Shown: piece by piece, positions 1-64,000 of the stretch
How the letters are laid out: each line of letters begins with the position of its first letter
Numbering within the stretch: the stretch's first letter is position 1
NCBI RefSeq assembly: GCF_044324875.1
Contig: NZ_CP172185.1
DNA length: 64,000 bases
Source of the DNA: Escherichia coli
GTDB taxonomy: Bacteria; Pseudomonadota; Gammaproteobacteria; Enterobacterales; Enterobacteriaceae
Direction: 5' to 3' (one strand)
Notes under the pieces: generated by a model
The model's input: the letters and a program-made list of their open reading frames with translations, nothing else
Databases searched by the model: none
What the model was told of the DNA's origin: nothing
Program-made: the position numbers and the translations under genes

Positions 1-305
1 GTTAACCGAGGAAACCGGTGGCCAGTCGAGGCGAGACACCGTGGCCAGCCAGATGCCACGCATCGGTTGTGACGATTGTTGCGTCGTGGCTGGTGGCTTT
101 GAACCCGCTGGTGGTGTCACCATGGACTCTGGAGGCGTGTTTTTACAACTACACAGTAAAAGTGCCAGTGCAACCAGTATCGCTGGTCTTCTAATCGCTA
201 ATTTCTCGTTTCGGGAGCAGATATCCATATGTGCTGGTTTCCGGTAAACAGATGTGCGCTCATTCTCGTACTTATCCCGGTTAAGTCAATACGACAGCAA
301 GCACG

Positions 306-333
306 AAAAAGGGAGCGATGAATTATCGCTCCC
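306..333 (-). terminator. intrinsic terminator downstream of gadC
   Basis: Perfect 9-bp stem (gggagcgat / atcgctccc, 311-319 and 325-333) with 5-nt loop; A-run 306-310 on plus strand gives the U-tract on the minus-strand transcript; lies just 3' of the gadC stop. Confidence 0.65.
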
Positions 334-358
334 TTATCTTATAACCATTCAGACATGG

Positions 359-1894
359 TTAGTGTTTCTTGTCATTCATCACAATATAGTGTGGTGAACG
401 TGCACGCGGGTGCAGGAAGAAGTGACCTTTTGGTGCGTTCTGACTGTTGATTGGCTCCAGAGTGACGCCGGTATTCCCTTTGCCTTTACGATCATGAACA
501 GCATAGAGAATAAAGGGCAGGGCAAGTACCACCAGGAAACTAACGACCAGTAATTCAACATACATATCGGTAGAGTCACCCTGGATGTTATCCGGCGGCA
601 GGAAGGAAACAATAAACGCCATAATTGAAGTCAGCAGACCGACAACAGCCACGACCAGTTTCACCCCTTTACCACCAGGGATATTAAATGTGCGTTTTAA
701 GTCAGGATGTTTAAGAACCAACACAATGTAGCCAATAAACAGCATGAAATAAGCACACAGATAAATCACCACCGTCAGCGCCAGTGCGATCAGGAAGGAC
801 ATGTTGTTACCGCCACCGGTATTGGTGAGGATGATCAACGCGATAGAAGTAATCACCAGCTGCGAAATGACCAGCGTTACCGGTACGCCATTTTTGTTCA
901 TTTTAGCGAATGCTGCTGGCAGCAGGTTTTTCTGCGCTGTGACATACATCCCGCGAGAAGGACCAACAATCCAGGAGGCGATTTCCGCCAGAACACCCAG
1001 CAACAGCAGTGCGGAGATCACGCGAACCGTCCACTCAATTTCCGGTGCCACATGGGACATCAGAACGGTAAAGGTTTGCATTACACCTGCGGAGAGGTTG
1101 ATTTCATTACCCGGAATGACCATCGCAATAGACAAACCGCCAACAGAGCTTAAGCAGATTGCCGCCACCATCAGCAGTAACATAGCCAGTGGATAGTCGC
1201 GCCCTGGATTGCTCATTTCATTGACGTGGGTTGCGGAAGCTTCAACGCCCATATAACTCAAAATGAAGGCAACAAATACAACCAGGGTGCCCACTTTAGA
1301 GAAGTCAGGGAAGAAGGTCTTCGAATCCATTTCGATAGCAACGGGGGCACCGGAGTGCAGATAAATAGCCGCTAATGCGATCAAAATAAATGCAGGTAAC
1401 AGGATACCGGCGAAGAAGCCAACTTTAGCAATTCGCGCCGTGTATTTCGTGCCACCAAACTGCGTTAATGCCAGCGCCCAAAGAATGATGAGTGCTGCAA
1501 TAGTTTTGGTAATGGGGTCTTCATTCAGCGCTGGCCATTTCAGGATGTAGGAGAGTGCCCCTAACACGAAATAGAGCATCGGAATAAAACCAATGGCGAT
1601 TTGCAGATAGCCAAATGAGATCGCTGCAAATCCCCACCTCGGCCCCAGAGTATTTGATACCCAGGCGAAGACACCACCTTCTTCCCAGCCGTCGACGGTG
1701 GCCATTTCCGCAGCACAAAGTCCCACGGGAATAAACCATAAAATCCCGCCTAATAGCAGGAAGAAGACTAATGAAAAGCCCGATGTTGCGAAGGTAGGGT
1801 ATTCATAAACAGCCATTACCATCGATGCCGTTATGGCAAAGAATCCGAGTAATGTGAGCTGCTTAGCTTTACCTGTCTGTACTGATGTAGCCAT
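359..1894 (-). CDS. gadC: glutamate:GABA antiporter GadC (APC family)
   Basis: 511-aa ORF, polytopic membrane protein recognised as GadC ([22 protein letters not shown]...); located immediately downstream of gadB as in the gadBC operon. Confidence 0.95.
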
Positions 1895-2003
1895 ATTATC
1901 CCCCTAAAACGGTATTCCTGTCGGAACCGCACCTGTTTTGTTCTGAAGCGTATTCAGAACAATATTTTCCGTTGCTAATGCCAGTGAACAGACTTTGGAA
2001 ATT

Positions 2004-2029
2004 GTCCCGAAACGGGTTCGTTTCGGGAC
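2004..2029 (-). other. perfect 11-bp inverted repeat (stem-loop) in the gadB-gadC intergenic region
   Basis: gtcccgaaacg-ggtt-cgtttcgggac; no clean U-tract follows on the minus strand, so more likely an intra-operon RNA structure or partial terminator than a full terminator. Confidence 0.4.
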
Positions 2030-2049
2030 ACCGTTACCGTTAAACGTTA

Positions 2050-3450
2050 TCAGGTATGTTTAAAGCTGTTCTGCTGGGCAATACCCTGCAGTTTCGGGTG
2101 GTCGCTGAGATATTTCAGGGAGGCTTTGTAGTCTTCCAGCAACAGTTCAGCAAAGTCCATTTCGAAGCCGCGACGACACATAATGCGCATCACCACGATG
2201 TCGGTGGCTTCACCGCCAAGAGTGAAGGCCGGAACCTGCCAGCCGCGCAGACGCAGACGTTCAGAGAGGTCGTACAGGGTGTATCCCGGATCTTCACCAT
2301 CTTTCAGTTTGAAGCAAACCGCCGGGATGCCTTCGTCCGGGCGACCGGTACAGATGAACTCATACGGCCCCAGTTTGGCGATTTCATCCGCCAGATAAGC
2401 GGCAACCTGGTAAGAGGCGTTCTGTACTTTGGTATAGCCTTCACGACCGAGGCGCAGGAATTCATAGTACTGTGCAATTACCTGACCCGCCGGGCGGGAG
2501 AAGTTGATGGCGAAAGTCCCAATCTGACCACCGAGGTAGTCAACGTTGAACACCAGTTCCTGCGGCAGCGCTTCTTCATCACGCCAGATAACCCAGCCGC
2601 AGCCCAGCGGAGCCAGACCGAATTTATGGCCTGAAGCACTGATCGATTTCACACGCGGCAGGCGGAAGTCCCAGACGATATCCGGGGCGACGAACGGTGC
2701 CAGGAAGCCACCGCTGGCGGCGTCGATGTGCATGTCGATGTCGATACCGGTGTCGGCCTGGAATTTATCCAGCGCATCGTGCAGCGGTTGCGGGAACTCA
2801 TAGTTACCGGTGTAGGTCACGCCGAAAGTCGGCACCACGCCGATGGTGTTTTCGTCGCAGGCTTCAATCATGCGTTTCGGGTCCATAAACAACTGACCGG
2901 GGCGCATAGGGATCTCACGCAGCTCCACATCCCAGTAGCGGGCGAATTTATGCCAGCAGATTTGCACCGGACCGCACACCAGGTTTGGTTTATCCGTTGG
3001 TTTGCCTGCAGCTTCCATACGCTTGCGCCAACGCCATTTCATCGCCATCCCGCCGAGCATACAGGCCTCGGAAGAACCAATGGTGTTGGTGCCAACGGCC
3101 TGACCATTTTTCGGCGCAGGCGCATGCCACAGATCGGCAACCATGTTTACGCAACGCAGGTCGATGGCTGCAGATTGCGGATATTCTTCTTTGTCGATCC
3201 AGTTTTTGTTAATGGATAAATCCATCAACTTGTGGACATTTTCGTCGTCCCAGGTCTGGCAGAAAGTGGCCAGGTTCTGACGAGCGTTGCCATCAAGATA
3301 TAATTCGTCATTGATAATCTGAAATGCGACATCGTCGCGCATTTCGTGCAGCGGAAAACGTTTTGATTCTGCGATAGTGGAAATAGACTTCGCACCAAAA
3401 CGTGAATCGAGTAGTTCCGACCTTAAATCCGTTACTAGCTTCTTATCCAT
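2050..3450 (-). CDS. gadB: glutamate decarboxylase beta (PLP-dependent)
   Basis: ORF track gives 489 aa from 3519; the recognised GadB N-terminus [19 protein letters not shown] starts at 3450 (466 aa) and is preceded by an AGGAG Shine-Dalgarno. Confidence 0.93.
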
Positions 3451-3529
3451 TTTAAACTCCTTAAAATGATTGGATCGCATTAAAAAAGTAGGATTTATCG
3501 ATAAAGTAAGCAAGTGCAAAGGACTCGTG

Positions 3530-3549
3530 TTTAAATAACAAAATCCTAA
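3530..3549 (-). promoter_or_regulatory. GAD box (GadE/GadX-GadW binding site) upstream of gadB
   Basis: Minus-strand sequence TTAGGATTTTGTTATTTAAA matches the 20-bp GAD box consensus, about 80 bp upstream of the gadB start codon. Confidence 0.75.
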
Positions 3550-3775
3550 TGTTATTTATCGTGAGATATTATGCGAATAATATTTTTTCATTGAAAATCA
3601 ATACATTATTGAATTATTGGGTGGTAGCAAGGTGTTTTGTGTTGTTATTTTTATGCACTTTCTACGCCTCCTGAATTATCACGTAAAAATCAGACCTTAA
3701 AATATCACTATTAGTACTTGGTTATTATTTTGAACGCATTTATAAAATTATTACATAAAAATAGCGAATATTGAT

Positions 3776-3806
3776 AAAATCCCCGCCAACGATGTGTTGA
3801 CGGGGC
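3776..3806 (-). terminator. intrinsic terminator downstream of pqqL
   Basis: On the minus-strand transcript a 10-bp stem (ccccgucaac / guuggcgggg, one G-U pair) with 5-nt loop followed by auuuu; directly 3' of the pqqL stop at 3812. Confidence 0.6.
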
Positions 3807-3811
3807 TGTTA

Positions 3812-6607
3812 TTATTTTGGCAATAATACTCCGGTATAGGTATTCACCGGATGAGAAAGATATTGTTTAACGGCAGTGTTAACATTCTCTACCGTCATTT
3901 GTTTCAATAATTGCTCCTGCTCAGTCCATGCTGCAGGATCGTCATATTGAATAAGACTATTTACAATGGTGTTCGCTAATTGTTGAACGCTACGCTGTTG
4001 GATATCGAGGCTGCGCTGAACGTTTTGCTGGTATTCGTTCAGTTCTTGCTCACTGATCCCTTTAGCCAGACGCTTAACCATCACTTCATTCGCTAACGTT
4101 AACAGTTCATCATGTCGTTCCGGTTGACAAGTAAAAGCCAGCAAATGACTGATATCTTTGGCCTGAGGATCAACCGAGAGGCGAGAAGAAACGCTGTATG
4201 CCCCAGAGGCCTGTTCACGAATATTAACGCGTAGATCTTTTGCCAGTGCGACGTTAAAAGCATCGAGCGCCATACGCGTCTCCAGATTAACCGGTGTCCG
4301 GGAATCATAACGCTTCCACTGTGAAACCTGTGCCACAGGTTCATTTTGTTCTTTTACAGTAACCGATGCGTTGTCCGTCGCGCGAGTTAATGGTTTACCT
4401 GCGGCTAATGGCGAATCAGAGTGTTTGATTGATCCTAAGTAAAGCGTAATTAACGGCAGGAGTTTGTCTTCTGCGACATTACCGACAATGACAAACGTGA
4501 TATCCGCTGGAGATGAAAACAACTGGCGATCGGCAGCCAGCGCATCTGCGGCAGTAAACTGTGCAATCTGATTTTCTTGCAGTAATTTCGTGCGGTCATC
4601 AGCATAGCGCGTCTCATACATCTGCTGGGCGAATTTCTCCGCTGGACGCTGGTCGAGCGTTTTCAACGCCTGAATTTGAGCATTTTGTAGCGATGCCCAA
4701 ATATTATCGTTAATCGTGCTGTGGGTGATTCGCTGGTTAATCAACTGGAAACCAGGTTCAGGGTTATTAGTCCGCGCGCTAACAGAGAGCAATGTATTCA
4801 TGCCACTGACTTTACTGCTCAAGGTTACCGAGTTTTCCGCACTCCAGCGTTTCAGGCTGGAAGAGGAGAGTTCACCAACGCCGCTTCCGCTTACTGCTTT
4901 ATTTGCCAGCGCGATAAGTGATTTTTGCTGCGCAGGGAAACTTAAATCGCCTTTATAAGATACGGCAGTAATTTGTAGCTTTTGCTCTTCACCCGCGGAT
5001 TTTGCCAGAATAACCCTGGCACCATTGGAAAGTGTTAATGATGTCAGATTCTCAGCCAGCGTTTCTTTGCTGCTAATTTCCGCCTGTGGGTCAGCGTCTA
5101 CTGTTAACGATAAATTTCTGCCTGGGAAGATGTAAGCCGCCAGCTTTTTGTTGGCGTACTCTTTTTCCAGCGCCAGGATAGCCGCAGGAGACAATGCTTT
5201 TTTGGCAGCAACCTCATTGTTTACCATTTGCTCCCAAAATGCATCCTGGTTCTTTCTTAACTGCTGCCATTTTTCCGCCAGACTTTGCACGGTAATTTGC
5301 TGCCACAGACGTTTCGAAAGTTGATATGTCTCTTCCGGCGACAAGAACGGCGTATTATTTAATGAGCTGGATGCCAGGCGACTGGTCAGCATACGTAAAT
5401 CACGTTCAGCTTGCTGATCAACCGCATTTTTCAGCCAGGTGAGGCGGGTAGATTTGACATCATCGAGTTCTTCAGCAGAAAAACCATGCTGATCAATAGT
5501 TGCCAACTCTGCCATTAATGCATTCGCAGCATCCTGCATATTATCGTCTCGTGCATTTACACGGAAAAACAGCGACTGATAATCGGGTGCAATTTTAACG
5601 CTGCGCGCAGTGCCGCCAGAAATAGTCTTCAACTCGCCCGACTGTATGCGTTCCTGCAGACGCTGATTGAACAGCTGAACCAACATGCTCCATTCAGCTT
5701 GTTCGATAAAGCTTTGCTCATCGCTCACTTGCACCATTGGCAGGCGATAATAGAGTGCGATGCCGTTCACCCGGTTTTCTTTATCATTAATGATATTAAA
5801 GCGCAGGTGGTTTTCGGCTTTTGTCGGCCAGACGCGATTTTCAGCTGCTTTGTTAGCCGGAAGCTTACTTAAATTATCCTTAATCAGCGCCAGCGCTTCT
5901 TTACTGTCGATATCGCCGACCACGATAAAGGTCATATTATTTGGTTGATACCAGCGTTGATAAAATTGGCGCAATTGTGCCGGTGTGACCGTAGCGACAG
6001 TATCCATCACGCCGATAGGTTCACGGTCTAAATTACGGGTATTTGCCAGCAGGAAAGGGCGGCGCGCCTGAGAGGTGCGCCATTTCGCATCCTGATGGGC
6101 ACGCCATTCCTCAGTAATTACGCCGCGTTCAGCGTCTACTTCGAGTTTTTCAAAGCTTGCGGCATTACTCCATTCACTAAAGATTGCCATCACTTGTTGC
6201 AGATTTTGTTTCTGCGTAGTCGGCAAACTCACCTGATACACCGTTTCGTCATAGCTGGTATAGGCATTAACATCGCGACCAAAACGCAGGCCCATTGACT
6301 CAAATGTTTCGATGACTTTATTACCCGGCCATGTTTTTGTGCCGTTAAACATCATATGTTCTACAAAATGAGCCACGCCGCGCTCATTGTCCTCTTCCTG
6401 CAATGAACCGGTATGAATTTGCAGCCATAAATTTACCTGATCCTTTGGTTGAGCATGCGGATAAATCATATATCGCAAGCCATTGTCCAGTTGCCCGGTA
6501 ATTAACTTTTCATCCTGCGGTAAGGCGGCGGCAATCAGTCGCCCGGGGAGCAACAGAGTTGCCACTAACGTCAGTAAGAAACAGAGGTTTCTCATAATTA
6601 TCTCCAT
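3812..6607 (-). CDS. pqqL: periplasmic M16-family zinc metallopeptidase PqqL
   Basis: 936-aa ORF with signal peptide and HFVEHMMF (HxxEH inverzincin) motif; start placed at MEIIMRNL (931 aa) from memory of the K-12 protein; the start is uncertain by a few codons. Confidence 0.9.
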   Translation of the reverse strand: MEIIMRNLCFLLTLVATLLLPGRLIAAALPQDEKLITGQLDNGLRYMIYPHAQPKDQVNLWLQIHTGSLQEEDNERGVAHFVEHMMFNGTKTWPGNKVIETFESMGLRFGRDVNAYTSYDETVYQVSLPTTQKQNLQQVMAIFSEWSNAASFEKLEVDAERGVITEEWRAHQDAKWRTSQARRPFLLANTRNLDREPIGVMDTVATVTPAQLRQFYQRWYQPNNMTFIVVGDIDSKEALALIKDNLSKLPANKAAENRVWPTKAENHLRFNIINDKENRVNGIALYYRLPMVQVSDEQSFIEQAEWSMLVQLFNQRLQERIQSGELKTISGGTARSVKIAPDYQSLFFRVNARDDNMQDAANALMAELATIDQHGFSAEELDDVKSTRLTWLKNAVDQQAERDLRMLTSRLASSSLNNTPFLSPEETYQLSKRLWQQITVQSLAEKWQQLRKNQDAFWEQMVNNEVAAKKALSPAAILALEKEYANKKLAAYIFPGRNLSLTVDADPQAEISSKETLAENLTSLTLSNGARVILAKSAGEEQKLQITAVSYKGDLSFPAQQKSLIALANKAVSGSGVGELSSSSLKRWSAENSVTLSSKVSGMNTLLSVSARTNNPEPGFQLINQRITHSTINDNIWASLQNAQIQALKTLDQRPAEKFAQQMYETRYADDRTKLLQENQIAQFTAADALAADRQLFSSPADITFVIVGNVAEDKLLPLITLYLGSIKHSDSPLAAGKPLTRATDNASVTVKEQNEPVAQVSQWKRYDSRTPVNLETRMALDAFNVALAKDLRVNIREQASGAYSVSSRLSVDPQAKDISHLLAFTCQPERHDELLTLANEVMVKRLAKGISEQELNEYQQNVQRSLDIQQRSVQQLANTIVNSLIQYDDPAAWTEQEQLLKQMTVENVNTAVKQYLSHPVNTYTGVLLPK

Positions 6608-6651
6608 GCGAAAACCGGGCAAATTTACCCGGTTAAGTAAAATCCGAACTA

Positions 6652-9024
6652 TTAAAATTTCATGCTGACATCAAGCCAGAAAGTACGGCCACTGGCGTAG
6701 GTCGCCACACCGGTATTCGTTGTATCAACCGCGGTTTTGCTATCCAGTACATTGAGAATATCGGCACTGATCGTCAGGTTTTGTTGTTTCAGAAATTGTG
6801 GCGTCCAGGACAAGCGGGTGTCCCAGGTCAGGCTGCTATCCAGTTTTTCGTCAACATACTGCTTGTAATCTGAATATTCGCTGATGTATTGCGCATTCGT
6901 CTTACCCAGGATAATGCGAGCTTTACGCGCTTCTTGCCAGGTCAGCGTATTCGCCCACACCAACCCGCTCGGTTGATGCGTGAAATCCATGTTTAAGGAG
7001 ATCTTTAGTGGATTATTAAAATCCGCCACTGGAACGCTATCGTAAGAGACCAGATTACCGTTATAAACCACCCGGTTATCACCGGTATTGCTCTCCTCAT
7101 AACCATTGTTTAACGACAAGTTGCCCTTGCTCTTGATATAGCTAAAGACAATTTGCGGGTTAATATCTACCTGGCTGATATGCAGGGGTTCGGCCAGTTC
7201 AAAACTGAGGTTGAACGAATGCGTTTTGGTTTTGCCGTCGTTGTTATATTCAGTAATGGTGGTTTTAGTCGCGCTGTCGGTACGACTGCTTTTACTGATT
7301 TGATCATGCGCTTCACGATAAACATAGTTTGCACGCGCAATAACGTTCTTACCGATTTTCTGCTGCAACCCCATTGCCAGTTCATCGTTATAAGGCGTTT
7401 TCAAATCCTGATAACGCGTCAGGGTTTTATTGCCTGATACCGATTCCGTCCAGCTATTGCGGATATCACGTAATCCCATATCAAGAATATTCCCGCCATA
7501 GTAACGGTTATAACCTGCGGTAATCATTGAGGTTTGATCAGCAAAAATATCCCATTCCGTCATAAATCGCGGGGAGATATTGTGGTTTGACAGATAGTTG
7601 TCATAGTCATACCGCACACCGGGCATTAACGACACATTCCGCCAGCTAATGCGATCCGCCATATACAGCGTGTAGTTGTCAATTCCCAGACTGCCTTTAC
7701 CTTTATGGTAAATGGTATGGTTAGTTTTCTTTCCTGCAGCATTAATCACATAGGATTCAGACTGGTTATGGCGTTCAGTCCAAGCATCGGAATAGATGTA
7801 TTCCGCGCCGAAGTAGGGTTGATGCGAAACATTACCCACGGTGAATTTTTGCCAGTCCAGGCGTGTTTTGAAGGTGTAATTATCTACAGCCTGGGAAATG
7901 TGTCCTAATCCGCCACGGGTGCAACGCCCTGTAATATCACCATATGTACATGAAAGTTCGGTGTACCAGATGTCATGATCGTGACGGGTATAATCACTAA
8001 TATGATCCCGACCAACGGTGGTACGTAGTTTGGCCCTTGCGAGCTGCGTATCCATATCCCATGCCAGACCGTAGGATTTATTACCCATTTCACGATCAGA
8101 CTGCGGGAAGGTGCTGGTATTATAATCACGACTGGAGCCGGTATATTTTAATGTTAAATCGTGGGTAAAGCGGTCGCTGGCAAACCAGGTAAATTTGCTC
8201 ACTGCGGTATCGATAACGTTTTTATACTGTGCCCGACCGGCGACAATGCCGTCATTCGAAACATAATCCGCGCGGGTGATATCAGACTGGCGGCGCGATA
8301 AACCGGCGGTAACGCCGAAGTTATCAGCCAGTTCCTGATTAAACGACAAGGTATAAAAGTTCTTTTTAAAATCTGGAGAGTAATAAGTACTTCCTGAAGA
8401 ACCTTGATTAAATGCGCTCTTGTTATTCTCATCGATATGCGATGTTAACCAGTCCGAACGCGTAGTGCGATAACCCAGTTTCACGCTGCTATCATCAGCA
8501 TTGAAGCGTTTGATCTTTGCATCAATTACCCCGCCATTGAAGCGACCAAATTCAACCGGCACAAAACTGTCATAAAGCGTCACATTGTCAAGTAAGCTGA
8601 CATCTAGATAATACCCCTGTGACATCCCGCTAATATTGGTTGCACTACTGGCATCGGACTCATTCGCTGGGTTCAGGTTATTAGTTGCACTAATACCATC
8701 AATCAAATAGGCATTCTGGTAGGGCGACGCACCGTGAATAGAGATTTTCTCAGGGCGAATATCTCCCTGGTTCAATGAGGTACTTTGCGTTGAATCCATG
8801 CGTACCGCAGGGTTGGTTCTCAGCAGATCGCTGATATTGCCATTCCCGGTCGGTAAACGCTCGATGCTTTCACTGGTGTAATGCGTGTTGCCGTTTACGG
8901 GTACAGGGACAGGAGCATAGACCGTCATCTCTTCAAAAACATGCATGTACATGTTTTTGTCATCGACGGCCTGCGCCACATCAGCGCCACATAAAATGAC
9001 GCCAGGAATAAGAACTCGCTTCAT
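6652..9024 (-). CDS. yddB: TonB-dependent outer-membrane receptor YddB
   Basis: 790-aa ORF with signal peptide, N-terminal plug region and C-terminal beta-barrel ending in a terminal aromatic residue (MKF); sits between yddA and pqqL as in K-12. Confidence 0.9.
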   Translation of the reverse strand: MKRVLIPGVILCGADVAQAVDDKNMYMHVFEEMTVYAPVPVPVNGNTHYTSESIERLPTGNGNISDLLRTNPAVRMDSTQSTSLNQGDIRPEKISIHGASPYQNAYLIDGISATNNLNPANESDASSATNISGMSQGYYLDVSLLDNVTLYDSFVPVEFGRFNGGVIDAKIKRFNADDSSVKLGYRTTRSDWLTSHIDENNKSAFNQGSSGSTYYSPDFKKNFYTLSFNQELADNFGVTAGLSRRQSDITRADYVSNDGIVAGRAQYKNVIDTAVSKFTWFASDRFTHDLTLKYTGSSRDYNTSTFPQSDREMGNKSYGLAWDMDTQLARAKLRTTVGRDHISDYTRHDHDIWYTELSCTYGDITGRCTRGGLGHISQAVDNYTFKTRLDWQKFTVGNVSHQPYFGAEYIYSDAWTERHNQSESYVINAAGKKTNHTIYHKGKGSLGIDNYTLYMADRISWRNVSLMPGVRYDYDNYLSNHNISPRFMTEWDIFADQTSMITAGYNRYYGGNILDMGLRDIRNSWTESVSGNKTLTRYQDLKTPYNDELAMGLQQKIGKNVIARANYVYREAHDQISKSSRTDSATKTTITEYNNDGKTKTHSFNLSFELAEPLHISQVDINPQIVFSYIKSKGNLSLNNGYEESNTGDNRVVYNGNLVSYDSVPVADFNNPLKISLNMDFTHQPSGLVWANTLTWQEARKARIILGKTNAQYISEYSDYKQYVDEKLDSSLTWDTRLSWTPQFLKQQNLTISADILNVLDSKTAVDTTNTGVATYASGRTFWLDVSMKF

Positions 9025-9061
9025 TTATTTTTATCTCCGTACAGCAGGGCTTTTATTGTTT

Positions 9062-10747
9062 TTATAAAACCGCGCTAATGTCACAAATATCATCAGCCAG
9101 GTTCCAGACACCGGGTTGATGTGTAACCATAATGACGCCGCTTGTGGGTAGTTTTTCACGCACTAAACGCAGTAAGCGGATAGCCTCTTGTTCCTCAAGA
9201 TGAGAGGTAGTTTCGTCAAGAAATATCCATTTCGGACGTCGTAAAATTAATCGTGCCAGGGCGATACGTTGTTTTTCGCCGCTGGAAAGAATATCTCCCC
9301 AGCGATCGTGGTCATGAATACGCGCAGCCAATTTCCCCAGACCAACCTGATGCAGTATTTCGCTCAACGATTTATCGTCTACGGGCAGGGGAAGTGCTTT
9401 ACAAATAATCTCTTTCAGTAAGCCGGTTTTGATTAACGGTGTTTGTGACACATACCAACTGTCAGCAGGAGAAGAAATATCACCTTTGAACCACGGCCAG
9501 CAGTGGGATAATGTTTTAAGCAGTGTGGTTTTTCCCGCACCAGAGTAACCTTTCAGTAATAGCCATTTGCCTGGCGAAACATGAAAGTTCAGGTTCTCTA
9601 ATATGATCTTATTATCAGGAGTACGAATACTCGCGTCAGCCACTTGTACCGCATGTTGGCAATTTTTAGGCTTATTCGTAGGGCGCTGTTCGGTGAGTTG
9701 ATGGAACTCATACAAACGATCGATAACAGCAGCCAGTTCAGCAAGTTCGTCATATTTATAAATAAACCAGCTTAAATTGTTCGATACCAGCATAAATGCC
9801 TGGCGCGATTTCATCAGTCCGCCCAGATTGATCTGTCCGCTAATAAACTGTGGCAATAACAGAAAGTAGGGAAGAACGCTAAGCGAGCGCGAATAAATAT
9901 TCTGCCAGTAATCAAGCCAGCGCTGACGATTCATTAAACGATGCCAGTTCTCTTTAATGGTATGAAAATTGTCGCTCAACTCCTGGCGTTGTAAAGACTC
10001 AGCATTGCTTAGCGCAATCAGTTCTGCCTGCTTATTATGCTGCACAAGATTAGTTCGAAATGTCGCTTCGCTACGTTGTTTTTCCACATTAAGCGGACGA
10101 ATACGTTTACCAACCTTATGAGTAAATAAAGTTCCACCGATCACAATGAGCACAACGGTATAGACCATATACCCCTGGATATTCCATTCTGTTCCACCAA
10201 CAGTGAATGAGAGCGTACCCGCGCTTTGCCAAAGAATAACGGTAAAGGTGATCAACATGCTAAGTGACTGGATGAAGCCAAATGAAAGACTGAGCGTTTT
10301 GCTGATCAGTAAGAGAATGTCTTCAGCGATACGTTGGTCAGGGTTATCTGTATTTTTATGCTCACCGTAGATCTGCGTGAAGTAGTAGTTTTTATCTGCA
10401 AACCAGCGATTAAGGTAGTAATCTGTTAACCATTCGCGCCAGCGAATAGTCAGTAGTTTAATTAACCATGTTTTGTTTACGGATATTAATACAAAGATCC
10501 CCAGCAGGGCAGGGAACCAAAGAACAAGCTGCCAAAGCTTATCGGTTTCTTTCTGGCTTAGCGCATTGAAAAAATCATTATTCCAGTCGTTTAACCAGAC
10601 CTGAATTTTAACCACGCCAAGGATCATGGCGAGGATAATAATGATTAACAACACTGAAGTTTTATTATTCTTACGCAGCCAAAAGGGCTTCAGCAGACAG
10701 AGATACTTTGCTATCAACATACGAAACGTAATGGGAATGGTTATCAT
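9062..10747 (-). CDS. yddA: fused permease-ATPase ABC transporter YddA
   Basis: 561-aa ORF; N-terminal transmembrane domain, Walker A GYSGAGKTT and ABC signature LSSGEKQR in the C-terminal half. Confidence 0.9.
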   Translation of the reverse strand: MITIPITFRMLIAKYLCLLKPFWLRKNNKTSVLLIIIILAMILGVVKIQVWLNDWNNDFFNALSQKETDKLWQLVLWFPALLGIFVLISVNKTWLIKLLTIRWREWLTDYYLNRWFADKNYYFTQIYGEHKNTDNPDQRIAEDILLLISKTLSLSFGFIQSLSMLITFTVILWQSAGTLSFTVGGTEWNIQGYMVYTVVLIVIGGTLFTHKVGKRIRPLNVEKQRSEATFRTNLVQHNKQAELIALSNAESLQRQELSDNFHTIKENWHRLMNRQRWLDYWQNIYSRSLSVLPYFLLLPQFISGQINLGGLMKSRQAFMLVSNNLSWFIYKYDELAELAAVIDRLYEFHQLTEQRPTNKPKNCQHAVQVADASIRTPDNKIILENLNFHVSPGKWLLLKGYSGAGKTTLLKTLSHCWPWFKGDISSPADSWYVSQTPLIKTGLLKEIICKALPLPVDDKSLSEILHQVGLGKLAARIHDHDRWGDILSSGEKQRIALARLILRRPKWIFLDETTSHLEEQEAIRLLRLVREKLPTSGVIMVTHQPGVWNLADDICDISAVL

Positions 10748-11037
10748 TAGCGAAAATTGATTGTGCCATCCAATGATTATCTATGGCAATGATTTACTGA
10801 TGAAATTTATTTAAGTATCCTTTAACAATATGAAATATAAAGGAATATTTCATTTTCAGTGGTTATGGTTATGCTATTGATAATCAAGGATATTGCTAAT
10901 GCCCTGACGCATACCACGTAAGCCAGGATTTTCGCAAGGGAAGATGATGATGACGAAACACCCGACAGGAATATGTGTCGGGTGCATTGTTAAGGTCATA
11001 AGAAGGAGGCTAAGACTGGAGCTAAGAGGGAGCGTTA

Positions 11038-12195
11038 TTAATTATTCTCCATTTGTTTTGCAACATCCATGATGTGGTAAAGCGGTACTCTGTTCTTAGC
11101 TAACTCCACCATGGCGTTCATATAAGGTACCATGGTTGAAAAAAGGATTTTATAACCTTCGCAAAAATAAGAAACAGTCTCATTGTTTACTTTAGTAATA
11201 CGATGCTTAGGACAACCGCCATTGCAGATAGGTTTATATGCACATTGCTGACATTTCGCTGAAATCCGTTTTTTTTGCGCTGTCAGTTGTACACTGTTCA
11301 TTGTTTTGAGTTCAGATTTATTAATGTTTCCAATTTTGTACTGTGGATAGACAAAATGGTCGCATTCGTAAATGTCTCCATTACTTTCAACAACCAGATT
11401 ATCCTTGCAGGACTCCTGGAAAATACAACTGGTATGCCCATTCCCCAAAAAACGGCTGACAAAGCTTTCAAACTGACGGATGAAAATTTCACCCACATCG
11501 TTTTTAACCCATTGCATAAAAATGGTTGACATAAACTTGCCATAAGCCGTAGGAGGCACAGAAAAATCAATGATACGGAATGTGTTCTCACTATGACCAC
11601 TGAAATCAATATTCGGCGTCCCGGTTTCGAGCAATTCGATAAATTGCATATGTTTACTGCCGATAGATTTTAAAAAATGATAAACCTCAAGAGGGTAATG
11701 GACATTAATGTTATTAATGACGGTTAACGTATTAAACTCTACTTGATATGATTTCAGACGCTCGATGGCTGCTATCACTTTTGCAAAAGTACCGTTACCA
11801 GAATTACTGCGTCTGTAACGGTCATGTAGCTCCTGGGGTCCATCGATCGAGATACCAACCAGAAACTCATGTTCTTTGAGAAAGGCACACCATTCATTAT
11901 TCAATAAAATGCCATTCGTTTGTAATGCATTAAAAATACGTTTTTGGCCTGCATAGCGTTGTTGATAGTGAATAACTTTACGGAAAAAATCCAGACCAGC
12001 CAGAGTGGGTTCACCGCCTTGCCACGTAAAATAGACCTGATTGCCAGACGCTGCGATATATTGTTTGATGAACTCTTTCAGAGTGCTGTCATCCATCCAT
12101 TTTTCATGAGTAAACTGCGACTCTTTTTCAAGGTAAAAACAGTAATCACATTTGAGATTACATTGAAAACTGGAGGGCTTGGCTGTAACGTGCAT
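11038..12195 (-). CDS. ydeM: radical-SAM anaerobic sulfatase-maturating enzyme homolog YdeM
   Basis: [10 protein letters not shown] (CxxxCxxC radical SAM cluster motif) near the N-terminus plus C-terminal Cys-rich region; ORF track start 12210, start MHVTAKPSS at 12195 preferred (385 aa). Confidence 0.88.
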
Positions 12196-12246
12196 CGCTA
12201 TCTCGCTCAATAAGGCGGCGGAAAAATCCGCCGCATGAAGGTTTAG

Positions 12247-13929
12247 TTATTTCGCTTCGCTTAGTGCTTTCTTGATATTGTTAAACTTCTCCTGATTTAC
12301 CTCGCTAAGCGGTGGCTGGCTGCTGTCGATAAACTCTCTTACCACGCCTTGCATCTCTTTAACGACCTGTGGATTGGCGGCGGCAAGGTTATCTTTTTGC
12401 TGTAGATCCGTCAGTTTGTATAGACCTAACTGATTGTTTTCTACTGTATAGACAAGCGAATAATCGTTATTTCTCACCGTATAAGAGAATTGGCTTAAGT
12501 CCTCGGTATTGGGGTTATGCGGGTAATCGTCTGACTGATGGCGGACAAATTTGTGGTAATTATCCCAGAATGGAATATTTTCCTCGTCAAACCAGTGAGA
12601 ATAAGAGGTTATCCAGGTCAGATTTTTATGTGGCTCGCCTTGTTTCTTATCTTGCAACCACGGCAGCAAGGAAACGCCATCCAGCTTAAGGTCTTTTGGA
12701 ATGCTGATATCGGCTGCATCAAGAGCTGTCGGGTAGAAATCCATTGCGGAAATCAGCTTGTCATAATTACCTGGTTGAAGTTTTCCTTTCCACCACATAA
12801 ACATTGGGGTGTGAGTACCGCCAGGATAAGTCTGACTCTTATAGCCTTTTTGCGCCCCGTTCAGCGGCAGAGGACCATCGATAACCGCACCATTATCGGA
12901 GGTAAAGAGAATAATAGTATTGTCATACTGTCCGTTTTTCTTCAGTTGTTCGAGAATGCGTTTTACACCCTGATCAACAGAATAAACGGAAGCGTAGTAG
13001 TTATCTGCTGTTTGACTACCGGTATTAAATTGCTTCTGATATTGCTCCGGTGCAGGATTATCATTTGGCAGGTGCGGAGCATTATAAGCCAGGTAAAGCA
13101 TAAAAGGCTGGTCAAGTGTTTTGGCACGATCAACAACGCCAATTGCCTCATCGGTTAACTGATCGCTGATATAACCTTTTGCGGGGACGCGTTCACGATT
13201 TTTGAACAGTGAAGGGGAGTTGTAATATGCCGTTCCTGCAGCGTGGAATCCCATAAAGTAATCAAAGCCACGGTTTTGAGGTTGCCATTCTTCCGCAGAA
13301 AATGTGGTGAAGTTGTCATGATAGTCACGCGTTTGTTTATCTTCCGGTACTGGCACATTACTGATTTTTGACAAGTGCCATTTACCTACTGCTGCAGTGT
13401 AATAACCATGATTCTGGAATAATTCAGGCAAGAAAGTTTCTGTTAGCGGAATACCATCCTGAGCATCGGTATTGGAATAGACACCAAAGCGGGCGGGCGC
13501 TCGACCGGTCATTATTGCGGCGCGGGAGGGGCCGGAAACACCGTGCGCCACATAGCCGTTAGTAAAACGTACGCCTTCATCCATTAATGAAAGGAGCGTC
13601 GGCGTTGATTTTTGCGCAGCTTCAATGGCTTTATCTATCCCTATTTTGTAGGTATCGACAACTTCACGATTTTCCATTGTTTTTGGGTCAAAAGATTCCT
13701 TATCAAAAGGAAGTTGTCCATAACCAAGATCATCCATGGTCAGTACGATAATATTTGGCTTTCCTTTGGTACTGTATTCAGTCGGCGTAAAGTCTGAGAA
13801 AGCAACGTTTGTTTTGGTTGCTTTCAGCTTTACATCATCTGCCGCATGAGCAGCAAATGCAGCCATACCAGATGCCAGTATCAAAGATATCGAGGTACTT
13901 ACGACACTTTTCTTTAATGCAGACTTCAT
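12247..13929 (-). CDS. ydeN: Ser-type sulfatase YdeN (periplasmic)
   Basis: Signal peptide, sulfatase signature with SGPSR (S-x-P-x-R) active-site motif; ORF track start 13962, start MKSALKKS at 13929 preferred (560 aa); directly upstream of its putative maturase ydeM. Confidence 0.88.
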   Translation of the reverse strand: MKSALKKSVVSTSISLILASGMAAFAAHAADDVKLKATKTNVAFSDFTPTEYSTKGKPNIIVLTMDDLGYGQLPFDKESFDPKTMENREVVDTYKIGIDKAIEAAQKSTPTLLSLMDEGVRFTNGYVAHGVSGPSRAAIMTGRAPARFGVYSNTDAQDGIPLTETFLPELFQNHGYYTAAVGKWHLSKISNVPVPEDKQTRDYHDNFTTFSAEEWQPQNRGFDYFMGFHAAGTAYYNSPSLFKNRERVPAKGYISDQLTDEAIGVVDRAKTLDQPFMLYLAYNAPHLPNDNPAPEQYQKQFNTGSQTADNYYASVYSVDQGVKRILEQLKKNGQYDNTIILFTSDNGAVIDGPLPLNGAQKGYKSQTYPGGTHTPMFMWWKGKLQPGNYDKLISAMDFYPTALDAADISIPKDLKLDGVSLLPWLQDKKQGEPHKNLTWITSYSHWFDEENIPFWDNYHKFVRHQSDDYPHNPNTEDLSQFSYTVRNNDYSLVYTVENNQLGLYKLTDLQQKDNLAAANPQVVKEMQGVVREFIDSSQPPLSEVNQEKFNNIKKALSEAK

Positions 13930-14249
13930 AAATGTTCCTCTTCTTATTGTACTTAATTCCAAAGTAATTTTACGAAGAGAAATAAGTGAATGTAAGTGAA
14001 GTTAGTCACATAAAGAGATAGCAGATTTAGCTAAAAAAGGGAAATAACAGTCCATGAAGCGTTGACATTACTTTCTATTCTACTAAGTAATTTCTCGACG
14101 ATAAACAACTAATCTATTGATATTTAATAAATTATTGTATTTTACTGACAAAATGCCGAATTGAGATCATAAATAATCATGCAACAGGTTATGCAAATGC
14201 ATAAATATGTGATGAATGTCACTTATTTATTTCAATAAATATATCGCCT

Positions 14250-14281
14250 AAAAACAACGCGGGGCAGGGAATGGCTGCCCC
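14250..14281 (-). terminator. intrinsic terminator downstream of ydeO
   Basis: Stem ggggcag / ctgcccc (14261-14267, 14275-14281) with 7-nt loop; T-rich tract on both sides (possibly bidirectional). Confidence 0.55.
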
Positions 14282-14330
14282 ATTTTAATTTTTACGTAGG
14301 GTGCGTGGTTGACTACTCGTTAGCAAATAA

Positions 14331-15092
14331 TCAAATAGCTAAAGCATTCATCGTGTTGCCCTTATTCATACCCGTGTGCCTTTGACAACGGTACTCCTTA
14401 GAAACTCTCTTTGGACTGTTGCCAAAATGTTTGCGGAACGCATAAATAAAATAAGATGTACTCGCATAACCACATTGTTCGGCAATTTTATTGACTGAAC
14501 CTTCTACGCGTATCAAATTTTTTGCGTGCTGCATTCTGGCATCTAAAAGAATCTGTGAGAATGTCGTTTGCTCTTGCTTTAGTTTTTTCTTCAACAGGCT
14601 TTCACTGATGTACAGGCAGTCACAAATATCTTTCAGCTTCCATGGGTGCGCCAGCTTCATGTTGACAATATTTCTCACTTTCCCGGAAACGGATAGCACA
14701 CCGTTAGTTAATAGTGTAATGAAACCTTTGCATGTGGCAAAAATAGACAGGCAAGAAAAAAGCAAAAGTTCTGAAAAATTATGATGATTGCGTTCTTCCG
14801 AGTTGAGATAAGCAATCATTTCATTAAGCAATCCAGTCGGTACATTTGAAGCACGTAAAAACTTCGCAGGAACAGGCACCGTCACTGTCTGGATGTTAGT
14901 GCATTGTAGATATTTTTTAATGGTATTTTCATTAAATCCGATTTCTTTGAAATGCCGCTCATAAGGTTCAAAATGCGTACGAACAGCGTTATCTACCATC
15001 AGGATCTCGCCGTCAGAGAAGGCGTAATCTTTATCTAAAATGTTAGCGTTGAAGGCATGATGAATAAATATAACAGAACAAACGAGCGACAT
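14331..15092 (-). CDS. ydeO: AraC-family acid-resistance regulator YdeO
   Basis: 253-aa ORF with C-terminal AraC-type helix-turn-helix; downstream of safA as in the safA-ydeO operon. Confidence 0.92.
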   Translation of the reverse strand: MSLVCSVIFIHHAFNANILDKDYAFSDGEILMVDNAVRTHFEPYERHFKEIGFNENTIKKYLQCTNIQTVTVPVPAKFLRASNVPTGLLNEMIAYLNSEERNHHNFSELLLFSCLSIFATCKGFITLLTNGVLSVSGKVRNIVNMKLAHPWKLKDICDCLYISESLLKKKLKQEQTTFSQILLDARMQHAKNLIRVEGSVNKIAEQCGYASTSYFIYAFRKHFGNSPKRVSKEYRCQRHTGMNKGNTMNALAI

Positions 15093-15166
15093 TTTATCTC
15101 CTTAAAACAATAAAGTTTTTATCGATACTTTTTTAACATTTCATATTTATAATTTGCTGTTTATTT

Positions 15167-15364
15167 TCAGTCTTGCAAACTATTGATAATGAAATGTGTA
15201 AGATCCCTTGCAATGCGCCCCATTTCTGAAATACCCAGCTGATCAATTGCCGAAAAAATGGCTATCAATGTAAGGGTCAGTAATAAGACAACCACAATTA
15301 CAGACATGATCCCTTTATAGTTGTCTCTTTGCGTGATTTTATTTTTCACTATGGTCGCATGCAT
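15167..15364 (-). CDS. safA: small membrane protein SafA (EvgS/EvgA to PhoQ connector)
   Basis: 65-aa ORF with a single hydrophobic transmembrane segment, immediately upstream of ydeO. Confidence 0.85.
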   Translation of the reverse strand: MHATIVKNKITQRDNYKGIMSVIVVVLLLTLTLIAIFSAIDQLGISEMGRIARDLTHFIINSLQD

Positions 15365-15465
15365 TTCAAATGTGTTTATTAAACGAATGACGTTAATCAG
15401 TATGCTTAATATAACAGGCTGGAGAATAGAGGAAATAGGACTGGCGCTTCAGTACTGAGCGGAGT

Positions 15466-15483
15466 TTCTTACAGCTGTAGGCG
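15466..15483 (-). promoter_or_regulatory. EvgA box upstream of safA
   Basis: TTCTTACA-GC-TGTAGGCG, an 18-bp inverted repeat of the TTCYTACA half-site type, about 100 bp upstream of the safA start; a near-identical copy is upstream of ydeP. Confidence 0.7.
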
Positions 15484-15601
15484 GAGGTATATATCTTATA
15501 ACGAGCAGTTTAATTTAGCACATGTGAGTAAATTGCGCGACAATGGTCAATGAGGAATTCTTCTGCTGTGCGGATGACAGCAGAAGAAATGAGGAGGCGA
15601 A

Positions 15602-17881
15602 TTAATTTGATGGTTCTAATTCAACCGGAATACTTTTATAGCCAGGAATGCCACTTAATGGATCGTGGTTATCAAGTGTTAGCATGTGATTCGATTCTGG
15701 AAAATAGGTCACCAGTGAGCGGTCAGCCATAGGGTAAATGACCACTTTTAATCTATCCATGCGGCGTGAGCTTCGCTTACCGTCTGGCGTAAGCGCAATA
15801 AGATTAACTCTTTCGCCGTTTTTTACACGGCAAATTTTAGCTTGTTTAGCACTCATAAAGACCACATCTCGTTGACCGAATACCCCTCGATAGCGATCAT
15901 CCATACCATAAATCGTCGTGTTGTACTGATCGTGACTGCGTACTGTCGCCATGACTAGCTTACTGTTAAACGCTGAAGAGGGATCTTCTAACAGCCCTTT
16001 ACTGGTAATGAAATTAGCCTTACCTGACGGCGTCATCCAGCGCCTTTCAGCAGCTGCGTTTATCAGGTGAAAACCTCCAGGATGTCGGATGCGCTGGTTA
16101 TAGTCGGCGAACTCTGGCAGCACAGCTTCAATGTCATTGCGAATGCGATCATAATCTTCCACCAGATACTCCCAGGCTACCACGCTCTGGGGTAGTGCCG
16201 CCTGCGCGATACCCGCGACCACTGCACACTCTGATTTCAGCATTACACCGGCGGGTTTTAACACGCCACGCGAGGCATGAATCATCGACATTGAATCCTC
16301 AACGGTTACCGCCTGCGCACCGCTTTTTTGCATGTCAATCTCGCTACGTCCCAGAACCGGCAGAATATAGCTATGCCGTGCGGTCAGCAGATGAGAGCGG
16401 TTAAGCTTAGTGGCTACGTGTACCGTCAGATCTAATTGTGTTAACGGTACAGCGCTTGCTTCCCGATCTGGCATTGCCAGTGCAAAGTTGCCCCCCATGC
16501 AGATCAATGCTCGAGCCTGCCTCGTACATATTGCTTGCATGCTGGCAATTGCTGCATGTCCAGGTGCATGAGGTGGGGTGAAACCATAGCGCTCACCCAG
16601 GCGAGCCAGAAACTCTGCAGACGGTTTCTCGGTGATACCGACGGTTCGGTCGCCCTGTACATTAGAGTGACCTCGTAGTGGGCAGATACCCGCACCAGGC
16701 TTGCCAATGTTACCTTTCATCAACAGCAGATTGACCAGTTGCTGTACATTCTGGGTACCATGTTCGTGCTGAGTGATCCCCATTCCGTAACAGATAATGG
16801 TGCGTTCGGCAGCGGCATATGCATCAGCCAGTTCGGCGATTTGAGTCTGACTTAGTCCAGAAATACGCTCGATATCTTTCCACTCGGAATTGAGAACGTC
16901 ACGGCGTAGCTCGTCAAAGCCGACGGTATGCGTTTGAATAAATTCGTCATCCAGCAATGAGGGCCGACCTGCGGCGCTTGCAGCATCATCGCGCTCAATT
17001 AACAGGCGCATCATCCCCTTGAGCAACGCCATATCACCACCAATGCGCACGTTGTAGTAGGCACTGGCCAACTGAGTCTCAGAGTTCGTCAGCATTTCAA
17101 ACGGGTTTTGCGGTGCGGTAAATCGCTCCAGGCCACGTTCCTGTAGAGGATTGATGGCGATCATTTTCGCTCCCCGTTTCACTAAAGCGCGCAACGAAGT
17201 CAACATGCGAGGGTGGTTTGTACCAGGGTTATGCCCAATGCAAATGACTAAATCGCATTTCTCAAAGTCTTCCAGCAACACGGTCCCTTTACCTACACCG
17301 ATACTCGCTGCCAAACCCACACTGGTCGGTTCATGGCACATGTTGGAGCAGTCGGGGAAGTTATTGCTCCCGTATTCACGAGCAAAAAGCTGATAAAGAA
17401 AGGCAGCTTCATTGGAAGTGCGGCCCGAAGTATAGAATTCAACCTGATTGGGATCACTATAGCTTTGAAGGCGTTCGCCAATTTCGTCGAAAGCTTGTTG
17501 CCAGCTTAATGGCTTGTAACAGTCGCTGACGGCATCATATTTCAAAGGCTGGGTGAGACGCCCCGCAGCCTCAAGCTCGTGATCTCCCCAGTTAAGTAAT
17601 GATTGAACCGTATTCTCAGCAAAGAAAGAGGCATTTACCTGCTTATCCGTGACTTCCCAGGCGATTGCTTTTGCGCCGTTTTCACAAATGTCGAATGACG
17701 CACTGTGCTTAGGATCTGGCCATGCACATCCCGGACAGTCAAAGCCCTCTGGCTTATTCATGTCAAACATGGCAATAACATCCTGGCGTATATCCATCTG
17801 CTTACGTACTGCATTCGCTACGGATTTAACAGCACCCCAACCACCGGCAGCTCCCTGGTAGGATTCAATTTTTTTCTTCAT
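15602..17881 (-). CDS. ydeP: molybdopterin oxidoreductase YdeP (formate-dehydrogenase-like, acid resistance)
   Basis: 759-aa ORF with N-terminal Cys cluster ([11 protein letters not shown]) and molybdopterin-binding domains. Confidence 0.92.
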
Positions 17882-18124
17882 TTGCTTATCCTGTGTGGAA
17901 ATGAATTATTAGGATTTGTAATAGCGATGATGCACAGTATATACAAAGGGATTATCGTCAACATGGATATATAAGAGTAGGGGACTACTCTCTTTCTATT
18001 TTAATCTATTATCGTTAAACAAAAGATTAAATACGATAAATTAAGCATCATCTCTCATAGTGTTTAAATTAACATATTTTTCAATATAAAAAATAAGACT
18101 CTGGCTTCAATTGTGCGCGGATTT

Positions 18125-18142
18125 TCTTACAGATGTAGGATA
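18125..18142 (-). promoter_or_regulatory. EvgA box upstream of ydeP
   Basis: TTCTTACA-GA-TGTAGGAT; shares 16 of 18 positions with the safA copy at 15466-15483. Confidence 0.7.
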
Positions 18143-18213
18143 ATAGCCTTCACAAAATAATTATCCGCGCAATCTTCGTGAATGGAGCGCATAGACCAAT
18201 GTCAAAATCACAA

Positions 18214-19128
18214 TTATTCATAGATAAAAGTGACACCAATGACTGACTGGACGGTTCCGGCTGCAACCTTGTTTCCTGTTTGTCCATAGGTTGCGCTTAA
18301 ACCCAGAGGTACTTTGCTTTTATTTACTGTCCCCAGGGAGACGTTTTCTCCCGTAGCCAGTATTTTTCCATTACGCATCAGAGAGACACCCACTCCCGAT
18401 GCTTTTGTTGCATCTGGTGCTGTGTTAGCAAACACTTGTCTGGCACTGTCAGTGGTAGCACCCGAAAGATAAAATGAGAGCTTTTGTTCACTTGAGCAAT
18501 ATACGCCAAGGGGTATTTCTGCGCTTCCAGGAAAGTCCGGGAGATTCACGTTGACATTACGACTATCAACGGTGCAGCCGCCTGTTGGCATAACAACACT
18601 GTTATTTGAAATAATATTCCACGTAAAATTACGCGGATTTCCACTTCCTAACGTGGCAATTTTATACATATGAATACGGGCAATAACTTCCCCGGCTTTT
18701 ATGACAACTCCACCGGCCGCACCGACTGGGGTAATATAGAGTTTTAACGGTAATGGCATCGGTGTCTTATCACCAATATCTAATACATTAGTATTTGTCG
18801 TCAACGGGAAGGGGTAGGTCACATTATTCCAGTACAGCGATCCTTTATATGACTGTAGAGAGCCTGCGAAAGCTGAGCCTTGTACCAGGTTTATATGATC
18901 AGTGTCGTACCAGCCGCCGTAATCATTCCAGCAACTTATATGCTGAGACAAGTCTACAACCAGATTCTGGCCCGGTTGTATTACAGGGTCGAGATTAACA
19001 TAAACAGAGGTTGTACCTGCTCCAATACTTGACCCGCCATCGACATTACAACTGAAGGCAAAAACTTTGCCTGCCATTAATAGAAGATAAATACCGAACA
19101 GAAGCTTCATACTTATTGTTTTACCCAT
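18214..19128 (-). CDS. ydeQ: fimbrial tip adhesin-like protein (FimH-like)
   Basis: 304-aa ORF with signal peptide and C-terminal pilin domain; last gene of the chaperone-usher operon. Confidence 0.85.
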
Positions 19129-19186
19129 GATATATCCTAAGGTTAAAAAATTGATTTAAAAAGAGGCTAAGAAAATCGAATCGACG

Positions 19187-19690
19187 TTATTGCCAGGTGT
19201 AGATCACATTGATTAGCGCCTCGATCGTTCCCTGGCTTGCGTTTCCATTCACCGTGATAGCTCTTGCCTTAAGTGGAAACTGTGCATTACGAGTGATCTC
19301 ATCAACAATAACCGTTTTGCTATCGCCATTTTTTAACGTCGCATCCTGGTCATCCCTTAGCTCTATCTGAATATTTTCGGCAGTACCTTCATTTTTGTAA
19401 TAACCCGTATTGTCAGTTGAACCTGTCACGATTGCCGTCACTGCACTTGTTTCAACCGGACAATCGGTTAATGACAAAGTAATATTGTGCCAGCCTGATG
19501 CAGAACCAGGTTGTTGCAGATTGCGCGTATAAAGATCCCCGAGATTAACGTTAGCTTCTTTGGTTTGAATAGTGCAGGGTTTAGCGACTACCCGACCATT
19601 AACAGTGATAGTGACATCGGCGGCCTGGAGAGTTGCTGTGAATAACGCGCAAAACGTAGCTAACAGGAACCTCTTGTGAAGTCTTTTCAT
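19187..19690 (-). CDS. ydeR: minor fimbrial subunit (FimG-like)
   Basis: 167-aa ORF with signal peptide, Cys pair and conserved C-terminal pilin strand. Confidence 0.85.
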   Translation of the reverse strand: MKRLHKRFLLATFCALFTATLQAADVTITVNGRVVAKPCTIQTKEANVNLGDLYTRNLQQPGSASGWHNITLSLTDCPVETSAVTAIVTGSTDNTGYYKNEGTAENIQIELRDDQDATLKNGDSKTVIVDEITRNAQFPLKARAITVNGNASQGTIEALINVIYTWQ

Positions 19691-19702
19691 ATCTGACTCT
19701 GA

Positions 19703-20233
19703 TTATTGAAATTCAAGGGTAAAGGTTGCCGAAGCCCTCACCAGTCCCGGATTGACGGACTTCTGAGTTGACTTCAGACGAGCGGAGTAAGGCAAAATAT
19801 TGTTCTGTTCTGGTACCAGTGGGATCCACTGCATCCCGGCATGAAGGTCATTCAATTTCACCGGACGCATATTTCCGTCCAGTATTTCTATACCCAAACC
19901 GGAGGCCGTATTGCTTCCTTCATCCAGTTTCAACAGAGTATTATTTTCTGCATCCTCAATCCCGTTAAATGCAACCCGAACCCCCGTTGTCCCTTTACTG
20001 CATTCACTTAACGTAATCTGAAAAGGGACGGCTGGACTTGTGCTACCGGTCGTTGGAAATTGTCTGGCACTGTATTTTTGGAGATCTACGGTAAAATTAA
20101 GCGAATCCGATGAGACTGTGCAGCCATAATCGAGGACGCGCCCGCTAATTTTAATAACGCTATCTGCGGATAAAGCAGAATAGGTGGTTAACCCCAGACA
20201 TAAACCGAGGAAAATAATGTTATTGTATTTCAT
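19703..20233 (-). CDS. ydeS: minor fimbrial subunit (FimF-like)
   Basis: 176-aa ORF with signal peptide and pilin fold features. Confidence 0.85.
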   Translation of the reverse strand: MKYNNIIFLGLCLGLTTYSALSADSVIKISGRVLDYGCTVSSDSLNFTVDLQKYSARQFPTTGSTSPAVPFQITLSECSKGTTGVRVAFNGIEDAENNTLLKLDEGSNTASGLGIEILDGNMRPVKLNDLHAGMQWIPLVPEQNNILPYSARLKSTQKSVNPGLVRASATFTLEFQ

Positions 20234-20246
20234 AATCTATTGTTCC

Positions 20247-22898
20247 TTAGCGACAGATTGCTGTCTGCTGGTTCAGTAAGGTACCAGGAGAAACTTCAGG
20301 AAGCTTGTACTCGACAATACAGTTTGAGTTTTTATCTTTGCCCCATGAAACCTGTAATTTCCCTGACTGTGGAAGTCCAGTCAGATAAACCTGACCGTTT
20401 TCCGCGACAATGCTGCCATTTTTATTCTTTCCGTGAGTGACAATTGCACCGAATGGAACGCTCTTATTACCGTACTTCAACGTCATTAATACTTTCCCGC
20501 CGATTTGTGCATTAAATGTTGCTCTGGCAATAGCACCGTGAGTTGGGATGACAGTGACCACGGTTTCATCCAGTTCAACATTATCTGCAAGGGAATTCGC
20601 GTTAAGAGCGACACGATTTTCTCTATATTCTGTCGCAAATGGTAATATGGCATAGCCACGCCAGTCGGTATGAATACCGGTCTGGTTCTCTATTTTGACA
20701 TTATCAGCGCCAGGAGCCTTAACCAGAACCATTGTGTCGCCCAGCGGCTGTCCAAAGGTGATGCCATCAGCATGAGCAATAATGCCACCACTCATTCCGT
20801 AATAAATCTGGCTGCTGTCACCACTCCGACTGTAACCGACATTCGTATTACCGTAAGCTCCACGATAATTAAGAGAACTGTAACCACTGGTGCCAGACGA
20901 TGTATTACCCCCGTGGGTGTTACCGACCTGAACACTATAATTCAGGTTATTATCCGGCAGCAGAGTGCCATAAACTCCCGATAGATTGGTCATGCCGCCT
21001 TTCAAATCGTTTGACTTACTGTAACTGGCGTTTGAATTACGAAATGCCGACTGACTGTCTGTACGCATCCAATGACTGAAGGGAACATTAAGCGTAAAAG
21101 CAAGTAAATGATCCCGATCGTTTTGCCATATATTATTGGAATAGCTGTAATTCAGCGAAGTCGTAATATCACCAAACGGCACATTTAATCCAAATGATAT
21201 TTGCTGGTCGCTGCGTGACGTGTTCCAGTAACTTTGGCGACTGGCACTAAAAAATGTCGTACCGTAATTTCCAAGCTGCTGAGAGATGCTTATTTGTTCC
21301 TGACCACGCTTACTGTAGAACAGATTAAAATAATCAATAAATTGTGTCTGCTCGTTGCTGTCTCCGGTAGGAGGCTTGACGGTGTAACCACTCATTCGAC
21401 TGTAGGCACTGTCGGATAAGTTATAAAAACCTTGCGTAGAATAGCGATATCCTGCGACCTGGATATTGGTTCCCGTCTGGTAGAAGGATTTGCTGTAGAC
21501 GGATTTAATCGATTGCCCGCTGTGACGGGTGCCATCTGCAAGTGTCGTATTGGCCTGCGTGATATCGAAAGAAAAGGCACCAAAAAGTCCTAAATCTTTA
21601 CCAATACCAAGGTTGAAGGCCTGATAATCTTCTGCAATTTGCATTCCGCCATAAGGTGTCCAGTTTCCTTCCAGTCCATGCATCAAGCTACCTTGTATGA
21701 ACTTGGGGGAGCTTTGCAGGTTATTTCCACTACGATATTCCCCCATGGCAAGCGCATAACGCGTATATCCAGCACGTTGGAGAACCGGAACAGACGAATA
21801 AGGAACATATAATGTCTGAATACTGCCGTCTGCCTCTTTTATGGTTACTTGCAGATCACCACCATTGGCCGCAGAGTTGATATCATCAATAGTAAAAGGG
21901 CCGGGTGGGACAGTAGTCTGATAAACATCGTATCCATTCTGTTTTACACTCACTTGTGCGGTGCCGCGGGCAATACCATGAATCACCGGAGCGAAACCAT
22001 GTTGGCTATCGGGCAACATCGCTTCTGTTGAATTTATTTTGAGGCCACGAAAGTTCACACTATCAAAAATATCGCCATCGGTATAACTATCACCTACCGT
22101 TAAGCGTGAGCGTAAGGGAATAATGTCACGTTCAGCCGACGTATTGATATGCTGCCATTTATTGCTGTCAGATGAATTGCTACTCCCACTGTTATAACTC
22201 CACGTTGAGTTATCGCGCAGTCGCCAACTACCAATGTTGATGCCACTCTGTAAATTCAAATATGCATAGTTGGATTTTCCTGCATTATGGTTACTACGAT
22301 TATTAATAGAATTACCATTAAAACTATAGTTTAGAAGCCCAGCATTTATTCCTTCTTCCCACAGATCAGGAGAAACATAGCCGCGAGCCATTCTGCCAAC
22401 ATAAATTTGCGGAACGGAGAGTGACAGATGTTGCTGACCAACATCAAACTCAGTTGATGCGTCGGCCAAACGATCCTGAAGTGGTGTGCATGCGCTGTTG
22501 TCCGGCACATGTTTTTCTGCCGAATGTTCTTTATTGTCTAATAACGCTGATTTTTTTATGCCAAGACTGACTAGAAGATCTGTACTCAGGCATGGGATGA
22601 GATCTGCGTTATTATCATCTGCAATAAAAGTAATATCCCGACTAGTAATAAATTCGTCGTTCAAATAAATGTCGACCCGATATGTACCAGGTGGTGCCTC
22701 GCGTCCCTTAGTAAAGGCGGATAAATCGACAGATTCAGCAAGATCATTGCTTAAAAACCGTGGATTAAAATAATACTCTGCGTCAACGGGAAATACCGCA
22801 GTTGCTAAGCCAAGGGCAATGGTAAGCCGTGCAAAGCGAGGCAGTAGTAACACCTGATGCATACGATATGCCTTAAATGCGGCACGAAAGGCTGTCAT
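20247..22898 (-). CDS. ydeT: fimbrial outer-membrane usher, full length (FimD-like)
   Basis: 883-aa uninterrupted ORF of typical usher length; start may be at the internal MHQVLLL. The K-12 counterpart ydeT is remembered as a truncated pseudogene. Confidence 0.85.
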   Translation of the reverse strand: MTAFRAAFKAYRMHQVLLLPRFARLTIALGLATAVFPVDAEYYFNPRFLSNDLAESVDLSAFTKGREAPPGTYRVDIYLNDEFITSRDITFIADDNNADLIPCLSTDLLVSLGIKKSALLDNKEHSAEKHVPDNSACTPLQDRLADASTEFDVGQQHLSLSVPQIYVGRMARGYVSPDLWEEGINAGLLNYSFNGNSINNRSNHNAGKSNYAYLNLQSGINIGSWRLRDNSTWSYNSGSSNSSDSNKWQHINTSAERDIIPLRSRLTVGDSYTDGDIFDSVNFRGLKINSTEAMLPDSQHGFAPVIHGIARGTAQVSVKQNGYDVYQTTVPPGPFTIDDINSAANGGDLQVTIKEADGSIQTLYVPYSSVPVLQRAGYTRYALAMGEYRSGNNLQSSPKFIQGSLMHGLEGNWTPYGGMQIAEDYQAFNLGIGKDLGLFGAFSFDITQANTTLADGTRHSGQSIKSVYSKSFYQTGTNIQVAGYRYSTQGFYNLSDSAYSRMSGYTVKPPTGDSNEQTQFIDYFNLFYSKRGQEQISISQQLGNYGTTFFSASRQSYWNTSRSDQQISFGLNVPFGDITTSLNYSYSNNIWQNDRDHLLAFTLNVPFSHWMRTDSQSAFRNSNASYSKSNDLKGGMTNLSGVYGTLLPDNNLNYSVQVGNTHGGNTSSGTSGYSSLNYRGAYGNTNVGYSRSGDSSQIYYGMSGGIIAHADGITFGQPLGDTMVLVKAPGADNVKIENQTGIHTDWRGYAILPFATEYRENRVALNANSLADNVELDETVVTVIPTHGAIARATFNAQIGGKVLMTLKYGNKSVPFGAIVTHGKNKNGSIVAENGQVYLTGLPQSGKLQVSWGKDKNSNCIVEYKLPEVSPGTLLNQQTAICR

Positions 22899-22939
22899 TA
22901 TTAATTCCGATTGAGTTTATTATTAATTAGGTCACTGGC

Positions 22940-23659
22940 TTACTGCATGGTTGCCTTAATACGCGGAGTTAATGCACCGTAATCATTGATCGTCTGAAAA
23001 CTGATATCCCCGGTTGCAGCATGCGGGATATCCACCGATACTTCACCTTTTGGCGGCACCATGGTGTTTGGGAGATTGCTATTTCCTGCTTTCAAATTTG
23101 TTACGGTAATGAAGTAGGGCGTTGGATTAATAAGAGTGAGTTTGCTGCCGCTGCGACGAAACCGAAGCATTGCAGGCGCTTCTTCAGGTGCCATTGCCAG
23201 GTTCGTGGGGCGATAAAACATTTTTATGCGGCTAATAATTGCCAGCTGTAATGTATTCTCATTCTTCTGATCTTTTTCCATAGCAGGAATAGCTTTAACA
23301 TTAACCCAGAACAGGCTTTCACGGTCGCCTGGTAACTGATGATTAGTGGCGTTGATTATCCGCAGCGTATTCTCTTTTTTACCTTGCATGGAAAAAAGCG
23401 GTGGCGTAATGACAAACTGGGTGTCTTTTTGGTCACCTGCATTTTCTATCCATGACTGAATGAGATAGACACTGGCAGGATCATTATTCGTGACAGGCAA
23501 TAAAACCTGTTTCTGGTTTGCCGGATAAATTACCCGCGTCGCACCCAGTGCGACAGCTGCGTTGGCAATGGTGCTATGGCAAGCAAAGAGCAATAAAAGT
23601 AACACTGTCGCCATAAAGGAAATAGAGTAGGGGGTACGCGTAGTTTGCATCTGATGCAT
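22940..23659 (-). CDS. periplasmic fimbrial chaperone (FimC-like)
   Basis: 239-aa ORF with signal peptide and PapD-like chaperone features; start codon uncertain. Confidence 0.85.
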   Translation of the reverse strand: MHQMQTTRTPYSISFMATVLLLLLFACHSTIANAAVALGATRVIYPANQKQVLLPVTNNDPASVYLIQSWIENAGDQKDTQFVITPPLFSMQGKKENTLRIINATNHQLPGDRESLFWVNVKAIPAMEKDQKNENTLQLAIISRIKMFYRPTNLAMAPEEAPAMLRFRRSGSKLTLINPTPYFITVTNLKAGNSNLPNTMVPPKGEVSVDIPHAATGDISFQTINDYGALTPRIKATMQ

Positions 23660-24012
23660 TCTCCATGTGTTAAGAGGATAAGCGGGAAAACCGTTACATC
23701 AGACAATCAGTAAATATTGCTAATACATTGGCGACTCGCCGGGTTTCCAGACTTAATGCGTTTGTAATAAATGTTGGTTCTCTTTTAATAGGAAAACCTT
23801 GCTACAAAGTAAATATTTTAAATAACAGTAAGTTTAACTACTGTTGTTTATTGATCGTTTAGATATTATGTGATTTTTTCATACCGCTCCAAAACACAAA
23901 CTATTCCTCATTAATAATGAGATGAACATTGGTGAATTGCTCGGGTGTGCGTAGCCATGCTACACACACCCTGTTTCAATTTCAGATGACGTATAGCCAC
24001 CTTAAGATTGAA

Positions 24013-24576
24013 TTATAGATATTGAACTTTGAAGGTCGCATCAGCGTTTGCAGTACCAGCTACTGACTGCCCGAGAGCAATATATCGAGCCTGGAACGGC
24101 AATATATTCGTGCCATCAATCAAGTCAGTTTTAGCACTAAAAGTGGCACCATCAAGTATTAATACCTCACCCGTACGGTCCAAAATTTGAATACCGACAT
24201 TTTGGGCAGAGCCTGCCGCTGAACTCTGAAGCGCTAATGTGTCGTCATTACTGGTGACAGTAGTACCCAGGAATGCAACAGCTGCATTACTGGAAACATT
24301 GGTATCACAATCATTCAGCTTGATATTGAAGCCAACGGCGGAGCTGAGGTCACCCGCTTTAGCCAGACGAGAAGAACGGACCTGACCCAGCTCAACCGTT
24401 TGGTTCATTGATTCTGAATCAATCGCACAAGCGGCATTTACCACTTCACCTTTAAAATGAATAACACCGCCATTAACAGTGGTCGTTACTGATTCATCAC
24501 CCTCGGCTGCGCTTACCGCAGCAGACGACATCGCCAACACAGAAACGACAATCATACCGACATGTTTGAGTTTCAT
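24013..24576 (-). CDS. major fimbrial subunit (FimA-like, F9-type)
   Basis: ORF track start 24624; start [23 protein letters not shown] at 24576 preferred (signal peptide, GGAG RBS upstream); C-terminal ...TFKVQYL pilin strand. Confidence 0.85.
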
Positions 24577-25009
24577 AATTCTCCAAAATTTATATTTAAG
24601 TAGCTGAATAAAGAAAGTTAACAATTAAGTCATTCTGTTATTGCTTATAAAACAAGAATCATTCTTGATGGGATATTGCCCTGAGAATATAGTTTCCAGG
24701 GTTATTACATTTCACGAAGAACGATAATATCTTTAAATTACAAGGACACCTAATCACAACAAGTTTATTGCAGCACTTGTTGTAGAGAGTATTTGCAAAG
24801 ACATTTTATGTCGCTAAATAACATTACGATTTCATTATGCATGTTATTTATAAACAGCGACTAAACAGAATATTATTGCGAACAAGGGAAGTGTCAGGAA
24901 AGGTCAAGAGCGGCCAATGGTTTATATGGCTATAAAACATTAGCTATGGTTAATGTTTGCCTGGTGTAACTAACACGGAATTGCTCTAAACAGATAAGTG
25001 CAGGGTTTA

Positions 25010-25264
25010 TTAAAGCTGACCGACAGACTTTCTTAACCTGGTAATATCTCTCTTAGGTGACTCTCCAAACATCCGCGAATATTCCCGACTGAAATGGGAT
25101 AAGCTTTCGTAACCGACAGCATAGGCTGCAGTGGTGACATCGTAATGTTCATTCAGCATCAGTCGCCTGGCTTCATTGAGGCGTAGCCATTTCTGATACC
25201 GGAGTGGACTCATTCCCGCAAGCTGTCTGAATTGTTGATGGAAAGAGGGGGTGTTCATTTGCAC
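25010..25264 (-). pseudogene. yneL: AraC-family regulator remnant (C-terminal HTH only, yneL-like)
   Basis: 84-aa ORF containing only the second AraC HTH region (…GMSPLRYQKWLRLNEARRLM…); no N-terminal domain is encoded upstream in frame. Confidence 0.7.
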
Positions 25265-25544
25265 GCGGTTTGCCAGCCTGACTCTTCAACGCAGGGAAGA
25301 TGCGGCAAACGGCAAACCTGCATACCAGCCAGCCTATATCAGGTATGCACAGGCCAATCATGAAAGAGGAGAGGCTTTATGTTCTGGAACCCTGAAGTAA
25401 TAACGACGACCGTAAAATCGCTTCGCATCACTCAAATTCCATTTAACTATTCTGGGTTTGAGGGATATACATAATTGACTTCAGCACCAGAAACAGCATA
25501 ACAAACTGTTTTAAATGGATATTAATCAAATGACGATTCAAACT

Positions 25545-25579
25545 CACAGTTATGAACTCAGTTTTGGTTCATAACTGTG
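25545..25579. repeat. perfect 13-bp inverted repeat with 9-bp spacer
   Basis: cacagttatgaac-tcagttttg-gttcataactgtg; a related palindrome gttcatgaac lies at 25619-25628. Located between the AraC remnant and the accessory cluster. Confidence 0.6.
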
Positions 25580-25678
25580 TTAAACGCTGTCCATAAATCA
25601 CTCGATGTCACGTCTGTTGGTTCATGAACTGATCGTTCTAATTTTGTGATGTGCGTCAGGTTTTAGTGTTCAGTAATG

Positions 25679-26482
25679 TTACCTTTTACTCGATGATCGA
25701 TTGTTTAGCACCTCTCCCACAACCGGAGCAGCGGTAAATGCGTTTGGCCAGCCAGCATAGAAGGCGGCCTGGGTAACGATCTCACCAGCTTCCTCAACAG
25801 AAAGTCCATTATCCATTGCTCTATTGAGGTGATAGCCAATCTGCGCGCTCTGTCCGGATGCGATTAAGGCGCTGACCGTAATCAGGCTTCTGTCGCGGGG
25901 TTTCAGCGCGGGTCTTTGCCAGAGATCCAGGAAGAGTGGATCAGCAGTGAATTTAACCAGGCCTGGAGATATTGGGCCAACATTTTTTTCCACTGTCTCT
26001 GAACGCTGCTTTTCTGCTTCCTGATTGAGAGGAAGCAGGCCCGGAGAAGCTTCAGGAAGTGCATCTGCCGTGACGCCACGAGTTTCAAATACTGCTTTGA
26101 TCACGCTGACGGCTGACATTGCATTTGGCCAACCTGAGTAGAACGCCAGATGGGTAATGATTTCTGATAATTCCGCTGGCGTCACGCCGCTATCGAGAGC
26201 GACGTCAATATAGTGCTTAAGCTCGGCAGGCTGGTTGCGGGCAATCAGCATGGCGACGGTCACCACACTACGATCCCTCGGTGAGAGGGCGTCGCGTGTC
26301 CACAGATCTTCAGTAATAGCTTCGCGACCAAAGCGCGCGAGAGCCGGTGAGACGGAACGAATATCAGCTTCCGAAATCGCTGACGGTTCTATTTTCATCA
26401 TAGCTTTACCTCTTGTTTCCTCAGCATTGGCAAAATCAGAAATAACAAGCGACATAGCCGCTGCTGCAAGTACGCTTTTCAT
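25679..26482 (-). CDS. secreted tandem carboxymuconolactone-decarboxylase (CMD/AhpD-like) domain protein
   Basis: 267-aa ORF; signal peptide MKSVLAAAAMSLVISDFANA; two internally repeated ~100-aa CMD-like domains (DLWTRDALSPRDRS… and DLWQRPALKPRDRS…). Confidence 0.8.
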   Translation of the reverse strand: MKSVLAAAAMSLVISDFANAEETRGKAMMKIEPSAISEADIRSVSPALARFGREAITEDLWTRDALSPRDRSVVTVAMLIARNQPAELKHYIDVALDSGVTPAELSEIITHLAFYSGWPNAMSAVSVIKAVFETRGVTADALPEASPGLLPLNQEAEKQRSETVEKNVGPISPGLVKFTADPLFLDLWQRPALKPRDRSLITVSALIASGQSAQIGYHLNRAMDNGLSVEEAGEIVTQAAFYAGWPNAFTAAPVVGEVLNNRSSSKR

Positions 26483-26497
26483 GTTAATCCTTACTGG

Positions 26498-27223
26498 TCA
26501 ACGTTGCGGCTCCTGTTTGATTCCGCCTTTGTTACGAAGAAATACCGGTTTTACCGGGATTGCGTCCTTCCTGGCGCTCATATGCGCCGTTTGCCTGAGG
26601 TAATCCAGGATGTGCAGCGTTTGTCGGTGCAGTTGATAATCCTCCTCACTGGCGTAAATCTCATAGAAATACCAGCGTTTTGGAGTCTCTGAATCTGTAC
26701 CGGCATACATGGCTAACACGCCTTTCTCTACTTTGAGCGACTCGACCATTTCAGGAAGGACGATGTTTCTAAATTCGCTCTGAAATTCAGGCTTTACTTC
26801 GACGATCACCAGATTATTGATAGTTCGTTCATTCGGTATGATGTGTTTGTCGCCCAGAAACTGTGGCTCCAGGGTAATTTTCTTCTTCCTGTCAATAATG
26901 TCAGGTGCACGAGCAGCGAATGCTTTGTATGGGGCGGCATTGAGATGTTTGCGATAAGCACGCTCATTTTCATAGAGTTCGAACATGAATGCCTGACCTG
27001 AATTGTCGCTGCGTTGCAGGGCATACATCGCCAGTGTACCTGCTTCATGATCAACCGAAGCGGAAATCGTCTGTCTGGCCACGTCTGCAAAGTCGTTGTC
27101 CCGATCGGGTCTGATGCCGAGCTCGAAGATATTCATCTCCGACTTATTCGGCGCGTCCGGTTTTGTTGCAAAGACAGGGCTGCTTATTAGCATGCAAATT
27201 AAAAGCATAAAAGTCTTTTTCAC
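26498..27223 (-). CDS. secreted tandem ABM (antibiotic-biosynthesis-monooxygenase / quinol-monooxygenase-like) domain protein
   Basis: 241-aa ORF; signal peptide MKKTFMLLICMLISSPVFA; two ABM-like halves (LAMYALQ…FELYENERAYRKH and LAMYAGT…YEIYASEEDYQLH). Start is GTG at 27223 or ATG at 27208. Confidence 0.75.
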   Translation of the reverse strand: MKKTFMLLICMLISSPVFATKPDAPNKSEMNIFELGIRPDRDNDFADVARQTISASVDHEAGTLAMYALQRSDNSGQAFMFELYENERAYRKHLNAAPYKAFAARAPDIIDRKKKITLEPQFLGDKHIIPNERTINNLVIVEVKPEFQSEFRNIVLPEMVESLKVEKGVLAMYAGTDSETPKRWYFYEIYASEEDYQLHRQTLHILDYLRQTAHMSARKDAIPVKPVFLRNKGGIKQEPQR

Positions 27224-27338
27224 GATGATCTTTTTACTGACGTTACTGTTTAAGACGTTCGATCAACTGGTGCTGGTAAGAACGTAACCGACCGCTACTG
27301 GCGCTCTCAAAGACGAGAGGAGGAAAAGTGAATAAGGG

Positions 27339-30317
<2,979 letters not shown>

Positions 30318-30319
30318 TG

Positions 30320-30892
30320 TTATTCTCCCTCTGGATTATTCACGACGGAATTGAGCAGTTCGACAAGCCTTGAAGCGTGTTCCCGGGCAAGCGTTTTTTG
30401 CTGCGCGATTTTGTCGGCATCCCGGTCGGCATAGCTGATACCGCAGGTATAAACCGGCGTCAGCAGCTCAAGATTGCACAGCCTTGCCGTGGTTTCGAAC
30501 GGAATAAGATACTCTTCAATGGTATGGCCAAAGAAACTGTCGACGGTATAGAGCTCCTCTGGCGCTCCCGTTGTAAAGGAGAGGATCAGCTTTTTACCGC
30601 CCAGTTTCGCCGTTGAGCCATGCGCGAAGCCGTGAACAAAGACCTCGTCCAGCCATTTTTTCATTAATCCTGGCAGCCCATACCAGGAAAAAGGGAACTG
30701 CCAGACAATCACATCGGCCCTGAGCAGGCTTTCCTGCTCCGCCGCGATGTTGAATTTGCCATCCGGATAGAGCCTGTCCAGACGACGAATCTCAACATCA
30801 GGAAGGGCGGTCTCCACTTCATCAAGAATAGTGGCATTGGCGACGGAATGGGTAAGCTCAGGATGACCTGAAATAACAAGGATATTTTTCAT
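30320..30892 (-). CDS. flavodoxin-like NAD(P)H:quinone oxidoreductase (KefG/KefF/MdaB-like)
   Basis: 190-aa ORF MKNILVISGHPE…; resembles KefG-type quinone reductases; stop is 2 bp upstream of the disrupted AKR start (same operon). Confidence 0.75.
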   Translation of the reverse strand: MKNILVISGHPELTHSVANATILDEVETALPDVEIRRLDRLYPDGKFNIAAEQESLLRADVIVWQFPFSWYGLPGLMKKWLDEVFVHGFAHGSTAKLGGKKLILSFTTGAPEELYTVDSFFGHTIEEYLIPFETTARLCNLELLTPVYTCGISYADRDADKIAQQKTLAREHASRLVELLNSVVNNPEGE

Positions 30893-31041
30893 TTCAATCA
30901 GTTAAACATCTTTGGTGAATATTAAATCCAGTATAGAGTGACAACATTATTTTTTTAGAGCAGTAAAGACTCATTCACTTTTAGACAAAAACTAATAATG
31001 GTCAACTGTTCTCATTGTACCGGTCATCACGAACCCGTGAA

Positions 31042-31718
31042 CTACGCCGTGATGCCCAGTAAACGTTCTGCATTGCGAAATGCGATGGCCTCTTTTTCAG
31101 CCTTGTTGACGGGCAGACTGTCTATAAAGGTTTTTACACCGTCCAGGGTCTGATAGGGATAATCGACGGAGAACAGGATCCTTTCAGCACCCATTAACGC
31201 GTAGATAAACTGGAAGTGCGGCAGTGTTAGCATATGGCGGGGTAACGTAAACGTGTTCCTGGAAGGTTCTCGTTAGCGTGCGTGACAGACCCGTTGCAGC
31301 CAGTGGTAGGCTGTCATCAAGACGCTGGAGCCAGAAGGGTAACATCTCCCCCCAGTGGCCACTGATTACCTGCAGGTTGGGATATTTATCAAATGCGCCC
31401 GATAACATCAGCCGCAACAAATGGATCCCCGCTTCGTGATGCCAGCCCCAGGCAAACATAGAAAGCCTGGCGTTGACCTCTGCGCTGAAGCCCGTGAAGT
31501 AGGCCTGCTGTACGCTTTTAAGCGGTAACCCGGGATGAAGATAGAGTGGCACATTCAGTTTATTAAAGCGGGAAAGCAGGGAGTCGGTCAGGATTATGAC
31601 CATCAGCGACGGTTTTCCCCCAGTCGCCAAGGAAAGGTGCCTGCTCAAGCGCAACAGGCATACACGCTCGCCCTAACTCGCTGTCGAGATAATGTTCTTC
31701 GAGGCAAATGATTTTCAT
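31042..31718 (-). pseudogene. amidohydrolase-2 family (ACMSD / gamma-resorcylate decarboxylase-like) gene remnant
   Basis: Three consecutive frames carry pieces of one protein: MKIICLEEHYLD… (from 31718), …LYLHPGLP…GWHHEAGIHLLRLMLSGAFDKYPNLQVISGHWGEMLPFWLQR…, …ERILFSVDYPYQ…; at least two frameshifts and an apparently shortened N-terminal region. Confidence 0.7.
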
Positions 31719-31820
31719 ATTCTCACCATTCATACAAAGCAGTAAAAGTGATACAGATTAGAATCACCCGGAACAGCCCGTTCGTGTGTGTCATTCATGA
31801 CAGTCTGTTCCGGACGGGCT

Positions 31821-32768
31821 TTACACCATCGGTTTTTCCCAGGCGCCTCGTGTATCCACTCTGGTCTCTGCGGCGAGTTGTTCCAGCAGGATGATTTCCT
31901 CATCGCGTAACTGGATGTCTGAAGCGCAGGCGGCGTCCAGAACGTGATGGACTTTAGTCGCACCAACGAGGGGAAGGGTACCTTTCGCAATAGCCCATGC
32001 GATGGCTATCTGTGCCACGCTGGCATTCCTTTCGGCTCCCATTTTTTTCATGGCGGCGGTTAGTCTTTCTATCTGCGGCAGTACTGCGTTATAACTTTCG
32101 GCCCGGCCACTCCCGGCAGGCATGGGATGATTTGAATCATAACGACCACTGAGCGCGCCTTGCTCCAGGACCATGTAAGCAAAGAACGTGATGTTATTTT
32201 GTCGGCAATAATCAAGGATCCCGGCCTCTTCAGAAGCGCGATAGAGCAGGCTGTAGTGATTTTGTACTGCACTGAGGGAATAACCGGAAGCGTTAAGGAT
32301 TTCATTGGCGCGTCTGATTTGTGCCAGATTGTGGTTGGAAACACCTACGCGTTTTACCTTACCGCTTTGTAAAAGTGGGATCAATCCTGGCGTCCATTTT
32401 TCGACGTCGAGGGGATTATGGATCCAGTAGATATCAATCGCGTCCACGCCCAAGCGCCCAAGGCTGGCCTCAAGCATATCGCTGACAGGCTGCGCAGACT
32501 GCTTGTCCGCAATCTGCGGCGTGAATTTGGTGGATAAAATTATGTTCTCGCGAGGAAACTGACGGACTAATGCTCCCAGCGCAGTCTCGGAACTCCCCAT
32601 ACCATATACTGCTGCGGTATCCCAGAGATTGAGGCCCTTACTCATGGCCGCAGTGAACACTTCTGCCATCTGAGTATCAGAAAGATGATTACCAAAGACG
32701 GTGTCGCCGCCGGCAAAGCCTGTGCCCCAGGACCATGTACCTAGTGCGACTGGAGGTAGTGTTTTCAT
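31821..32768 (-). CDS. aldo-keto reductase (intact)
   Basis: 315-aa ORF MKTLPPVALGTWSWG… with AKR family features throughout. Confidence 0.85.
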   Translation of the reverse strand: MKTLPPVALGTWSWGTGFAGGDTVFGNHLSDTQMAEVFTAAMSKGLNLWDTAAVYGMGSSETALGALVRQFPRENIILSTKFTPQIADKQSAQPVSDMLEASLGRLGVDAIDIYWIHNPLDVEKWTPGLIPLLQSGKVKRVGVSNHNLAQIRRANEILNASGYSLSAVQNHYSLLYRASEEAGILDYCRQNNITFFAYMVLEQGALSGRYDSNHPMPAGSGRAESYNAVLPQIERLTAAMKKMGAERNASVAQIAIAWAIAKGTLPLVGATKVHHVLDAACASDIQLRDEEIILLEQLAAETRVDTRGAWEKPMV

Positions 32769-32829
32769 ATTCAGCTCCTGAAAAAAGGCCGGATCGTGGC
32801 TGACTTAAACCGGCCAAGTAAGGAATTAA

Positions 32830-33531
32830 TTAAGCTGTCCGGCGGAGTGCATTTAACAGCGCCACACCAACCCCATGTGCTGAAGCGGGATTCTGCCCCG
32901 TGATAAGGCGATCGTCGGTAACCACGTTTTCAGACCAGTTTGGAGCTTCATGATAAAGCGCACCATGCTCGCGAAGTGCGGTTTCAAGCAGGAAGGGAAC
33001 CACATCTGTTGTGTGAACTTCTTCCTCTTCCTTGTTGGTAAAGGCCGCCACATTTTTCCCTTTTATCAGGTATTCGCCGCTACTGAGTTTTGCGTCAACC
33101 AATGCCGCAGGCCCGTGGCAGACGGCTGAGACAATCCCATCACTTTCATACACTTCGCGGATAATACGCTGGGCATCCTGATTATCACGGAAATCCCACA
33201 TGGTCCCATGACCACCTGCAAAGAAAACTGCGCTGTAATCGGCACCTTTCAGCTCGGATAACGCAGGTGTTGTTGCCAGGCGCTGCTGAAAATCGGTTTC
33301 GTTCCAGTACCAGGCGTTAACAGGGTCGCTGAGGTTAAATCCATCCACCGGTGGCTGCCCCCCGCGAATACTGGCTATTGTTGTTTTTATTCCGGCATCT
33401 TCCAGTACTTTCAGCGGATGAGTCAGCTCGGCCAGGAAAAAACCGGTTGGTACACCGGATGCGCCTTTAATCGGATGGCTGGAAACGACACATAGCACTG
33501 GTTTATATGCAGGTTTCATATCGGTCCTCAC
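32830..33531 (-). CDS. DJ-1/PfpI family protein (class I glutamine amidotransferase-like; glyoxalase/deglycase candidate)
   Basis: 233-aa ORF with the nucleophile elbow …SAVCHGP… typical of DJ-1/PfpI proteins. Confidence 0.8.
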   Translation of the reverse strand: MRTDMKPAYKPVLCVVSSHPIKGASGVPTGFFLAELTHPLKVLEDAGIKTTIASIRGGQPPVDGFNLSDPVNAWYWNETDFQQRLATTPALSELKGADYSAVFFAGGHGTMWDFRDNQDAQRIIREVYESDGIVSAVCHGPAALVDAKLSSGEYLIKGKNVAAFTNKEEEEVHTTDVVPFLLETALREHGALYHEAPNWSENVVTDDRLITGQNPASAHGVGVALLNALRRTA

Positions 33532-33839
33532 TCTTTATTTTTAAATTCATCGGCGAAGAGATTTTCCCAGTTAATAAAGGAGCCAAGCGGTATACACTCG
33601 AAGCTTAGTAAGCCTGCTTTTGCCAACGGGAATTCGGCCATAACGTTCATCGCTTCATCGACAGAGTCACATTCAAGAAAAATAGCGACGCCAGGTCTGT
33701 CCTGACGGAAGTAGATGTCGCGGATGAAGCCTGATTTATACAATCCCCAGGCGTGCAGAGCTTCAGCGTTGAGGTGCGGAGCATATTTCTCCAGCGATGC
33801 TACAGGGGCAGGGATATCCAGACATAAAATTCGCATCAT
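33528..33839 (-). CDS. small Dabb-fold protein (muconolactone-isomerase-like / YciI-like)
   Basis: 103-aa ORF; stop overlaps the DJ-1 start by 4 bp (translational coupling); AGGAG RBS upstream; family call is by pattern and is approximate. Confidence 0.6.
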   Translation of the reverse strand: MMRILCLDIPAPVASLEKYAPHLNAEALHAWGLYKSGFIRDIYFRQDRPGVAIFLECDSVDEAMNVMAEFPLAKAGLLSFECIPLGSFINWENLFADEFKNKE

Positions 33840-33975
33840 AGTCTCCTGAACTCAGGTCGTAGTAGAAAGAGACTAAAGTATAAGAGGCGTATTTCAGGAA
33901 GATTAGAGGGTCATTGACTTAAGCATTTTTAGACTGTACTTAATAATCAGGCGAGAATTGCTTTAGGAAAACATT

Positions 33976-34875
33976 ATGAATAACGCTCTTTATAACCAGA
34001 TTCGCATCTTCCAGAGCATTGCGCGGGAGGGCAATATTTCGGCAGCCGCAAGGAAACTGGAAATTACGCCTCCCTCCGTCAGCAATGCACTAAAGCTGCT
34101 GGAAGAGTATATCGGTCATCCGCTTTTTGTGCGTACGACCCGCCGTATAGAGCTGACGGAAACCGGTCAATTATTGCTGGAACAGACCGCTGCGGCGGTG
34201 GAGTCGCTGGAAAACTCACTTGAAAGCATTCGCGACCAGCATCAGGAGCCCTCAGGGATGGTGCGAATTACGCTCTCGCGTTTTGCCTACCTGTTAATTC
34301 TTAAGCCTGCGATGGCAGAATTCTGTCAGCAATATCCGGGTATACAGTTAGAAATTTCGGTCTACGACGGTACCGTGAATATCATCAAAGAGCGTTTTGA
34401 TCTGGGGATCCGTTTTGGCGATATTCTTGAGGGAGGGGTGGTGGCCCGACCGTTAATGAAACCGTTTCGTGAAGGATTATATGCATCCTCAGCGTATCTC
34501 TCCCGACATGGAACGCCTGAAGTGCCGGCAGATCTCTGTCATCACCAGCTGATTGGTTACCGTTTTATCACCAACAACCGCATCCTTCCGCTGCTCCTGA
34601 ACGATCGCGGTGAGCAGTTGACCGTTGAGATGCCGGGGCAGTTAATCAGCAACGATATTGACGTTATGGCAGACGGGATCCGTAACGGGCTGGGAATTGG
34701 GCGCTTGTTTGAGCCTGTCTGGCAGTTACAGCCGGACAGGGAGCGCTTTATTCCGGTGATGGAGAGCTACTGGAAAACCTACCCGCCAGTGTATCTCTAT
34801 TACCCCAAAAACGCGGGTAAAACGAAAAGAGTGAAGGCCCTGATTGATTTTCTGATATCCACTACGGGGCGATAA
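33976..34875 (+). CDS. LysR-family transcriptional regulator
   Basis: 299-aa ORF with N-terminal LysR HTH (…IFQSIAREGNISAAARKLEITPPSVSNALKLLEEYIGHPLFVR…); divergent from the minus-strand enzyme cluster across a 136-bp intergenic region. Confidence 0.88.
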   Translation: MNNALYNQIRIFQSIAREGNISAAARKLEITPPSVSNALKLLEEYIGHPLFVRTTRRIELTETGQLLLEQTAAAVESLENSLESIRDQHQEPSGMVRITLSRFAYLLILKPAMAEFCQQYPGIQLEISVYDGTVNIIKERFDLGIRFGDILEGGVVARPLMKPFREGLYASSAYLSRHGTPEVPADLCHHQLIGYRFITNNRILPLLLNDRGEQLTVEMPGQLISNDIDVMADGIRNGLGIGRLFEPVWQLQPDRERFIPVMESYWKTYPPVYLYYPKNAGKTKRVKALIDFLISTTGR

Positions 34876-35166
34876 AGACGATAACGCCTCGTTCGGTATG
34901 GAGATGCATCGAATGGCATTGTGAGTTTTTTTTCACAGATGGGCGTAATCGTCAGTGGATTTTACATACAAGGATAGCGCCCACATACTGACATCATTAA
35001 TTAACGTTGGGTGAGGTTTACCGGGGGGAGGGGAAAGCGAACCAGGAGATGGAGGTGGCCAATCTGGTACGAACCGCCGCGTAGCTTGCACGGCAAAAGC
35101 TGCTGACTGATTCATCAGTTAAGCTACTGAAAGAGCGGAACACATGAACTTAAGAACAAACCCACC

Positions 35167-35197
<31 letters not shown>

Positions 35198-35273
35198 ATA
35201 TAAACCAAGGGAGAATCCAGTCGTTGGCGGTCATGATTGTCCTGCTCATTAACAACGACCAAAACCCCATATC

Positions 35274-36458
35274 TTACTTAATACCGTATTCTCGGCTTAA
35301 CCGGCCGTGCAACCTCAACACATTGGTTTCAACTGCCGTCACCACGTTCTCCGGAAAATCTGTCGGTAATGAAGTCTTCACGTTATCCAGTGCTGCCGGA
35401 ATCATTCTGGCAAAGTCACTCAGGATTTCATGCATCTGCACTTCCGGAAATTTCAGCAACTTTGCTGTCGCCAGAAAATGTCGCGGATAAATTTTATCGA
35501 TTGCCGTTTTTTTGCCTTTGGATGCGTTAAGCCCCATTGCCAGTTTGAACCACTGGAACACCTGAAACTTCATAAAATCATAGCGATCTTTCAGCGCCTC
35601 GCTGGACCCCATCAAAAAAGCCATGATCCGCGCGATGCCTGGGCCTCCATCTGATTCATATTTCACCGATGAAGTTAAACCGAATGTCTGACACATATCC
35701 TCCTGTGGCAAGCGAAGTAAAACCGTTCGCTCAGCATTCCAACGCCTGTCAAAACGTTCGACCGCTAACGCGCGCACATTCCCCGCTTTAATGATTTCTG
35801 CGTCCGGCACATTCAACCCAAGTTCTTTCGCCAGCAGCAGACAGTAATACTCATTATCAACGCTTTGGCTGAGATCGAGCGTCGCATTGGGCTGCCTGAT
35901 TTCGCCAATCGGTAATTTAATGATGTGCGTCGTCGGCGTTATTCCTTTCGGAATGCACCAGTCATTGCCTATTCTGAGCAGCGCTGTCTTCTCCTGCGCG
36001 CCAGCAACCGAGATGCGAAAGTCATTTTCTTCTCTAATCATGCCCAGAGGGATATCTGCTTTATAAGCCGTTAATACTTCTTCAAGTCTGGCTTCAGTAA
36101 GCTTTTCCCATGCCATTATCGGATGCGTTACGGTTTCGTCTTCGGGTATTAACGTCACGGCACCAACGCTGTCTCGCCCTATTTCTGACAATAAATCAAA
36201 CGGTTGTCTGGATTTGGCATGATAACGTTTAACGATCCGGTCACGTACAATCGGGCTATCGGGTAACAGATTATCGAAGAAGTTAAATACGGCATCAGAG
36301 GTGATATTCCCCCTCTGCAATGGCAGCGAAAGTGACAACGGTCTGGCATAACGGCTGGCTAACCACTCCGGTGCATACTTAAAGGTGTGCGCGCCGTTGG
36401 CTAACTTCGTTAACTCGCCTACCCGCTGGTTGTTCATCCAAGTGACAAGTTTAGGCAT
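35274..36458 (-). CDS. hipA: HipA serine/threonine kinase toxin, internally deleted allele (394 aa)
   Basis: Starts MPKLVTWMNNQRVGEL… at 36458, overlapping the hipB stop by 1 nt. Sequence reads …DFMKFQVFQW-FK-LAMGLNASKGKK…; the segment containing the GATDGHAKNF catalytic motif is absent. ORF track start 36515 is upstream of the hipB stop and is rejected. Confidence 0.85.
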   Translation of the reverse strand: MPKLVTWMNNQRVGELTKLANGAHTFKYAPEWLASRYARPLSLSLPLQRGNITSDAVFNFFDNLLPDSPIVRDRIVKRYHAKSRQPFDLLSEIGRDSVGAVTLIPEDETVTHPIMAWEKLTEARLEEVLTAYKADIPLGMIREENDFRISVAGAQEKTALLRIGNDWCIPKGITPTTHIIKLPIGEIRQPNATLDLSQSVDNEYYCLLLAKELGLNVPDAEIIKAGNVRALAVERFDRRWNAERTVLLRLPQEDMCQTFGLTSSVKYESDGGPGIARIMAFLMGSSEALKDRYDFMKFQVFQWFKLAMGLNASKGKKTAIDKIYPRHFLATAKLLKFPEVQMHEILSDFARMIPAALDNVKTSLPTDFPENVVTAVETNVLRLHGRLSREYGIK

Positions 36459-36724
36459 TACCACTCCAGATCTTGCTGTTCTGTTGATTCTGGCGAGGCA
36501 TTTTTCGCGTCGCATAGCGTCATTGAGAGTTCAAGCGACTGTAAAATCTTAAAAAATGTCGTGAGCGTGGTATTGTCAGGGTTGTTTTCGAAATTGGAAA
36601 TTGTCGCCTGCTTAATACCGATTTTTTTCGCCAGCTCGCTCTGCGTCCAGCCATTTTGCTGACGAACCAGTTTCATTGCATTCGCTAATTGCGTTGGGTT
36701 ATAGATCTTCTGAAAGCTCATCAT
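36458..36724 (-). CDS. hipB: HipB antitoxin (Cro/C1-type HTH)
   Basis: MMSFQKIYNPTQLANAMKLVRQQNGWTQSELAKKIGIKQATISNFE…, 88 aa; ORF track start at 36742 would lie inside the operator region. Confidence 0.92.
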   Translation of the reverse strand: MMSFQKIYNPTQLANAMKLVRQQNGWTQSELAKKIGIKQATISNFENNPDNTTLTTFFKILQSLELSMTLCDAKNASPESTEQQDLEW

Positions 36725-36745
36725 GTCATACGTCCACAGCATATT

Positions 36746-36859
36746 TATCCGCTCAAGGGGATATTATCAGTTTTATCCTTTAGTGGGGATAAAGTCAATC
36801 AGGAAACACATCTTATCCGCTGTACGGGATAAACGCTGCGATATCCTCGATCGCGGATA
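36746..36859 (-). promoter_or_regulatory. hipBA promoter with four HipB operators (TATCC-N8-GGATA)
   Basis: Four exact TATCC-N8-GGATA palindromes at 36746-36763, 36774-36791, 36814-36831 and 36842-36859. Confidence 0.85.
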
Positions 36860-36871
36860 AAAGGAAGGCTT

Positions 36872-36900
36872 AAGCCGCATGCCATCTCGACATGCGGCTT
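36872..36900 (-). terminator. stem-loop downstream of the autotransporter gene
   Basis: Perfect 10-bp inverted repeat aagccgcatg / catgcggctt with 9-nt loop, 8 bp 3' of the autotransporter stop; the following U-tract is weak. Confidence 0.45.
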
Positions 36901-36907
36901 ATACGGT

Positions 36908-39900
36908 TTACCAGCTATATTTCACTCCCAGCATGCCCTGAGTATCGCTATAGCCTTTATCACCTAGTTGCACACCGACATTCCCCCACAGGCTAAGGTT
37001 GTTATTTACTTTCGCCTCAACCCCGGTACGTACTTCACCGAGATTACGCGCACCATCACGGCTTACGGTTTGACCATTCATCTTCACTGCGTAGACTTTG
37101 CTGTTGTTGATCCAGTTCGCTTCAATGTAAGGCTGGAACTCACGCTGTTTACCATCGTCACGCTGGTGATGGCTGTTCAGGTAGGTTTTCACCCCAAGTC
37201 GCGTTTGCACGTTTCCGTCGCCTTCCGTTTCAATGCGTGTTCCGTCTTTCCGGGTATGGTCAGAATCTTTCACACCCATCCAGGTGATTTGTACCTGTGG
37301 CTGGACGTACCAGGTATTCAGCGTCCCTTCGCTGCCGCTAAAAGTTCCCGCTTCAAAGGTATACCCACCCTCAACAGAGGCCGTCACACCGCGAGAATCA
37401 TAGTCGTCAGCAGAACGGTTATCGGAACTGACGCTGTTATCAAACCAGTTATACAGCGCCCAGCTGTCAACATAAGCGCCGGTCTTATTCGCATCGTTCT
37501 GATACCAGGTCGCGTACAGTCCTGCGCTGTAACCGCTGATGCGCCCATCCGATTTATAACCCACACGATTACTCTGAGTATTACTGTGCTGATTGGCGTA
37601 GCCTGCCATCACGCCAAGATGCCAGCGATCCTGCGCGTTGCTACTCCACTGCGCCAAATCGCCTCCTAGCTGCAATACATAGCGGTTAGCCTGAGTATTT
37701 AGCTGGCCGTCACCGGTCCTGAAACGTTCGTGCCCCCCGACATGACGCATCCACATACTGCTTGCCGAACCCTGAGAATGCAGTGAATCTGTATACTGCG
37801 GCTCACCCAGACGGTCGTGTAAGCGATGGCTAAACAGCGAGTTGGCTGCGGCAATGTTGCTGATATAGCTTCCGGCCTCCGGGCGATAAACTGATGGGCC
37901 TTCCGGATCCACAACAGGGGGATTATTGATGGGATCGGGTGTATCCGGTGGCGTTACGCCTTCCCATTTACTGGTCAGATACCAGTTTTTCTCGTCATTC
38001 CCCTTCCCTTTAGCCAGCGTGTAGACGTAAGCCCCAGCTTCGACAGTTCCGGTGGTCAGCGCGAAGTTACCTGCAGAATTACCGCCAACCTCAATGAGTT
38101 CAATACCGTTGACCGTTTGTGCACCGACGCCGCCAATGTTATCAACCCGAACGCGAGTGTTCCCTTGGGTATCGCCTTTCACGTTCATCTTATCGGTGGG
38201 CGAATTATCGCCGCCCAGCGTCGCGTTGAACGTCATCAGGCCATTGTTTCCATTATAGTTACCGTTAACGGTCAGTACATTCCCCGGTTTCCCCCCTTCG
38301 CTGTTCATTTGAACCGTGCCACCATTCTCCAGGTTACCGCCGACAGTGGTTTTAGCGACACGCAGTGTCCCCCCTGGCATAACGTTCACATCACCTGCAG
38401 TGGTGACATTTCCCGACATCACACCGCTGTTATGGATATTAATGTGCTGACTTGCCATATTAATGGCAGAGTCGGAACCGAAAGCAATTTCACCACCCAC
38501 GATATCCGTCGTACCCTGATACGCCGCGGAATCGTTGTTAAGAGTCAGGATCCCGGTACCCAGTTTTGTCACATCACCGCTACCGCTGATACTGTGCGTC
38601 ATCGCCCAGCTACGCTCAGTGGAGATGGTGAGCAGGCCATTATTGATAACGGAAGCATCACCCAGGTTTTTCTGATCGTTGACGCTGAGCGCGCTGCCTG
38701 TATCAATGTTGAATTGCCCCACAAAGCGGCTATTATCGCCATCCAGCTCTACATCTGTCCTGGCGGTTGCGCTCACGATACCCTTCCCGCTTATGCTATT
38801 ACGCAGTTCTCCAGTCACGTTTTTTAGCGTTAACAGACCGTCATTGGCAATATTTCCTCTGCCTAACCCCTGCGTATTATCGAGGCTGACTTCCGCATTT
38901 GGGCTAATGCTGGTTAACGCATTGTAGCGTGCATTAAGCCCCTCGATAGCCAGTGTTCCCCCTGTAACATTCAGGTTTCCGCCACCTGTCAGTTCACCCT
39001 GACTGATCCCACCTTTATTTACCGTGAGCGCCCCCTCTTTGAACAAAACAGTCGAACCCATCTGCCCGGTGAATGTCTCTACCGTCTGCGTCGATCCATT
39101 AAGATCGACGATGGCCGCGTTGCTGATGTTCAGTTCCCGGGTGTTGCCAAGTGCACCATCCGCATCGGTACGTAATGTCCCCATCTGAACGTAGGTTGCC
39201 CCCTGATAGTCGTTCTGACCGTTGGAAAGCGAAACCTGTCGTACCGTATTGATTGCCAGATCCCCTTCACCACCGATTTTTGCCGACATATCGGCTGTTG
39301 CGCCATAGGCTCCGCCATGTTCGGCTAACGTCAGCTTTTGCCCACCATGGATGTTCAGCGCTTTCAGCCCATAGTTAACGTACAAACCATCACCTGGTGC
39401 GGTCGTGAGGCGGAATCCATAATCACCCTCGGCGACCACTGTTCCGTTTTGTGCAATGTGTAACTTTTTGTCCGCTTCCACCGCGTCGCCCTGTAAATCA
39501 CGTAACGTTAATGAGCCACCCGATCCAATAACCGTTTGCGCCTTCACCAGTTGAACGCCGACATGGCTATCATCGTGTTCCAGCAAATTGAGCGTCGTCA
39601 GAGGGTTATTCGCCATGGGATCATTCCACGGTTTAGGCACGTCGATAAGCACGTCGCCCATCCCGTTTACCTGATAGTTACGGCCTTTCCAGGTGTAGTC
39701 ACCCGTGCCGACAACCAGCGTATCGACGCTGATATATCCCTCCGCAAGCGTCGCAGCAGGTATATCCGTATCGAAAGTGAGCGTACCGCCATTCATGGCT
39801 AGTCCACCAATGGATTGCTCTCCCACTTTTACCGATGTGGTATTTTCACTGTCAGACTGAAGCATCGCGTGAGTAAGCGCAGCGGTGTTGTCGCGTTCCA

Positions 39901-41723
39901 GTGTGAAGGTACTGTCTTTCAGTTGGGCAACACCGGCGAATTCAGTTCCTGTTGCATGGGTAAAGCCAAACATTTTGTCGGAGGATGACAGCTGCACTCG
40001 CATCAAGCCATCGCCTTTGAGCGCATTGGTCAGCGTGTAATCTCCTGCACTGTTCGTTGATGCGAGAATGTCGAGCGTACCGGGGCTTGCAATGGTTACT
40101 TCACTCGAACCCATGCCTGTTACCCCATCTGCCGTATGTGACGCAATAGTCAGGAGGCCGTCATTGACCAGCGTTTTACCACTATAAGTATTCCCTGCAT
40201 TGAACACCGTATGGCCTGCATCATGCATCACTTTTCCGTCTTTATCGTCACCCGTAATCAGCATATCGACCTGGTAGCCGGCATCACTGTTATTAGTATG
40301 ATTAAAGACAAAAACGCCTTCGCCAAGACCAAACTCCACTTTCGTCGCATTGGTGATAAACCCGGCATCTGCCGCCGCCTCACCGTGAGCAGCACCAATG
40401 TTTAGCGTTCCTACAGCAGGTTCAAAAACACCTAAGTAAACTTCTCCACCTTCGACATTCAACGTGCCGTTATTCGTCAGGGTTAACGTACCCGTGCCTG
40501 TCGTCCCTACGTTCATATTGAATGTTTCAAGAAGAGAGTTCTGCCCATCCACCCGCACGTCGCCCTTACTTTTGTCATTGAGAGCTATTTGTGTATCACG
40601 CGCTTTAACTATACCTCCGGTGGTAATATTCAGTTCACCCGTGCCTAATACACCGACCTGTAGCAATTGGGCGTTAGTAGATGACGTTTTTAAATTCCAG
40701 AGACTATCCGTTGAAATATTAACTATCCCCTTACCGGAGGCATTTCCTCCGATAAATCCATAGCCCGTTGAATTAAGAGTGGCACCATTACTGACATTTA
40801 CGATGCCGCTACCAAAATTACCGACATTGATACCTACAGTATCGAACGATGATGTCGCATCCATCAGGTTCAGTGTGCCGATACCGCTTGCTTTATCGCC
40901 CAAAAAAGTAATATTTTGCGATACGAACTTACCGCCATCGCTGATATTGAGGTTTCCGACACCCGCAACACCAATGGTGGTATAGACATTCTTATTGACC
41001 TCCCACATCCCCCCCGTGGTGATGCTGACATTCCCGACGCCGGTTTCTCCATAACCGAGTGAGCTTCCTCCGTTGCTGACAACAAGCCCCTCATTACTGA
41101 TATTCATTTCGCCGTGGCCGTCATAACCAAGATTAGTTCCGAGATTAGTGATAACGGAGTTCTTATCCTTAATAGTAATGTTGCCTGTGCCTGTTTCTTT
41201 CATCCCCGCAGTGATAATTCCCGAATCTACTTTTCCTTCACTCGAGACATTAAGTTCACCGTCGCCAGCATCACCGATATAGATATAGCGGAAAGCTTCG
41301 CCCGTTCCGAGGAAATTCCAATGCCCTTTATCGGTCACGTTGACGACACCGTGGGACCCGTCCTGAACGCCCACAAATGAATATTCTTTGTTATTAATCA
41401 GTCCATTATTGGAAATATTGACTTTGCCATTACCGAAATATCCATTATAGAGTCTGCGTACCGTGATAACAGAGTCTTGATCCTGCACATTCAGGGTTCC
41501 GATACCGGTGGCATTGCCACCGATAATCGTATTTTCAGCCGTAATCAGCCCCCCCTCGCGAATAGTCGCTTCCCCCGTGCCTTGATTGCCAATTTGAAAT
41601 TCAATTGAGGAATCATTATTTTTTATTAGCCACTCGCCACCCTTTTCAACGACAACCTTACCATTGCTGTTCGCCTGATATCCTACAATGGCGACGATTG
41701 AACTCGTGACGTAACCCTTATCC
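36908..41723 (-). pseudogene. AIDA-type autotransporter adhesin, 5' end truncated by IS1 (ydeK/yneO-like)
   Basis: About 1600 codons of uninterrupted frame: long Gly/Thr/Asn-rich repetitive passenger and C-terminal beta-barrel ending …LGVKYSW. The frame runs directly into IS1 at 41724; the first 5 codons of the listed ORF are IS1 sequence and no signal peptide is present. Confidence 0.8.
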
Positions 41724-41778
41724 GGTGATGCTGCCAACTTACTGATTTAGTGTATGATGGTGTTTTTGAGGTGCTCCA

Positions 41779-42054
41779 GTGGCTTCTGTTTCTATCAGCT
41801 GTCCCTCCTGTTCAGCTACTGACGGGGTGGTGCGTAACGGCAAAAGCACCGCCGGACATCAGCGCTATCTCTGCTCTCACTGCCGTAAAACATGGCAACT
41901 GCAGTTCACTTACACCGCTTCTCAACCCGGTACGCACCAGAAAATCATTGATATGGCCATGAATGGCGTTGGATGCCGGGCAACTGCCCGCATTATGGGC
42001 GTTGGCCTCAACACGATTTTACGTCACTTAAAAAACTCAGGCCGCAGTCGGTAA
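41779..42054 (+). CDS. insA: IS1 InsA
   Basis: 91-aa [46 protein letters not shown]… (zinc-finger and HTH). Confidence 0.93.
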
Positions 42055-42476
42055 CCTCGCGCATACAGCCGGGCAGTGACGTCATCGTCTGCGCGGAAAT
42101 GGACGAACAGTGGGGCTATGTCGGGGCTAAATCGCGCCAGCGCTGGCTGTTTTACGCGTATGACAGGCTCCGGAAGACGGTTGTTGCGCACGTATTCGGT
42201 GAACGCACTATGGCGACGCTGGGGCGTCTTATGAGCCTGCTGTCACCCTTTGACGTGGTGATATGGATGACGGATGGCTGGCCACTGTATGAATCCCGCC
42301 TGAAGGGAAAGCTGCACGTAATCAGCAAGCGATATACGCAGCGAATTGAGCGGCATAACCTGAATCTGAGGCAGCACCTGGCACGGCTGGGACGGAAGTC
42401 GCTGTCGTTCTCAAAATCGGTGGAGCTGCATGACAAAGTCATCGGGCATTATCTGAACATAAAACACTATCAATAA
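41973..42476 (+). CDS. insB: IS1 InsB frame (expressed as InsAB' transposase by -1 frameshift)
   Basis: 167-aa ORF in the -1 frame relative to insA, overlapping it across the A6C slippery site. Confidence 0.9.
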
Positions 42477-42771
42477 GTTGGAGTCATTACCGAAAATTAC
42501 CATCATCATATTTAACAAAGAATAGCACTAATTGCTAAAAAAAGAAGTTTATTAAACCCCTTTTTCATCCATTAATGCCTTTAGGAATATTCGATATAAA
42601 ATAAGGGTTATGCTTAATGCTTTAAGAAAAATAGCAATTTCCCCTTGAATATATTACGGGCGATGGAACGATGAATCTGCAAGCTGGCATTTAACAAACC
42701 AGCTCTAAAAGAAGGGAAATAAGAATACTCAAAAAACAGCCACGGTCATCATGATGTGGCTGTCAATGAAA

Positions 42772-44364
42772 CTATAACCCAGGCGCTTTCCATAACGACG
42801 TCGTCAGTCCATGATCAACCAGCCCCAGCTGATCCTGATAAACTGCCTGCCACTTATCCCGTGAATCCTGATAAAGTTCATGCTTTTCCGGGTCTGGTGT
42901 GTGCGTCCGTTCCCAGCGAACCAGGCGTTCTCCGGTTTCTGCCATTGATGAAAAAATTCCGGCACCGACGCCAGCTGCAATGGCACATCCTAATGCGGTG
43001 GCTTCTTTGACCACCGGAATATTGACGGGTAATCCCGAGACATCAGCGAGAATTTGACTCCATAATTTCCCTTTTGAACCTCCGCCTGCAAAGACTAACG
43101 ATGAAGGATGAATATTCGAGAAATCAGCGATTTGTTGCAAATTACACGCTGATACAATCGCCGCATTTTCTTCCAGCGCACGGAACAACGTCGCTTTGTT
43201 ACATTTATCCGGATCAATAGACAAATTAATAAAGGAAGGCGCAGCGTGATACCAGGTTTTAAAGCGCATTCTGTCGGAGAATATCGGCATTACGCCCCAC
43301 GACCCAGGCGGCACCCGACTTGCCATCTCTTCCAGCAGCGTATAGGTGTCGATGCCTAAACGTTCGGCAATCAGTTTTTCTTCGGCACAGAAAGCATCGC
43401 GGAACCAGCGCATGGTGAGTCCGGTAAAAAAGCTTATAGATTCAGCTTGTACCATGCCAGGAATAACATGAGGATTAACGCGCACGTTCATTTCTGGGTC
43501 TGTCACCGGCGCGGCTAAGTTTACAACTTGCTGCCAGAATGTGCCGCCAAGAACAGCGGTTTGTGCCGGACGCACAACGCCTAACCCCAGGCAACCAAGT
43601 TGCACGTCGCCTCCTCCAACGACCACCGGAGTGCCCGCCTTCAGACCGCAGAGTTCCGCCGCTTGTGAACTTACCACGCCCAGCAATGTGCCGGTTTCTT
43701 TGACAGGAGAAAGAATATCGGCCCGCAGTCCGGCCATATCCAGCAATGCAGGTTTCCAGTCACGGGTGGTTAGGTCAAGAAGTCCCGTGGTGCCAGCGTT
43801 AGAGGGATCCACCGCCAGTTCGCCGCTGAGCATATAGGCCAGCCAGTCGCTGATCATGGTGATGGTCGACGCCTGTCGGTAGATATCAGAACGATGGTGC
43901 GCCAGCCAAAGTAATCTGGGAATAGCGCTTAAAGCCAGCGTTTGTCCGGTGGCGCGATAAACTTCGTTTTCAAAGGTATTGTTGTGCAGTTCTTTAAGTT
44001 CGCTAACTTCGCGCGCCGCTCTGGCATCCACATTGGCGCAGGCCCAGATCGGTGTTCCTTCATTGTTATATAAAACAATGCCTTCGCGCATCGAACATGC
44101 CGAAACGGCAGCGATATACTCCGGGGCTATGCCGGCGTTGTGCAGCGCCTGGCGCATACACTCACACGCCAGTTGCCAGTTTTTGTTGAGATCAAATTCC
44201 ATAGAACCAGGAACGTCCGGTACTGCCAGATGCCGCCACTCCGCCTGTCCCACTGCTATTTGATTGCCTTCCAGGTCGAATATCACAGCCCGAATACTTC
44301 CGGTGCCTGCATCCAGCGCCATCAGGTAGTACTTTGATTCTGAAGGGGTAAAGAGTCGAGCCAT
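42772..44364 (-). CDS. lsrK: autoinducer-2 kinase LsrK
   Basis: 530-aa FGGY-family carbohydrate kinase ORF, downstream of lsrR. Confidence 0.93.
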
Positions 44365-44442
44365 TAGATTATCCTCGGCTTATGCGTTCTGTCTGTTCCT
44401 CTATACGTTCTCCATCATTCCCGGTAATAAGGTCATGCAAAT

Positions 44443-45396
44443 TTAAATACGTAAAATCGCCGCTGCTGTGTCCTGATCGGTAACCAGTGCGTTGATATAG
44501 CCGCCTTTCATTGCAGCGGCAATGGCTTCGGCTTTATTTTCTCCCCCTGCCACACCAACCCGGACGGGAATGGTCTTCAGCGCGCTTAAAGGTAAGCCAA
44601 TCAGTTCGTTATGTATTTTAATATCCGTGACAACGTCACCTTTTGCATCAAAAAAGTAGCCTAAAATGTCGCCAACCGCCCCTTTTCGACCAATCATTAA
44701 CTGTTCGCCCTGGCTGATATAGCCGGAGCGAATGATTGTTGCGTCGTCTTGTTGACTCACAGCCCCAATGCCGACAATCGCCACATCCGCTGCTTGCGCG
44801 GCTAGCAGAACGTCTTTGACGCAATTTTCATTTTTTAGCGTACGGGCAATGTCAGCGGAGGATGCCCGCAACGGAGCCGGAATAATATTCACACTGCACG
44901 CCGCGTTAAGCTGCCCGATACCCGTCATATAAGAACCGACGCCACCGGAGAGCGTGACCAGGCGAATTTGCTGTGACGAAATAAAACCACTTAAGCGTTG
45001 CAGCGTATTCATGGTTGCCTCGCCAAAACCAATCGCCAGCATCTGTTGTGGTTGAAGTAAACTCATCAACATATGCGCCGCGCCTATCCCCAGTCGCCCG
45101 CCGACATCAGCATCCGCAAGCCCAGGGATCACCCGGACATGTTGTAGCGAAAACTGACGACGTAATTGTGTTTCATATTCCAGACAGCCTTCAAAGCGAG
45201 AATTAATCTGCACGCGAATAATGCCGGACTGATGCCCTTTCTCCAGTAATCGCGACACTTTCAAACGGGTCAGCCCGAGACGATCGCTGATCTCGCTCTG
45301 GGTCAGCCCGTCGTGGTAGTAAAACCACGCGATCCGCGCGACCTGTTCTTCTTCACACATTCCCTGTTCTGAAATTGCCGAATCGTTGATTGTCAT
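44443..45396 (-). CDS. lsrR: lsr operon repressor LsrR (SorC family)
   Basis: 317-aa ORF with N-terminal HTH and SorC-type sugar-phosphate-binding domain; divergent from lsrA. Confidence 0.93.
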
Positions 45397-45464
45397 AATT
45401 CATTCTTCACTTTGAACATATTTAAATCTTTAATGCAATTGTTCAGTTCTTGCGCATTTATATC

Positions 45465-45480
45465 TGTGATAGCAACCACA
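45465..45480. promoter_or_regulatory. candidate CRP site in the lsrR-lsrA divergent promoter region
   Basis: TGTGA-tagcaa-CCACA, one mismatch from TGTGA-N6-TCACA; a weaker half-site copy sits at 45536-45551. Confidence 0.5.
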
Positions 45481-45644
45481 GTTTGACTCTACGAGCATGA
45501 ACAAACGCAACCGTGAAAATCAAAATAGCATAAATTGTGATCTATTCGTCGGAAATATATGCAATGCCCGCCTAAGGTTATGAACAAATTAAAAGCAAAA
45601 ATACATTTGTTCAAAACTCACCTGCAAAACTGAACGGGGGAAAT

Positions 45645-47180
45645 ATGCAAACGAGTGATACCCGCGCGTTACCGCTACTTTGCGCCCGCTCGGTTTATAA
45701 ACAGTATTCAGGGGTTAATGTCCTGAAAGGCATCGATTTTACGTTGCACCAGGGGGAGGTCCACGCCCTGCTCGGCGGCAATGGTGCCGGTAAATCGACG
45801 TTAATGAAGATTATTGCCGGTATTACCCCTGCTGATAGCGGTACGCTTGAGATTGGGGGCAACAACTACACCAGATTAACGCCAGTTCATGCTCATCAGC
45901 TGGGCATTTATCTCGTTCCCCAGGAACCGCTGCTTTTTCCAAGCCTGTCGATAAAAGAAAACATCCTGTTTGGTCTGGCAAAAAAACAACTCTCCATACA
46001 GAAAATGAATAACTTGCTGGTGGCGCTGGGCTGCCAGTTTGATCTGCATAGTCTGGCAGGATCGCTGGATGTCGCCGATCGCCAAATGGTGGAAATCCTC
46101 CGTGGGCTGATGCGCGACTCGCAGATTCTGATCCTCGATGAACCTACCGCCTCGCTTACCCCTGCGGAAACCGAACGCTTGTTTAGTCGCTTGCGGGAGC
46201 TGCTTGCTACTGGCGTGGGTATTGTTTTTATCTCGCATAAGCTGCCGGAAATTCGCCAGATTGCCGATCGGATTAGCGTGATGCGCGACGGAACTATCGC
46301 CTTAAGCGGCAAAACCATCGAACTGTCTACCGACGACATTATTCAGGCCATCACGCCAGCGTTACGGGAAAAATCGCTCTCTGCCAGCCAAAAATTATGG
46401 CTGGAGTTACCTGGCAACCGCCCACAACATGCCGCCGGAACGCCGGTGCTGACACTGGAAAACCTGACCGGCGAAGGTTTTATGAATGTCAGCCTGACGC
46501 TTAATGCCGGAGAAATTCTGGGGCTGGCTGGGCTGGTGGGGGCCGGACGCACAGAACTGGCCGAGACGCTCTATGGTCTGCGTACTTTGCGTGGCGGACG
46601 CATTATGCTGAATGGTAAAGAGATCAATAAATTATCCACTGGAGAACGTTTACTGCGCGGTCTGGTTTATCTGCCGGAAGATCGCCAGTCATCCGGACTG
46701 AATCTCGATGCTTCGCTGGCCTGGAATGTCTGCGCCCTTACTCATAACCTTCGTGGATTCTGGGCGAAAACCGCGAAAGATAACGCCACACTGGAACGTT
46801 ATCGTCGGGCGCTGAATATTAAATTTAACCAACCGGAACAAGCTGCGCGGACCTTATCCGGCGGCAACCAGCAAAAAATCCTGATTGCCAAATGTCTGGA
46901 AGCCTCGCCGCAAGTATTGATTGTCGATGAGCCGACGCGCGGCGTGGATGTCTCAGCCCGTAATGATATCTACCAGCTGTTGCGCAGCATCGCCGCACAG
47001 AATGTGGCAGTGCTGCTTATCTCCTCTGATCTGGAAGAGATCGAACTGATGGCAGATCGCGTATATGTGATGCATCAGGGCGAAATTGCCCACTCTGCAC
47101 TGACCGGACGCGATATTAATGTCGAGACCATTATGTGCGTTGCCTTCGGCGATAGTCAGCGTCAGGAGGCGTCATGCTGA
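45645..47180 (+). CDS. lsrA: AI-2 ABC transporter ATP-binding protein LsrA
   Basis: 511-aa ORF with duplicated ABC cassette (GGNGAGKST Walker A, LSGGNQQK signature). Confidence 0.93.
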
Positions 47181-48202
47181 AATTTATTCAGAACAACCGT
47201 GAAATCACGGCACTGCTGGCGGTGGTGCTGCTGTTTGTATTACCCGGTTTTCTCGACCGCCAGTATTTAAGTGTGCAAACGCTGACCATGGTTTATAGCA
47301 GCGCGCAAATCCTGATCCTGCTGGCAATGGGCGCGACGCTGGTAATGCTTACGCGCAATATTGATGTATCAGTGGGTTCGATTACCGGAATGTGCGCGGT
47401 GCTGTTGGGGATGTTACTGAACGCAGGATATTCACTACCTGTTGCCTGTGTCGCGACTTTACTGCTTGGTTTGCTCGCGGGATTTTTCAACGGTGTCCTG
47501 GTCGCGTGGCTAAAGATCCCTGCCATTGTTGCCACCCTTGGCACGTTAGGGTTGTACAGAGGCATCATGTTGCTGTGGACTGGCGGCAAATGGATTGAAG
47601 GGTTACCCGCCGAACTGAAACAGCTCTCCGCACCGCTGCTGTTTGGCGTTTCCGCGATTGGTTGGTTGACGATAATTCTGGTGGCATTTATGGCCTGGCT
47701 GCTGGCAAAGACGGCGTTTGGACGCAGTTTTTATGTCACGGGCGATAATTTACAGGGCGCTCGTCAACTGGGCGTTCGTACGGAAGCCATTCGCATTGTG
47801 GCATTTTCGTTGAACGGCTGCATGGCGGCACTGGCGGGAATTGTGTTTGCTTCGCAGATTGGTTTTATCCCCAACCAGACCGGTACCGGGCTGGAGATGA
47901 AAGCAATTGCAGCCTGCGTGCTGGGCGGCATTAGTTTGCTCGGCGGTTCCGGCGCGATCATCGGTGCGGTATTAGGCGCATGGTTCCTGACGCAGATCGA
48001 TAGCGTACTGGTGCTGTTGCGCATTCCGGCATGGTGGAACGATTTTATCGCGGGCCTCGTGCTGCTGGCGGTGCTGGTGTTTGATGGACGCCTGCGTTGT
48101 GCGCTGGAACGTAATCTGCGGCGGCAAAAATATGCCCGCTTTATGATGCCACCGCCATCCGTTAAACCCGCTTCGTTAGGTAAAAAACGGGAGGCCGCAT
48201 AA
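47174..48202 (+). CDS. lsrC: AI-2 ABC transporter permease LsrC
   Basis: 342-aa polytopic membrane ORF; overlaps the lsrA stop. Confidence 0.92.
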
Positions 48203-49194
48203 TGCGTATTCGCTACGGTTGGGAACTGGCTCTTGCCGCACTGCTCGTTATTGAGATTGTCGCATTTGGTGCAATTAACCCGCGGATGTTAGATCTCAAT
48301 ATGTTGCTGTTCAGCACCAGTGACTTTATCTGCATTGGCATTGTCGCCCTACCGCTGACGATGGTGATTGTCAGTGGCGGGATCGATATTTCGTTTGGTT
48401 CGACCATCGGCCTCTGCGCCATTGCATTGGGCGTACTGTTTCAAAGTGGTGTGCCGATGCCGCTGGCGATTCTCCTGACCTTACTGCTCGGCGCATTGTG
48501 CGGGCTGATCAACGCCGGATTAATTATCTATACCAAAGTTAACCCGCTGGTGATTACGCTTGGCACGCTGTATCTGTTTGCCGGAAGCGCCCTGCTGCTT
48601 TCCGGGATGGCCGGAGCGACGGGGTACGAAGGTATTGGTGGATTCCCGATGGCGTTTACAGATTTCGCTAACCTGGATGTGCTGGGACTCCCTGTTCCGC
48701 TGATTATCTTCCTGATATGTCTCCTCGTTTTCTGGCTCTGGCTGCATAAAACCCATGCCGGACGTAACGTGTTTTTAATTGGGCAAAGCCCGCGTGTGGC
48801 GGTTTATAGCGCGATTCCAGTTAACCGCACCTTGTGTGCGCTCTATGCCATGACGGGGCTGGCGTCTGCGGTCGCCGCTGTGCTGCTGGTATCGTATTTT
48901 GGTTCAGCACGTTCCGATCTCGGTGCGTCGTTTCTGATGCCCGCCATCACCGCCGTAGTGCTCGGCGGTGCCAATATTTATGGTGGTTCTGGTTCCATTA
49001 TCGGCACCGCCATTGCGGTTTTATTAGTGGGATATTTGCAACAAGGTTTGCAAATGGCAGGAGTGCCAAATCAGGTGTCCAGCGCCCTTTCCGGTGCGCT
49101 ACTTATCGTCGTTGTCGTAGGTCGTTCCGTTAGCCTGCATCGCCAGCAAATTAAAGAGTGGCTGGCGCGTCGGGCCAATAACCCATTGCCATAA
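48202..49194 (+). CDS. lsrD: AI-2 ABC transporter permease LsrD
   Basis: 330-aa polytopic membrane ORF; start overlaps the lsrC stop. Confidence 0.92.
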
Positions 49195-49205
49195 AGGATA
49201 TCTTC

Positions 49206-50228
49206 ATGACACTTCATCGCTTTAAGAAAATCGCCTTACTTAGCGCGCTTGGCATTGCCGTAATCTCTATGAATGTGCAGGCGGCAGAGCGTATTGCATT
49301 TATTCCCAAACTGGTTGGCGTAGGATTTTTTACCAGCGGTGGCAACGGCGCACAACAAGCGGGTAAAGAGCTGGGCGTTGATGTGACCTACGACGGGCCG
49401 ACAGAACCCAGTGTTTCTGGTCAGGTACAGTTGATTAATAACTTCGTCAATCAGGGGTATAACGCCATTATCGTTTCTGCGGTTTCGCCTGATGGCTTGT
49501 GTCCGGCACTGAAACGCGCCATGCAACGTGGTGTGAGAGTGCTGACCTGGGACTCTGATACCAAACCGGAGTGCCGCTCTTACTACATTAATCAGGGAAC
49601 GCCCGCCCAGTTGGGAGGTATGTTGGTGGATATGGCGGCGCGTCAGGTGAATAAAGACAAAGCCAAAGTCGCGTTTTTCTACTCAAGCCCCACCGTTACG
49701 GACCAAAACCAGTGGGTGAAAGAAGCGAAAGCGAAAATCGCCAAAGAGCATCCTGGCTGGGAAATTGTCACTACGCAGTTTGGCTATAACGATGCCACTA
49801 AATCGTTACAAACCGCAGAAGGAATATTAAAAGCGTATAGCGATCTCGACGCCATTATCGCCCCCGATGCCAACGCCCTGCCCGCTGCCGCACAAGCCGC
49901 AGAAAACCTGAAAAATGACAAAGTTGCGATTGTCGGATTCAGTACGCCAAATGTGATGCGCCCGTATGTAGAGCGCGGCACGGTGAAAGAATTTGGCCTG
50001 TGGGATGTGGTTCAGCAAGGCAAAATTTCAGTTTATGTCGCGGATGCATTATTGAAAAAAGGATCAATGAAAACGGGCGACAAGCTGGATATTCAGGGCG
50101 TAGGTCAGGTGGAAGTCTCGCCAAACAGCGTTCAGGGCTATGACTACGAAGCGGATGGTAATGGCATCGTACTGTTACCGGAGCGCGTGATATTCAACAA
50201 AGAGAATATCGGCAAATACGATTTCTGA
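49206..50228 (+). CDS. lsrB: periplasmic AI-2-binding protein LsrB
   Basis: 340-aa ORF with signal peptide and periplasmic sugar-binding fold. Confidence 0.92.
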
Positions 50229-50254
50229 TGTGCATTACTTAACCGGAGTACGTT

Positions 50255-51130
50255 ATGGCAGATTTAGACGATATTAAAGATGGTAAAGATTTTCGTACCG
50301 ATCAACCGCAACAAAATATCCCTTTTACCCTGAAAGGTTGCGGTGCACTGGATTGGGGAATGCAGTCACGCTTATCGCGGATATTTAATCCGAAAACGGG
50401 TAAAACCGTGATGCTGGCCTTTGATCATGGTTATTTTCAGGGGCCGACTACCGGACTTGAACGCATTGATATAAATATCGCCCCGCTGTTTGAACATGCC
50501 GATGTATTAATGTGTACGCGCGGCATTTTGCGCAGCGTAGTCCCCCCGGCGACCAATAAGCCGGTGGTACTACGGGCGTCAGGTGCAAACTCTATTCTGG
50601 CGGAATTAAGTAATGAAGCCGTGGCGTTATCGATGGATGATGCCGTGCGCCTGAACAGTTGCGCGGTGGCGGCGCAGGTTTATATCGGCAGCGAATATGA
50701 ACATCAGTCGATCAAAAATATTATTCAGCTGGTCGATGCCGGAATGAAAGTGGGAATGCCGACCATGGCCGTGACAGGCGTGGGCAAAGATATGGTGCGC
50801 GATCAGCGCTATTTCTCGCTCGCGACTCGAATCGCCGCTGAAATGGGGGCGCAAATTATCAAAACCTATTATGTCGATAAAGGTTTTGAACGGATTGTTG
50901 CCGGATGTCCGGTACCCATTGTTATTGCTGGCGGTAAAAAGTTACCGGAGCGCGAAGCGCTGGAAATGTGCTGGCAGGCTATCGATCAGGGCGCTTCTGG
51001 TGTGGATATGGGGCGTAATATTTTCCAGTCTGAACATCCGGTGGCGATGATGAAAGCCGTACAGGCGGTGGTACACCATAACGAAACGGCTGATCGGGCA
51101 TATGAACTCTATCTGAGTGAAAAACAGTAA
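50255..51130 (+). CDS. lsrF: LsrF (class I aldolase-like thiolase acting on phospho-AI-2 products)
   Basis: 291-aa ORF of DeoC/FbaB-like aldolase family, in lsr operon position. Confidence 0.9.
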
Positions 51131-51153
51131 CTGCGGATTTAAGGAGAAGAATT

Positions 51154-51444
51154 ATGCACGTCACACTGGTTGAAATTAACGTTCATGAAGACAAAGTTGA
51201 CGAGTTTATCGAGGTCTTTCGCCAGAACCACCTGGGCTCGGTACAGGAAGAAGGCAATTTGCGCTTCGATGTCTTACAGGACCCTGAAGTGAATTCGCGC
51301 TTTTATATCTACGAAGCCTATAAAGATGAAGACGCAGTGGCATTCCATAAAACCACGCCCCATTACAAAACCTGTGTCGCGAAACTGGAATCTTTAATGA
51401 CCGGGCCGCGTAAAAAACGTCTGTTCAATGGGTTGATGCCGTGA
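51154..51444 (+). CDS. lsrG: LsrG (phospho-AI-2 isomerase, ABM-fold)
   Basis: 96-aa [29 protein letters not shown]…, last gene of the lsr operon. Confidence 0.9.
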
Positions 51445-51500
51445 GGCGAATTTATCAGTTTTATCTACACTAGGGGTAACGCGCTGACGGGAGTAAATAA

Positions 51501-52259
51501 ATGTCTGACTGGAACCCCTCTTTATATCTGCACTTTGCCGCTGAACGATCGCGTCCGGCGGTGGAGCTGCTTGCCAGAGTGCCGCTGGAGAATATCAAAT
51601 ACGTTGCCGATCTTGGCTGTGGCCCAGGTATCAGCACCGCCCTGCTGCATCAACGTTGGCCTGCGGCCAGGATAACAGGCATCGACTCGTCTCCGGCGAT
51701 GATTGCCGAAGCGCGCAGTGCTTTGCCAGACTGCCAGTTTGTGGAAGCAGATATCCGCAACTGGCAACCGGAACAGACACTGGATCTGATTTTCGCTAAT
51801 GCCTCACTGCAATGGCTGCCCGACCACTACGAATTGTTCCCTCATCTGGTTTCTTTACTTAATTCGCATGGTGTGTTGGCAGTACAGATGCCAGATAACT
51901 GGCTAGAGCCAACCCATGTGCTCATGCGCGAAGTCGCCTGGGAACAAAATTATCCGGATCGCGGGCGTGAGCCGCTGGCTGGCGTTCATGCTTACTACGA
52001 TATTTTGAGCGAAGCCGGATGTGAGGTCGATATCTGGCGAACCACCTACTATCACCAGATGCCGTCGCACCAGGCGATTATCGATTGGGTGACCGCCACT
52101 GGATTACGTCCGTGGTTACAGGATCTGACCGAGAGCGAACAGCAGCATTTTCTTACGCGCTACCATCAGATGCTGGAAGAGCAGTATCCACTGCAAGAGA
52201 ACGGACAGATACTGCTGGCATTTCCGCGTCTGTTTATTGTTGCCCGGCGTACGGAGTAA
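51501..52259 (+). CDS. tam: trans-aconitate 2-methyltransferase
   Basis: 252-aa ORF with SAM-binding motif VADLGCGPG. Confidence 0.9.
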
Positions 52260-52262
52260 ATA

Positions 52263-53177
52263 TTACCTCAGCTGGTAATGACGATCGGGAAGAATTTTTG
52301 CCGGAATTTCTGCTTCATCGTTCATCTGTAACAGGTCAATTTCAATAGCGTTGCAGATAGCATCCAGCGGTAAATCATTGTTTTCAGTACCGAAGGGATC
52401 TTCCAGTTCTTCCGCCAGACAATCCAGCGAAATAAAAGTGTAGGAAATCAGCACAGAGATAAAAGGCGTCATGTAATGCAGATCCACGACCAGCGCGAAC
52501 GGCAGCATGATACAAAACAGATAAACGGTACGATGCAAAATCAGGGTGTAGGCAAAGGGAATTGGCGTATAGGCAATGCGCTCGCAGCCTGCCAGAACCG
52601 CTGAAATATCATTAAGCCGATCGTTGAGGCTAATAAACAGGATATCTGAAAGCTGTCCATTGCGTCGCTGAACCGCCAACCACTCCCCCATTATCAACAA
52701 AATACGGTTAGCTGGAGTGTTTGAAGCCAGTACACGCTGAAGATCTTCAGTCTTGAGATAATGTGCCAGCACTTCCGCCTGTGGTTGTTTGCGTAATGTC
52801 ATGCGTAAACAGTGGGCGAAGGCGATTTGCAGCCGGGCAAACTCCCTTACACTTGCCGAATCCGGCAATGTCGTTTTTACCTCGCGCAGTAACGACCGTG
52901 AGGCAATCATCAACTGCCCCCAAAGTTTTCGCGCTTCAACGTAACGGGCGTACCCGGCATTATTACGAAAACCAAGAAAAATGGCGATGGCGACACCGAG
53001 AATGCTGAAAGGTGCGAGGGTGAATTTAATGCCCAAATGCGTGTACCAGGGCAGCATGAAAATAACAGCGATAGAAAAGAGAAAATTGAGTAGTAAGCGC
53101 GAGGATATCTTGGATAATACTGAACCGTGCCAGACAAAAATACGGCGCAGCCAGTGTTGTTGTGGACGAACAATCAT
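52263..53177 (-). CDS. yneE: bestrophin-family membrane protein YneE
   Basis: ORF track start 53228; start MIVRPQQHWLRR at 53177 preferred (304 aa, from memory of K-12); convergent with tam with a 3-bp gap. Confidence 0.85.
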   Translation of the reverse strand: MIVRPQQHWLRRIFVWHGSVLSKISSRLLLNFLFSIAVIFMLPWYTHLGIKFTLAPFSILGVAIAIFLGFRNNAGYARYVEARKLWGQLMIASRSLLREVKTTLPDSASVREFARLQIAFAHCLRMTLRKQPQAEVLAHYLKTEDLQRVLASNTPANRILLIMGEWLAVQRRNGQLSDILFISLNDRLNDISAVLAGCERIAYTPIPFAYTLILHRTVYLFCIMLPFALVVDLHYMTPFISVLISYTFISLDCLAEELEDPFGTENNDLPLDAICNAIEIDLLQMNDEAEIPAKILPDRHYQLR

Positions 53178-53330
53178 GGTTATCTTCAGGCGTGGAAAAG
53201 TCGCCCTATTAAACGTGATTACGATCACATTCTCAAGACGCTACGTACAAATTATCTACAAGCTTACAACATTTACAGGTGTGGCATATGGCACCCGTTA
53301 ATGATAAAGGCACATAGGATGTTGTAACTA

Positions 53331-53366
53331 ATATAGTGAAATAAGAAACCCGGTCGAAACCGGGTT
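53331..53366 (-). terminator. intrinsic terminator downstream of uxaB
   Basis: Stem aacccgg / ccgggtt (53347-53353, 53360-53366) with 6-nt loop, followed on the minus-strand transcript by ucuuauuuc. Confidence 0.6.
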
Positions 53367-53373
53367 CAGAGTA

Positions 53374-54825
53374 TTAGCACAACGGACGTACAGCTTCGCG
53401 CATTCCTTTTTCGAGAATCACATCCAGGTCATTAGCCACCTGCTCGACCAGACCAGGCACTTGCGTCAGGTCCTGCTCCCAGTGGTCTTTTTCTGCCAAC
53501 ACAATCGCTACCAGTTCCTGGGTACCGATAACACGGTCACGATGCTGGCTCCAGAGTTGCTGATAACGTTCCAGCCAGTGTGCATCGTCCTGTACCGGAT
53601 ATGTTTCTCCATTACGCTCACCGCGATAAAACGCAATCAATGCCGCTAATGCGAAAGTCAGGCGCGCCGGAAGTGTGCCGTTTGCCTTCTGCCCTGCCAG
53701 CAGCTGCGGCAGGATACGGGTGCGGAACTTGGTCATACCGTTAAGCGCGATAGACAGCAGCTGATGCTTGATGTACGGATTACGGAAACGTCCGGTGACT
53801 GCACTGGCGAAAGATTCCAGTTCATCACGAGGCAAATCCAGTACCGGAATAATCTCTTCGTAGATGGCTTTTTCAACGAATGCACAAATTTCAGCATCGT
53901 TCATCGCTTCACCTACAGTATCCAGCCCTGCCTGGAACGCCACCGGCACCAGCGCCGTGTGTGCACCGTTGAGGATTGCCACTTTGCGCTCTTTATACGG
54001 TTTAATATCGTCAACAATCAGCACGTTGAGCGGATATTTGTCCAGACGCAGCTCAGTCGCTAAGGATTTCGGCCCCTGAATCACAAACAGGTAAAAGTGT
54101 TCAGCGGTGTCGAGGAAACCATCGTGATAACCCAGTTCTTCTTCCAGTTTAGCCACTTCATCACGCGGATAGCCGGTAACGATACGGTCCACCAGCGTAG
54201 AACAGAAGCTGTTAGCCTGATCCAGCCATTGAATAAATGCTTCTGGTAGTGCCCACTCTTGCGCGTAGCGCAGCACCAGTTCACGCAGTGCATCGCCGTT
54301 ATAGTCGATCAGTTCACATGGGATGATGATCCAACCTTTATCCTGCGCTCCGTTGAAATGGCTAAAACGTTCGAACAGCAGACGGGTCAGTTTTGCCGGA
54401 TAACTTACCGCTGGCGCGTCATCGAATTTATCGCCCGCATGGTAGCTGATACCCGCTTCGGTGGTGTTAGAGAAAACAAAGCGCATTTCCGGGTTGTGCG
54501 CCAGTTTCAGGAATTCATCGTATTCACTGTAGACGCTGATTTCACGATTAACAGAGCGAATCAGACGCGCGTCGCTGACCGCTTCCCCCTTCTCGTTCAG
54601 ACCACGGATAATGGTGGTGTACAGACCATCCTGCGTGCTCAGTGACGGCGGGAATGAAGTTTCAATCGGACGAACAACGACCACGCCAGAATTCAGATCG
54701 GTGTGCTCATTCAGGAGATCGATTTGCCAGTCAACAAAGGCGCGCAGGAAGTTACCTTCACCAAACTGAATGATACGTTCTGGATACTTTGCACCGGGAA
54801 AATCGCGACGATTTAGTGTTTTCAC
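53374..54825 (-). CDS. uxaB: altronate oxidoreductase (tagaturonate reductase)
   Basis: 483-aa ORF with N-terminal NAD-binding Rossmann region, mannitol-dehydrogenase family. Confidence 0.93.
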
Positions 54826-55051
54826 AATGGGTTCCCTTCTGATTAGTCATACAACCTGTTTGAATTGGTACGACAGGTTAGCAAACTTTAATACGCCGAA
54901 CCCCTGTTTTGATCAACTCCTGATGATTAATGAGCAGTTTTATGAGAAAAGTGTGGCGCGGATCATGGTTTAATCGAGGAAACAGGCCTTTTCTTGGATC
55001 ATAAAGTGGTAGAACACATTGCATTTAAATCGCTCTGAGTAAATAAAGATG

Positions 55052-56470
55052 TCAGACAACTTCCTCACCGTAACGCATAGTGCTGGTACGGTTGCGCCCA
55101 TCTTTCTTCGAGCGATACAGACACGTATCGGCTTCGACCATCAATTTATTAAAGTCATCGGTCAGCGTTCGGTACGATGCGCATCCACTACCGACGCCAA
55201 TACTTACCGTGAGATAAAGCGTTTTTTGTTGCCAGGTGAACGGTTGCAATTCAACGCCTTTACGGATTTTTTCCGCCATTAGCAAACCATCGACAGGATT
55301 CACCGACGGCACTGCAACAGCAAATTCTTCGCCGCCCATTCGCGCCACCAGCCCCTTATCACCGACAATCTTCTGAATATGCTGGGCAAACACGCTTAAC
55401 ACTTTATCGCCACATTCATGTCCATAGTTATCGTTAATGCTTTTGAAATAGTCGATATCAAGCAGCATGACAGTCAGATGTTGTGTCTGTTTCAGCGATG
55501 GACTTTTCAGCGCCTCATAAAGACCGGACCGTGAGTAAACCTGAGTCAGAAAATCAAAGTCGGCTCGCAGCGCAACTTGCTTCATTAGCGAATTGATCGC
55601 TGCCACGCTAAAAGAAACCATAATTGGGCATATCGCCATCGTGGCAATACCGAGACGTGCGGAGAACATTTGCGGAATGGAGAACGGCGAACCGACCGAG
55701 ATATCAATCACTGAATTTGCCACCAGTACGATTTCCACCGCACCGGTGACAAAGGTCAACAGACATGTTACCTGCGGCGTATAGCGCACTGCACACCAGA
55801 TTAATGCAGGCAGCGGGAACGCCAGACTCCCCGCTCCGCCAATGACTACCGAGGCAATAACCGACACAATAAGCGCGATAGCGGGCATCATCTGTTCTGC
55901 TTTAAAGCGCGGCAGCACTCCAGGAATTGCCAACGTCAGCATACAAGGCACGATCAACACGCCCGTTGAGAATTGCTCACTGAACCAGTCGGCAAGCAAA
56001 GGCCAGAAATCCAGACTATCAATACTGACCGAACCAATCGCCCCGACAATAGCGCATAATAATGCGGCAATCAGACAGTAATTAAATAGCCGTAAGGCAC
56101 TTACTGGCTCATACTTATTTTTCCCCAGACGCTTATCCCGCGCGACCAGTAAGGCGACGGTAACAATAAACATCATATTGGAGAAATTGATAGCCAGTGA
56201 AACCAGCCCCCATTCGGTGGTTATGGCATCATAAACCAGCATTGCCACATAACTGATCGCATAGTAATGCAGTCGATTAAGCCAGACATAGCGGGCAAAC
56301 ACCCCCGCCATTACGCCATTCAGCGGCCAGAAAAGAGAAAGTTCGTGAACCAGCCGTAACTCTGCACCAATAAAATAGAACAGCGTGGTTAGCGCAAAAA
56401 TAGCGATGCTATTACGTAGCAGATGACCTTCCTGGAACAAACGGAAAGTTGAAATGGGCTGTACATGCAT
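55052..56470 (-). CDS. dgcF: membrane-anchored diguanylate cyclase (GGDEF) DgcF/YneF
   Basis: 472-aa ORF: multi-helix membrane N-domain followed by a GGDEF domain with RMGGEEF active-site motif; start codon uncertain. Confidence 0.85.
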   Translation of the reverse strand: MHVQPISTFRLFQEGHLLRNSIAIFALTTLFYFIGAELRLVHELSLFWPLNGVMAGVFARYVWLNRLHYYAISYVAMLVYDAITTEWGLVSLAINFSNMMFIVTVALLVARDKRLGKNKYEPVSALRLFNYCLIAALLCAIVGAIGSVSIDSLDFWPLLADWFSEQFSTGVLIVPCMLTLAIPGVLPRFKAEQMMPAIALIVSVIASVVIGGAGSLAFPLPALIWCAVRYTPQVTCLLTFVTGAVEIVLVANSVIDISVGSPFSIPQMFSARLGIATMAICPIMVSFSVAAINSLMKQVALRADFDFLTQVYSRSGLYEALKSPSLKQTQHLTVMLLDIDYFKSINDNYGHECGDKVLSVFAQHIQKIVGDKGLVARMGGEEFAVAVPSVNPVDGLLMAEKIRKGVELQPFTWQQKTLYLTVSIGVGSGCASYRTLTDDFNKLMVEADTCLYRSKKDGRNRTSTMRYGEEVV

Positions 56471-56608
56471 TAATTATCTGTCCATACAATTGCGGGTGGC
56501 AATTATCTCAACGTAATAAGTAAATTCTTATAAAGGATAGCATGTTCGCTGACAGCGGCGGCAAATAAAGATATCCTGGGAATGCTATTTTATCGTTTTC
56601 CGCGATTA

Positions 56609-56968
56609 TCATGGCTGATTCATCTGTATAACCAACCAGTGATAGATTACCGCCACGATATAACGTTGTTGTTCCTCGCTTAACGAAACACCCTGCGGAA
56701 TGTTATGCCACTTAGCCAGACAACCGCGACAACAGGTTGCAGTGGCGTGCTGAGCGATAAACACCGGATGCCCGCGCATGGGGGTTTGCTTACCGTCGTT
56801 AGCCGGTAATGCCGGAGCAAGACGTTTAGCGACAAAATCCGCCGCATGTTGTTCGATGACTGGCGCGCCTTTCTCCAGACAATACTGACGCTCTTTCACA
56901 CCCAAACGAAAGCGAGAGCGAAATTTTGAACGGGATAAACGCGCGAAGAGTGGATCGAGAGACTGCAT
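56609..56968 (-). CDS. yneG: DUF4186-like conserved protein YneG
   Basis: 119-aa ORF immediately downstream of glsB, position conserved with K-12. Confidence 0.8.
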   Translation of the reverse strand: MQSLDPLFARLSRSKFRSRFRLGVKERQYCLEKGAPVIEQHAADFVAKRLAPALPANDGKQTPMRGHPVFIAQHATATCCRGCLAKWHNIPQGVSLSEEQQRYIVAVIYHWLVIQMNQP

Positions 56969-57894
56969 TAATAAACCGAACGCCCTAATTGTTTCGTCAA
57001 TTGTTCAAGGACAGCAATGCCCGCAAGCGAGTTACCGGCATCATCCAGTTCCGGGCTCCAGACTGCGATGGCCATTTCATGCGGAACAATCGCCACAATA
57101 CCGCCACCAACGCCAGATTTTGCCGGTAGTCCCACCCGCCAGGCAAACTCCCCCGCGTTCTGGTACATACCACTGGTCGCCATCAGCGCATTAATTTGCC
57201 GCGCCTGCATCGGCGTCACCACGGGTTCATCAATATGAATAGCTTTCCCCTGATTAGCCAGAAAGACAAACGTCCGGGCCAGCTCTACACAGCTCATTTT
57301 CAGAGCGCAGTAATGAAAGTAGTTTTGCAGAACGGTTGTCACATCATGATGGAAATTGCCAAACGACTTCATCAGCCAGGCGATAGCCGCATTTCGCGCG
57401 GAATGTTCAAATTCGGAACGCGCTACCACCGTATCGTATGAAATATCAGACACACCGCTTAAGCCGCGCACGACTTCCAGCATACGTTGCCGAGGAGCGC
57501 TTAATCGCCCTTGCAACATATCGCAGACCACCAGCGCACCGGCATTAATAAACGGATTACGCGGAATACCCTGCTCCATTTCCAGTTGCACTAAAGAATT
57601 GAACGGTGATCCAGACGGATCTTTGCCGACGCGTTGCCAGATTTCCTCTTCGGAGTAATGACGCATGGCGACAACGAGACTCAGCACTTTGGAAATAGAC
57701 TGAATGGAAAAACGTTCTTGTGCATCTCCGGCCTGAAAAAGCTGTCCGTCAACTGTACAGATAGCAATGCCCAGCCGGGAACCGTCTACCGTAGCCAGCG
57801 CCGGAATATAATCCGCGACTTTACCCTGACCAATGAGCGGCCGCACTTGCCGCAAGATGTTTTCTAAAATTGCATTATCCATGGCGACTGCCAC
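56968..57894 (-). CDS. glsB: glutaminase 2
   Basis: 308-aa ORF of the serine-dependent glutaminase (beta-lactamase-like) family (…SISKVLSLV…). Confidence 0.92.
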
Positions 57895-57957
57895 TTTCTA
57901 CTCCTGGACCGCAGGTCTGAAAAGACCTGCGAGTATATCAGAGCTGAATATGTAGCG

Positions 57958-59346
57958 TCAGATCCGGTCTTTCCACACCGTCTGGATATTACAGAATTCG
58001 TGTAAGCCGAAATGGGAAAGCTCACGACCAAAGCCACTCTTCTTCACGCCACCAAAGGCCACTCGCGCGTCGCTGGCACAATAACCATTGATAAACACCC
58101 CACCGCATTCCAGACGTGCCGCCATCTGTCTGGCCTGTGTTTCGTCGGTGGTGAAAATGGTCGCTGAAAGGCCGAACTCACTATCATTAGCCAGTTCCAG
58201 CGCATGTTCTGCATCTTTCGCAATGGTGATTGCCGCAACGGGGCCAAACATTTCTTCCCGAAACGCGGTCATTTCTGGGGTAACATTCGCCAGAACCGTT
58301 GGCGGATAGTAGTTACCTGCCCCAGCCATCTTTTCCCCGCCCAGTAACAAACGCGCACCCTGCGCCAGGGTTTTCTCCACCTGATGATGCAGCTCATCAC
58401 GTAAATCAAAACGAGCCATTGGTCCGAGAGTGTTCTCTTCGTCACGGGGATCGCCCATTTTCAAGGCTGCCGCAGCTGCCACAAAACGTTCGGTAAATGC
58501 CGAAGCAATTCCCTCTTCGATAATAAAGCGTTTTGCAGCTGCACAAACCTGTCCGGTATTCTGATAACGTCCGGCTACCGCCGCTTTAACCGCCAGTTCC
58601 AGATCGGCATCGTTAAGCACAATAAATGGATCCGAACCGCCCAGTTCCAGTACGCATTTTTTCAGTGCCGCTCCAGCCTGTGCGCCAATAGCCGCTCCCG
58701 CACGAACACTTCCGGTCACCGTGACAGCAGCAATGCGCGAGTCTTTAATCATCTGACTGACGCCGTCGTTGTCGGCATTCAGCCAGCCATATACGCCTTG
58801 TGGGATACCCGCATCTTTAAACACCTGGGCAATGAGCTGTGCACAGCCCATCACATTCGGCGCATGTTTAAGTAAGTAGCCGTTACCTGCAAGAATGATG
58901 GGAACCGCGCCACGCATCACCTGCCATAACGGAAAATTCCACGGCATAATCGCCAGAATTGTCCCCAACGGTCGATACTCAATAACTGCCTGCTGATTTT
59001 CCACCAGCGTAGGTTCCGCCTTCAGCATTGCCGGACCATGTTCTGCATACCAGTCACACAAATTCGCCGATTTCGCCACTTCAGCGCGCGCTTGGTTGAT
59101 TGGTTTGCCCATTTCACGGGTGATCATTTGCGCCATTTCTTCGCTACGGACACGCAGAGCCTTACCGATATCACGCAGTTTTTCAGCACGATAATCTATA
59201 TTTGTCTCGCGCCAGTCGCGAAAGCCTGCTGCCGCCAGCTGAAGTGCGTTTTCGATATCATCAGCGCCAGCCCACGGCAGCACAGAAAGTTGTTCACCGG
59301 TGGCAGGATTTATCGAAATTGCATGAGTTTCCGGAGTAATGGTCAT
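57958..59346 (-). CDS. sad: NAD+-dependent succinate-semialdehyde dehydrogenase Sad (YneI)
   Basis: Aldehyde dehydrogenase family ORF; ORF track start 59370, start [19 protein letters not shown] at 59346 preferred (462 aa). Confidence 0.9.
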
Positions 59347-59446
59347 CGGGGTATCTCCTTTATGAGTCATTGTATGAAGATACGCAGATTTACTCTTGCT
59401 TTAAAATGAATAATATTAAGCCACTTATTCACGAATCGAGAATATT

Positions 59447-60322
59447 ATGGATCTGACCCAACTGGAGATGTTCAACGCGGTTGCCGAAGCTGGCAGCATA
59501 ACCCAGGCTGCAGCAAAAGTGCATCGCGTGCCGTCGAATCTCACTACCCGTCTACGCCAGCTGGAAACAGAACTGGGGGTTGATCTGTTTATTCGCGAGA
59601 ATCAGCGTTTACGTCTCTCTCCTGCCGGGCATAACTTTTTACGCTATAGCCAACAAATTCTCGCGTTAGTGGATGAAGCGCGGAGCGTTGTCGCTGGCGA
59701 TGAGCCGCAAGGTTTATTTTCTCTTGGTTCGCTGGAAAGCACCGCTGCAGTGCGCATTCCGGCCACGCTGGCGGAATTTAACCGTCGTTATCCCAAAATT
59801 CAGTTTTCACTTTCCACCGGCCCTTCCGGCACTATGCTGGAAGGTGTGCTGGAGGGAAAACTGAATGCAGCGTTTATTGATGGGCCCATTAACCATACTG
59901 CCATTGACGGGATACCGGTGTACCGCGAGGAGCTGATGATCGTCACGCCACAAGGACATGCGCCAGTAACCCGCGCCAGTCAGGTTAATGGCAGTAACAT
60001 TTATGCCTTCCGCGCCAATTGTTCGTATCGTCGCCACTTCGAGAGCTGGTTTCATGCTGACGGTGCCGCTCCGGGAACTATCCATGAGATGGAGTCTTAT
60101 CACGGAATGTTGGCCTGTGTGGTCGCAGGAGCAGGTATTGCGCTTATTCCGCGCTCTATGCTGGAAAGTATGCCGGGGCATCACCAGGTTGAAGCGTGGC
60201 CGTTAGCTGAGCAATGGCGTTGGTTAACAACCTGGCTGGTCTGGCGTCGCGGTGCGAAAACGCGTCCGCTTGAGGCATTTATTCAACTACTGGATGTGTC
60301 TGACTCGGCAAAACAGAGTTAG
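59447..60322 (+). CDS. yneJ: LysR-family transcriptional regulator YneJ
   Basis: 291-aa ORF with N-terminal LysR HTH; divergent from sad; the true start may be a few codons upstream. Confidence 0.88.
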
Positions 60323-60405
60323 CAATGAGCTATTTTTGATAGTTCTTGCGGCTAATATGCTCTATATAGTGATGCTCCGATGACTTATGACTATATGGGG
60401 CAAAT

Positions 60406-61521
60406 ATGGTTACGCCAGTAAGCATCAGCAATTACATATCTCTTCCTTATGATTTTCCCGTTCGTAATATTGCACCTCAGGTAAAAGAAGTTTTAAAGGA
60501 TTTTATTGATGCGCTAAGTACAATAATATGTGATGAAGAGTGGCGTACGTCTTTAAACATCAGCTCAGCCACAAAAAAGATATTTAATAACCTTGATAAC
60601 TTATCATATATTCAGAGAACCTCTTTCCGGGGTAACGACACGCTATACAATGAAAAAGTTCAATTTAAACTCACTTATCCTGCCAGGAATGGAAGACACA
60701 AAGAAAATATTGAATTTCAGGTAGTAATAAATTTAAGCCCTATTTATTTAGATAATTTCCGCCATGATGGGGAAATTAATATTTTTTGCGCTCCCAACCC
60801 AAAGCCTGTCACTATGGGGCGCGTATTTCAGACTGGCGTCGAGCGTGTGCTCTTTCTGTTTCTGAATGACTTTATAGAACAATTTCCAATGATCAACCCT
60901 GGCGTTCCTATCAAAAGAGCGCATACGCCACATATTGAACCCCTGCATCCGGATCACCATACCGCTGCAGATTACTTACGCCAGTTTGATTTGCTTGTCC
61001 TGAATTTTATCTCTCGCGGTAATTTTGTCATACTCCCCCGATTATGGAATAACTCTGAGGTTCACAGATGGTTCGGGAATAAAGAACCTAACTTGCTCAC
61101 CGCTATTCTCGACATAACGGACAGCGAATTAAAAGAGGATTTATTGCAAAGCCTGATGGATTCACTAGGTTCTAACAAACATGTACTACCCGAAGTCTGC
61201 ATCTGCTTTTTATCCCTTTTAACAGAACAAGATTTTCCACATTTTCAGGACTTGTTTTTATTTTTCGCCAATATGTTATTGCACTATCACCAATTTATGA
61301 ATCCCAATGAAAGTGATTTGATTGACGTGTTGATGCCAGCATCATTAAGTGATGATAAAATTATCAAACATATGGCGCGCAGGACCCTCAAACTTTTTGT
61401 AAAAAATGAAACGCCGCCAAAAGTTACTCACGAAGACCTGGTGAAAAACAGGCCTCGCTCCCCTGTCAGATCACCTATACCCGCAACCGCCAAAACGCCA
61501 GACCTCCCTGAACGTCATTAA
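60406..61521 (+). CDS. yneK: uncharacterised protein YneK
   Basis: 371-aa ORF, no recognisable domain; position between yneJ and ydeA as in K-12. Confidence 0.8.
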   Translation: MVTPVSISNYISLPYDFPVRNIAPQVKEVLKDFIDALSTIICDEEWRTSLNISSATKKIFNNLDNLSYIQRTSFRGNDTLYNEKVQFKLTYPARNGRHKENIEFQVVINLSPIYLDNFRHDGEINIFCAPNPKPVTMGRVFQTGVERVLFLFLNDFIEQFPMINPGVPIKRAHTPHIEPLHPDHHTAADYLRQFDLLVLNFISRGNFVILPRLWNNSEVHRWFGNKEPNLLTAILDITDSELKEDLLQSLMDSLGSNKHVLPEVCICFLSLLTEQDFPHFQDLFLFFANMLLHYHQFMNPNESDLIDVLMPASLSDDKIIKHMARRTLKLFVKNETPPKVTHEDLVKNRPRSPVRSPIPATAKTPDLPERH

Positions 61522-61670
61522 ACCGTGATGTTACCGACTCTCTGACGCGGAACAGAATCAGCGTCAGAGAAACGGAAAACGCGATCCAGATCACAAATGC
61601 ATTGTATTCACATCATTAACCGTTTTAAGATCATTTCATCACTTTTTCGCAACTCACCCGATAATCTGTT

Positions 61671-62861
61671 ATGACAACAAACACTGTTTCCCGCAAAGTG
61701 GCGTGGCTACGGGTCGTTACGCTGGCAGTCGCCGCCTTCATCTTCAACACCACCGAATTTGTCCCTGTTGGCCTGCTCTCTGACATTGCGCAAAGTTTTC
61801 ACATGCAAACCGCTCAGGTCGGCATCATGTTGACGATTTATGCATGGGTAGTGGCGCTAATGTCATTGCCTTTTATGTTAATGACCAGTCAGGTTGAACG
61901 GCGCAAATTACTGATCTGCCTGTTTGTGGTGTTTATTGCCAGCCACGTACTGTCGTTTTTGTCGTGGAGCTTTACCGTTCTGGTGATCAGTCGCATTGGT
62001 GTGGCTTTTGCACATGCGATTTTCTGGTCGATTACGGCGTCTCTGGCGATCCGTATGGCTCCGGCCGGGAAGCGAGCGCAGGCATTGAGTTTAATTGCCA
62101 CCGGTACAGCACTGGCAATGGTATTAGGTTTACCTCTCGGGCGCATTGTGGGGCAGTATTTTGGCTGGCGAATGACCTTCTTCGCGATTGGTATCGGGGC
62201 GTTTATTACCCTTTTGTGCCTGATTAAGTTACTTCCCTTACTGCCCAGTGAGCATTCCGGTTCGCTGAAAAGCCTACCGCTATTATTCCGCCGCCCGGCA
62301 TTGATGAGCATTTATTTGTTAACTGTGGTGGTTGTCACCGCCCATTACACGGCATACAGCTATATCGAGCCTTTTGTGCAAAACATTGCGGGATTCAGCG
62401 CCAACTTTGCCACGGCATTACTGTTATTACTCGGTGGTGCGGGCATTATTGGCAGCGTGATTTTCGGTAAACTGGGTAATCAGTATGCGTCTGCGTTGGT
62501 AAGTACGGCGATTGCGCTGTTGCTGGTGTGCCTGGCACTGCTGCTACCTGCGGCGAACAGTGAAATACACCTCGGGGTGCTGAGTATTTTCTGGGGGATA
62601 GCGATGATGATCATCGGGCTTGGTATGCAGGTTAAAGTGCTGGCGCTGGCACCAGATGCTACCGACGTCGCGATGGCGCTATTCTCTGGGATATTTAATA
62701 TTGGAATCGGCGCGGGTGCGTTGGTAGGTAATCAGGTCAGTCTGCACTGGTCAATGTCGATGATTGGTTATGTGGGCGCGGTGCCTGCTTTTGCCGCGTT
62801 AATATGGTCAATCATCATTTTCCGCCGCTGGCCAGTGACACTCGAAGAACAGACGCAATAG
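61671..62861 (+). CDS. ydeA: MFS sugar (arabinose) efflux transporter YdeA
   Basis: 396-aa ORF with 12 predicted transmembrane segments, MFS family. Confidence 0.9.
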
Positions 62862-62865
62862 TTGA

Positions 62866-62887
62866 AAGGCCCATTCGGGCCTTTTTT
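62866..62887. terminator. bidirectional intrinsic terminator between ydeA and marC
   Basis: Stem aaggccc / gggcctt with 4-nt loop followed by TTTTTT on the plus strand; overlaps the marC stop codon. Confidence 0.7.
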
Positions 62888-63551
62888 AGTGGTACGTTTT
62901 AATGATTTCCAGGATGCCGTTAATAATAAACTGCACCCCCATACATACCAGCAGGAATCCCATCAGACGGGAGATCGCTTCAATGCCCCCCTTACCCACC
63001 AGCCGCATAATTGCGCCAGAGCTGCGTAGACTTCCCCACAAAATAACCGCCACCAGGAAAAAGATCAGCGGCGGCGCAACCATCAGTACCCAATCAGCAA
63101 AGGTTGAACTCTGACGCACTGTGGACGCCGAGCTAATAATCATCGCTATGGTTCCCGGACCGGCGGTACTTGGCATTGCCAGTGGTACAAAAGCAATATT
63201 GGCGCTGGGTTCATCTTCCAGCTCTTCCGACTTGCTTTTCGCTTCCGGTGAATCAATTGCTTTCTGTTGCGGAAAGAGCATTCGAAAACCGATAAACGCG
63301 ACGATTAAGCCGCCTGCAATTCGCAGACCGGGAATCGAAATGCCAAATGTATCCATCACCAGTTGCCCGGCGTAATACGCCACCATCATGATGGCAAAGA
63401 CGTACACCGAGGCCATCAACGACTGACGATTACGTTCGGCACTGTTCATGTTGCCTGCCAGGCCAAGAAATAACGCGACAGTTGTTAATGGGTTAGCTAA
63501 CGGTAGTAACACCACCAGCCCCAGGCCAATTGCTTTAAATAAATCTAACAT
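62886..63551 (-). CDS. marC: MarC-family inner-membrane protein
   Basis: 221-aa membrane ORF transcribed divergently from marO/marR. Confidence 0.92.
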
Positions 63552-63664
63552 TGGTGGTTGTTATCCTGTGTATCTGGGTTATCAGCGAAAAGTATAAGGG
63601 GTAAACAACGATAAAGTGTCACTCTTTAGCTAGCCTTGCATCGCACTGACCAAAACTTGAACCG

Positions 63665-63760
63665 ATTTAGCAAAACGTGGCATCGGTCAATTCATTCATT
63701 TGACTTATACTTGCCTGGGCAATATTATCCCCTGCAACTAATTACTTGCCAGGGCAACTA
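63665..63760 (+). promoter_or_regulatory. marO: marbox, marRAB promoter and the two MarR operator sites
   Basis: Marbox-like GATTTAGCAAAACGTGGCATCGG (63665-63687); -35 TTGACT (63700-63705), 17-bp spacer, -10 TATTAT (63723-63728); MarR site I TACTTGCCTGGGCAATA overlapping the promoter and site II TACTTGCCAGGGCAACTA (63743-63760). Confidence 0.85.
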
Positions 63761-63762
63761 AT

Positions 63763-64000
63763 GTGAAAAGTACCAGCGATCTGTTCAATGAAATTATTCC
63801 ATTGGGTCGCTTAATCCATATGGTTAATCAGAAGAAAGATCGCCTGCTTAACGAGTATCTGTCTCCGCTGGATATTACCGCGGCACAGTTTAAGGTGCTC
63901 TGCTCTATCCGCTGCGCGGCGTGTATTACTCCGGTTGAACTGAAAAAAGTGTTATCGGTCGACCTGGGGGCGCTGACCCGTATGCTGGATCGCCTGGTCT
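63763..64000 (+). CDS. marR: MarR repressor, 5' partial (runs off window end)
   Basis: GTG start; translation MKSTSDLFNEIIPLGRLIHMVNQKKDRLLNEYLSPLDITAAQFKVLCSIRCAACITPVELKKVLSVDLGALTRMLDRLV. Confidence 0.92.
   Translation, partial: MKSTSDLFNEIIPLGRLIHMVNQKKDRLLNEYLSPLDITAAQFKVLCSIRCAACITPVELKKVLSVDLGALTRMLDRLV

Follow-up and report, generated by a model that had tools for sequence, protein, structure and literature searches.

A very probably non-functional remnant of an Amidohydro_2 gene, carrying two deletions, in an apparently eroding LysR-regulated island of Escherichia coli

The described enzymes that lie closest to the gene examined here include a group of decarboxylases of known structure. 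The group is made up of gamma-resorcylate (2,6-dihydroxybenzoate) decarboxylase (gamma-RSD; 2DVT, 4QRO/3S4T), the 5-carboxyvanillate decarboxylase LigW (4QRN, 4ICM), and 2,3-DHBA decarboxylase (2,3-DHBD; 6M53, 7A19). An intact ortholog of the E. coli gene matches these enzymes with E-values of 1e-41 to 1e-45 (phmmer) at ~30% identity. Its AlphaFold2 model (P0003; 24-sequence alignment, pLDDT 88, pTM 0.90) is a (beta/alpha)8-type barrel, and 2DVT, 4QRO, 4QRN, and 6M53 match the model with Foldseek E-values of 1e-24 to 1e-26 and a TM-score of ~0.8. In an alignment with LigW (4INF), the His of the ortholog's LYLHPG falls on the His of PLYIHPA, and the Asp of VDYPY falls on the Asp of AMDYPYQ. These two LigW residues, His188 and Asp314, are taken here to be metal ligands from the LigW and gamma-RSD structures. 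The intact ortholog has the fold and the active-site architecture of the gamma-RSD, LigW, and 2,3-DHBD decarboxylases. Its clade is nonetheless separate from this group and nearer to a protein of Staphylococcus aureus.

That protein is 3NUR, a putative amidohydrolase deposited as a structural-genomics entry. It is the best match to the intact ortholog in sequence (E 1e-68, residues 7-348) and, against the model, in fold (Foldseek E 2e-29, TM 0.80/0.91). Both proteins possess the EEH, HP, GHWGE, and DYPY motifs, although they are only ~35% identical. The window copy, in contrast, has no counterpart to ~119 of these residues and is split over three frames. A literature search found no paper on 3NUR as an amidohydrolase or decarboxylase.

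Other members of the superfamily are further away. Salicylate decarboxylase (E 1e-32) follows after the gamma-RSD/LigW/2,3-DHBD group. ACMSD (2-amino-3-carboxymuconate-6-semialdehyde decarboxylase; 2WM1, 2HBV) has the same superfamily and fold (TM ~0.74) but is much more distant (E 1e-15 to 1e-6, ~20% identity). IDCase and 4-oxalomesaconate hydratase are likewise much further from the intact ortholog, and the Foldseek order agrees. An earlier, sequence-only reading of the E. coli locus had described the gene as ACMSD- or gamma-resorcylate-decarboxylase-like; the second name agrees with the phmmer matches to the decarboxylase group, and the first applies at superfamily level only (E 1e-15). A scan of the intact ortholog against NCBIfam gave no family and no equivalog name. 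Judging by these relatives, the ancestral protein probably used a metal to catalyze the non-oxidative decarboxylation, or else the hydration, of a hydroxy-aromatic acid.

The window analyzed here is a 64,000-nucleotide stretch of E. coli DNA (contig NZ_CP172185.1). On its minus strand is what is very probably a non-functional remnant of an Amidohydro_2 enzyme of ~345 aa, left by two deletions in an eroding, LysR-regulated accessory island. The remnant measures 692 nt, compared to 1,050 nt in intact orthologs, and is composed of the following features.

31042..31733, minus strand: amidohydrolase-2 pseudogene remnant, delimited by alignment with intact genes (L007, L008, L009) and by PF04909 matches
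31586..31733, minus strand: N-terminal piece, ancestral codons 1-49 and the first base of codon 50
31583..31588, minus strand: junction of the 356-bp deletion, with a 2-nt GA microhomology; the exact point is ambiguous by 2 nt
31235..31585, minus strand: middle piece, read in a second frame and covering 117 ancestral codons (169-285), with LYLHPG (His185), WGWHHE, and GHWGE
31234..31235, minus strand: 2-bp (GG) deletion in codon 286, TCAGGTATG to CCA--TATG, between 31235 and 31234
31042..31234, minus strand: C-terminal piece, from the last base of codon 286 to the stop in a third frame, with the metal-ligand Asp310 in VDYPYQ

The open reading frames listed for 29.5-33.5 kb include three overlapping minus-strand ORFs in three frames that represent the N-terminus, the middle, and the C-terminus of the enzyme. 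ORF 31563-31733 contains the N-terminal piece and encodes MNGENMKIICLEEHYLD (in a longer reading, MNGENMKIICLEEHYLDSELGR); the EEH metal-ligand motif is found at codons 12-14, and the frame runs to a stop at 31563. The middle piece, with NVPLYLHPG, WGWHHEAG, and ISGHWGE, is in ORF 31184-31654, and the C-terminal piece, with ERILFSVDYPYQ and the final residues LLGITA, is in ORF 31042-31233. Against the PF04909 (Amidohydro_2) profile, the middle piece scores 35.8 bits (E 1e-8, profile positions 128-192 of 289) and the C-terminal piece 32.3 bits (E 1e-7, positions 227-289 of 289). Each exceeds the Pfam gathering cut-off of 26.4 bits for this profile, whose coverage by the remnant starts only at position 128 of 289. 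The ORF list and the two profile matches bear out the sequence-only reading, which had placed a decayed amidohydrolase-2 gene in three frames at these coordinates.

When conceptually repaired, the protein is 97-98% identical to intact 349-aa PF04909 proteins, an identity that puts homology far beyond chance. On sequence grounds, the remnant is a member of the Amidohydro_2/ACMSD superfamily by descent. The start at 31718 gives the MKIIC N-terminus annotated in the Enterobacter mori ortholog; the 349-aa gene calls begin at an ATG of the same frame that lies 15 nt further upstream (31733). The window DNA retains all four ligand motifs. In ancestral numbering, EEH (12-14) is in frame 1, the LHP of LHPG (184-187) and GHWGE (244-248) are in frame 2, and DYPY (310-313) is in frame 3. 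No single uninterrupted frame for a complete (beta/alpha)8 barrel is left, and the metal-binding and catalytic residues are spread over three frames, so they never occur in one polypeptide. As a pseudogene, the window copy would not be a working member of the gamma-RSD/LigW/2,3-DHBD group.

A search with the repaired protein returns more than 3,000 homologs, of which the full-length versions are 344-349 aa. Intact orthologs with 94-98% identity are found on an E. mori plasmid and in Rahnella, Serratia, and Pantoea, and the species representatives with an intact gene are Rahnella rivi (94%), Pantoea, Rouxiella, and Serratia. The closest three (P0001-P0003; 349 aa) are 97-98% identical to the window pieces and have the same MNGENMKIIC start. 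Their contigs keep the gene order of the island and carry two extra genes, encoding a DUF1330 protein and a second flavodoxin-like protein. An annotated intact cluster is located on 214-kb E. mori plasmids. The left flank of a 40-kb contig, represented by L007, has no match to E. coli. None of 5,426 complete E. coli genomes has an intact copy; the copies with 97-98% identity sit on contigs with non-E. coli flanks or on E. mori plasmids. Compared with each other, the intact amidohydrolase orthologs have dN/dS values of 0.12-0.14.

The full-length copy that is most similar to the window at this locus is found in L009 (4214-5263). It reads LYLNPG, with Asn in place of the His metal ligand. The AKR1 and ABM genes of the same cluster are split, and the L009 lineage may likewise be undergoing decay.

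Aligned at the nucleotide level with three intact genes, the window differs from them in length at two sites only. Lesion 1 is a 356-bp deletion from position 2 of codon 50 to position 3 of codon 168, with its junction at 31586|31585. As 356 equals 3 x 118 + 2, 118 2/3 codons (~119) are gone, and a single event accounts for both the codon loss and the first frameshift. The earlier expectation of at least two frameshifts and a separate loss of ~100 codons stands in the number of shifts; the loss and the first shift are one event. In the AlphaFold2 model of P0003, residues 50-168 hold three strands (83-88, 122-124, 152-155) and four helices (58-66, 70-79, 100-117, 133-146). With three of the eight barrel strands deleted, a folded, active enzyme would not be possible.

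In the intact gene, both endpoints of lesion 1 are directly 3' of an 8-bp direct repeat, ATCCTGAC (ATCCTGAC-CGA... and ATCCTGAC-TATGA...). The repeat and the GA microhomology point to illegitimate or slipped-strand recombination as the likely origin of the deletion. Simple slippage from one ATCCTGAC to the other was considered and rejected as an inexact fit: it predicts an in-frame loss of 354 bp, and the observed loss is 356 bp with GA microhomology. All aligned E. coli alleles carry lesion 1. The missing 356-bp segment, used as the query of a sensitive blastn search, had no match in the 5,426 complete E. coli genomes. Synonymous divergence among the E. coli remnant alleles reaches ~0.08, which makes the deletion older than much of the allelic diversification.

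Lesion 2 is the 2-bp deletion in codon 286. A probe across this site finds the deletion in ~364 of 463 E. coli copies (~79%); 50 of these are identical to the window, and 314 match over an 81-nt span at 98.8%. The remaining ~99 copies (~21%; 92.8%, 83-nt span) and all intact orthologs keep the GG. The 2-bp deletion is the later of the two. The cumulative shifts, 2 and then 1 (mod 3), result in three reading frames. Neither lesion site has a homopolymer run.

Beside lesion 2, alleles that carry the 2-bp deletion have six substitutions within ~60 nt (31180-31240, ancestral codons 285-302). Divergence in this patch is ~10%, compared to a background of 1-2%; it may be a recombination patch or a set of clustered mutations. 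A compensating +2 indel was considered for strains in which the locus has a 903-bp span and a single CDS (e.g., 097H6). The 2-bp deletion is found there as well, and the differences lie in indels elsewhere and in the annotation.

Further lesions are found in other strains. NRZ14408 (L006, NZ_CP158426.1, 1644-2231) has a second deletion of 91 bp that adjoins the 356-bp one. The combined loss of 447 bp (149 codons) restores one ORF of 195 aa, annotated as WP_024190054.1. In 2012C-4221 (L020, NZ_CP027437.1, 2069-2710), the LysR, DJ-1, and AKR1 genes and most of the amidohydrolase remnant are deleted, and only a 63-aa C-terminal ORF remains, adjoining hipA.

Among the 5,426 complete E. coli genomes, 472 carry the locus; in 462 of these, the match spans at least 80% of a 901-bp probe and crosses the deletion junction. 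The island is carried by ~9% of E. coli. Many complete chromosomes that were sequenced independently, in different laboratories and from different hosts, match the 901-bp stretch around the remnant at 100%; those of strain C4, swine ETEC, and O139:H1 strains are among them. In RefSeq, two of the fragments are CDSs named "amidohydrolase family protein" and the third is a "hypothetical protein"; none has a pseudogene flag. For L001 (NZ_CP010121.1, 6143-6819), PGAP gives WP_001314732.1, WP_001314733.1, and WP_001327998.1 as separate proteins. The middle CDS in RefSeq is 139 aa (420 nt), and the annotated fragments and ORF boundaries vary between strains with the same lesions. The deleted, E. coli-type gene also occurs, at 97% identity, on a 3.6-kb contig of a "Collinsella sp." MAG (L018, JAIJJM010000311.1, 1575-2263); this contig probably entered the MAG as contamination from E. 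coli.

Selection on the remnant was assessed from variants in six E. coli alleles only. These alleles have 24 segregating changes, 13 nonsynonymous (N) and 11 synonymous (S). Under a neutral model, more nonsynonymous changes would be expected in this total (p 0.01-0.06), which does not differ significantly from the 15 N : 22 S of the neighboring genes (Fisher p 0.29). The 14 changes seen in E. coli only divide into 9 N : 5 S, a ratio that agrees with neutrality (neutral P(N) ~0.76; p = 0.24). In the other 10, the derived state is also found in intact outgroup genes; these are 4 N : 6 S, and they are the reason that the total falls below the neutral expectation. The synonymous excess could reflect homoplasy or recombination together with low power, and weak residual constraint keeps a small probability. 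H14N, which turns EEH into EEN, is found in four of the six alleles; the window keeps the His. H14N, W38R, and D310G, the last in one allele, belong to the 14 changes seen in E. coli only, and all three are at family-invariant columns.

That the gene is really intact and only appears broken through a sequencing or assembly error is extremely improbable. The sequence-only reading had offered errors in a homopolymer-rich region as an alternative to real decay, and the sites of the lesions contradict it, as they are not homopolymer runs. A loss of 356 bp is no base-calling error, the window allele recurs unchanged in many complete genomes of independent origin, the 2-bp deletion is common to ~364 genomes, and the missing 356 bp occur in none of the complete E. 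coli genomes. Real gene decay, the other option in that reading, is supported by lesions that are reproducible across independent genomes and by the existence of intact orthologs. The reverse polarity, in which the ancestor had the short form seen in E. coli and other genera gained the 356 bp by insertion, has a probability close to nil: distant homologs, S. aureus 3NUR and LigW among them, can be aligned with the segment residue for residue, and the segment contains many invariant columns of the family and builds core strands of the barrel. Programmed recoding, by which ribosomal frameshifting would join the pieces into one protein, deserves equally little credence. In its favor, the pieces lie in collinear order with slight overlaps, but the joined product would still lack 119 core residues. 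The second shift is absent from ~21% of alleles and from all intact orthologs, which marks it as a mutation and not a conserved signal, and no slippery sequence was noticed when the aligned junctions were read by eye.

It is also very unlikely that the fragments have kept a function, be it as truncated or split proteins (e.g., the 139-aa CDS or the 195-aa NRZ14408 allele) or through a transcript or regulatory element that the operon needs. RefSeq does call CDSs here, ~460 genomes still have the remnant at almost its full length, a single frame is restored by the second deletion in one strain, and the 13 N : 11 S ratio is below neutral expectation. Against these points, three of eight barrel strands are gone and the metal ligands lie in three frames. 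His14 is replaced by Asn in four of six alleles and Asp310 by Gly in one. ORF boundaries differ among strains, the remnant is mostly deleted in some, and the E. coli-specific ratio of 9 N : 5 S fits neutrality. There is similarly a slim chance that the remnant is kept for cause in the ~460 genomes, where its transcript or short N-terminal ORF might be required for expression of the flavodoxin-like gene, or a truncated product (e.g., the 195-aa one) might serve a non-enzymatic role. The overall N:S ratio of 13:11 is the only hint of such a retained role.

The island that contains the remnant is located, in strain C4, between a fimbrial operon and hipBA. Its order is LysR, a small ORF, DJ-1/PfpI, an aldo/keto reductase (AKR), the amidohydrolase fragments, a flavodoxin-like NAD(P)H oxidoreductase, a further AKR, an ABM-domain gene, and a carboxymuconolactone-decarboxylase-family (CMD) gene. 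In the window, the neighbors of the remnant are as follows.

33976..34875, plus strand: LysR-family regulator, divergent
32830..33519, minus strand: DJ-1/PfpI-family gene, intact
31821..32768, minus strand: aldo/keto reductase AKR1, upstream neighbor, intact (dN/dS 0.10-0.13)
30320..30892, minus strand: flavodoxin-like NAD(P)H oxidoreductase (PF02525), downstream neighbor, intact (dN/dS 0.14-0.23 vs intact clusters)
28173..30126, plus strand: IS21-family element, 1,954 bp, with istA (28259-29281), istB (29278-30060), and a 5-bp CCATT target duplication
25679..27223, minus strand: distal ABM-domain (quinol monooxygenase-like) and carboxymuconolactone-decarboxylase-family genes

Comparison with intact orthologous clusters, which the sequence-only reading had proposed, finds the same gene order in L007, L009, L010, and the E. 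mori plasmid. Against intact clusters, the neighboring genes have dN/dS values of 0.08-0.27, which suggests that they stayed under purifying selection. The operon around the remnant had been described as otherwise intact, and it is not. The IS21-family element, with terminal repeats TGTCACGAACGG and TGTCAACGACGG, splits the next-but-one gene, the second AKR (AKR2), after ~codon 63 and leaves remnants at 30111-30317 and 27339-28202. The element is absent from strain C4, which is otherwise 99.9% identical to the window. Its junction occurs as one piece in none of the complete E. coli genomes; two apparent full-coverage matches are joined pieces ~0.5 kb apart. The DUF1330 gene and the second flavodoxin-like gene are missing as well, here and in every other one of the five E. 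coli islands compared. A deletion of ~952 bp, with its junction at ~27325, removes the former and most of the latter from the window and from strain C4; the segment is present in L007 (10809-11760), L009, L010, and the E. mori plasmid. In three more E. coli matches, the DUF1330/flavodoxin-like span is shorter by the same ~1.3 kb. Taken together, the island as a whole appears to be eroding in E. coli at several points.

Near the island, hipA (35274-36459, minus strand) has an in-frame deletion of 138 bp (46 codons) at ~35548 compared to hipA of strain C4. The deletion removes LIGATDGHAKNFS...GAGIHISD, a stretch that we take to include the HipA catalytic loop, and hipB is apparently present upstream. 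The HipA toxin of the window is probably kinase-dead.

The very probable history of the locus is that of a decayed enzyme gene. The enzyme would have belonged to a LysR-regulated island of redox- or detoxification-type genes (DJ-1/PfpI, two AKRs, the flavodoxin-like oxidoreductase, ABM, and CMD). A 356-bp deletion shifted the frame and would have taken three barrel strands, and a later 2-bp deletion in codon 286 shifted it again in about four fifths of the copies. From there, the remnant would have drifted, with substitutions at invariant or catalytic positions and, in some strains, more deletions.

The remnant is an ordinary textbook pseudogene and carries little biological weight. Like ordinary bacterial pseudogenes, which arise by short-repeat deletion and later frameshifts, it combines disruptive lesions with an intact ortholog in other genomes, secondary lesions particular to single lineages, and an IS insertion in a neighboring gene. 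It is mildly notable only in its age, its wide retention, and its lack of a RefSeq pseudogene flag. For E. coli, the remnant means that the amidohydrolase step was dispensable soon after the island spread in the species, or even before. The separate annotation of WP_001314732, WP_001314733, WP_001327998, and their allelic variants inflates pan-genome counts. Both lesions are convenient as lineage markers, and so are the 91-bp secondary deletion and the IS insertion specific to this strain. For the family, the substrate of the intact-ortholog clade near PDB 3NUR is worth determining.

What the first reader, a model, noticed from the sequence alone, without database searches (positions are those of the whole stretch)
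35274..36458. hipA allele with an in-frame 46-codon loss spanning the kinase catalytic core, beside an intact hipB and operators
Seen in sequence: the hipA frame starting MPKLVTW is uninterrupted but only 394 codons, and reads …KDRYDFMKFQVFQW-FK-LAMGLNASKGKK… (junction near 35544-35552). From memory, K-12 HipA is 440 aa and has LIGATDGHAKNFSVFIQAGGSYRLTPFYDIISAFPVLGGTGIHISD between that W303 and the LAMG segment; this contains the catalytic Asp309 and the Mg-binding Asp332. Residue numbering I can check in the window (Gly22, Ser150, Asp291, Trp303) matches the published numbering, which supports the alignment. The product would keep the N-terminal and P-loop (VAGAQEKT) regions but should be kinase-dead. 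hipB and all four TATCC-N8-GGATA operators are intact, so the module looks like a detoxified toxin-antitoxin locus rather than a decayed one.
Basis: partly seen in the sequence, partly recalled or inferred. Interest (0 to 1): 0.7.

Follow-up and report, generated by a model that had tools for sequence, protein, structure and literature searches.

The report
Natural kinase-dead hipA deletion allele
This E. coli carries a real, clonally inherited 138-base in-frame deletion that removes the catalytic centre of the HipA persistence toxin and leaves its antitoxin gene intact; it is one of many natural ways E. coli loses this toxin, so it is ordinary.

Summary
hipA (35274-36458, minus strand) has 394 codons. 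Against the closest full-length allele (E. coli C4) it is identical except for one clean 138-bp gap. The gap removes residues 304-349 (PDB HipA numbering), including Asp309 and Asp332, and creates a Phe junction codon.

It is not an assembly artefact. The exact 394-aa protein occurs on 131 public contigs from independent NCBI and SRA-derived assemblies. No complete RefSeq E. coli genome (0 of 5,426) has the junction. Carriers are near-identical, so this is one young clone, close to ST69 O77g:H18 strains.

hipB, its overlap with hipA, and all four TATCC-N8-GGATA operators are intact.

"Kinase-dead" is well supported by inference, because D309Q or D332Q alone abolishes HipA function. "Detoxified rather than decayed" is not demonstrable:
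- The clone is too young to have decayed further.
- An in-frame outcome is expected for one random deletion in three.
- Out-of-frame hipA lesions elsewhere also keep hipB.

hipA damage is common. About 16% of complete genomes have gross lesions. At least 78 independent in-frame deletions exist, against 17 in one neighbouring control gene.

Verdict: an ordinary loss-of-function polymorphism of a well-known toxin gene. Low interest.

The parts
35274..36458 (-). hipA allele with 394 codons. It is HipA lacking residues 304-349, with a Phe junction codon.
   Evidence: ORF and translation. Identical to C4 hipA apart from a 138-bp gap. PDB HipA alignment 1-303 / 350-440. The Pfam Couple_hipA domain is complete, and the HipA_C match stops at model position 131 of 213.
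35548..35549 (-). Deletion junction (GGT|TCAAAC). It has 1 nt of microhomology. The right end falls immediately after a GATC at hipA nt 1045-1048.
   Evidence: Alignment with C4 and breakpoint mapping. A 43-mer across the junction is absent from 5,426 complete E. coli genomes.
36458..36724 (-). hipB antitoxin/repressor gene, 88 codons, intact. Its stop overlaps the hipA start (TAATG).
   Evidence: Translation is identical to the HipB of C4 and ECA64. It differs from K-12 HipB by S9N and N85D. NCBIfam PRK09726 equivalog scores 184 bits against a cut-off of 79.
36746..36859 (-). Four HipB operators of the form TATCC-N8-GGATA: O1 at 36746-36763, O2 at 36774-36791, O3 at 36814-36831 and O4 at 36842-36859.
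   Evidence: Pattern search with a chance expectation of 0.01. The region is identical to C4 and ECA64 except for one base in the O4 spacer.
36847..36847 (.). Lineage-specific SNP in the last spacer base of operator O4 (TATCCGCGATCGA-GGATA; 15 other alleles have C at that base).
   Evidence: The exact 51-mer is absent from complete genomes. The SNP is shared by carriers L002 and L003. O2 naturally has A at the same spacer position, so an effect is unlikely.

Best explanation
This is a recent, clonally inherited loss-of-function allele of the HipA toxin gene.

Shown:
- One illegitimate deletion of 138 bp, with only 1 nt of microhomology, removed codons 304-349.
- That segment holds the catalytic loop (GATDGHAKN with Asp309), the following strands and the Mg-binding Asp332.
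- The reading frame, hipB and the operators are intact.

Inferred:
- The product cannot phosphorylate GltX or itself, so it cannot cause HipA-dependent growth arrest or persistence.
- HipB is still made and still represses the operon through the four operators.
- The locus therefore behaves as an autoregulated hipB gene carrying an inert, probably poorly folded HipA remnant.
- The in-frame state and the intact antitoxin reflect chance and the youth of the clone, not maintenance of a new function.
- Loss of hipA is neutral or mildly advantageous, as it appears to be in many other E. coli lineages.
For: The deletion is exact and is the only difference from C4 hipA.

The residues lost include D309 and D332 by PDB numbering. 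D309Q, D332Q and S150A each abolish growth arrest and tolerance (PMC3376134 citing Correia 2006). D309 and D332 are the ATP-coordinating and Mg-binding residues (PMC10653801). Of the 46 deleted positions, 33 are invariant in homologues down to 76% identity. The Pfam HipA_C match is cut at model position 131 of 213.

The allele is real. The exact protein is on 131 contigs, listed in 247 index blocks, with several NCBI accessions and SRA-derived assemblies.

The clone is young. Carriers L002 and L003 show 0 mismatches with the window over 8 kb. The protein's cluster has no variant members. The non-deleted relative ECA64 differs by about 3 SNPs per 6 kb.

hipA loss is commonplace. Only 4,549 of the 5,408 hipA-positive complete genomes keep 80% or more of the gene in one piece, and 314 of 5,426 lack the 138-bp core segment. 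At least 78 independent in-frame internal deletions are in public data, against 17 in the neighbouring gene dgcF. Out-of-frame and fragmentary lesions with hipB intact are seen.
Against: No experiment shows that this protein is inactive or unstable.

The frame is preserved. The N-terminal domain, the P-loop and the C-terminal helices, which in HipA contact HipB and DNA (PMC3920265), are all retained, so a residual non-kinase role cannot be excluded.

The allele is the most abundant of the in-frame hipA deletions found (131 contigs; the next has 44). This could reflect selection rather than hitch-hiking with a successful clone.
Confidence: 0.8

Rival explanations
1. The truncated HipA is kept because it still does something useful without kinase activity. 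It might bind HipB and act as co-repressor on the operators, stabilise HipB against Lon, or, together with HipB, give immunity against incoming hipBA-type addiction modules.
For: The frame is intact. The N-terminal Couple_hipA domain, the P-loop and residues 350-440 are retained. In the HipA-HipB-DNA complex the N-terminal and C-terminal domains of HipA each contact a HipB subunit, and HipA is a co-repressor (PMC3920265; PMC3376134). All ten other in-frame deletion loci examined keep an 88-aa hipB and four operators. The low-confidence model of the deleted protein joins the helix before the gap to the helix after it.
Against: Only in-frame alleles could be seen with the protein search, so the preserved frame carries no information. 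Out-of-frame and fragmentary hipA lesions also keep hipB. The deletion removes 46 core residues, 33 of them invariant, which makes misfolding likely. There is no sequence diversity within the clone with which to test for constraint. The AlphaFold models are too poor to support stability (mean pLDDT 60 and 63).
Confidence: 0.12
2. The deletion was positively selected. Killing the kinase gave this clone a fitness gain, for example by avoiding costly HipA-induced dormancy, and the same pressure explains the many independent hipA deletions.
For: At least 78 independent in-frame hipA deletions were found in a truncated list, against 17 in a complete list for the similar-sized neighbour dgcF. Of the 78, 53 remove at least one of S150, K181, D309 or D332. 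This allele is carried by at least 131 assemblies.
Against: Only one control gene was used, and it is probably under purifying selection, so the excess may only show that hipA is dispensable. The abundance of the allele can be explained by clonal expansion for unrelated reasons. There are no phenotypic data.
Confidence: 0.2
3. The 138-bp gap is an assembly or sequencing artefact and the real genome has full-length hipA.
For: The junction is absent from all 5,426 complete RefSeq E. coli genomes, and the closest genomes have the full gene.
Against: The exact 394-aa product is recorded on 131 contigs from independent NCBI assemblies and Logan assemblies of separate SRA runs, including one 5.75-Mb contig. 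Two carrier loci fetched show the identical junction and flanks. There is no repeat in hipA that could cause a collapse; the junction has only 1 nt of microhomology.
Confidence: 0.01

Closest known systems
E. coli K-12 HipA (b1507; PDB 3DNT, 3FBR, 3HZI), the serine/threonine kinase toxin of the type II HipBA module
   Same: Same locus, between the ECSE_1600-family autotransporter and the F9 fimbrial region. Same hipB-hipA overlap and four operators. Outside the gap the protein matches K-12 except for P262T, V380L, R382K, S424T and S439I.
   Different: It lacks residues 304-349, which include the catalytic loop and the Mg-binding Asp, and has Phe at the junction. The HipA_C profile match is truncated. 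NCBI names the protein only 'HipA domain-containing protein'.
Engineered kinase-dead HipA point mutants D309Q and D332Q
   Same: They inactivate the same two catalytic residues that are missing here. They are non-toxic and give no tolerance.
   Different: The point mutants are full-length, fold normally and were used for crystal structures (D309Q appears in the HipA-ATP structure description). This allele removes 46 core residues, so its folding and HipB binding are unknown.
Other natural hipA lesions in E. coli
   Same: They are independent inactivations of the same gene, usually with hipB retained. In-frame examples are P0038 (residues 268-350 lost, 44 contigs), P0006 (309-338 lost, 21 contigs) and P0014 (299-350 lost). 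Out-of-frame or fragmentary examples are CFSAN018748 and O145:H28 RM12581. Three of them share this allele's right breakpoint at nt 1048.
   Different: This deletion has its own left breakpoint (nt 910/911). It sits on the C4/ECA64-type allele and is the most abundant of the in-frame set (131 contigs).
hipA7 high-persistence allele (G22S, D291A)
   Same: It is a natural or selected variant of the same gene that changes persistence.
   Different: hipA7 is a gain of persistence with an active kinase. Here Gly22 and Asp291 are wild type and the kinase centre is gone, so the expected phenotype is loss of HipA-dependent persistence.

Membership tests
HipA serine/threonine kinase toxin (type II HipBA) | N-terminal HipA domain (Couple_hipA) | tested here: met
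   Pfam PF13657 at residues 6-103, E = 4e-27. TIGR03071 scores 103.8 bits against a cut-off of 27.8.
HipA serine/threonine kinase toxin (type II HipBA) | P-loop with the autophosphorylation site Ser150, and the ATP-binding Lys181 | tested here: met
   ISVAGAQEKT with S150, and K181, are present at the published numbering.
HipA serine/threonine kinase toxin (type II HipBA) | Complete kinase core with catalytic Asp309 and Mg-binding Asp332 | tested here: not met
   Residues 304-349 are absent. The HipA_C profile is matched only to position 131 of 213. Both Asp residues are required for function.
HipA serine/threonine kinase toxin (type II HipBA) | Gene sits immediately downstream of hipB and overlaps it, in one operon | tested here: met
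   The hipB stop and hipA start overlap (TAATG) at 36458-36460. Synteny matches C4, ECA64 and K-12.
HipA serine/threonine kinase toxin (type II HipBA) | Growth arrest on expression; phosphorylation of GltX | not testable with these tools
   This needs an experiment. Absence of activity is predicted from the missing catalytic residues.
HipB antitoxin / operator system | Full-length Xre-type HipB that meets the curated equivalog model | tested here: met
   NCBIfam PRK09726 scores 184.3 bits against a cut-off of 79, over residues 1-88 of 88.
HipB antitoxin / operator system | Four TATCC-N8-GGATA operators upstream of hipB | tested here: met
   Four exact matches at 36746-36859 with a chance expectation of 0.01. 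The consensus and operator number are as described in PMC3920265. There is one SNP in the O4 spacer.
Decayed pseudogene | Frameshift, premature stop or IS interruption | tested here: not met
   The reading frame is uninterrupted for 394 codons. The only lesion is the in-frame deletion, so the gene is non-functional by content, not by frame.

The most novel reading that the evidence does not exclude
hipA may be a recurrent target of in-frame core deletions in natural E. coli. At least 78 independent events were found, several-fold more than in a neighbouring gene. Breakpoints are shared: four independent deletions end exactly after the GATC at nt 1045-1048, and two end exactly at nt 953. Two readings of this pattern would be novel. 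One is selection for a non-toxic HipA scaffold that still partners HipB on the operators. The other is a site-specific breakage process in this gene. On either reading, this allele would be the most successful example.
Probability: 0.12. Interest if true: 0.55.

Novelty: new member of a known kind. Interest (0 to 1): 0.25.

Why it matters
Isolates of this clone, which is close to ST69 O77g:H18 strains, should lack HipA-dependent persistence. That matters when hipA is used as a marker or explanation for antibiotic tolerance in genomic surveys: the gene would be scored 'present' and in frame, yet it is catalytically dead.

The survey also gives a resource. At least 78 natural in-frame hipA deletions could serve as a ready-made deletion series for mapping which parts of HipA are needed for HipB binding and co-repression.

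Beyond that, the finding illustrates the well-known tendency of chromosomal toxin genes to be inactivated while the antitoxin persists.

Tried and rejected
1. AlphaFold2 models of the deleted and full-length proteins were built from 13-14-sequence alignments. Both were poor (mean pLDDT 60.0 and 62.9), so nothing can be said about stability and no fold search was run.

2. None of the 85 in-frame deletion clusters touches residues 1-87 or 376-440. This looked like evidence that the termini must be kept. I rejected that reading. The largest ungapped block is always below 80% of the variant's length (maximum 0.799), which is the signature of the database's clustering threshold. Deletions near an end are absorbed into the 440-aa clusters.

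3. The lineage-specific SNP in operator O4 was considered as a possible compensatory regulatory change. I rejected it as probably harmless. It lies in the non-conserved spacer, and O2 naturally has the same base at that position.

4. A link between breakpoints and GATC sites (MutH nicking) was considered. The main hotspot abuts GATC 1045-1048 and one left end abuts GATC 871-874. This amounts to one hotspot plus one coincidence and is not significant. The nt 953 hotspot has no GATC, and the control gene also shows a shared endpoint.

5. The consensus promoter scan did not find the hipBA promoter. Promoter integrity was judged instead from identity to functional alleles.

6. NCBIfam holds no HMM equivalog for HipA itself, so curated-model membership could be tested only for HipB.

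7. Literature searches for this allele or for natural in-frame hipA deletions found nothing. The primary papers Schumacher 2009 and Correia 2006 are not held, so their results are cited second-hand.

Full report
**Observation.** On the minus strand an ORF ends at 35274. Read from the MPKLVTW start at 36458 it has 394 codons and passes through ...KFQVFQW-F-KLAMGLNASKGKK. The closest full-length allele in 5,426 complete RefSeq E. coli genomes is hipA of strain C4. The two sequences are identical at every aligned base and differ by one 138-bp gap. The missing bases are hipA nt 911-1048, or 912-1049, because a single T is shared by both ends. This runs from the third base of codon 304 to the second base of codon 350, so the hybrid codon TTC gives Phe. 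Against crystallised HipA (3DNT and seven other PDB sequences), residues 1-303 align to 1-303 and 304-394 align to 350-440. Gly22, Pro86, Ser150, Lys181, Asp291 and Trp303 are at the published positions.

**Is it real?** A 43-mer across the junction is in none of the 5,426 complete genomes, which at first suggested an artefact. The exact 394-aa protein is nevertheless in the 15-billion-protein collection. It was seen on 131 contigs and is listed in 247 index blocks. It has several NCBI accessions (EHS0460984.1, EII4854300.1, EIQ9232874.1, EIX4563823.1), a UniParc entry and Logan assemblies of separate SRA runs, and the longest contig is 5.75 Mb. NCBI names it 'HipA domain-containing protein'. 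Two carrier loci that were fetched (GCA_044161945.1 and SRR11235006) have the same junction and show no mismatch with the window over 8 kb. An assembly artefact is therefore excluded.

**Which lineage?** The allele belongs to one young clone. Its nearest non-deleted relatives are ECA64 and CB6837, at 99.9% identity with about 3 SNPs per 6 kb. These are ST69 O77g:H18 strains described in PMC13188871 and PMC13248637. That the clone itself belongs to ST69 or a close relative is inferred from this similarity.

**What is lost.** The segment LIGATDGHAKNFSVFIQAGGSYRLTPFYDIISAFPVLGGAGIHISD contains Asp309 and Asp332. The held literature states that D309Q (catalytic site), D332Q (Mg-binding site) and S150A each abolish HipA-dependent growth arrest and antibiotic tolerance (PMC3376134 citing Correia 2006). 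It also identifies D309 and D332 as the conserved ATP-coordinating and Mg-binding residues (PMC10653801). In an alignment of full-length homologues down to 76% identity, 33 of the 46 deleted positions are invariant. The Pfam HipA_C match ends at model position 131 of 213, while the N-terminal Couple_hipA domain is complete. That the product is kinase-dead is an inference, but a strong one. Whether the protein folds at all could not be assessed, because AlphaFold2 models of both the deleted and the full-length protein were poor (mean pLDDT 60 and 63).

**What remains.** hipB (36458-36724) encodes an 88-aa protein identical to that of C4 and ECA64. It passes the curated NCBIfam HipB equivalog model with 184 bits against a cut-off of 79. 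Its stop overlaps the hipA start as in K-12. Four exact TATCC-N8-GGATA operators lie at 36746-36859, matching the described architecture in which HipB binds four operators cooperatively with HipA as co-repressor (PMC3920265). The only change in the control region is a lineage-specific SNP at 36847. It is the last spacer base of O4 and is found in no complete genome. Since O2 carries the same base at that spacer position, an effect is unlikely.

**Population context.**
- hipA is frequently damaged. Of 5,408 complete genomes with any hipA match, only 4,549 keep 80% or more of the gene in one place, and 314 of 5,426 lack the 138-bp core segment.
- Three examples were examined. A cattle strain has lost hipB and the first 254 nt of hipA. 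O145:H28 RM12581 has an intact hipB and a 423-bp hipA fragment. CFSAN018748 has an intact hipB and a net loss of 281 nt in hipA, which is out of frame.
- A search of 5.8 billion protein clusters with the 394-aa protein returned 85 clusters among the best 120 that are E. coli HipA with a single in-frame internal deletion of 22-131 residues. These represent 78 distinct events on several allele backgrounds. Thirty-three of them remove D309, and 53 remove at least one of S150, K181, D309 or D332.
- The window's allele is the most abundant at 131 contigs. The next are 44, 21 and 14 contigs.
- All ten other carrier loci examined keep an 88-aa hipB and four operators.
- As a control, the same search with the neighbouring 472-aa gene dgcF (window 55055-56470) gave 17 such events in a list that was complete to 69% of the maximal score. 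hipA therefore has at least 4.6 times more. This is one control only. It shows that hipA is less constrained than dgcF, but not that its loss is selected.

**Two patterns that needed care.**
- No deletion touches residues 1-87 or 376-440. This is an artefact of clustering at 80% coverage: the largest ungapped block never exceeds 0.799 of the variant's length.
- Breakpoints recur. At nucleotide level, the window's allele and three independent deletions on other backgrounds end exactly after nt 1048 (GCGATC|TCAAAC). Four more end within 7 nt of it, two end exactly at nt 953, and some left ends also recur. Microhomology is only 0-3 nt. The loci examined at nucleotide level were chosen because they shared protein-level endpoints, and the control gene also shows one shared endpoint. 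I therefore read these as ordinary hotspots of illegitimate deletion, but this remains unexplained.

**Interpretation.** The best explanation is a single, recent, illegitimate deletion that killed the kinase. The result is a hipB gene that still autoregulates plus an inert HipA remnant, spread by expansion of one clone. 'Detoxified' is right. 'Rather than decayed' goes beyond the evidence, for three reasons. The clone shows no diversity with which to test constraint. In-frame status has a prior of one third, and in-frame alleles are the only kind the protein search can reveal. Intact hipB and operators also accompany out-of-frame lesions. A residual non-kinase role as HipB partner or co-repressor cannot be excluded, because the N-terminal domain and the C-terminal helices that contact HipB and DNA are retained. 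I give that about 0.12.

**Comparison and novelty.** The gene is an allele of E. coli hipA by locus, synteny and near-identity. It fails one defining feature of the active toxin family, the complete kinase core, so it should be described as a hipA-derived, catalytically dead remnant and not as a HipA toxin. Functionally it is closest to the engineered D309Q and D332Q mutants, and in kind it is closest to the many other natural hipA lesions. The sequence is already in public databases under a generic name. No paper in the held library describes it. It is a new member of a known kind, namely natural loss-of-function alleles of chromosomal toxin genes.

**Limits.** There are no functional data. 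The primary papers for D309 and D332 are not held and are cited second-hand. Only one control gene was used. The serotype and sequence type of the carrier clone are inferred only from the nearest complete genomes.

Noticed in passing
window 28173-30126: A 1,954-bp IS21-family element (IstA 340 aa, IstB 260 aa; IS100-like) is inserted in an aldo/keto reductase gene, with a 5-bp overlap of the flanks that suggests a target duplication. It is absent from ECA64 and C4. Short-read carrier contigs break at this element.
   Followed up: partly
window 41725-42491: An IS1 copy (InsA 91 aa, InsB 167 aa; 767 bp) replaces 845 bp present in ECA64 and in the hipA-deletion carriers L002 and L003. It removes the promoter and roughly the first 197 codons of the ECSE_1600-family autotransporter gene next to hipB. 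The remaining ORF is 36908-41737, 1,609 aa against 1,806 aa in C4. This is a later event within the clone.
   Followed up: partly
window 37349-37866 versus L002/L003: The two short-read carrier assemblies lack 518 bp inside the autotransporter gene that the window and ECA64 have, and in L003 the gene is split into 1,488 + 123 aa. This could be a real deletion or a collapsed internal repeat.
   Followed up: no
window 36847: A clone-specific SNP changes the last spacer base of HipB operator O4 and breaks its perfect 18-bp palindrome (TATCCGCGATCGCGGATA in 15 other alleles). It is absent from all complete genomes and shared by the other carriers. It is probably neutral, because O2 has the same base at that position.
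   Followed up: yes
window 21448-21465: A fifth exact TATCC-N8-GGATA match (TATCCTGCGACCTGGATA) lies 15 kb from the hip promoter. By coordinate transfer from ECA64 it falls inside the F9 fimbrial usher gene. The chance expectation for the motif is 0.01 per window. It could be coincidence or an extra HipB site.
   Followed up: partly
hipA nt 953 and nt 1045-1055 (window about 35541-35549 for the latter); loci L005-L014: Independent in-frame hipA deletions on different allele backgrounds share exact right breakpoints: nt 1048 in four cases and nt 953 in two. Some left breakpoints also recur (nt 892/893, nt 797-806). Microhomology is only 0-3 nt. The nt 1048 site abuts a GATC. The cause is unexplained.
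   Followed up: partly
hipA nt 1017-1029 (inside the segment deleted in the window; L001 4017-4029): The C4/ECA64-type allele carries a tight cluster of 7 substitutions relative to all other hipA alleles compared, just upstream of the breakpoint hotspot. This is why the 138-bp segment is only 90-95% identical to most E. coli, while the rest of the gene is 95-99% identical.
   Followed up: partly
proteins P0148 and P0202: Public assemblies contain fusion proteins with both HipA_C and GGDEF domains. This implies deletions of about 19 kb that join hipA to dgcF in some isolates.
   Followed up: no
window 33759 and 33802: Two further clone-specific SNPs relative to both C4 and ECA64 fall within 44 bp of each other, inside the small conserved hypothetical gene at 33528-33839.
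   Followed up: no

Follow-up and report, generated by a model that had tools for sequence, protein, structure and literature searches.

The diguanylate cyclase gene dgcF (yneF) of Escherichia coli raises the question of why it encodes 472 amino acids in the DNA analysed here and a much shorter protein in K-12. The window, a stretch of 64,000 nucleotides from a non-K-12 E. coli, carries an intact allele at 55052..56470 on the minus strand, read from the ORF listing with an ATG start. There is an in-frame TAA two codons before this ATG that blocks any 5' extension, so the 472-aa ORF is the longest possible form. The initial annotation had described the ORF as roughly 300 residues of multi-helix membrane domain ahead of a GGDEF domain, which we confirmed with the ORF itself, Pfam, hydropathy and AlphaFold2, and it had correctly held the K-12 protein to be shorter (MG1655 b1522 is 948 bp and 315 aa). 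It suggested that the annotated start may differ between sources and that the long form looks like a sensor-coupled cyclase.

The dgcF region of the window has 100% identity to E. coli ECA64 and 99.9% to strain 042, for which RefSeq gives the same 1419-bp CDS (WP_000558440.1, "sensor domain-containing diguanylate cyclase") with uxaB on one side and yneG-glsB-sad on the other. Gene order is the same in E. fergusonii (sad-glsB-yneG-dgcF-uxaB). Among complete E. coli genomes, 5,414 of 5,426 have the locus. Five matches to the dgcF region were on public records classed as plasmids.

Exact junction mapping against MG1655 gave the reason for the short K-12 protein. A 498-bp segment of the window, 56038..56535 (a span without strand), is missing from the K-12-type allele, and it consists of 65 bp of upstream sequence followed, from the ATG on, by 433 nt of CDS (codons 1–144 plus one base). 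The deletion takes TM1–TM4 and part of TM5. Its junction has no microhomology, as judged by exact extension from both flanks, and the gap between uxaB and yneG in MG1655 is about 500 bp shorter than in strain 042. What is left in K-12, likewise between uxaB and yneG, is nearly identical to residues 158–472 of the window protein. The annotated K-12 start is a TTG that is the codon for Leu158 of the full protein, inside TM6, and from there back to the preceding stop there is no ATG, GTG or TTG among the 29 in-frame codons. The 315-aa K-12 DgcF is a deletion remnant that is not expressed, its TTG start is misassigned from an internal Leu codon, and the 472-aa membrane-bound form is the normal, ancestral E. 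coli DgcF.

It could be argued instead that all strains have the same DNA and only the annotated start differs, with the product maybe a soluble GGDEF protein made from an internal Met. K-12 is indeed annotated with a 315-aa product, and the ATG at 56470 has a weak Shine-Dalgarno. However, K-12 physically lacks the 498 bp, ATG included, and its annotated start is not a Met at all, so this reading is refuted by the mapping of the window against MG1655 and we give it practically no chance of being right. The K-12 remnant protein was also found to be undetectable by Sarenko et al. 2017 (PMC5635695). The remaining evidence against it comes from orthologs and selection, which bear directly on whether the long form is translated.

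An ortholog alignment had been proposed in the initial annotation as a check on the start. Searching with the N-domain only, we found orthologs of 472–482 aa in E. fergusonii (87% identity), Citrobacter (76–85%), and Enterobacter and Lelliottia (71–75%). Met1 is invariant in the alignment, which covers five genera, and conservation runs from Phe9 through the whole N-domain at a level at least as strong as in the GGDEF domain. Against E. fergusonii, dN/dS was 0.045 for codons 1–144, 0.042 for codons 145–300 and 0.054 for codons 301–472, and since dS is saturated these ratios are approximate. In codons 1–144, 71 of the 108 differences fall at third codon positions. Purifying selection on the protein is clear from these comparisons despite the saturation, and it is strong in the very codons that K-12 has lost. 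The shared Met1 and N-domain, the synteny and the low dN/dS together make exclusive initiation at an internal Met untenable, and we rejected it. Several lines of comparative evidence thus say that the long form would be the translated one. The suggestion of a sensor-coupled long form therefore stood, on the Met1 common to five genera and the dN/dS of 0.045, while the choice of start as the cause of the K-12 difference gave way to the 498-bp deletion.

The origin of the short K-12 protein is already known and has been in print since 2014. Richter et al. 2014 (PMC4287979) reported both the 5' deletion in K-12 and the misannotated start of yneF. In their description, the full-size YneF opens with some 300 aa of hydrophobic N-domain, has its A-site intact and lacks an I-site. 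They also found expression to be weak and mainly RpoS-dependent. Sarenko et al. 2017 used DgcF from strain 55989 on account of the K-12 deletion (PMC5635695). The DgcF/YneF of pathogenic E. coli and Shigella in these papers and in a study of Shigella DGCs (JBC 2024) is the same gene with 472 aa, and, as in the window, its N-domain of about 300 aa is hydrophobic, GGEEF is present and an I-site is absent. The window allele is materially the same and differs by a few private substitutions. Two such positions are Cys430 (55181–55183) and Gln363 (55382–55384), both Arg in K-12 and in the largest cluster of E. coli proteins; they lie within the GGDEF domain and outside its listed invariant positions.

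The deletion has been called K-12-specific (PMC5635695). We counted the exact K-12 junction at E<=1e-12, excluding 30-bp half matches, and found it in 1,217 of the 5,426 complete E. coli genomes (22%), with the intact 498-bp segment in 4,196. Together these two states cover all but one of the genomes that have the locus (5,413 of 5,414). Because the junction is identical in its carriers, it points to one deletion event. We sampled 60 carriers at even spacing, and about one quarter were recognisable K-12 or laboratory strains. About three quarters were natural isolates, from people, pigs, poultry, cattle, capybara, frog, soil, cheese and wastewater, their genomes reaching 5.3 Mb. As most carriers are natural isolates, the K-12-specific label is too narrow. 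PGAP calls the deletion allele a pseudogene ("missing N-terminus") in a stool isolate from India, and in K-12-like records it is a normal CDS.

We also came across other variants of the gene. E. coli HS-02 (NZ_CP172818.1, 545–1609) has an independent degenerate allele in which the halves of the K-12 junction are 393 bp apart, not 558, and PGAP reports an internal stop and a missing N-terminus. On some E. coli contigs, a complete DgcF N-domain (98% identity) is followed not by GGDEF but by a C-terminal domain of HipA (PF07804), giving proteins of 514 and 460 aa. This fusion may be a deletion that joined dgcF to hipA, or it may be an assembly artefact. On the K-12 map, hipA is presumably about 20 kb from dgcF.

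The region ahead of the ATG gives some idea of what else the deletion removed. The 70 nt before the ATG (56471..56540, minus strand) are conserved with E. fergusonii and the sequence further upstream is not, so we regard this block as a putative promoter and 5' UTR. It lies almost wholly inside the K-12 deletion. Within it are an extended -10-like motif, TGAGATAAT, at 56510..56502 (minus) with no -35 hexamer, and a weak GGA Shine-Dalgarno at 56483..56481 (minus). The motif was absent from a consensus scan because there is no -35 hexamer. The best sigma-70 consensus match in that scan was TTGCCA-18-GATAAT (10/12, 56473..56502, minus), which stops 2 nt short of the ATG. A leaderless or internal transcript would result, so this match is unlikely as the dgcF promoter. 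The conserved TGAGATAAT looks like the better candidate, with promoter function inferred for its block. There is no intrinsic-terminator-like site between yneG and dgcF or after dgcF (54826–55051 and 56471–56608), so read-through from sad-glsB-yneG into dgcF is possible. Rfam gave no RNA element at the dgcF locus.

The catalytic GGDEF domain covers residues 303–461 (55088..55564, minus; Pfam E=4.5e-41). PF00990 is matched over model positions 1–161 of 161 (140.7 bits, cut-off 23.8), and the NCBIfam model TIGR00254 is matched as well (130.6 bits, cut-off 37.4). The domain also has the GGDEF fold. The RMGGEEF motif noted in the initial annotation is there, at residues 377–383. The A-site motif within it, GGEEF (residues 379–383; 55322..55336, minus), is read directly from the sequence and is invariant in the DgcF orthologs. 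At the I-site position, where RxxD is expected five residues before GGEEF, the sequence reads GDKG (residues 370–373; 55352..55363, minus), so DgcF has no I-site. This agrees with Richter 2014 (PMC4287979) and with Spurbeck 2012, whose table gives "GK" for yneF (PMC3484386).

Published work speaks to activity. LC-MS/MS showed that S. flexneri DgcF raises c-di-GMP and that the rise is lost in a GG->AA mutant (PMC11327459). In CFT073, delta-yneF lowered biofilm and adherence, and the foreign cyclase WspR restored both (PMC3484386). In Table 1 of the CFT073 study only 2 transmembrane segments are given for YneF and no domain is named, which suggests that the authors worked from a short K-12-style gene model. 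A point on the other side is that ectopic "DgcF" did not inhibit motility in one study (PMC10127611); that construct may have been the K-12 remnant.

The N-terminal membrane domain is residues 1–300 (55571..56470, minus), with ten helices and an N-in/C-in topology predicted from hydropathy, AlphaFold2 and K+R counts. Mean Kyte-Doolittle hydropathy is +1.0 for residues 1–295 and -0.23 for the rest. A full-length AlphaFold2 model from a 50-sequence alignment had a mean pLDDT of 91.6 and a pTM of 0.85, with ten helices within residues 17–304 (17–37, 49–60, 67–84, 89–111, 122–151, 155–179, 191–210, 213–229, 232–251 and 267–304). A model of the N-domain only (pLDDT 86.9) agrees with it. The last helix, TM10 (residues 267–304; 55559..55672, minus), continues unbroken into the GGDEF domain at a pLDDT above 90. 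If the GGDEF domain is taken as cytoplasmic, the loops assigned to the cytoplasm contain 10 K+R and the periplasmic ones 1. Topology prediction was another check that the initial annotation had proposed, and its outcome is these ten helices with a positive-inside distribution. Both ends of the N-domain are predicted to be cytoplasmic, like the GGDEF domain. The periplasmic loops are very short (2–15 residues), which would mean that any signal is picked up in the membrane or via a partner protein. Comparison of the N-domain's two halves gave no sign of an internal duplication (E=0.27).

Direct domain searches did not say what this membrane domain is. Pfam and NCBIfam identified nothing in residues 1–300 of the window protein, and Pfam gave no match to MASE1 even at E<=5, the gathering score being 29.8 bits. 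We therefore turned to its relatives. An exhaustive search with residues 1–298 against 1.84 billion cluster representatives returned 406 relatives at E<=1e-3, nearly all of them 460–490 aa. From these we looked at 50 diverse ones, and 38 matched PF05231 (MASE1) over almost the whole model (positions about 5–290 of 299; best E=3.2e-11), although most scored 16–27 bits, which is under the gathering score. The output domain was GGDEF in 47 of the 50 and HisKA-HATPase_c-REC, with or without Hpt or PAS, in the other 3. An HMM of the DgcF-family N-domain matched E. coli DgcE at residues 5–252 (E=5e-11) and PdeF weakly, and it did not match UhpB. With hhalign, 212 collinear columns aligned to the DgcE N-terminus (E=1.7e-4). 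When only close orthologs went into the HMM, it was too narrow and did not reach DgcE.

By its published description, MASE1 is about 290–300 aa long, has ten TM segments and precedes c-di-GMP enzymes and histidine kinases on their N-terminal side (PMC6510439). DgcF fits this description in the length and hydrophobicity of its N-terminal domain (~300 aa), its ten helices and the output partners of its relatives. We conclude that the N-domain is a divergent MASE1 domain, an assignment that is transitive and does not reach Pfam's own threshold. A domain outside MASE1 would be in line with the missing Pfam match in the E. coli sequence, the unmatched UhpB, and an hhalign comparison to a rough alignment of just three K-12 MASE1 proteins, which gave 2% probability. 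Set against the breadth of the PF05231 matches in the family, the family HMM match to the DgcE MASE1 domain and the fit to the published description, we find this reading improbable.

A close known system for comparison is DgcE (YegE; MASE1-PAS3-GGDEF-EALdeg). Both are membrane diguanylate cyclases and both have a ten-TM N-domain of about 300 aa. Unlike DgcE, DgcF has no PAS or EAL and its membrane domain is joined directly to GGDEF. It is also too dissimilar for the Pfam MASE1 model, and it has no known partner of the RdcA/RdcB type.

We considered whether the fold holds a further clue. In ECF transporters, vitamins are bound inside the bilayer by membrane proteins known as S-components, and the DgcF N-domain could conceivably be a divergent MASE1 domain with the six-helix core of the S-component fold. 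We think this unlikely, and we treat the modelled resemblance as a lead and not as a finding. The S-components RibU, FolT, ThiT, BioY and BtuM have 7–15% identity to the DgcF N-domain with no detectable sequence similarity, and they have six helices where DgcF has ten. Foldseek of the DgcF model against PDB gave nothing significant (best E=0.66), and in a profile search no PDB sequence proved related. There are no ECF T/A genes near DgcF, whose neighbours are uxaB, yneG, glsB and sad. With no sequence match to a PDB chain and no EcfT/EcfA module nearby, we rejected DgcF as a member of the S-component family itself. In the literature searched, we found no paper linking MASE1 with S-components.

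We are highly confident in the overall picture, in which the window carries an intact, ancestral dgcF for an inner-membrane cyclase that combines a predicted ten-helix divergent MASE1 domain with GGEEF and no RxxD, and the K-12 form is its remnant. In the mechanism that we propose as the most likely, DgcF would receive a signal inside the membrane or by way of a partner protein, and this would alter the packing of two DgcF molecules. This change would be passed down TM10, which is continuous in the AlphaFold2 model, and would set whether the two GGDEF domains come together to join two GTP into c-di-GMP, with synthesis running without product feedback. The 498-bp deletion removed the likely promoter, the ribosome-binding site, the start codon and the first 144 codons, leaving the K-12 remnant.

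The N-domain may instead do no sensing and serve as a membrane anchor or localisation module, with activity set by expression (RpoS) and protein turnover. No ligand is known, the periplasmic loops are only 2–15 residues long, and in DgcE two LacY helices could replace part of the MASE1 role, that in proteolysis (PMC6510439). But 300 residues are more than a plain anchor needs, and polar and aromatic positions are near-invariant in relatives of 22–43% identity (W48, P49, N51, R60, D81, N98, W162, P175, G211–G214, W225–C226–A227 and R272). The same domain is also reused on histidine-kinase outputs. We believe that a pure anchor is a poor bet, and a sensing domain is the reading that we prefer.

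For the study of E. coli, the practical point is that K-12 is the reference strain, so work on "DgcF" that uses K-12 clones or coordinates concerns a non-expressed remnant. For the c-di-GMP field, we regard our additions as modest. One is that the deletion allele, far from being confined to K-12, is frequent among natural isolates. The other is the MASE1 placement, which ties DgcF to sensing of the DgcE, PdeF and UhpB type. If the likeness to S-components were functional, MASE1-type domains could be small-molecule-binding modules inside the membrane, and DgcF would be a cyclase gated by a ligand and missing today from a fifth of E. coli strains through loss.
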